Shown piece after piece: positions 1-64,000 of a stretch of 64,000 nucleotides of DNA. This DNA comes from Amoebidium appalachense. Lineage: Eukaryota; Protista; Ichthyosporea. Below the pieces are notes generated by a model. The model made no database searches. It had not been told where the DNA came from and worked only from the letters and a program-made list of their open reading frames with translations. The number at the start of each line of letters is the position of its first letter. The first letter of the stretch is position 1. Both the position numbers and the translations under genes were made by a program. The stretch lies in assembly GCA_963693365.1 (NCBI GenBank), contig CAVNZM010000001.1:10938161-11002160 (forward strand), written 5' to 3'.

Positions 1-117
1 TGGGCCCCCCCTGAGGATGGGCTCTGCTTATTATGCATACTCTTTATGTATGGCTTGCATTCTGCATCGTGTTATCCGTTTGTTCTTGTGTACTTCGTAC
101 TTTTTGACGCATTCAAA
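1..117 (+). mobile_element. 3' end of a dispersed repeat (putative CRE/RLE-like non-LTR retroelement), copy 1
   Basis: Identical by eye to 9981-10097; immediately followed by a poly-C run. Confidence 0.7.
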
Positions 118-175
118 CCCCCCCCCCCCCCCCAAAAAAAAAAAAAAAAAAAAAAAAAAAAACACTTACCCACAG

Positions 176-285
176 AGATCATGATTGAGGCGCGACTAGA
201 CCAGGTGGGGGTGGCCATGCCGGACAAAAGATCCAGCCTGCACTCACTGAGCTACAACGGGCAGTACCATGTGTGGCACCAATAG
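176..285 (+). CDS. Probable terminal exon of an unidentified upstream gene
   Basis: cacag acceptor ending at 175, then a non-repetitive open frame EIMIEARLDQVGVAMPDKRSSLHSLSYNGQYHVWHQ to TAG at 283-285, flanked by simple repeats like other exons here. Family not recognised. Confidence 0.5.
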
Positions 286-357
286 TGGATGTGTGTGTGT
301 GTGTGTGTGTGTGTGTGACTGTATGTGTGTGTGTGTGTGTGTATGTGTGTGTGCATG

Positions 358-452
<95 letters not shown>

Positions 453-1267
453 ATGTTTTGTGTGTGTGTGTGTGTGTGTGGCGGGGGGGGGGGGGGGGGG
501 GGGGGGGGAGGGGGGGGGTGGATTTCGACTACTTCCTCTTTTTGATTTTTATTATAATTTTCTATTATTATTTTTTGAAGAAATATTGCTTTTTCGCTTC
601 AGATTCTGTGCAGTTTCGGAAGTTCCCGAAATGTAGGCCACATGGGAATCACATGTATGTATGTTGCCAACGGTCTTCGTCATGTATGGTATGAATGAGG
701 AGCATATATATATGGCATGTATATATCACGAATGATAAGTAAATATATAGTATACGTCGATATGCTGCTAAATTTCTTTTGCGCCGCGAAGGAAAGGAAA
801 AGGGTTGCTTTAAATTTGAATTCGAAAAAGGTCTAGACACACCAATCTACTACACAGAGGGGTTCATTCAAATGTGCGTATGTTGGTGACTACACAGGCT
901 TATGGTCTACTGGGATTACGCGCATCAACTTTGAAACAAAGCTTTGCATGATCAACTATTATCGCCAAGTACGAAACGTAGAGAATCCAAAAATAAACAG
1001 GACGACAGGGAGGGTTTCCCCCCCCCAACAAAGTTATAGCTATAGTGAGCTGATGAAGAGTTCACGCTTGACTCGACTCATAGAGATCAGTCTCTGCACT
1101 TCATATACATAGACATGGAGTTTTCTGCCATATATTAACCCGTTCAAGTGACTATGTCAGTATGATCATGATGCATCAGCACACAAAGCTTGGTCAAGTT
1201 ATGGTTGCTTGTATATTGATTCTTTTTTGCCACGTGTGCAAAATAGATCTAGATGAAACCAACTTGC

Positions 1268-1647
1268 TAATTCAGTCGAGTTATATTAACGTTCCGGCGC
1301 GATCCGCAATTGTCCCTTGCTCCTTTCAATCGCAAGAGCTCTTGCATGGAATCCAGTCATGATGCACGGTTGATGCGTACATATTGAAAAGTGGACGTGT
1401 GTTTATATAATCATAAGTACTACAAACGTATGCCAAGGCCTACGTAGTGCTACAGCCTAATTCAGTCGAGTTATATTAACGTTCCGGCGCGATCCGCAAT
1501 TGTCCCTTGCTCCTTTCAATCGCAAGAGCTCTTGCATGGAATCCAGTCATGATGCACGGTTGATGCGTACATATTGGAAAGTGGACGTGTGTTTATATAA
1601 TCATAAGTACTACAAACGTATGCCAAGGCCTACGTAGTACTACAGCC
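1268..1647. repeat. Tandem duplication, 2 x 190 bp
   Basis: taattcagtcgagttatattaac...ctacagcc at 1268-1457 and 1458-1647, about 2 substitutions. Confidence 0.95.
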
Positions 1648-1985
1648 TTGCCCCCCCCCCCCCACATACACACACAACAAAGAAAAAAGAGGCGCTCCAG
1701 GCGCCCGATAAGACATGTGTGTGAGCCACTTTCTTATGATTCAGCACAGAACAGAGGTGCTACATTAGAAGTCTCCTTTATTTCGTTCGTTGTTTCACAT
1801 TATATTTGTTTAGCGCGATGTTCATCATCATGAACCCAGTTCCAGACTGGATCTTATATATATCTCACTCTGCAAGTACGCGATACATCATAACAACTCT
1901 CAAAACGTTTAGAAGGCATTACTTGCATGTAACTGGTTGGTATTCGAAATTTATGACACCATGGCCAGTTTATAATTCCCCTCAG

Positions 1986-2019
<34 letters not shown>

Positions 2020-2228
2020 AGCTTTCGATATACCCGGGGAAAACAAGACTTCAGACATAGTAACATACTTAACGCTTATTTCACGATATCACTGATGATT
2101 CAAGCCATACTTCTATTAACAGCAAACCAAAACCGGCAATCTCAAAAAAGCATTTCCACAAATTCACACCATCAGAGGCTAACAGCCAAGCCCTGCCCCG
2201 GTGCCCGTGCATAAATTTTTAAAACCTC

Positions 2229-5214
2229 TCACTGAATAATTCTCAGTGAAGAGCGCCTGTTGGGCAGATACTTGTCCTTATACGCATCATACAGCTCCTT
2301 CAGCCCATCGATATACAGTTGATGGTACTTATCAAGATCCTCAGAGGTGGGATTCTCAATCTTGGGGCAATCTATAGGCTTACCAACAACCACCTTAATC
2401 TCACCACGATGAGGGATAATGCCAACCGAGTATTGGAAGAAACCCCGGCCGTTGAAGGGAGGGAACGACATGCCGATCACCTTGGTTAGTTTGTCTTGGA
2501 ATGCGCGCAGAGGGGTCCCAATGCTATTATCTGCGTAGAACGTAAACCTCTCGTTCTCACCGAAACCAAACGTTGGTACAAGACCAGCACCGTTTTGCAG
2601 AGCCAACTTGACAAACCCCTTTCTGCGTGCAAGCGTCAAATCGGCTGTTCCCGGACGGGCATCCAATGCCTCGGCGGCCCCACCAACAACGATGGTCACC
2701 GTTTTTCCTTTACCATGCGACAAAACATAGTTGATGCTCTCCTTGTTGGAGTGCAGACTTACGCTCACTCCACAATATGTGTATGTTAGCTTTACAATTG
2801 GTTCCGTGTACACAGACACACGCTGACACTCGATCACCACATGCACATCTGCATAGTTGAGGAATGTTGCCAATTGTGTTTTGACTGCAAACGATTGGTT
2901 CACTGGTCCCAGAGATCTCTAAATGAAAGTAACCAATCCGATTAGCGCCTGGCATCCGGATTACATTCCAGACTGCTGCCCCACGGGTATATAAGCCACG
3001 TCTCTGCCAGGTGCAGACATGGAGTTAAGTCATGGAGTTAAGTCATGGAGTTAAGTCATGGAGTTCAGTCATGGAGTTAACACACTGAAAGCAGTAAAAA
3101 ACGGGTCAGCGCCCAAGCGCGCCACGACGACCCTAGTCACAGCGGACTCTACTTCCAACAGGGTTATGGGCCCAGACACGACACCGCGGCCTCTAACTTC
3201 ACGTCCCCTACGACGCCTTGAACGGAGGAGCCCAGAAACCGACTTCTAGGCTGTACCCTACACCCGCGAGCGTATTTCCGTGAAGTAGAGACTTTCGCTT
3301 CCACAAACTCCATCCGCAGCAGCCTGCGACATCAACGTCAAGTATTCCACTTCATTGGCGGGGCACGCACCACAGTGGAATGCACACCCCGGTCTACCCT
3401 GCAAGCAGCCACACTCACTCTCTCTTCTCTACAGTGGTGTGTACACTTCTCCAATTGGGTAGGGGTGTTGGAGTGCAGACTTACGCTCACTCCACAATAT
3501 GTGTATGTTAGCTTTACAATTGGTTCCGTGTACACAGACACACGCTGACACTCGATCACCACATGCACATCTGCATAGTTGAGGAATGTTGCCAATTGTG
3601 TTTTGACTGCAAACGATTGGTTCACTGGTCCCAGAGATCTCTAAATGAAAGTAACCAATCCGATTAGCACCTGGCATCCGGATTACATTCCAGACTGCTG
3701 CCCCACGGGTATATAAGCCACGTCTCTGCCAGGTGCAGACATGGAGTTCAGACATGGAGTTCAGTCATGGAGTTAAGTCATGGAGTTAAGTCATGGAGTT
3801 CAGTCATGGAGTTAACACACTGAAAGCAGTAAAAAACGGGTCAGCGCCCAAGCGCGCCACGACGACCCTAGTCACAGCGGACTCTACTTCCAACAGGGTT
3901 ATGGGCCCAGACACGACACCGCGGCCTCTAACTTCACGTCCCCTACGACGCCTTGAACGGAGGAGCCCAGAAACCGACTTCTAGGCTGTACCCTACACCC
4001 GCGAGCGTATTTCCGTGAAGTAGAGACTTTCGCTTCCACAAACTCCATCCGCAGCAGCCTGCGACATCAACGTCAAGTATTCCACTTCATTGGCGGGGCA
4101 CGCACCACAGTGGAATGCACACCCCGGTCTACCCTGCAAGCAGCCACACTCACTCTCTCTTCTCTACAGTGGTGTGTACACTTCTCCAATTGGGTAGGGG
4201 TGTTGGAGTGCAGACTTACGCTCACTCCACAATATGTGTATGTTAGCTTTACAATTGGTTCCGTGTACACAGACACACGCTGACACTCGATCACCACATG
4301 CACATCTGCATAGTTGAGGAATGTTGCCAATTGTGTTTTGACTGCAAACGATTGGTTCACTGGTCCCAGAGATCTCTAAATGAAAGTAACCAATCCGATT
4401 AGCGCCTGGCATCCGGATTACATTCCAGACTGCTGCCCCACGGGTATATAAGCCACGTCTCTGCCAGGTGCAGACATGGAGTTAAGTCATGGAGTTAAGT
4501 CATGGAGTTAAGTCATGGAGTTCAGTCATGGAGTTAACACACTGAAAGCAGTAAAAAACGGGTCAGCGCCCAAGCGCGCCACGACGACCCTAGTCACAGC
4601 GGACTCTACTTCCAACACTCCTTGCTTACAGGGATGAGACCCAGTGCCATAAGGTAATCACGGAAGAATGGGTACTTGAAGTTCTCAGCAAGGGTGCATG
4701 TGTAAGGGGTGAAGGAGGGAAACACGTCGGGGTATCCACCAACGTCTGTGCCAAACGCAATAATAGCACCGCAGCCGATAATACCGTGTGGATGGTAGCC
4801 AAAGATGTAGTTTTTTTCGGGATTCAGCTCACACCCGTCAATTTTCTCGAGAGTAACAGGGAAGTAATCACGCATGAGCTGAAACAGCTTGCTGCTGCGA
4901 AGCCATTTGGAGCGTCTACCGCCAGAGACGGGTGTTTTAGAGTCCATATATATCCATATAGCGTAGGGTATGAAGAAAACCCATGTTGCCGGGGAAAAAA
5001 TGCATAGAATTGTTAGCCCTAAGAACCACAAATACGCGGTGAGGGAGAAGAAAGTGGCGATTGTTTGCAACCTGCGCTCCATTGGAATGCTCAACGGGGC
5101 AAACTTTAAGCCCATCAGCGTAAAGCCAGGCCTTTCCGGTGTAGCTTGGCTTGGCGCATTTTCTTTTGGTTGTGTTGTTTCCTGAGGCTTGTTTGTGGTT
5201 TTTGAGTCTGTCAT
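2229..5214 (-). CDS. DGAT2: Diacylglycerol/monoacylglycerol O-acyltransferase (DGAT2/MOGAT family), interrupted by an LTR element
   Basis: ATG at 5214. The 5' part (5214-4618) has an N-terminal TM segment and GYHPHG. The 3' part (2738-2229) has IVVGGAAEAL and RKGFVKLALQNGAGLVPTFGFGENE. Removing the insertion and one TSD copy restores an uninterrupted 1107-nt ORF (368 aa; junction LIPVSKE-SINYVL). Confidence 0.93.
2744..4617 (+). mobile_element. Tandem miniature LTR retrotransposon (TRIM-like, Copia-derived): LTR-internal-LTR-internal-LTR
   Basis: LTRs at 2744-3160 (417 bp), 3466-3895 (430 bp) and 4201-4617 (417 bp), each TGTTGGA...TCCAACA. Two 305-bp internal segments. 5-bp TSD CTCCT at 2739-2743 and 4618-4622. 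PBS GGTTATGGGCCCAG 1 nt after LTR1 and LTR2. Purine tract GGGTAGGGG before LTR2 and LTR3. TATATAA inside each LTR. Confidence 0.96.
3018..3081 (+). repeat. 13-bp minisatellite (CATGGAGTT(A/C)AGT) inside the LTR
   Basis: 5 units in LTR1 and LTR3, 6 units in LTR2, which accounts for the 13-bp length difference. Confidence 0.9.
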
Positions 5215-6088
5215 TTTGGATGTTCTTTTCACAATACTGGTTTAGAAAGCACAACAAACAAAACTGTTAGTCTGGACCGGATAAAACTTGAGGTTATATA
5301 CCTGTAGCTACGAGCCACAAGATCACATAATCCAATCAAAAACCATCACCTTTTGATCATATTCACGCGAGCCAATCAAAACATTTAACCTTAAATTATG
5401 CATTTTGATTGGTTCACAGGACCCCCGTGTGCCCGGCGGCATGCAACAATGCTGCCAAGCATATTTTTTTTTCTCGCAAATTCAGCACAACGTTACGTTT
5501 TTTCTTTTCTTTTTTGTTTTCTTTATTTCTAAAGCTCTAATCCCATGCATGTAGGAAAAGTTAGATGGAATAAAGTCCAAAGTCTCCAAGAGCCTCACTC
5601 ACTGATAATGCCAATCCGGATGTCATACAAAGACCGGCAAACTTACAATATTAATAAGTTTTAAATGAAATCAACCTACAGATTAAGATGTCTCTAACAG
5701 AGTTTAAAGCACATAACTATTTAAACCTATGATGAGAATCATGAATTCAAAACGAAGGTCCCACTAAGCACTACGTCATAGGTCCGCGAGAGAGAGAGAG
5801 AGAGACTGAGAGAGCGGAGAGAGAGAGAGAGAGAGCAAAAGCGGAAACTCGAGGAGTGTTGGTGGGGAAAGGGAGCGAGACTGACCAGGAAGACAGAAAT
5901 ATCAAAGCAGGCGGGGATTGGGAGTGAGTTTAGCGCGAGATGTGATAGAGTTTTGGCGTGGATACTTCCACACACGCCCTCCTTGACCTACTTACCCACT
6001 TTTCCATAATCATAGAGGCAACAAAACACACCCTTCACAACCATCACAGATCTTTCATATGCTTGTGCGTGGTTAGAGACATGTCAAC
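5215..6088. promoter_or_regulatory. Divergent (head-to-head) promoter region between DGAT2 and PAN3
   Basis: About 870 bp between opposing start codons; several CCAAT(C) motifs (about 5331, 5372, 5408 reverse, 5611). Confidence 0.5.
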
Positions 6089-21680
<15,592 letters not shown>

Positions 21681-23021
21681 CTTGTGCAAGCCTTACGTAA
21701 GTGCCTAAATTGTGTATGCATTATGTGAGCACCTAGTTTGTGCAAGCCTTTCGTAAGTACCTAGCTTGACACTGTCGCTCGTCACGAAATAAGCACAAGA
21801 GATTAAATGAAAACCCAGTCTGCAGCTATTTCCCCGTCTTTACGGACCTAACTGCACAGATCGCACGTCCGCACTTAATCCCACGCACCTATGATAAGTA
21901 ACAGGGTTGAGAGATGAGATGCGCGCCATTTAGCTGTTTTTCTATTCCCTTTTACGAATTAAGATACGCGTGCTATATTGCCTCACAGGTCCTCTTACGG
22001 GAAGTTGTATGTGCGTGCAGTGTGTGAATAAGATCGGAACGCCATGTGCAAGTGGTAGGTATGTATGGGTGTTGCCTGTGCAAAGTGGTATGTAGGTGCC
22101 TTTATCGGTGCTACAGCAGGTGTAAGCAAGGGCCATGCCTTACGCAAGTACGGATGTAGCTACTGGTATACGATGTGTACTGAGTTGAACTTTTTGTTTT
22201 ATCTTTTTGGTTTTATTTTACCTTTTTTTGTTTTCTGTTTTCGGCAGGGGGGGGGGGGTCTTTTTATTTTTATATGTGGATTTTTCGAATGTTTGCTCGT
22301 TGCGACCTTTGCCAAGTCCACCCATCACCGAGGCTAGGGCTGATGAAATAAACAATACGTGAAAGTCTGTAACGTGATCAAGGTAGACAAGTACTGTAGG
22401 GGGGTGAGGGGTGAAGGGGAGGAGGGGGGGGGGGGGGGGGGGGGGGGGGGTTGGATGGTCAAAATATGTGCTGCTGTGGTGTCACTGTTTGAGTGGGAGA
22501 AGCGCCGGGGGGAGGGGGGAGGAAAGGGGGGGGGGGGGGGGGGGGGGGGGATTGCAATGTGTGTGTTTTCGATATTATTTTTCTATATTTGTAAACGTGG
22601 GTGATCACGTACACTGTGTTTACACATGTACAACGTTTATTGATCATGATATCATTACACACACACACACACACACACAAACACTGGCACCCACTTACAT
22701 ACATCACCAAATTAAAAAAAAAACACGCACACGAGCACATCGTATGGGTAAACCTGTGCATGCTGAACATACACATACACACACACACACACACGTGTAC
22801 AAATCCCGGTGGCCCAGTGTGGTTGAAGTCCGTGACCTGCAACAAGGCTGCAAGACAGAAGTATACGTAGTGGACTAGTGGCTCTCTGAGAAGGGGGGAG
22901 AGGGAGGGAGAGAGGGAGGGAGAGAGAGATGAAGAGAGAGAGGGAGGGAGAGAGGGAGACGCACACACAGGTAGCACATGCACATGTACCTTCACATGGG
23001 TGTGCATGCACACGGGAACAC

Positions 23022-23104
<83 letters not shown>

Positions 23105-23336
23105 ACATAATTGATGTATTTGCCTACACCGATAGGCAGGCACACACATACACCAACTCACATACGGACGGCGCATACATACAAACCTTTCATCTGGGGG
23201 CACCTGCATTTTGTGTTGGAGAAAGCAACGAGCACGCTTTCTTATAAGCAGAACAATAAGTAAGTCAATTTACACAACTTGGCACATGGTATTAGAACGC
23301 TACTTTAGAGCTGTTCATACATACACTGATCTATAG

Positions 23337-24234
23337 GCTTCAAAATGCAGTCGTCGAAAAGAGTGCCTTGAATGTGGGGCGGTCTGCATGCATGGCAAAA
23401 GGCAGTACGTCTGTGTTGATTGTGGTGGGTATGCGAGCACGGAAAGTTGAAGACAAAGTGCCCCACCTGTGGCCCCCGCTGCCCACACGGAGAGCATTAC
23501 AGAAAGTGCCGCGAATGTCTTAGGGAGAGGAGGAGAATCTGTGAGCATGGCAAGTACCCTGCTTGTGGCGGCCGCGGTTTATGTGAACACGGAAAACATA
23601 AGGGGGGTTAAAGTTGCAGCATCTGTGGCCACGCTGCCGGCACAGGAAATTTAAACGCAATTGCTGCGAGTGTGAGGGGATAGCAATCTGCCAGCACGGC
23701 AAAGCTCGATATGACTGTGCTACCTGCTGTGGTAGCAGTGTATGTGAGCATGGGAGGACGAAAACGGACAGGTGCTAGATACGGGGCAGTGATTTCTGCC
23801 CCCGCAGGAAGGGCGGTATATGCGAACACCAAAACCCTAGGAGAAATTGTAGTCAATGTGACCCCCGCTGCGTGCACGGAGGGCGAAGACGCTATTGCAG
23901 GATTTGCGGTAAAGGACAGAAAGTGGAGAAATGTGTTCACAATCGCCCCAAGAGGTATTGTGTCGATTGCGGGGGTTCGCAGATATGCCCGCATGGGGTC
24001 AGAAAGTACACGTGCTGGGAATGTGGGGGAAGCACTGCTTGCCCACATGGTAGGAAATCCAAGCAGACTTGTGGTGAATGTAACCCATGCCTACATGGAA
24101 AGGCAATGCGCAATTGTACCCGGTGTAATCTTTGCTCGCACGTGACGGTACGCACAAGTACAGGTGTAAAGAGTGCAAGGAAGTACGGGCTGCCAGTAAA
24201 GAAGCACAGACGAGTGACTCTGCGGTGTAATTAG
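23337..24234 (+). pseudogene. Decayed Cys/His-repeat (C-x-H-G-x5-C-x2-C) protein gene
   Basis: More than 10 repeats such as CMHGKRQYVCVDCGG, CEHGKLKTKCPTC, CPHGVRKYTCWECGG and CLHGKAMRNCTRC, spread over several frames with frameshifts and in-frame stops; ctatag acceptor ending at 23336. Confidence 0.75.
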
Positions 24235-24880
24235 GTCTGTTCTGGATAATTCGGATTCGGACTTATGTTATTGTTTAGGTGCGTATTGATAGGACTTTGG
24301 CACAGTATTTTTTGCTGTGAATGTGAAAAGTGTATGGTGTCTGGGAGTCTAGCTATGGTACGTATCATCTTGTGAAATACAGTGCCTCGGACCCCTGTTT
24401 ACTAGCTTGATTACTTATGTGTTGCAGTGTACACAAGATGAATACTTAATTAGTATATATTGCCATTGTCATTGTACTTAGCCTTCCGATTAATCTTGAG
24501 ACATGGGCAGGTCTGTCCCCAGTCTTCTATTTTGCAGTGTACATAGATGGGGCCTTAACAGGCCTTTGCTTCCGTAAGTGTTGAATGAACTAAGTTATTG
24601 TGCTTAAAGTTATTGATCTAACGCACCTGTTCGTGTGTGCGTTGCACGTGGATGGTATCGTTTTACAGTTCAGGGCTGTCTCCTGTGAGGGTCACGTATG
24701 GATCCACGGGTTACTGTGGTAGACAATAAAGTGGATTAGTATGAGCCAGCTGAGTAAAAATTCCATGATAGACATGCCACATACTAAATCCACGAATGTA
24801 CCTCGAGTACCCCGATTTCCATTGCAGTTAGGGTGTATGGCTCTTTTCCGCTGGCACCCCTGTCCCGTGCAAAGCATCCT

Positions 24881-24931
<51 letters not shown>

Positions 24932-25480
24932 TTCCCCCCCCCGGGGTGCGAACTCACACTTGTATATACCCTTTTACTTGCTTACCCGGTCCAGCGCACA
25001 TAGTCACACACTCTCTCTGTCCTCCTCCCTCTTTAATAACTATGTCATTCTCACATACACCCGTTACATTTAGACGCGAACACGTCCGCCGCACTCATAG
25101 CGCATATGCGTGCACACACACCCACACACATGCACTCACATGCACGGATACACACCCAAACGTACAATCACAACCCTCGACAAGTACATGCATGCACATT
25201 TGTGGACATTCAATGGGTTTGTGTGTGCATTGCAACACACGCACGCACGCACACACACACACACCACATACACACACACACAAACACACACACTCAAGTG
25301 ATCACACAGAGAAATCTAGAGAGTGAGAGAGAAAGAAAGAGAGAGAGAGAGAGAGAGAGAGTGTGTGTGTGTGTGTGTGTGTGTTGGGTGTGAGTGAGTG
25401 TGTGTGTGTGTGTGATGCACAGGCGCGTACGCGCACACACCACAGACACACCAACAGACCCCCGTCCCCCCCCCCCCCCC

Positions 25481-25512
<32 letters not shown>

Positions 25513-25566
25513 CAGGCCCAGGGACACACAAACACATACATACATACACATAACTGATGATAACAT

Positions 25567-25619
<53 letters not shown>

Positions 25620-25643
25620 AGGAGAGAGAGAGAGAGAGAGAGA

Positions 25644-25689
<46 letters not shown>

Positions 25690-25800
25690 TATAAACACAC
25701 CGTGATAGACACACACTCTATCCCTCTCCCTCTCTCTCACTCACTCACTTACTCTCGCTCACCAACTCACGCACTCCCTCACAGACACTGCTTCAACACG

Positions 25801-25841
<41 letters not shown>

Positions 25842-26186
25842 ATACACACACACACACATTCTTTCTCACTATCTCTCTCTCTCTCGCTCTCTCTCTTTCT
25901 CTCTCTCTCGCTCTCTCTCTCTCTCACTCTCACTCTCTCTCCCTCTTCCCCTCTCTCCATCCCTCTCTCTCATTTTCCCACATACACCCACACACACACA
26001 GACACACACACACGTGTGTGCGCGCAGACACACACACACACACACACCTTACATACATGTGCGCAAACTCGCGTATGCGCACTCACACACTTATACACAT
26101 ACAGGGACACACACGTCAGCACACACACGCAGAGAGAGATGGGGGGGGGGGGGGGGGGGAGGGAGAGAGAAAGAGAGAGAGCGTGC

Positions 26187-26271
<85 letters not shown>

Positions 26272-26505
26272 ATTCACACCAGACATGCACCCACACACAG
26301 GCACAAAAACACATCGGATAACACAGACACGCACACACAAGAGTCCTCCCCCTCCCCCTCCCCCCCCCCCCCCCCAAAAAAAAAAAAATCCCCCTCCCCC
26401 CTCCTCCCCCCTTCCCGGCCCCCCATGCACACACATACGCACACACTTACACACGTCATAACTGACATTCGCATACACACACACACACACCTACACGCAC
26501 AAGCG

Positions 26506-26591
<86 letters not shown>

Positions 26592-26780
26592 GTACACCGT
26601 GACACACGGTGATACACACACAAATAGACCCCGGGGGGGGGGGGGGGGGGGGGATGAAGAAGGTGGCTACATATGCAGCCTCTAGCCGTGGCCTGCCGGC
26701 AATGCTAACCTAGGCATCCATAAATTTCGGAGCATGAGACCTCCTCTCTGCTGGCAGGCTTCGTAACAGGTCCCCCCCCC

Positions 26781-26817
<37 letters not shown>

Positions 26818-26819
26818 GT

Positions 26820-27129
26820 CCCAACCACATAGGCAGAGTCAACTTGAATTATAGCAAAAGCAGAATATTCGTGCAAAAAGCAGGAATATTCTACCTTGAG
26901 CAGAATCATTCTTTTTTTTACCGGAAATGGGGGGTGCTTTTGGCAGAATCATTCCAGCACGATTCCACAAAGTGCAAAAGGATATTTCTGCTTTTAGCTG
27001 GATATTCTGCTTTTGCAGAAAAATACTGCTTTCACTAATTGATTTTGCCTTTAGCAGAACTATTCTGCTTTTTGCAGAATTATTCTGCTAGGTTCAAGTT
27101 GACTCTGCCGCTGTGGTTGGGCCCCCCTG
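26820..27129. mobile_element. MITE family B (hAT-like termini), copy 1
   Basis: TIR CCCAACCACATAGGCAGAGTCAACTTGAA / TTCAAGTTGACTCTGCCGCTGTGGTTGGG; internal palindromic GCAGAAT-ATTCTGC repeats; second copy at 41473-41672. Confidence 0.85.
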
Positions 27130-27178
27130 GGCACCTCCTACGACGAGGTTCTCGTTCTCTCTTAACTATCGCCATGTC

Positions 27179-27244
<66 letters not shown>

Positions 27245-27268
27245 CCCCCCCCCCCCTTCCCTTCCCCC

Positions 27269-27304
<36 letters not shown>

Positions 27305-27525
27305 CCCCACCCCCTCCTCCCCCGCCCCTTCTCCCACGGGCCTTTCTGCTCCTTAAATGCTTCATGCACCACCCCTTCGCCCCTCCCTTTCTCCGATGTG
27401 CTTCCTCTGGCCACCTTTAATGTTTTTCAGCCACAAGCAGTAAGGTTGAAACACAGGGTGGTTCCCCCCCACCCCCCCCCCCTCCGGGCCCCCCCACCCA
27501 CCTCCATGGGGGGGGGGGGGGGGGG

Positions 27526-27620
<95 letters not shown>

Positions 27621-27799
27621 AGAGAGAGGGAGTGAGGGAGAGAGAGAAGAGAGAGAGAGGTGCCGGGGGGAGGGGAGCACCGGGGGGGGGGGGGGGGGGG
27701 GGGGGAGGGGGAGGGGGGTGAGGGGGGGGTGAGGGGGAGTATTGGTGAACGGGAAGGTGGGAGTAAAGGATACCGGAGACAGAGTGGGCAACGAGAGGC

Positions 27800-28910
27800 A
27801 AAAGTCTGGAGGGCGGGGTTACTGTGTGTGTGCTTTCGAATTTCCTTTTACTGCACGGGGTATTGATTTCCGCAAGCTCCTCACGGCACGGATCGCTCGT
27901 GCGAAGGGTAAGCTTCACATCGTGTCCAATATGTTTCAACGGGAGTCTGTGATCCATCCTGCGAACCTTCTTCTCTACTATAAAACTTTTTTACGGCCGA
28001 CTTTCGAATATGGACTTCCGCTATTGGCCTGCGCCCCACCTCGCGAGGCGGCCGTGGCGCTGAAAGAGTTCGACGATTTTCAGGGTACTGCGCTGCGCAC
28101 TTTGTTTCGTACTCGGTTTGTGCCTCCCTTAATCAGTATGTTTGGATTGTCGTCTGCTGTTTGTCGTATGGAGGAATTGTCTCTTCGTTTTTGTTTTCAT
28201 TTAGTTAGGATACCTGATGGTCACCCTCTTTATGCTTTCTTTCCCCCCCTCCCTCCATCCCTCTTCCCCCCCGATTCACCAACGCCACTTCTGACTGTCC
28301 TCAGCCTACCCTCTTTCAACCTGATTCTTCCTCTCGCTATCTCACTCCCTCTTTCTTTTCTCTTCCTGTTTTTTCTGCCTTTTCGCGTTATTACCATACG
28401 CAGTATAAGTTTCTTTCTCGTTCTGATAGAGAAATCAAAGGTAAGACTCAGTCGGCATGTGTTATGTTCCTTAGGCAACACCGTACTGATCATTATCGCT
28501 TTTTGGGAGCTTTGGCAGGATACATTTCTCCTGCTGTACGTATGGATACCACCCTAGTAGATAAGTCTGTATGGTGCTCTGATGTTGATATTGCCTGGGA
28601 AGTTGTGCAGTGGCGCTGTAATTCTTGTTTTCATCGCCGCTGGTGCCACTTTTGTGCTGAACGTTTTAATCGCAAGCATGTTGATAGGTGTGAGTTTTTA
28701 TGTCGCGTTTTACCTCTTTCCCTACGGGTGTCTGCTACACTAGCTGGCAATGTGAACATTTTAGTATTTATATGATTTTCACACAGTGTTCAGGTATCTC
28801 AGTATGCACTTGTTACTGGATAACTCGTGAAGTTTTTATTGTCTTCTCAGTATGCCGTGCATACTTGCATATCTTTTCGTCGAATAAATCCAGTCAAAAG
28901 AAGAAAAAGA
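27800..28910 (+). mobile_element. 5'-truncated, degenerate LINE (RT C-terminus/thumb, C-terminal Cys/His motif, 3' tail)
   Basis: FPFTARGIDF...LLLYYKTFLRPTFEYGL is typical of the post-RT region of non-LTR ORF2. Frameshifted downstream CHFCAERFNRKHVDRC. AATAAA near 28883 followed by an A-rich tail. Confidence 0.8.
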
Positions 28911-29221
28911 ATTCCCAACAAAATACTATGATTTGTAGAAATTGGTTTCCTTGAATTTGGGCCCCCATGGGTGGGTCACGTTCTCGCCTAGACTCGCGCT
29001 GAGCGAAATATTTTTCAAACATGAGGCACTGAATGCGAGGCCAGTTAATAATTATAAATTCACATGGCAGCAAGCCACATGGCATTCAATTCATTCAATT
29101 GTACTGATGTGCAAAAGGGGCAGTATCAGAATGAAGTTTCAGAAGTATGAAACATAGTGGTACTACACCCGCCGTTATGGGCCCAGTTGGTGTGTGTCCC
29201 CGTGCGTCCGTTCGCGCGTGC

Positions 29222-29296
<75 letters not shown>

Positions 29297-29966
29297 TGTA
29301 TGTGTGTGTGTGTGTGTTTGTGTGTTGATTTCGTGTGTGCGGTGCCACAGTGGTCGTGGTGGTGCGTGGGCCGGCAGGAAAGGGGGGGGGGGGGGGGGAG
29401 GAGGGGGGGAAGGGAGCAACTATCTTTTTCATGATCACCTTTTGTGTAGCAACACTCCTTTTATCTGAAGCTCGGATTGGCACGAGCCTGTATACCGGCA
29501 GTCGTATGGCCGGCCGGTTCCTGTTTTCACCCACATGTTTTGCATTCTTCTTTCCTTTATTTCTTTGTGTTGACCACCGTTTTTTAACGTCTGGTACAAC
29601 GTTAACACAGGCGTCTTTGGGTGGGTACCGGTTCCAGTAAAGAAAGCGTGACTACACCAAACTGACCGTGCCCGGCCTTCCTTATATATTACTTCTATTA
29701 TACATAGTGAAATATGGAAGAAGGTAAAGGGGTATAAAAAATTGCAACTGTATGGCTACCTAATGCGTGCATATTTCGGTTGGCCATGTTACGGCCCATT
29801 TATGTGGCAACCATATCGTTTGACAACACGTGCCAAAATTGGAGCAAAGCTTAGAACAGGGGAGAACACGGGGGGTTAAAAATGCGAAACTTCGTACATG
29901 TGTTTAAATCACTGAATGCTGACATTATGTACAACCAGCCATCTTACGTCAGTAGTAATCATATCA

Positions 29967-30689
29967 CTAATATTCTTTTGAAGCTGGATCAAACTTTGCA
30001 CAAAAGGCCCTATCCCCAGTGTTTGCACAGTGAAACACAATCGATGCCATTGTCTCCGTGCTCACAATCGGCCCAGCTACGTCCCTAAAACTCCTCCTGT
30101 CTCCCCAGTGGCCCTGATCGATAGTCCCAAACTTGCTTGAGTAATCCCCAACCTCGCATGCATATGGGTTCTTCTTGTAAACCTCGGGGGTGCATGTGTA
30201 AGCAAAATTCTCAATGGCGGTACGAACGGCGGGGCAGGCAGGGTTGCCAGATTTGGGTCCGCAGGCAAGAGTCGGGTCGACATGGTCGCCGGTAATGGGT
30301 GCCCCACACTCGGTGCTGCCAACGCCGGAGCTCGAGTCGCTCTTCCAGAACTGATGCACGTGCCATGCCAGTTTATTTATGCTGCAGTTTTTGGGGAGAA
30401 GAGATGCATCCACCTTGTTCAGATCCACAAAAACACGCAGGTCGCTGGCTACACCCCGGAGGGAGCAGACGTCAACAGAGGCTCTCACCCCGTTTTTGTC
30501 AACTATTGCACGAAGGCAACCCTCCTTTCTGTGCCCATGATCACCACGGTATTGTCCTTTGTAGTGGCGCTGCCCATATCCACTCCGGCTCTCGTAGTCG
30601 TAATTATAAACACGTCTTGCCGAAGACGACGCTGCAAGAGCGAGAAGGACAAATGCAAGAAGGGCAAAGGCACGGCACTTCGAAAACAT
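29967..30689 (-). CDS. Secreted Cu-only superoxide dismutase-like protein (Cu/Zn-SOD fold), intronless, 240 aa
   Basis: Signal peptide (MFSKCRAFALLAFVLLALAASSSA), WHVH, CGAPITGDHVDP, CEVGDYSSKFG, SIVFH, RAFCA: four Cu-ligand His and the E-x-x-D pair, without the Zn-ligand His. Confidence 0.85.
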   Translation of the reverse strand: MFSKCRAFALLAFVLLALAASSSARRVYNYDYESRSGYGQRHYKGQYRGDHGHRKEGCLRAIVDKNGVRASVDVCSLRGVASDLRVFVDLNKVDASLLPKNCSINKLAWHVHQFWKSDSSSGVGSTECGAPITGDHVDPTLACGPKSGNPACPAVRTAIENFAYTCTPEVYKKNPYACEVGDYSSKFGTIDQGHWGDRRSFRDVAGPIVSTETMASIVFHCANTGDRAFCAKFDPASKEY

Positions 30690-31292
30690 TCTCTTGGTGT
30701 CAAGGGCAGGAACCCGCTCCTATAGCTATGTTGTTGAATAAGTTGCTATTGAATTTACAAGAGCTAAAAAGCGCAGAGATATTCCGTATGCTAAGATATG
30801 CTCTTACGGCCCCAGGTGACAAATTGTAGGTGCCACAAGGGGAAAGGGCTGTGTATTTGCGTGTCCGGCTCTGGTCGTTTGAACCACTTATATACTTTTT
30901 GACGATAAAATATTCGCCAAATGATTGGCTGCGCATCTTTCTAAACTTTTGTTGGTGTTTGCTTGTGAAAGATTCTTTTTTTTTTTGCCCCCTGAATTTT
31001 CGACACACTTTGTGTGGACAATAACTCTAACCAAGTGATAAACGTGGCAATATACTATGAATCTTTAAAACTATATATAATAAAAACGCTTCAACATTCT
31101 TATATTATGGCCAATGAAGCTTCTCAAACCAGAAGTTTGTGGAAAATGTACTACTGAAAAATCATGTAGTACTTCTGCCTGAAGAAATCATTTGAGTGAC
31201 TCGAAAATTCATTTGAGTGACTCGAAAATCTTTTTTTTCTTTTGACTGGATTTATTCGACGGAAAGATATGCAAGTATGCACGGCATACTGA

Positions 31293-31626
31293 GAAGACAA
31301 TAAAAAAACAACTTCACGAGACAATAAAAAAACAACTTCACGAGACAATAAAAAAACAACTTCACGAGACAATAAAAAAACAACTTCACGAAGACAATAA
31401 AAAAACAACTTCACGAAGACAATAAAAAAACAACTTCACGAGACAATAAAAAAACAACTTCACGAAGACAATAAAAAAACAACTTCACGAGAGACAATAA
31501 AAAAACAACTTCACGAAGACAATAAAAAAACAACTTCACGAAATAAAAAAATAACTTCACGAAATAAAAAAACAACTTTACGAAATAAAAAAACAACTTC
31601 ACGAAATAAAAAAAACAACTTCACGA
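31293..31626. repeat. Tandem array of about 14 units of 21-26 bp, (GAC)AATAAAAAAACAACTTCACGA
   Basis: Directly visible; no unique spacers. Confidence 0.95.
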
Positions 31627-31912
31627 GAAAATCGTCTCTCGAGATATCTGGGATATCTCTTTTTCGTGTTCGAACATATGAGCACATCAATAAAGTCATT
31701 ATAAAAAGGAGAAATTATTTGAGTGACTCGAAAATCGTCTCTCGAGATATCTGGGATATCTCTTTTTCGTGTCCTTCGAACATATGAGCACATCAATAAA
31801 GTCATTTTAAAAAAAGGAAAAATCATTTGAGTGTCTCGAAAATCGTCTCTCGAGATATCTGGGATATCTCTTTTTCGTGTCCTTCGAACATATGAGCACA
31901 TCAATAAAGTCA
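31627..31912. repeat. About 2.7 copies of a ~110-bp palindrome-containing tandem repeat
   Basis: Unit contains TTGAGTGACTCGAAAATCGTCTCTCGAGATATCTGGGATATCTC...CATCAATAAAGTCAT; partial copies at about 31185-31230. Confidence 0.9.
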
Positions 31913-32661
31913 TCATAAGAAAAAAAGAAAAACGATGTGACCCAAGATGCAGTAGTATCGGGGGTTTTGGAGATCGTTAGGATTAGTATACACATTCATA
32001 TGCGTTGCGTGATAGCCCACCAACCCGACAGAATCGACTTAGACTATCAGTACAATCAACCTGACTGGCCTGAGTCTGACACACCCAAAACCTTTCAGTA
32101 AATGTCAAAATGTATGTAGAGTTTCAAGATTGCAAGAAGGAAGTTTTTAGTTATTGAAAAATATTAATATTTCTGTAATACTCTTAAAAATAATAAGAAA
32201 AGGGAAAGAGCTTTGTAGTGTTGTCTTTGGATGTCCAACTCCTTCAAAACTGCCAGGCACCAACCAATCGTGTGGCCACTATAGTGCATCAAGTGTAGAT
32301 GGCCGTCGGCAGTTGATCATCTGTTTTGCAATCTTGCCTTCGCTATCTACAAAATGGCCATAGATGGCTATCTGTGTCGCAGCCGTCAACGGATGATTAC
32401 TACGTGACACTGATATCGCCTTCCTCGGGCAATTGTGTCAACGGCGTGTGTGGTGGTGTGTGTACATGTGAAAGAAAGAGGGCACGTGTTATCATGAATG
32501 ACTGAGTGAGTGTGTTTGTGTGTACATGTGCGTGCGTTGTGGCTGTGTTAAAGTGTGTGCGTGTGTACGTGTGTATGTACGTCGCGCGCGCGTGCACGTG
32601 TGTCTGTACATGTCCGTCTCTCTCCCTCTCTCCCTCTCTCTCTCTCTGTGTGTGTGTGTGT

Positions 32662-32704
<43 letters not shown>

Positions 32705-32708
32705 GCGT

Positions 32709-32782
<74 letters not shown>

Positions 32783-32867
32783 CCCCCCCTCTCCCTCCGA
32801 GCCCTCCCTCCCTCTCCAGCTGTCCCTGTCTCGTTCTTCTCTCTCCGTCTCTCACTCACTCTCACTC

Positions 32868-32962
<95 letters not shown>

Positions 32963-33090
32963 CTCTCTCTCTCTCACTATCTCTCTCTCTCTCTCTCTCT
33001 CTCTCCCCCCCTCTCACTCCCTTCCTCCCTCCCTCCCTCCTTCCAATTGCAAGAGGACCCCCCCCCCCCCTCTCTCTCGCTCGCTCTCGA

Positions 33091-33147
<57 letters not shown>

Positions 33148-33423
33148 CCCCCCCCCCCCTCTCTCTTCCCCCCTCTCTCTCTCTCTCTCTCGCGCGCGCG
33201 CGTGCGCGCGCGCGCGCGCGCATGTGTGTGTGGGCGTGCTTGCATGTACGCGTGCCCGTACGTGTGTGGGTATGCACGCGCACGTGTGTGCACACGTGCA
33301 TGTGGAAATGTGTGTGTGTGTGTGTGGGTCTGTATGGGTGTGTGTGTGTATGTGTGTGTGTGTGTGTGTGTGTGTATGCGCCGGTGTCTGTGTACATTGT
33401 TTCTGTATGTGTGTGTGTGTTTC

Positions 33424-33546
<123 letters not shown>

Positions 33547-35000
33547 ACGTGTGTAGGTGTGTATGTGTGTGCCCTTCCATCTCAATGGGTGCAAGGGACA
33601 GCTGGTTCGAAGAAGTCACCACCAGTCAAGGTTTAAGATGGGAGATCTAAATATGTGTTTTCAAGCAGATGAAGAATATCGATGCCGCCGCACTTTCCAA
33701 AAGGGTAGTTATGCCTCAGATGCCTGACGAGTGGCGATTCGGTGACGATCGAGCTCACATCATACGCGTATGAATCGCTCTCATGGTCACGTGACGACCT
33801 TGACCAAAAATAAATCGTTGCACTTCAAGGCTTCGGGGTGTATCTATGTATGGGTAAAGATACCGTAGCAGGCCGTGATGACAGTAAGAGCTAAAAATAG
33901 GTTGATCCGTGTTGGACTAATGGATTTACTCGGAAATCACGCAGTTTAGTCGCCGCCAATGTCCTTGCCTTACGGCCGATGCCACTGCCTGGCTGTGCGC
34001 TTTTCTTGGAAATTACCGACGTAACTACACACTGAACGTTTTCTCTTGTATATTACTTTTAATACTATAGGCACTGAGAGGCAGGGAATACAAGGAATAG
34101 ACAACTTGCGGGTATTTTCACGTGATAGCGTAACAGGAGCTTGTCTCATTCTGATTGGTCTAGATACAGGTTACGCAAAACCGATTTACTGGCGAAGTAT
34201 ACTTCTCGACGGCGCAAGATGATTCGACAAAATTGTGGACCTTCATATGATGACCATGGCCACACCGCAAATGTAGAACAGGGAATGGTTACTATAAGCC
34301 TAAAAATATAATATAATAAAGCTTCGAAATAGTTTTGCTTAAATTGAAATACAAACTTTCTCTGAGAGCTTTGTAATACCGAAGAATAGTTATCCCGTTT
34401 CATTTGCTAAAAGTATTATCCGATAGTCAATAATAGACTAATAGACTCCTACTCCGAATCGTTCTAATGGCTGCAAATCATGCATTACAGTGCCTGTCTT
34501 GGACATTGCTTAGCAAGCCTGGCAAAAGCACAGTGTACTGCATCTTTGTTTGCACAGTCAGGAACATTCGTATTCGGATCCGCTAGCGCACACTGACATA
34601 GTTTCGAATAAAGGTTTTGTGGGTAAAGGGCTTTAGGGCAACTACAATTGTTCTTCTGTGTGTGGCTGAACCTTTAAAGCTTTGGTTTGTAGGGTGGTCT
34701 GCAACAAGCGTTTTGAGAGAGGTGATCATGTGCACACCAGAGCGATTTTTTTTCTTGTATGAAAGTGTGGTACAATTTTGAGTTCGACAAATATTACCAC
34801 AAATCCAGTAATAATTGTTGTATCAATTGTAGTTGGGGTGCTTTCTAATACCTTCTTTCTACTTCTACGGTTGAACACGACAACGTGCACAAGAACAGGA
34901 AGTTGTTGGTGGCTGCGCAGCAAGCCGGTTCTTCTTCCAGTCTATCGTTCTTGCATCAACTTTCCCGGCAAGTTGGAAGCGGTTTTCTTAAAAATAGAAA

Positions 35001-35446
35001 ATGGTAAGCAATTTGCCCCCTTTTCCCATTTCTTGGTGGGTGTAATAAAGTGTTAAAGGCTTGTTCGCGCTATTGTGTTTAAATTTTATACATACGGGAG
35101 GTTTTTGTCAAGGAGCTACGATATCGATGAGGTCTGCTTGTCTGGCTGGTGTGTGACTTTGCTGGAAAACGCAGTAAACCACACATGCCAACGAGGGGCG
35201 GTGCTTCCGCCGTTTTCCAAACTTTAGACCGTGTAAATCATCTGCCTGTGTTCGAGCTCCCCTGATAGGGTTTTGAATTGTTGAAGTTCGATTCGTACGC
35301 ACATCAAGATCGCACCACCTCGGTGTGCTGACCGGTTATCGCCTTAGATTTACGTTGGCCATTCTCTCAAGACTTTATGACTCGTTTCAATATGCATCTA
35401 CCCATAGAATTTCTGTATCTTCCATGTGACCCTCCTGCCACCACCA

Positions 35447-35536
<90 letters not shown>

Positions 35537-35976
35537 ACACACCCACACACCCACACACCATTACCATCACCACCACCGCCATCACAATCATGACAAAAAA
35601 AAAAAGCAAAGAAAAAAAAAAACATGCACGCACACACATGATCATCCCCATTACCACCACGAGCTTCACCTGTGCTCGTTCCCCCCACCTTGCACCAGCT
35701 ATCCTCGGGCTTTTTTCTTTTTTTTCTTGAGTCCGTTGGGGGAAAGGAATAAACAATTACTACCATTGCATTCAAACCATTGGATTTATATAAGAAATTT
35801 GGTGAAGCTTTTTCGTACGTGAAGCTTCTTATTTTGTGTCCTTGGCCTCCCCTCTCCCGCCACACCCGCCCGCCCCACTTCACCCCCCTGCTCCCTCTCC
35901 CACCGCCTGTGGCCTGGGCATGCGTCTCCCTCTTCTTTCCACCTCTAGGAGTGACCACTGGTAGGTGCTAACCCTC

Positions 35977-36053
<77 letters not shown>

Positions 36054-36085
36054 TCTCTCCCTCTCTCTCCCTCTCGCCCTTTCTC

Positions 36086-36127
<42 letters not shown>

Positions 36128-36393
36128 CTCGCTCTCTTTCTCTCTTTCTCTCTCTCTCTCTCTTCCCCTCTCTGCTTTCTCACTCTCCCCCCCTCTTCTC
36201 TTTTTTTCCCTCTCCCCTCTCTCTCCCACTATCTCTCTCCTCTCGCTCTCTTTCTCTCTCTCTCCTCCTCTCTGCTTTTTCACTCTTCCCCCCGCTTCTC
36301 TTTCTACTATCTCTCTGTCTCTTTCTTTTTCTCTCTCCCCCACCCTGGTTCTTTCTCTCTATCTCTCTCTCTTTCTCTCTCTACCCCCCCCCC

Positions 36394-36466
<73 letters not shown>

Positions 36467-36941
36467 GCCCTCCCTCCCTCCCTCCCTCCCTCTCTCCCTC
36501 TCTCTCTCCCTTCACACACACACACACGTAAACAACTTCACACACAGAGTGGAGCCATTGCAGCCGGTATTGGCATGACAGCAACAGCTTACGGGGCCAA
36601 ACTAGCCCTGGAGGCATACACCAGGTGTGTGGGGTCCTGGTTCCCTTAACTGCTCCTCTAGTTTTCACAAAGTTTCTGTCTTAATCACCTCTGGGTAAGG
36701 GACGGGACAGAGCCTCCCCCCCCCCCCCCTCCCCCCCCCCCCCCCAAAAAAAGAAAAAAAAAACCCCCCGGTCGCTTATTTTTTGGACACCAAAGACGTT
36801 TCAAATCTTCCCTTCATAATATGCAGAGGTATGGGGTGTGTTCGTGTGGGTAGCCGGGATAGTGTCGGTTTGCATGTGACCATGTGACCTCGGTAGAAGA
36901 TCTGCATGCAGGTTTTTTTTTTTTTTTTCTTTCTTTTTTTT

Positions 36942-36972
<31 letters not shown>

Positions 36973-37354
36973 GAGTTTTACGAATTTGAGCATGTCGAGA
37001 GCCTGTCTGCACGCGTGTGGGTTTGCTTGTCCAGATTGTGAACGGCTGGTGCAAACCTCCCGATGCATGTGTGTGTCCATGCATCATGAGTGTTCTTCGT
37101 GTGCTCCTTGATGTGTGTTCCCTATATATGGGTGAATAGAGAACATATACTCCTTATGTATACTCCAGGTCCTTTAGAACATTCCCGTATAAACATGCAC
37201 ACACTAACACAGTAGCATTTTCAGGTATGCGCCCATTGTTGCACAGCGAGTGGGTGTGCTTGCCAAGACACTAGACAAGAGCATGAAGGGTTACTACCGG
37301 GGTGGGTTTGAGGCTACAATGACAAAGAGAGAGGCTGGGCTTATCCTGGGCGTC

Positions 37355-37397
<43 letters not shown>

Positions 37398-37613
37398 CTT
37401 GGTGATAATCGTTTTGTTGATAGATTTGCTCGTACCCCCGGGGGAGGAGGGGGGGGGTGGGGGGGGGGGGGGGGGAGGATTTACGCAGTCGGGAGGTGTG
37501 CGTATGGGGGAGAGGAATGGTTTTTGACCGGGGGGGGGGGGGTTCTTTGCTGAAAGGTGTATGTGTGTGGTGGTGGTGGTGGTGATAGTGTTGTGTTTAT
37601 GGGGAGAATGGGC

Positions 37614-37649
<36 letters not shown>

Positions 37650-38333
37650 GTATGCGTCTGGTTGGGTGTTTGATGGGGGGGGGGGGGGGGGGGTCTATTT
37701 TTCTACATTCGTGTTAATTGTTCTGCACGCATTACGGGCAGAATTGGGGTTTCGGTTGTGGAGTTGTGGAGTTTGGGGGAGGATGGGGGAGGGGGGGGGG
37801 GGGTTCAACTCAGATAGATTCCTGCTTAATGACTACAGTTATTGAATGCTGCGCCACCTATACAACGTTATAGTTGAGGCAAGTTTTTCTGACAGTTGGA
37901 AATATACGTGTGAAGGAAAGGAGAGGATGCATTATTAGAATGATTCTGATACAGATGTGCACACACACATGTTGGAGTGTTACTTCCTGATATCCCTCAC
38001 ATGTTGGCGCCGTTCTTCTGCTAAACCTTGGTCCTCTCTCTTCACTTCCTTGCCCCAGCCATATCCATACACCCACCACCGGCAGGCGTACACAAACCCT
38101 ATCACCTGGAAGACACATACAAGCACACAGCAGCATTCACACACGGGTGCAGGCAAATTCATGCACACACACAGCATCCACACACACACCGACATCTTGG
38201 TACCTCCCCCTTCTCTCCCCTTGCCTCCCCTCCCCTTCCCCCCCCCCCCCCTCCCTCCCCCCCCCCCCAAAAAAAAGGCCCATGCACACACACATACACA
38301 TTTGAGCGTGTGCTCGCAGCCACACACACACAT

Positions 38334-38371
<38 letters not shown>

Positions 38372-38517
38372 ACAGCCCCATGTCGGATATCCGTCGCGTC
38401 CGTGAGGCCCACAGGCGAATCATGATGGCCAACCACCCAGACAAGGGAGGTTCCCCGTTTTTGGCATCGAAAATTAACGAGGCAAAAGATATCCTCGAGG
38501 GAAAGACACGTCGGTAG
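35001..38517 (+). CDS. PAM18: Mitochondrial import motor J-protein PAM18/TIM14 (DNAJC19/15 family)
   Basis: Exons: ATG 35001-35003 (donor gtaagc), 36548-36624, 37225-37356, 38376-38517. Protein MSGAIAAGIGMTATAYGAKLALEAY...YYRGGFEATMTKREAGLILGVSP...EAHRRIMMANHPDKGGSPFLASKINEAKDIL. The exon-3 donor is 1 nt out of phase (AG/ggtgtg). Confidence 0.93.
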
Positions 38518-38597
38518 AAACGGCTGGAGACAGGCTAAATGGCTATGATATGTGATTTTGTGTATTAAATATGAAAGTTTTGTATCATTGATACTGG

Positions 38598-38717
38598 CGT
38601 AATTGTGGTTCTGAATGGTTCTCTTATTGGAGAAGGTCACTGACTCTGTATTTTTTCCGTAATTGTGGTTCTGAATGGTTCTCTTATTGGAGAAGGTCAC
38701 TGAGTCTGTATTTTTTT
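38598..38717. repeat. Tandem duplication, 2 x 60 bp, in the PAM18 3' region
   Basis: cgtaattgtggttctgaatggttctcttattggagaaggtcactga(c/g)tctgtattttt repeated. Confidence 0.9.
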
Positions 38718-38842
38718 TTTTAGTTTTGTCCGTGTATCTGCTCACCCTGTGTACTCAATTGGTGAAAATTTAACGTTTTCTCCAGCAGCAAACCATATTA
38801 ACCACAAAGTTTATTCAGTAATTGATACTTGTTTTTATCCAA

Positions 38843-38881
<39 letters not shown>

Positions 38882-41037
38882 GCCCTCTTTTCCCGCCTGC
38901 CCATAAATGTGGTCTTCTTACTTGCTGTATTAATAGTAGAAAGTCTTACTACAGTCTTTACGCACATTTCGGAGTTTTTTTCGCTTGTTACTCAGGGGTA
39001 TGAAGCTTACACACTCGCCTATAAGGTCAAGTTTTCATTCAAGGGTTTTTTTTGCCCCCATAATGAATTTCAATGAATAAGGTTGATGAAAGTTCAAATG
39101 CACCTACAGGTTCATCGTTGTTGTTTACTTGAAACTCAGATGCGAATGCTACAAAGTGGTGTCACACATGTCTTTTACCAAAGCAAAAAGGTCGAAATAA
39201 AAACGACGTGTAGGTGGTGACCAGGCAACTTACAATGGATCAGGGAGTACGAATAAGAGAGGTGTACGGGCTCTGGTGTCCTTTTGTAGCAACATTCGAA
39301 CTCCCTTTGCCTGTTTTCATTCTTTGGTTCTCGGTATGTCGTGTTGAGAAGGAGGAAGCAAGGGTGTCGTAAAGCCGCGCTCTTTGGCCGTGCATTGTGT
39401 GTGTGTCTGTCTGTGTCTGTGTGTGTGTGTCTGTCTGTGTCTGTGTGTGCGCATGTATGTGTGAAGGTGATCGATCACCTTCCTGCACTTCTGAAGAGCA
39501 CGGTTATGCGACAGCGGGAGCCCGGGGGAGGCCTGGGGAGAGGGGGTGGGGTGGGATGGGGAACTGGGAGTGGGGCGGTGTGTAGGGAGTGGAGGGGGGG
39601 GGGGGGGGGGAGGGTAAAAAGGCAAAAACATAATGAAAAGATAAAATATATTCGGCCTGCACCATGCCAGCGTGCCGAGTGTTTGTGGTGTCTCCGCGTT
39701 GGGGTGACAACTTATGACTGCGAAGTTGGTTATTTTCCGAATTGCATATAGAAGTACTACTTAGGAAATGCCAACTTTGCAGACGTATCGGGGAAGGCCC
39801 ATGGAGTGTTGGGGAGGGAGGGGATATGGGGGGGGGAGGCAGCGCATTTGGTTGTGGCATAGTGTGACTGTTTCCCTTTACCACGTGCCACCTGAAAAAT
39901 GTTCAAACCAGGAAACACTGAAGAACATGCAAGAACAAAGTATATCAAGCTCCCATGCCGGATATCATTAGGAGACATTTGCACTTCCTAATATTAGGTG
40001 TATTGATGTGTATGTGTGTGTGTGTTTCTGTGTTCGCGTGCGCCTGTGTGTGCCTACGCACGTGGGTGTGCGTGTGTGTGTCTACACACGTACATGTGCG
40101 TGTGCGCATGCGTGTGCGTGTGCGTGTGTGTGCGTGTGAGTGTGCGTGCATGTGTGTGCATGTGTGGTTGTTATTTTTTGGTTGATTTACTTTTTGTTTC
40201 AACAAACGTTGGTTCTAGATCTAGTTTTACATTTGCTATATGTATCTTACTCAGGAATCCTAGGATCTGGAGAAATACAAGGTAGACCTACTATAGTCTT
40301 TCCGTAATTGTTTACGGGTTACTTGTTAACGTGTTGCGTGTGTTGCTGATTTGTTTGATAACTGAGTGTCCAATTCAATTGCAGGTTCAAATAAACATCA
40401 ACATTATCCGTCAAAACATACCAAATGTCACTTTTTTTAGATGAAGTTCCAGATGCCCTCCCCCCTCCCCCCCCCTCCCCGAACATAGATCATCCGTCGA
40501 CGTCACTTAATGAGATCCTATTTTGAAAATGATTCAGCCCTGGCCCACTTTATTCGAGTTTCTATTTTTTTGTGTGTATATATACAAGGAATTCTTGGTG
40601 TTTCTCTGGTGTCCACGCTCGACATACTACACTCGGTGATAACGTATTTGCATCATTTTGCATTCAATACGCGTACCAATCGATCAGTTCGGGGTTAGCA
40701 GTGGCCAGATCGACAGCAAGCAAGGGCTGCAAGCGTGACAAGCATAAAAGCATCAAACTGCGCATACCACGGCGGGCACTCACATAGCCTATACCCATGC
40801 TTGCGTGTGTATGGCGTATGTTTTGGATGTATCAACTTCGCAAGTACGGTCAAGACTTAAGATTCAGTCACGGTACTAATTTTATTTCTCCAGCTCTTTG
40901 CAGATAATTTCTTCTATCTTCAGCATAGTGTTGCCGTGAATGATTCAGTCTGCCCGTAGCCAAACCTCTCCTACAGCTATATAGGCTTTATAAACATAAC
41001 TAATACATTCAGTGCATTCATAATATTCTAGTTAACC

Positions 41038-47456
<6,419 letters not shown>

Positions 47457-48023
47457 CCTACTTAAAAACATGCATTCTTAGCCGGTCCCCTGAGAACAAA
47501 ATAATTCCGACAATGCGAACTACAAATGATATATGAACTTATACTTTCCTTTTGATACGTACCTGAGGAGCAGCCTGTAGTAAGCTTAAAGTGCAGTGCA
47601 CTTTCTGGAAAACTGAGATCATATATACTATTAGTAATGCTTCGTTTACGCGTTTGAACCCCATATTTGCTACAGCCACATAATCAGTCTGCGAAAAGAA
47701 AACTTTTAACGGCATATATGAAATTCCCTACAGTGTATCTCTAATTATTTGCAACTCAACTCAGCCATTTCCCCTGGTATTTGTTGCAAATATTAACAAG
47801 TAATTGTGAGGTGGGGAGAGGAAGCGTTGGGAACGAGAGGGGGAGACACCTGCCTGACATCTTTGTGCAAAGTTTTATTATCAAAGAGCATGAGGCACCG
47901 GGAGCCGGGATCGAGGAACTGCAGGAATTCAAGAGCTGTGGTGCGGGTTCTGTCCCCCGGTTCCTCTGTTATAACTGTTGACGTGTTAACTATCCGCTTT
48001 AAATAATTGATTACCTCAACCAT

Positions 48024-48072
<49 letters not shown>

Positions 48073-48204
48073 CGAATCCCCATCGGCCCGCTCCTGCCTC
48101 AGAATCCTTCTCTTTCATGCTCCGGTACGGTGAGGCTCCCCCCCCTTCGGAAACCTTCCCTTCCCCCTGCCTCCCCCTTGTCTCCCCCCTCGGCTCCCCA
48201 GCCC

Positions 48205-48240
<36 letters not shown>

Positions 48241-48437
48241 CCTCGCCTCCCCCTGGCCCCCCTCCCCTCCTCCCCCCCACCCCCTTCTTCCCGTTCAACC
48301 CTCCTGCTACACCTTTATTATCCTTTGCCCCCCCCCCCCCCCCCCCCCCCCTCACCCCCTCCCCCCCCCCCCCACGTGGCCCCCCCCCCACGTGCCCCCC
48401 CTCCCCCCCCCCACGTGCCCCCCCTCCCCCCCCCCAC

Positions 48438-48532
<95 letters not shown>

Positions 48533-49107
48533 GGGCCGAACAGTAGGCCTGAGGTCCCGGGACAGAGGAGGAGAGTATGATTACGAACACTAGTACTACT
48601 GCTTAGAAACCTCTAAACTTTAGACTCTACCCCCAATTTGCCTGTTATCTCACTAATGTGGGCCAAACCTGTATGCTGTAATGTGCACATTGGTCCAACT
48701 TGAAGGACTTCGCACGGCCCTCGTGTCACTCGCACTGCTCCCACGGCCGTCGGTGAGCCAACAACAAGTCGCCCACAAACGGTTACGTAATCCTCGCGAT
48801 AAAGTGGCTGATAAAAGATAATAGCCAATCATATACGATATCTAACGAGTTAAAATGATGTTGATAGAATAAAAGGGTTTAGGGTCACACTACACAGTTA
48901 GCGAGAGTTTTATCATGAGAACAAGCCCAAGGAAAAGGCTTGAACTGCCTTTCGGCAGAAGAAACCTAAAATACTCGGAGGTCGTGTTAGGCGGAGAAGT
49001 CTAACGGCAAAGTACTCCCACTGAGTCTCCATTTATTACGGTTTTAAATCTTCGCATTTTCTCGAACGGGTGTTCCTCGAGGGGCTGATCACTGTTCTGT
49101 AGGCAAG

Positions 49108-49797
49108 ATGGCAGAAACATGGGCCGAAGATGCAGGTAGGACGTTCTTGCAGTTAGACTCCCTCCGTTGTGATTTTTCTTGAGCATACAAGGAGCTCTAA
49201 TTTCCGATCAGTACGTTGGCCTTCTCAGGTAGTTTCTTTCATCGAACGTGTGTGCGCATGCGCCAGTCGCTGTGGTGAGGAGGCCTTAGTACGCTCTTGA
49301 CACATGGATACTTCTCTGCTTGAACCTTAACAAAGGAGAGCGGGGAGATGAAAAGAGGGCGTGGAGAGTGATAGGAAAAGAGTGGGGGAGGGAGGGGAAG
49401 GGGGGAAGGAGCAGGACGGAGAGGGGGGGGGATGGGGGGGGGGGATCTTTCTGCAGCTGGTTTCTAGAGATTTCATCACCAGCTCAACCTTCCCTTCTCC
49501 TGGCCTCACTTCGATTCATCTCTTCCCATAACCCCCTCCCTAACCCTCCCCCCCCCCCCCCCCCCCCCCCCCCCTCCCCCCCAAACACACACACTCTCTG
49601 CGATACCCCCTTTCCCCCACAGGTACACTACAAATATCATCCTCTTCTCCTACCTTACGGTGATAAGATCAGTTTTGTGTTTGCCCTGCCTGCATAGATT
49701 TGCTGAATTCTCTCGCTAGTGCTTTTCAAAGCAAGTTAGTTCGATCCCATTCTTTATGTTACGCTTGGCTTTCTTTTTCAGATCCTAGCACACCCGC

Positions 49798-49829
<32 letters not shown>

Positions 49830-51064
49830 CCCCCCCCCCCACCCCCCCCACCTGCCGACCCCCGAGTGCCCTGCCAGCCTCTCCCCAAGGATGAGGCATC
49901 GCAGAGAGTTGCAGGTTCTTTTTGTGCTTCGTCTTAACACTCATCATCACCACATTCTCCTTCACAATCTGGTTATTTTCTGAAGGCATCTAACCTCCGC
50001 CCCCTCCCCCTCTCCCCTCCGTTCCCCTCCCCCCTCCCCCTCCCCCCCTTTCCCCTCCCATCTCCCCTGGGTTCCGCCCCTGCAGGGTTCTCCCTGCTTG
50101 GCTCTCTCCCAGACGACATGTTGTGCCAAGTCATCACACGGCTGCCCAGCGCAGACCGCGTGCGCATGAGCCAAGTGTGCAAGCGTCTGTGCGGGCTTGC
50201 ACGTGACTTTGCTTCTGGGCCCTTCCACCTGCACCTAAAGAGCCACAAGAGGCGGAAGTTTGGTGTGGAGGCTGCAAAGGCGTGGGGACCGATAACGGGG
50301 AGTGTGACTCTGGATGACTACAAGCAGGGCTGGGCTGAGAGCTATGCAGGTGGGTGCTTGGTTGGGCCTAATTTGTTAGATATGGGAAGGAGGAGGGGGA
50401 GGGGGGAGGGGGAAGTTGAGGAGGGGAGGGGAGGGGGGGGGGAAGAATGGGGGAAGGGAGAGGGGAGGGAGGGGGGGGAAGAAGATGGGGGGGGGGGGGG
50501 GGGAGGGGGGGGGGATAGAAGCCCTTTTGTTTATCTTCTTCTTTTATTCCTTTTTTTTTGCTTTTCTTTTCTTTCTTTCTTTTCTTTTTCTTTCTTTCTT
50601 TCTTTTCTTTTTTTTTTTTTTTTTTGGGGGGGGGGGGGGTTGGGGGGGGGGGAGGTTGAGGGGGAGAGGGGGGGGGGAAGAAGGGGTGTGAAGGATTAGT
50701 GGGGGTGTATACGTGTGTGTGTGTGTGCGCGCGCACGCGTACGTTCGTGTGTGTGCGCACGTATGTGTGTGTGTATGTTTGTTGTGTGCCACCTTGTGTT
50801 TGTACCGTGGTTTGGAAAGGGGAGGGAAGCGAGTGAAGGGGGGAGAGTAAACGAGGCGGAAGAGATATGACCCAAAAACTGTTTGTGAGTCTGGTGGGAT
50901 GGATGGGTGCAGGGAGATACATTGGGGTGTATGTGTAGACACCTGCAGTTATGTATAGTGTGGTGTGCAGCTCTCTGTGTATGCGTGGGTGTGTGGGTGT
51001 GCATGGGGGAAAGGGGGGGGGGGGGTTGAATAGGGGGACCGGGGAAGAAGGCGAGTGTGTGTGT

Positions 51065-51109
<45 letters not shown>

Positions 51110-52215
51110 GAATGGGGTATACGGTGTGTGTTTTTGGGATGCGTTGTGGGTGTGGATGTGGGTACTTATTTTCTGGCATTTTGCAGTCTCGCGCCTCCCT
51201 CCTCCCCTCCCTCCTCCCCCCTCCCCTCCCCTGGGCACTGCCCTCTCTCCATCTCTCCTTCCCCCATTCCCTCTCTTCTCCTGTCCCCCTTTTTACACAA
51301 ACACCCTTCACTCATCCCTCTTTTCCTCAAAACCCACAGGCACCAAAGAGCTAGAACGCCTCCTCTCCCTGTTCAGGGAGCACTTCCCTCGTGTGCAAAC
51401 CACCCACACCCTCACGTGGTTCGAATCCGACCCCCACCGCATGACGTCATCCGCCGACATTCACATCAATATGCGCAGCGTAAAACACTTCAAGCAAACA
51501 CTTATCGTTCACCCACGCCAGTTATTGGATCCCCCAACATACACGAACCTCTGCCCGCACACGTACCTCCCGCACTCCTTCGAGTTTCGGGTCGAATCGG
51601 GCTACAACGGGCGGTGGGACCGTGAAATGCTCGAGTTTAAGCACGAGTTTCCCGAGTTGATGTGCGGGGAGTTGGAACGCGTTGTTCTACACCCGCACGT
51701 CGCTGATAGGGCGGTTGCGCGGACGGCTCTGGATGGGGGGGGATATGAGGGCCGCCTACTATTTGGATTTCCTTGAGAAAGCGGCGAATTTGTGGTATTT
51801 GAAGGCGGGCATTGCGACAATCGGGCGATATTGGACCCCCATGCGAAATCTCAAGAATTTACGCCATCTGGACCTCACCGTGGTGCAGCCGTGGGAACTG
51901 TACTTGGAGCCGGGGGAGGAAGAGTTTGTTACTGACCTCTCGTTTCTGTCACAAAATGCTAACCTCGAGTATTTCAAGCTCAGTTTCGAGGGCTCGAACC
52001 AGTGGGGGATCGGGAACAAGGAGTTTATCCTCCCAATTTGGCCCAAACTCTCTTTCCTGTCGGTGAACACGTATGTTGGGAATTTTGCGGCGGTGTATGC
52101 GGCGGCCACGAATATTACCGAGTTGCATGCGATTGTAAAGAGGTATGAGGAGGTGCGCGTGGTGGCATCAAACCCCAACCTGAAAAAACTGTCCATCACG
52201 GTGAGAAGACGTTAT

Positions 52216-52250
<35 letters not shown>

Positions 52251-53780
52251 ATCCCCTCGCTCTCTGTTTACCTTTTCTCCACATATACTTATTTATACTC
52301 CTCCTCTTGAGACCCCCCCCCCCCCCCCCCCTATCCCCTCTCTCTCCTCTCCCTTTTTTGTTCAAACCTCACTCATCTATACTCTTCAACCCTCCCTCCC
52401 TTTCCCCCCTTCCCCTCTTCTCCCCCTTTCCCAGAAACCTCACTTACCTGTTCTCTTCCCCCCCCCCCCCCCCCCCCCCCCCTCTCTTCCTCTCCCTTTC
52501 CCCCCACCCCCTGAGGATGGACTCTACGTACGATGCAAATGCTCCGTGTGGACTTTGCAATCTGCATTATTGTCGTCCGTTGTGAGTGTGTATTTCTCTC
52601 TCTATGACGTGTCTTAACCCCCCCCCCCCCCCCCCCCAACACCTCTCAGCTGGGATTCTACACCTCCCTTATGATTGTGTGAATGTAGGGGCCTACCTTT
52701 ACTTTACCCCTTGAAGAATCATATGGTTGCAAACTGCTCCTTTTCGCCCCCCCCCCCCCCCCCCCCCTCCCCCCGCGCCCTCTTCTCTTCCTGCTTTCTC
52801 TGTCTGTTTGCTTGTGATGCACCTAACCTCCCCGTGTTACCTTCGTCGATGTATTGTTGGTCTGTGTGCTTGCTTATTGGTTTAATATCCATGTTCGTTC
52901 AATTCACTTGTTTTTGGTGTGCTTTCCCCTTGTACTCCCGTTATTTTTTGGATCCCCCCTCCCCCCCCCCCTCTCCCACCTTCACCGCCAATATCACCAC
53001 CCCCTTCTCCCTGCACAAACACAGAAAGACATGTACGTGCATCCACGTCCACAAACACACATGCACACAAGGACAATATACACATACGTGTATTCACATA
53101 TATACACGCACACATGCACTCAAGGACAATATACACATACGTGTATTCACATATATACACGCACACATGCACACAAGGACAATATACACATACGTGTATT
53201 CACATACATACACGCACACGCGCACTCATAGACGTGCACTTGCACACGCACACACACTCAAACACAGATAATGAGGATAACAAAACCCTTCCTAATGTCT
53301 AGAACGCAGATTTTTTTTTGTGTGTTTCATTTCCTTTTTTCGTTTTCCCTCTGTAATATCTTCCTTCCCTCTTTACAGATTGGCGATCAGGCCGTCAAAC
53401 CCTTTCCAGACCTCGAACCTCTCTCCCAGTGCACCTCGTTAACTTCACTCGAAGTCATCATAGACACCTGGATCGGCGCAAACTTCTCCCTCGGTGCAAG
53501 CGGGTCCCTCTGTCATATCCGCAAGTTAAGAGTAACGGGAGGCAACAACACCGTGCATGATATGTCAGCCACGCAGGGGTCGGAGTCACGTGTTCTTGAA
53601 CTGACGTTGAAAGAGTGTGGGGTGGAGGGTATCCGGCTTTGTGATTGGCCGAGACTGCGCAAAGCAACACTCTACGGTATGTTAAACACATCACCCCCCC
53701 CTCCCCCCCCCTCCCCCCTCCCTCGCGGACCCCTCTCCCCCGGGTGCAGAACCTCCGCCCCCCCCCCTCCCCCTCTCCCT

Positions 53781-53811
<31 letters not shown>

Positions 53812-55330
53812 TCCCCTCCCCCCCCCCCCCCCCCCCCCTTCCCCCGCGCAAGCAGAGAATGGAGCATGAAAGATGTTGGACATACGTCTTAGTGGTGCTC
53901 GTTTTTGGCATGTCTGCGCTGAAAGCCCTCTTTTGTTGATATTCGGTGATAATTGACGGTGATTTGCAAAGACGTGAGCTGGGGGAGAGAGGGGGAGAGG
54001 AGGGAGGGAGGGACGGGGGGGGAGAGGGGGGGAGGGATGGATGTGAGGGGGTCATAAGCCAAGCAGCCAACAGAAACGAAGCAACTCCCCGATTGGAATG
54101 TATGCACCATCTAATTCATTTCACCCCGCCCACCTCCCCCCCACCCCCCGGGGACTATTCCTATGCTGCATACTCTGTGTGTGTGCTTTGTTTTGTTGCA
54201 ATTGTATTTGTATTCGTACGCCGACGGCACATCCCCCCCCCCCCCCCCCCCCCCCCTTCTCCCCCCTGTGACACCAGATGTGTCGAGAGAATAGGCCACA
54301 AACAATTTGCAACCAACAAATGCAACACTCAAAAATCCAGTGCGAATATGAAGGCTTCAGGGTGCGAGAAGGAGAGGGGGGGGGGGACAGTATCCTATAA
54401 AATACCCTCGCATCAATGGTGAAAATCTACGAAATTTGGATGGCATTTTCCTGGTATATCTTCCACTAAAAGCTGTATGGTATATCCGGACGTTTTTTCC
54501 CTACGAGGTATCCGCACCATGTACACCACAATATGTGGCGGAAACGTTCCTTTCCGTGCACAAAACATCGGATGGCGTTTTGGAATATTGGTAAATATTT
54601 TTGAAAAATATATGGTATATTAGAGGGTGTGAACACGGGCAGTTGGTCACCCCTTCCCCGTACCAGTCCTTTCGACTAACGGGGTTTCCTCGTAGATTTC
54701 GTTTCAACTAATTCCTCGTAGATTTCACACCAACTACCGGGTTTTCCTCGTAGATTTCGACGAGCGGAAAGTGGAGGCAGTGACCATGGACGGGGTTGGG
54801 CCCGACTTCATGCAGCTGCACCTCCTTGATAGCAAACTTGAAACCCTCGAGGTCGAGGGAGGGCTGCCTGGAATCCGACACCTGCTGGTGGAGAAGTTTT
54901 CAGACCCACCCCTCGAACTCACTGGTGTCGAGAGACTTACCTCGTTAGTGTCACTGACGGTCACGGTATGTTACGTTCCTCATCTCCAACCCTTCACTGG
55001 CTCCCCACCCCCATCCTTCTTTTGGCCGCGCTTACATCTCTCACTTCGCCACCCCCCCATCCCCCTTCGTCCCTGTCCCTGCCCCTCCTCGCCTCCTTCC
55101 TCTTTTTCTCCAATCTTTCCCTCCTCCCCTTTCCTCCCCCCCAATGCCCCCCCCATCCCCCCCGCTCCCTCCCTCCATCCTCCCTTACATACTCCCCCCC
55201 CTCCCCCCCTCCCCCTCCCCTGCCCCTCCCTCCATCCCCTTACTCATTATCTCCCTCACCCCCGTCACCCCCTTGTCCCCCATCCCGGGGGCCGTTTCTT
55301 CTTTCCCCCCTTCCTTGCCGCCTACCTCAC

Positions 55331-55365
<35 letters not shown>

Positions 55366-56436
55366 CCCTCCTCCCCCACCCACCCCCCCACCCCCACCCC
55401 ACCCCACGCCACCCTGGCCAAATACTTACACATACACACCCGCACCGAATCTTACATCAATATTCACATCTTTAACACACACACGCAGTATGAGAGGCAC
55501 GTTCTCCCAACCACTATTCCTTCTTGCATTCGCCTGTTCTGCATTTCCATCATCGTGTGGACATTCCACCCAACCGCCAATTTTTTCTCATTTCAGGGAC
55601 GAAATGTTAGCCAAACACCACCATATATGATAATGAACTATTTTATCGGATCTGACTGGTTTTTAGGTTATACCTATGCTAAACAGCCCCACGGTCCCTT
55701 ATTTGACATCACGTCATGCACATGACAGACTGCTATTGGCTCACGCACCACGTGATATCATAACGATCGATATGAGTTATGCCATGCACGTAGTGTTTTG
55801 ATAATTGAAATTCCAAATTCCGATTAGCAGACAAAAGAACCCCAAGGTGGAACACTTGACCCGGAAGTGTAAAACCCTCTTAGGCACTGTGCTTTTGGTC
55901 TTTTGATAGATAAAAATCGAATTTGCACGACTCATGGGCAAAAGAACCCCGAATGCTGAACATGAGTTTAAATCTCGTCTGCATGTTTTTGAACCCCTTC
56001 TCGCACTCCTTTTTCTTTTCAGGAGAAGTTGGGGGTGTACGACCTCGAGGGGATTGAGGGGGCAACTGGCCTCACATCCCTCGTTATTGAAGAGGCAAGA
56101 AACCTCGATGATCTCTCCGCGCTGTCCAACCTCAAGAAGTTAAAGAGGCTGAACCTGCACGGCCTGCCGCCCACCGCCGACCTCACCCCACTCGATAGCT
56201 GCCGAGAGCTAGTTTCGAGGAACTTCAAAAGGCTCGAGAGACCTCGGATAGTTCTTACGAAGATTGGAGTGAGGAGGGAGGGATCTTGGAACAGCCTCTC
56301 TGACTACAACGAATATTTTGACGAGGAAGACTACTTGGACATGATGGAGGATGATGATTTCTTCGAGGAAGATGGTTTCGAGGACGAGGACGGTGATGGC
56401 ATGTGGGAGGATATGGATGAGGATGACATAATGTGA
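49108..56436 (+). CDS. F-box / leucine-rich-repeat protein with acidic C-terminal tail
   Basis: Exons 49108-49135, 50086-50349, 51340-52200, 53379-53676, 54754-54965, 56023-56436. F-box LPDDMLCQVITRLPSADRVRMSQVCKRL; LRRs (LKNLRHLDL, LSQCTSLTSLEV, LSALSNLKKLKRLNL). One +1 frameshift at about 51710-51742, near a G8 run. Confidence 0.82.
52511..52617 (+). mobile_element. Diverged 3'-end copy of the poly-C-associated repeat family
   Basis: Same length as, and collinear with, 9991-10097 (CTGAGGATGG.CTCT...TTGCA.TCTGCAT...TCCGTT...TGACG); C tracts on both sides. Confidence 0.6.
53063..53215. repeat. About 3 x 53-bp minisatellite
   Basis: gcacacaaggacaatatacacatacgtgtattcacatatatacacgcacacat repeated. 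Confidence 0.9.
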
Positions 56437-56904
56437 AATGAAAGAGGGGTTTATGAACGAGGATAGTTTCTTCGAAGGAGACGATTTTGAAGACGAGCAC
56501 GAGGGTGCTGCTATATTTAGATAACAATGGTATGATGTGAAATGAAGGAGGTATCGGGTTGTATATGTGCGTGGAGGGTGTATGTATATAGTGGTGGGCT
56601 TACATGATGTAGGTTTCTTTGAGAATGTTTCTTGGTTCACAGTTGCTCGGTTTAGTGTATGTGGGGATATAAATAGATATAGTGACGTCTGGTATCAATT
56701 CATGAGCATATTTGCAGATATAGATTGTTGTTTGTATATGAAAGTACCGAAACGAAAACTATTGACGGTGTGCTCGTGCACACCTGCAAACGCACTCATG
56801 CACACACACACACGCAGACACACACGCACGCACACACGCACGCACACACACACGTGCGCGCGCACACACACACACACGCGCGCACGCACATGCACACACA
56901 CACG

Positions 56905-56958
<54 letters not shown>

Positions 56959-57550
56959 TGCCAACGTACATGAGCACTCACAACCATCTGTCTGTGGACC
57001 ATGTGCTTGTGCGTGTCCTCACGTACAGTGAGATGGATGAAAATATGTGTGCTATCCATTACAAAGATGCTATCAGGCATTGTTTAGCCCCCATCTATGA
57101 AGATTACCCAGTCTAATATATTATAAAACATATCTGTTGATCTTCCGCTTGTGTTTTAAGCTCCTTGTTTCATTGAGGTCAAAATGCTGAAACTTCTCAG
57201 GAATTGTTTGCCCATTCGAGCTATTCAGCACACAAGATGTACAAAATTTCGTGCTTGGATATCTGGAATTTTAGAATAATGAAGAAGATATAGATGGACA
57301 TTGACACTTTGTGGTCCGGTGATGTGTTGGATAGCTTGGGAAAAATAGCAAAGGTGTGGGTGGGCGGGTGGATGGATGTGTGTGGGTGGTGTTGGTGTGT
57401 TTTGAGATGGAGGGGGGAAAGGGAGGGGAAGTCACTGAGGGTGGAGGAAAGGGGAAATTCGTGCGCATGTGTGTACTATGTGGATGTCATATGATGTGTG
57501 CTTTGGGGGTGCTGTGTTCGTGGAAAAACTAACAGGGAAGGAAGGTATTC

Positions 57551-57650
<100 letters not shown>

Positions 57651-57920
57651 CATGTATGTGTGTGTGTGCGTGTGCGTGACGTGTGTGTGTGTGTGGGGGG
57701 GTGGGTGGCCGGGTGGGTGGGTGAATGTGGTGGTGGTGGGGGGGGGAGGGGGCGAGGGAGGGGGAGACTTCTTCTTTTGAGTCTAACTGCCGGAAGATTT
57801 ATCTCTTCTCAGACTCTTGCACGTTCGAGCCTACGGATCGTGTCATTTGTCTCAGCCCTCCCCCACCTACCCCCCCCTCCCTCCACCCTCCCCTCCCCCC
57901 TGGGCCAGTGGCACCCCCCG

Positions 57921-58029
<109 letters not shown>

Positions 58030-58354
58030 TCCATGTTATGTTAGCGGACGTTGATTACTTTTAAAATTGTTTCTTTTTTCTATGATGCTCGTGTTGGTCA
58101 CTGTAAGACTCTCGCCGAAGTTTTTTTCTTGTTCTTCTTCTTTTATTTTTTTGCATGCGTGTTGCAGCTCTTCTTCTTCTTCTTCTTCTTCTTCTTCTTC
58201 TTCTCCTTCTTCTTCTTTTTCTGCATGCGTGTTGCATGCACAGCTGTCCGGGGTGGGTAAGCGGGTGGGTGGGTGGGGGCGGGGGCGGGCACAGGAGGAG
58301 GTCCGACTTCCCAAGGCGGGGGGAGGGGGGGGGGGGGGGAGGAGGGGGAGAGGG

Positions 58355-58391
<37 letters not shown>

Positions 58392-58632
58392 GGATCCCAT
58401 ACTCATTACAAATGCAAGCAGCGTTATCATAATGATCACCCGTCAGAAAGAGGATGACCTTTAAGGAAAGAATGCACGACAATTTGGAATGAATATGCGT
58501 GTGCACACATACAACTCGTGCACACACACGCACACTATGACAATAGTAAAGAATATTATACCACGGACACGCGCATGCACACGCGCGCACACACGGAAAC
58601 ACACACAAACGCGTGCACACGCAAAAACACGT

Positions 58633-58674
<42 letters not shown>

Positions 58675-58687
58675 GCGCGCACACAGT

Positions 58688-58718
<31 letters not shown>

Positions 58719-58748
58719 CACATGTACACACACACACAGCCACACACA

Positions 58749-58844
<96 letters not shown>

Positions 58845-59179
58845 TCACACACCATGGCACATACACGCAGTCGACCTTCGTGTCTGTACTCATCCTCACA
58901 TAATTATGCCCTGCTAGTGTGCCATCGTATCATTCAATCAACAATTGCAAGCACGCCCATGCAACTTGCCAAATGTCCGTGTGTTCATGTGCATATGCGC
59001 ATGCACTTACAGTATACTAATACGTATTAGTACCTGAAGGGAAACATATATATGCATGTGTTTTACTGAGCACCTTTGTTTGCTATAAACAAAACTACTT
59101 CAGCTGTCCAATTTTTAGTAGTAAAACAAAACTGTTGCATGATCATGAGACGTCAGCGTGACATCATAGGAGCTAATAA

Positions 59180-59546
59180 TGCACCTTCTACGAGAAGACA
59201 CACTTTGTTTTTCGTAATTTTCGACCCTTCGCACCGATCAGAACCACATCAAACCTATATTTACTAGAAAGCTAACGTTTTCTCTATCGAGTGATACCAT
59301 TTGTTCGTTAGCGACGCGCAAATAGAAAAAGGTTTATTATGATACATGTGTTTTTTCACGTGTTTTCGATTAAAGAAATGTATTCACCAGATGACGATTG
59401 AATTGGAATTTTGAAGTCGACCAATCATCAAATCGGTTTGGTCTCAGATCAAACTATAAAATTTAAAGGATTGCTAACAATTGGATATTAAAGTTAGGTC
59501 GATCAATTCCAATCGTGCTTTAAATTTGTTTGTCTTCTCGTGATGA
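59180..59546. mobile_element. MITE family A, copy 2 (inverted relative to 17283-17659)
   Basis: Collinear reverse-complement similarity along its whole length; ends TGCACCTTCTACGAGAAGACAC / TGTCTTCTCGTGA. Confidence 0.85.
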
Positions 59547-60187
59547 TATATCTTGGCAATCTAAAGGATTACCTTTATAAGCTAACTTTAAAACTGCGCG
59601 ATTGGTTTGTTTTTATGTGAACAAAATACCATTAGATGATTGGCTGCGTTTGAGCACTTTTTACCACAAAGGAATGCAACATACAATAAAATGCCGTTTG
59701 AACACCAAAGGTCGTCACCTTCTGACCTTAGGACAGACGGACACTTGAAACACTATGATAAAAAAACACAGCATAGGGCTCGAATACAGACGCACTGATA
59801 GGCAGGCACGTCGTGGTTGTTCTCATGACAGGTGTTAAAGGTTTTTGTAAATTGATTTCGTAGACATCGGAGCATGTGCATTGTTCTTTAGATGTCTTCG
59901 TTGAAAACGCTACACACAACATCCATTCACTTGCAGACAATAGGTTTTGTTGCAACAACCTATCCAACCAGCCCCTAATACACGCATACTAGAGCAAATC
60001 TCTCTTTCGTGCACTCACGCATCTACTCTCTACTTGTAGTCACCCGCACAGAAGACACGGAAACAACAGTAGACATATGCACATACAGGAACACACACGC
60101 CGATTCACAGACACACCCACACACAGACACCCTTAAACACTCACAATCACACACACTCAGACATACAAACACACACACGCGCGCGCC

Positions 60188-60233
<46 letters not shown>

Positions 60234-60380
60234 CACACACACACACACACAGTCATACCACGGACATCTATGCCAACAACCACCACCGAACACTTACTGC
60301 TCGAGGTTTACACACCACGTAATTTAAAAGCTACATGCACCCACAAACACACACACAAATGTTAAGATAACACGAACATC

Positions 60381-60967
60381 ATGCCCACTAACGCGCGCCT
60401 GCGCGAAAGCGCAGCCCTTCTGCAAAAAGTCACCCGTGTGTTGGAGGAAAGGACACTCCCCCTCTGCCAGCAACAACCAGACAACACCGCACAAAAACCC
60501 CAACCAAAATCAGAAAATAGATGGGGGCCCAACCCTGCAATTCCCTCTGCGCCCAATGACAACGCATTTACGTTTAACAACTTAAAGAAACAGGCCGATG
60601 GCTCCTCTAAACAGACACAACCCCTTCAATCTTCAAACGCCACGGAGGGAGAAAACGATGTTTCGGAGGGAAAGCCAGCTATAAGGAGGCGTTCGTCAAA
60701 AGCGAAAAGCTCGTGGGGGGAAACTTGCAACGACGGTTAAGGCGGGCAGTGCGTTCACCGAGGGAGGGTTGAAGGGGACTGGAAGGGACCCAAAGCTGTT
60801 GTATCCACAGACATTAAGGTGGGTTAGTGCTACATGAAATGGGATGTTTGTGGGGAGGGAGAGGGCCAAGGGCAGGGAGGGGAGAGGGGGGAGGGGGGAA
60901 GGGCAGGAGCGGCCTTGGTGGCGGTGGGTAGGGGAAGGGAAGGGGTGGGAGGGGGGTTGGTGGTGGG

Positions 60968-60999
<32 letters not shown>

Positions 61000-61096
61000 A
61001 GGGGGGAGGGAGGGGGTGTGGTGGTGTTCTTAGGGGAGAGAGCGGGGGTGGATGGGTGGTTGAGTTCAGTGGACGGTACTGAGGGAGGGTGGGGGT

Positions 61097-61128
<32 letters not shown>

Positions 61129-61255
61129 GATGGGATTAAGAAGAGCAGTTTGCTGGACGAAGGACAGGTGATGGGCAAAAGGGCAGTGAGGAAGGAAGGA
61201 GAGGTTGGAGGGGCGCTTTATTTATTTTATTTTATTTTATTTTTTTTATTTTTAT

Positions 61256-61286
<31 letters not shown>

Positions 61287-61811
61287 TTGGGAGAAAGGAG
61301 AGGATGGTGGGGGAAGGGCTGGGGGGAGGGGTTACCGTTGGCGTGTAGTTGTAGAGGTCTTGGAAAGGTGGGTTGATGGAAAAGGAATATTTGCGCAGCT
61401 GGTTTTATGTGTGTGTGGCTTGTATGCGTGTTGTGCGCTCACACACGTACGTGTGTGTGTATGTGTACACGTGTGTGTATGTGTGTCCTTGTGTGCTGGT
61501 GAGTGATTGTACACTTTCATGTGGATATGGTTGTGTCGTGGGTAGGATTGAAAGGGGGCTGGGGGTGTGTCGAGCGGGTGTGTGTGCAAGTGTGTCAGTT
61601 CGTTTATCCCTTCCCCCTCCCCCCCCCCCCCCCCCCCCACACACACACCCTACCCCCCCCCCCCTCCCCCTCCCTTCCCCCCCCCCCCCCCCCCCCCACC
61701 CAACCACCAGTACCACCACCCACACGCACGTGTGTTGTGTGTACATACAGTTGTCCGTTTGTATAATCCTTACTGCCCTTGCCACCTGTCGCGCACCCCC
61801 CCCCCCCCCCC

Positions 61812-61848
<37 letters not shown>

Positions 61849-62238
61849 ACATACACACACTCTCTCTCCCTTCACCTCCCCTTCTGATGATGGCTCTGCT
61901 CAAGTGGCTATACCCTGCCCCTCCCTCCCTGCCACCTTCCTTTCTTTCTTCTGCCTACAACAAATATTGCACTATAATCCTTGATCCGAACCTATCTAAC
62001 ACATACATCCCCCTCCCCCCGCCCCCTCCCCCCCCTCCCCCCTTGTCCCCTCAAGAATCTCATCCTCCTCCTCCCCTCTTGGCCTCCCGAGATTGTGCTC
62101 CATCAAAGCATGTGTATGTCCTTTTGCCCACCACCTCACGCTATTCAGTTGCAAATTTGTACTTAACCGTGTGTGCCGTTGTTCTAACTCCCCCCCCCCC
62201 CCCCCCCCCTCCCCTCCCCCCAAACCCCCCCTGCATAC

Positions 62239-62275
<37 letters not shown>

Positions 62276-62519
62276 CACGCGGACCCAAACAAAACACAGA
62301 CACACAAGAAACACACACACGCAAACACTCACACCGGCGCACACACACACAAACACATGCACACGGACCCTCCCCCCCCCCCCCCCCCCCCCGACACACA
62401 CACACACACAACCACACCCATCCATGCACATACACACCGACATCTACCCACACACACGTGCACACACCCATACTCCCTCTCCCAACCCCCCCCTCCACCC
62501 CCCCCCCCTCCACCCCCCC

Positions 62520-62591
<72 letters not shown>

Positions 62592-62886
62592 TACTCATTA
62601 TGGCACTTCGTCATGGTTGTGGTCTCCTTCTACTACGCCTTTGCTGTTCCGATCCGTTTTTTCTTCGGGTGGGATCGGACCGCCAACATAATTTTCCAGA
62701 GTTGCGACATTTTGTGCGATCTTGTTCTCCTTTTGAACATATACGTGCAGTTGCACTCTGCATATGTGGAGATGGGCGTGATTTTCGATCAGAGTATCAA
62801 CATTTACAATCACTACGTGGTGGGTGTTGAGAGGGATGTTGGTGTGGTGTGTGTGTGTGTGTATGGACGGGGAAGGGGGGAGTTTG

Positions 62887-62959
<73 letters not shown>

Positions 62960-63116
62960 AGCCTGTGTGTGTGTGTGTGTAGGTCGGAGGGCGGGTGGGG
63001 GGGGGGGGGGGGGGTGGCGGGATGAGGGGTGGCGGGATGAGGGGTGGCGGGGAGGGGAGGGGAGGGGAGGGGAAGGGGGGGGGGTGCTTGTGTGTGTGTA
63101 TGTGTTTCCATGTGTG

Positions 63117-63194
<78 letters not shown>

Positions 63195-63723
63195 GACTCG
63201 CTAAGGAGGTAAGGGAGGGTGGGTTGGGAAGTGTGTGTGTGGGAACAAAGAGAAGGAAAGAGAGAAAGAGAAAGAGGATTGTGTGTGTGTGTGTGTGTGT
63301 GTTACGGGGGAGGGGGCGGGGGGGGAGGGGGGAGGGGGGTTCATGGGCATGGGGGTGTTGGTACATTCACCTCGTCCTTTCTTCTTTTTGATCACCCTAT
63401 GTGTGTATGTGTGGCAGTGGTGGTGGTGGGAGGGGCCGGGGGGGGGGGGGGGGGGGATGGGGGGGGGGGATGGGGAGGGGGGGGGGGGGATGTGGTTGAC
63501 ACGGTGGCTGTGTGTGTATGTGTTTGTTTGTGTGTGCTTATGTTTGCTCTAACCTGCGCAAATTTGTGCTTGCACCCACTCACATACCAGCATATGCATG
63601 GGTTTACACTTTGCTATTTTTAGATCCCCAAGCTAACAATACACCAATTTTTTTCTGCTACAGGAAAACGAGTTCATTCTCGACCTCATCACGGCGATGC
63701 CATGGGATTGGCTGCTATATTTA
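60381..63723 (+). CDS. Cyclic-nucleotide-gated / KCNH-like ion channel, N-terminus and S1-S3 (presumably continues beyond the window)
   Basis: Exons 60381-60818 (needs removal of one G in the 60715-60720 run), 62591-62819, 63664 to about 63723. Translation [33 protein letters not shown]...[24 protein letters not shown]...[23 protein letters not shown] matches the S1-S3 pattern of CNBD-family channels. Confidence 0.8.
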
Positions 63724-64000
63724 GTAACTGCCATATTAGGCTATGTCGGTTTTAACCCCCGCCCACTCTCCTTCGTATTTTCCGACGTCAAATTTGACCA
63801 ATCGGCTTTCTTGACGATCCCGGCTCTTTGCGTAAATGCAGTTATCATGATCATAAACTACCGTCTGCTTAAACTTTTAAGGTTAAGAAACGTGTGGGTT
63901 TACTGCCAGTCGATAGCCAATTATTCGTCGTATTTAAACACGGTGGAGCTTGCAAAGCTATTTTTATCCGTGATTTTGGTTGGCCATTTCTGTGGGTGCG

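What the first reader, a model, noticed from the sequence alone, without database searches (positions are those of the whole stretch)
2739..4622. Very young tandem Copia-type mini-LTR element that apparently moved as a whole dimer into the DGAT2 coding sequence
Seen: three LTRs and two 305-bp non-coding internal segments, with a single 5-bp TSD (CTCCT) around the whole 1874-bp unit. The two outer LTRs look identical (417 bp). The middle one differs (an extra 13-bp unit and a G>A in ATTAGCGCCT). Established: reverse transcription makes the two terminal LTRs of an integrated copy identical, and TRIMs and tandem-array TRIMs are best known from plants. Inference: the LTR-int-LTR-int-LTR structure existed at a donor locus, was transcribed through the middle LTR and was integrated as one unit very recently. 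In-situ duplication of a fresh monomer would give three identical LTRs. This implies an active non-autonomous tandem-TRIM family with an autonomous Copia helper in a microbial eukaryote.
Basis: partly seen in the sequence, partly recalled or inferred. Interest (0 to 1): 0.82.

Follow-up and report, generated by a model that had tools for sequence, protein, structure and literature searches.

The report
Doubled mini-retrotransposon splits a lipid gene
A doubled, gene-less miniature jumping element sits inside a fat-synthesis gene and cuts it in two; it likely formed when two sister copies were joined during copying, a structure known from plants and animals and seen here in what is probably a single-celled eukaryote.

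Summary
The structure is real in the window: LTR-internal-LTR-internal-LTR (2744-4617) with one 5-bp target-site duplication, identical outer LTRs, identical 305-bp internals, and a middle LTR differing at three places. It splits an intronless DGAT2/MOGAT-family gene. One other run holds the uninterrupted gene with no other difference over 1,339 nt, so the insertion is polymorphic and young. The family is high-copy (single contigs at about 70-125 times flank depth), and its primer site is of the half-tRNA Copia type. The middle LTR's variants are ordinary family alleles seen in other runs, mostly outside this middle position, so two lineages were joined. I favour template switching slightly (0.4) over donor read-through (0.3) and later recombination (0.22). 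Tandem TRIMs are known; the host lineage is likely new for them. No helper element was found.

The parts
2229..2738 (-). 3' part of an intronless DGAT2/MOGAT-family (DAGAT) gene, 169 codons plus stop
   Evidence: Pfam PF03982 E 1.1e-57; frame open
2739..2743 (.). [quoted passage not shown]
   Evidence: run X7 holds one copy only
2744..3160 (+). LTR1, 417 bp, TG...CA with a 7-bp terminal inverted repeat; G at LTR position 204 (2947); TATA-like box 2988-2994; five 13-bp units 3014-3078
   Evidence: U3/R border inferred from the TATA-like box only
3161..3175 (+). primer-binding site 1, 15-nt complement to an inner stretch (anticodon-arm region, recalled) of initiator tRNA-Met: half-tRNA type
   Evidence: matches the antisense human tRNA-iMet oligo printed in PMC1797187; same motif precedes Copia polyproteins
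3161..3465 (+). internal segment 1, 305 bp, non-coding, ending in a purine-rich tract (3457-3465)
3466..3895 (+). LTR2 (middle), 430 bp; A at position 204 (3669); six 13-bp units 3736-3813 in another order
   Evidence: the A allele is held without other change by contigs of X20 and X12
3896..4200 (+). internal segment 2, identical to segment 1, with its own primer site (3896-3910) and purine tract (4192-4200)
4201..4617 (+). LTR3, 417 bp, identical to LTR1
4618..4622 (.). right copy of the target-site duplication CTCCT
4618..5214 (-). 5' part of the DGAT2/MOGAT-family gene, 199 codons from the ATG; reads into the element and stops after residue 202
   Evidence: Pfam PF03982 E 9.3e-36

Best explanation
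A three-LTR tandem of a gene-less, high-copy Copia-type mini-retrotransposon (TRIM) interrupts a DGAT2/MOGAT-family gene, and it likely arose as a heterodimer of two sister copies joined by an extra template switch during reverse transcription and then integrated as one piece. Shown: the anatomy, one 5-bp duplication, identical outer LTRs, an empty allele in another run, many copies, and that the middle LTR's U3 allele is an ordinary family allele. Inferred: a helper Copia supplies particle, reverse transcriptase and integrase; two short RNAs, one with the G-type and one with the A-type U3, were packaged together; minus-strand synthesis copied the G-type RNA to its 5' end, jumped at R to the 3' end of the A-type RNA and went on; the last strand transfer made the outer LTRs identical; integrase inserted the 1,874-bp cDNA antisense into the gene, which would now give a 202-residue fragment instead of 368 residues.
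For: Anatomy meets all four diagnostic features named by PMC1950507 (internal LTR, two complete internals, duplication, matching outer LTRs). All middle-specific differences lie between LTR position 204 and the end of the 13-bp array, around the inferred U3/R border where a jump would occur. The A allele is held with no other change by a 253-nt contig of X20 (depth 1,761) and a 162-nt contig of X12 (depth 92.8); G is the retained form in X7 and X16. In X20 this internal segment has depth 257 against 1,761 for the A-type U3, so most A-type LTRs there are not preceded by it. In X1 both types are abundant (A-specific bin 78,716 against 326,216 and 220,443), so mixed packaging is plausible. PMC7215508 (passages) notes that small size eases concatenated cDNA.
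Against: The locus alone cannot tell this from the two rivals: all three give the same end product. In X1 the A share (at least 12.6%) is under the one third that a propagating G-A-G dimer would allow, so a dimer lineage is not excluded. No AATAAA/ATTAAA in LTR or internal, which would ease read-through. Transcripts across an internal LTR are reported for Cassandra (PMC4079214, PMC7215508; passages). PMC1950507 found template-switch complexes rare (2 against 20 recombinant complexes in Triticeae). Depths are of contigs, which drop rare variants and are no copy number; X12, X16, X20 may be other strains or species. U3/R border is inferred, not mapped.
Confidence: 0.4

Rival explanations
1. Donor dimer read-through (first reader; also the model of PMC4079214): a heterodimer formed earlier at another locus, was transcribed through its middle LTR and was copied and integrated here as a unit.
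For: Same end product. No canonical polyadenylation hexamer in the element. A share in X1 fits under the one-third ceiling. In pear 182 of 1,175 intact Cassandra copies with duplications have three LTRs, and two peach ESTs span an internal LTR (PMC4079214, passages).
Against: The middle alleles need no ageing in a donor: they are free family alleles in X20 and X12. In X20 the A-type U3 is mostly not preceded by this internal segment. No donor could be looked for (no genome held). A donor would itself need one of the other two mechanisms to form.
Confidence: 0.3
2. Integration of a G-type monomer here, followed by recombination of an A-type cDNA or one-LTR circle into it (or duplication plus ectopic conversion), leaving resident outer LTRs and a partly foreign middle LTR.
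For: [quoted passage not shown] A high-copy family supplies much cDNA. All foreign letters lie in one block of the middle LTR.
Against: Needs two events at one locus within a very short time (0 of 417 differences between outer LTRs; flanks identical to the empty allele over 1,339 nt). No monomer allele could be looked for in short-word contigs.
Confidence: 0.22
3. Assembly artefact: reads of another family copy were merged into a monomer at this locus.
For: The family has many near-identical copies (2,314 and 2,344 contigs laid in X1 and X2); the middle LTR matches a common allele; no record spans the unit.
Against: The unit is only 1.9 kb, boundaries are clean and there is no N in the window; such tandems were confirmed by PCR in pear and maize and by long reads in rice (PMC4079214, PMC4717578, PMC11899658; passages).
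Confidence: 0.06

Closest known systems
Tandem-array TRIMs, type L3I2 (Gao et al. 2016, PMC4717578; passages seen)
   Same: Three LTRs, two short non-coding internals, one 5-bp duplication; L3I2 was 63 of 93 maize arrays.
   Different: Host is not a plant; monomer would be 1,139 bp with 417-bp LTRs; half-tRNA primer site; no sequence link tested.
Template-switch complexes (Sabot and Schulman 2007, PMC1950507; main text read, supplements not seen)
   Same: Internal LTR, two complete internals, flanking duplication, matching outer LTRs.
   Different: Theirs are full-size coding elements in grasses, found as old single cases; here the outer LTRs are fully identical, an empty allele exists and the middle allele can be traced in the family.
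Three-LTR Cassandra of pear and Cassandra arrays (PMC4079214, PMC7215508; passages)
   Same: Tandem TRIMs with one duplication; the same two mechanisms are discussed.
   Different: No 5S rRNA segment here (no Rfam match at E up to 1).
Tf1/Tf2 tandems by integrase-independent cDNA recombination (Li et al. 2022, PMC11042837; passages and section 9); Ty5 tandems (Ke and Voytas 1997, seen only as a reference title there)
   Same: Shared central LTR that is partly foreign, resident outer LTRs.
   Different: Autonomous yeast elements; the pathway is not shown here.
Half-tRNA-primed Copia elements (Osser, Bryco, Gymco-II in PMC6317226; passages)
   Same: Primer site complementary to an inner part of initiator tRNA-Met; the same LTR-end plus primer motif precedes Copia polyproteins in 16 of 16 long frames scanned.
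   Different: No coding region, so no lineage can be assigned; one more G follows the LTR end than in 122 of 123 metagenome matches.
biv-TRIM and other animal TRIMs (PMC6934838; passages)
   Same: Non-plant TRIMs with tandem forms; that paper also cites TRIM markers in fungi.
   Different: Host here is probably unicellular; insertion is in a coding exon and polymorphic.

Membership tests
TRIM | Terminal direct repeats with TG...CA ends | tested here: met
TRIM | Primer-binding site and polypurine tract inside the LTRs | tested here: met
   15-nt match to the antisense human tRNA-iMet oligo in PMC1797187; the host's own tRNA was not available
TRIM | No coding capacity | tested here: met
   longest ATG frame 82 residues; 4 of 4 element frames scanned have no Pfam match at the curated cut-off
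TRIM | 5-bp target-site duplication with an empty site | tested here: met
   X7 joins 2738 to 4618
TRIM | Miniature size | tested here: inconclusive
   monomer 1,139 bp; above the classic few-hundred-bp range (range recalled, from no call)
TRIM | Dispersed multi-copy family | tested here: met
   contig depth ratios and loose ends at LTR termini in several runs; rough, not a count
TRIM | Mobilised by an autonomous partner sharing termini and primer site | not testable with these tools
   no genome held; 0 exact matches in metagenome and viral contigs; two unfetchable leads in X16
Tandem-array TRIM (L3I2) | Three LTRs alternating with two internals, one duplication | tested here: met
   in the assembly; not confirmed by spanning reads
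Copia superfamily, half-tRNA priming | Primer site type | tested here: met
Copia superfamily, half-tRNA priming | Integrase before reverse transcriptase, Copia-type RT | not testable with these tools
   element has no coding region; shown only for unrelated elements with the same motif
Template-switch complex | Internal LTR, two complete cores, duplication, matching outer LTRs | tested here: met
   against PMC1950507; these features are not exclusive to the mechanism
Template-switch complex | Formed from two co-packaged RNAs | not testable with these tools
   needs particle cDNA/RNA or a genome-wide dimer census
Cassandra | 5S rRNA segment in the LTR | tested here: not met
   0 Rfam matches at E up to 1
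Retrozyme | Hammerhead ribozyme in the LTR | tested here: not met
   0 Rfam matches; no core motif on either strand (motif recalled)

The most novel reading that the evidence does not exclude
The G-outer/A-middle dimer is itself a replicating unit that makes up a sizeable share of a recent burst of a hundred or more copies in one strain of a unicellular relative of animals, which would be a direct demonstration that tandem TRIMs transpose as tandems, with a natural lipid-gene knockout as one daughter.
Probability: 0.15. Interest if true: 0.65.

Novelty: new member of a known kind. Interest (0 to 1): 0.42.

Why it matters
How tandem LTR elements with a single target duplication form is still open: PMC11899658 (passages) ends with both complex insertion and recombination possible. 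This locus is unusually clean for that question: identical outer LTRs, a marked middle LTR, an empty allele, and a young high-copy family with two traceable U3 alleles, so one long-read genome would separate the three mechanisms. It also likely extends tandem TRIMs to a unicellular eukaryote lineage and is a natural, strain-specific break of a DGAT2/MOGAT-family gene. The structure and all candidate mechanisms are already published, so it is not a new kind of element.

Tried and rejected
No genome is held for this window, so monomers, dimers, solo LTRs and the helper could not be counted. Exact LTR-end plus primer-site pattern: 0 matches in metagenome contigs; relaxed pattern: 0 in viral contigs. 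None of the 118 metagenome loci held resembles the element at E up to 1e-3, so none is the helper. No tRNA gene in the window. No Rfam match; 5' RNA region folds no better than shuffles (z -0.29). Splicing as the cause of the X7 joined form: none of the 8 equivalent cut positions gives GT-AG; rejected. Identity of the two internals as a test of donor age: no power (chance of 0 differences 0.11-0.48). Host identity: best named hits are 56% (a Creolimax protein) and 48%; a tree of 33 of the 178 proteins plus the C-terminal half puts it in an unresolved non-animal set with no starred small clade; not identified. No RNA holder is listed on record. X11, X12, X16, X20 have no cover at the insertion site or flanks: uninformative on allele state and on expression. 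Junction records in X1 and X2 reach 28, 26, 5 and 14 letters into the LTRs, under the tool's 31-letter mark for bridging, and these runs may be the source of the assembly. Earlier scan notes: nothing for this sequence or genome. PMC10161547 (passages) mentions TRIMs only by analogy.

Full report
Observation. The window holds three LTRs starting TGTTGGA and ending TCCAACA at 2744-3160, 3466-3895 and 4201-4617, separated by two identical 305-bp segments, the whole 1,874 bp flanked by CTCCT on both sides. LTR1 and LTR3 are identical (0 of 417 differences; upper 95% bound about 0.7%). The middle LTR has G>A at position 204, and six instead of five 13-bp units, with one further A>C in the array. 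Each internal begins with a primer site and ends in a purine tract. No other copy lies in the window.

The target. The element sits antisense in a single-exon gene on the minus strand. Both halves match Pfam DAGAT, the family of DGAT2 and MOGAT enzymes; hits carry both names, so 'DGAT2' is a family label. Without the element and one duplication copy the frame is open for 368 codons; with it, translation would stop after residue 202. The host is not identified. The best named hit of the C-terminal half is a Creolimax protein at 56%; a tree of 33 rows places the half gene in an unresolved set with unicellular holozoans, fungi and amoebae, apart from the main animal set. A unicellular opisthokont is my inference.

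Other runs. Of 21 runs listed, 7 were laid; all are short-word contigs. X7 holds one 1,339-nt contig with no other letter that joins 2738 to 4618: the empty site, found in 1 of 7 runs. None of the 8 equivalent cut positions is GT-AG, so it is not a splice. That contig covers only 2033-5250, which looks like a transcript, although the run is listed as DNA by guess. X1 (2024) and X2 (2011), from different studies, show flank records running 28 and 26, and 5 and 14, letters into the LTRs and no empty joint; this is under the tool's 31-letter mark and these runs may be the assembly's source. The other four runs do not cover the site. So the insertion is polymorphic and young, and may predate 2011.

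The family. 2,314 and 2,344 contigs lie on the stretch in X1 and X2, nearly all on the element. Single contigs reach 67-125 times flank depth in X1, 85-109 in X2 and about 29 in X11; these are rough signs of many copies, not counts. Loose ends at both LTR termini show other insertion sites. An internal variant lacking 84 bp occurs in X1, X2, X12 and X16; a 2-bp shorter internal is the retained form in X7, X11, X12, X16 and X20 but near flank depth in X1 and X2, which hints at a separate burst in the X1/X2 lineage.

Classification. The primer site matches 15 letters inside the antisense human initiator tRNA-Met oligo printed in PMC1797187 (passage), not its 3' end; half-tRNA primers were found only in Copia lineages in PMC6317226 (passages). 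The LTR end plus primer motif, with a variable gap, hit 119 metagenome stretches; of 118 loci held, 33 matches had a downstream frame of 250 residues or more; the 16 longest were scanned and 16 of 16 are Copia-type (15 with RVT_2, one with Copia gag and integrase). None resembles this element, so the helper is not found. Two leads in X16 (a contig leaving after the primer site, and a 5,043-nt contig with the purine tract and LTR start) could not be fetched. No 5S or hammerhead match.

Mechanism. But three routes give identical outer LTRs, a different middle LTR and one duplication: read-through of a donor dimer (PMC4079214, passages); an extra template switch between two co-packaged RNAs (PMC1950507, main text); and recombination of a sister cDNA into a resident copy, shown in fission yeast (PMC11042837, section 9). 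PMC11899658 (part 2 of 6 and passages) leaves the question open. The new evidence here is that the middle alleles are ordinary family alleles. The A-type U3 is held without other change in X20 (3466-3718, depth 1,761) and X12 (3557-3718, depth 92.8); G is retained in X7 and X16; X1 has both, A at least 12.6% of that region's summed depth. In X20 the internal has depth 257, so most A-type LTRs there do not follow this internal. The tandem therefore joins two lineages rather than showing private ageing. All differences fall between position 204 and the array, around the U3/R border inferred from a TATA-like box at 245-251.

Against my reading. The A share in X1 is below one third, so it could still come wholly from a propagating dimer. 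The element has no canonical polyadenylation hexamer. Concatenated transcripts are reported for Cassandra. Contigs drop rare variants, and X12, X16 and X20 may be other strains. I put template switching at 0.4, donor read-through at 0.3, later recombination at 0.22 and artefact at 0.06; integration as a ready-made dimer by either of the first two is thus about 0.7.

Novelty. Tandem TRIMs of type L3I2 are common in plants (PMC4717578, passages) and known in bivalves and cestodes, and TRIM markers are cited for fungi (PMC6934838, passages). I found no report of a TRIM in unicellular holozoans in four searches, of which I saw only the listings (10 of 13, 25 of 4,212, 30 of 247, 20 of 509); repeat libraries and supplements were not seen and could hold the family. 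Verdict: real, a new member of a known kind, moderately interesting as a clean test case.

Noticed in passing
window 1267-1648: Two head-to-tail copies of a 190-bp unit, 98% alike, just downstream of the DAGAT gene.
   Followed up: no
window 1-133 and 9981-10113: Identical 133-bp stretch, each followed by a C run (the first then by 29 A); may be the tail of a repeated element.
   Followed up: partly
window 17292-17655 and 59184-59542: A 364-bp AT-rich repeat, 83% alike, in opposite orientation; unclassified.
   Followed up: partly
window 2590-2624 and 4777-4812, run X7: Two other contigs (1,782 and 1,467 nt) match short parts of the gene and run on in similar coding-like sequence: likely paralogues that could cover for the broken gene.
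   Followed up: no
window 3202-3285 / 3937-4020: An internal variant lacking 84 bp is abundant in X1 and X2 and present in X12 and X16: a second, shorter subfamily.
   Followed up: partly
window 3908 and 4178-4209, run X16: A contig leaves the element just after the primer site, and a 5,043-nt contig holds the purine tract and LTR start: possible autonomous relatives.
   Followed up: no
L018 1-3072: A metagenome contig with two tandem copies (period about 1,557 bp, 99.4% alike) of a short Copia derivative coding gag and protease-region domains only, with the same primer motif.
   Followed up: partly
L054 and L073: Same primer motif followed by a second LTR-end copy only 144 bp on: possible very small TRIMs or repeats.
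   Followed up: no
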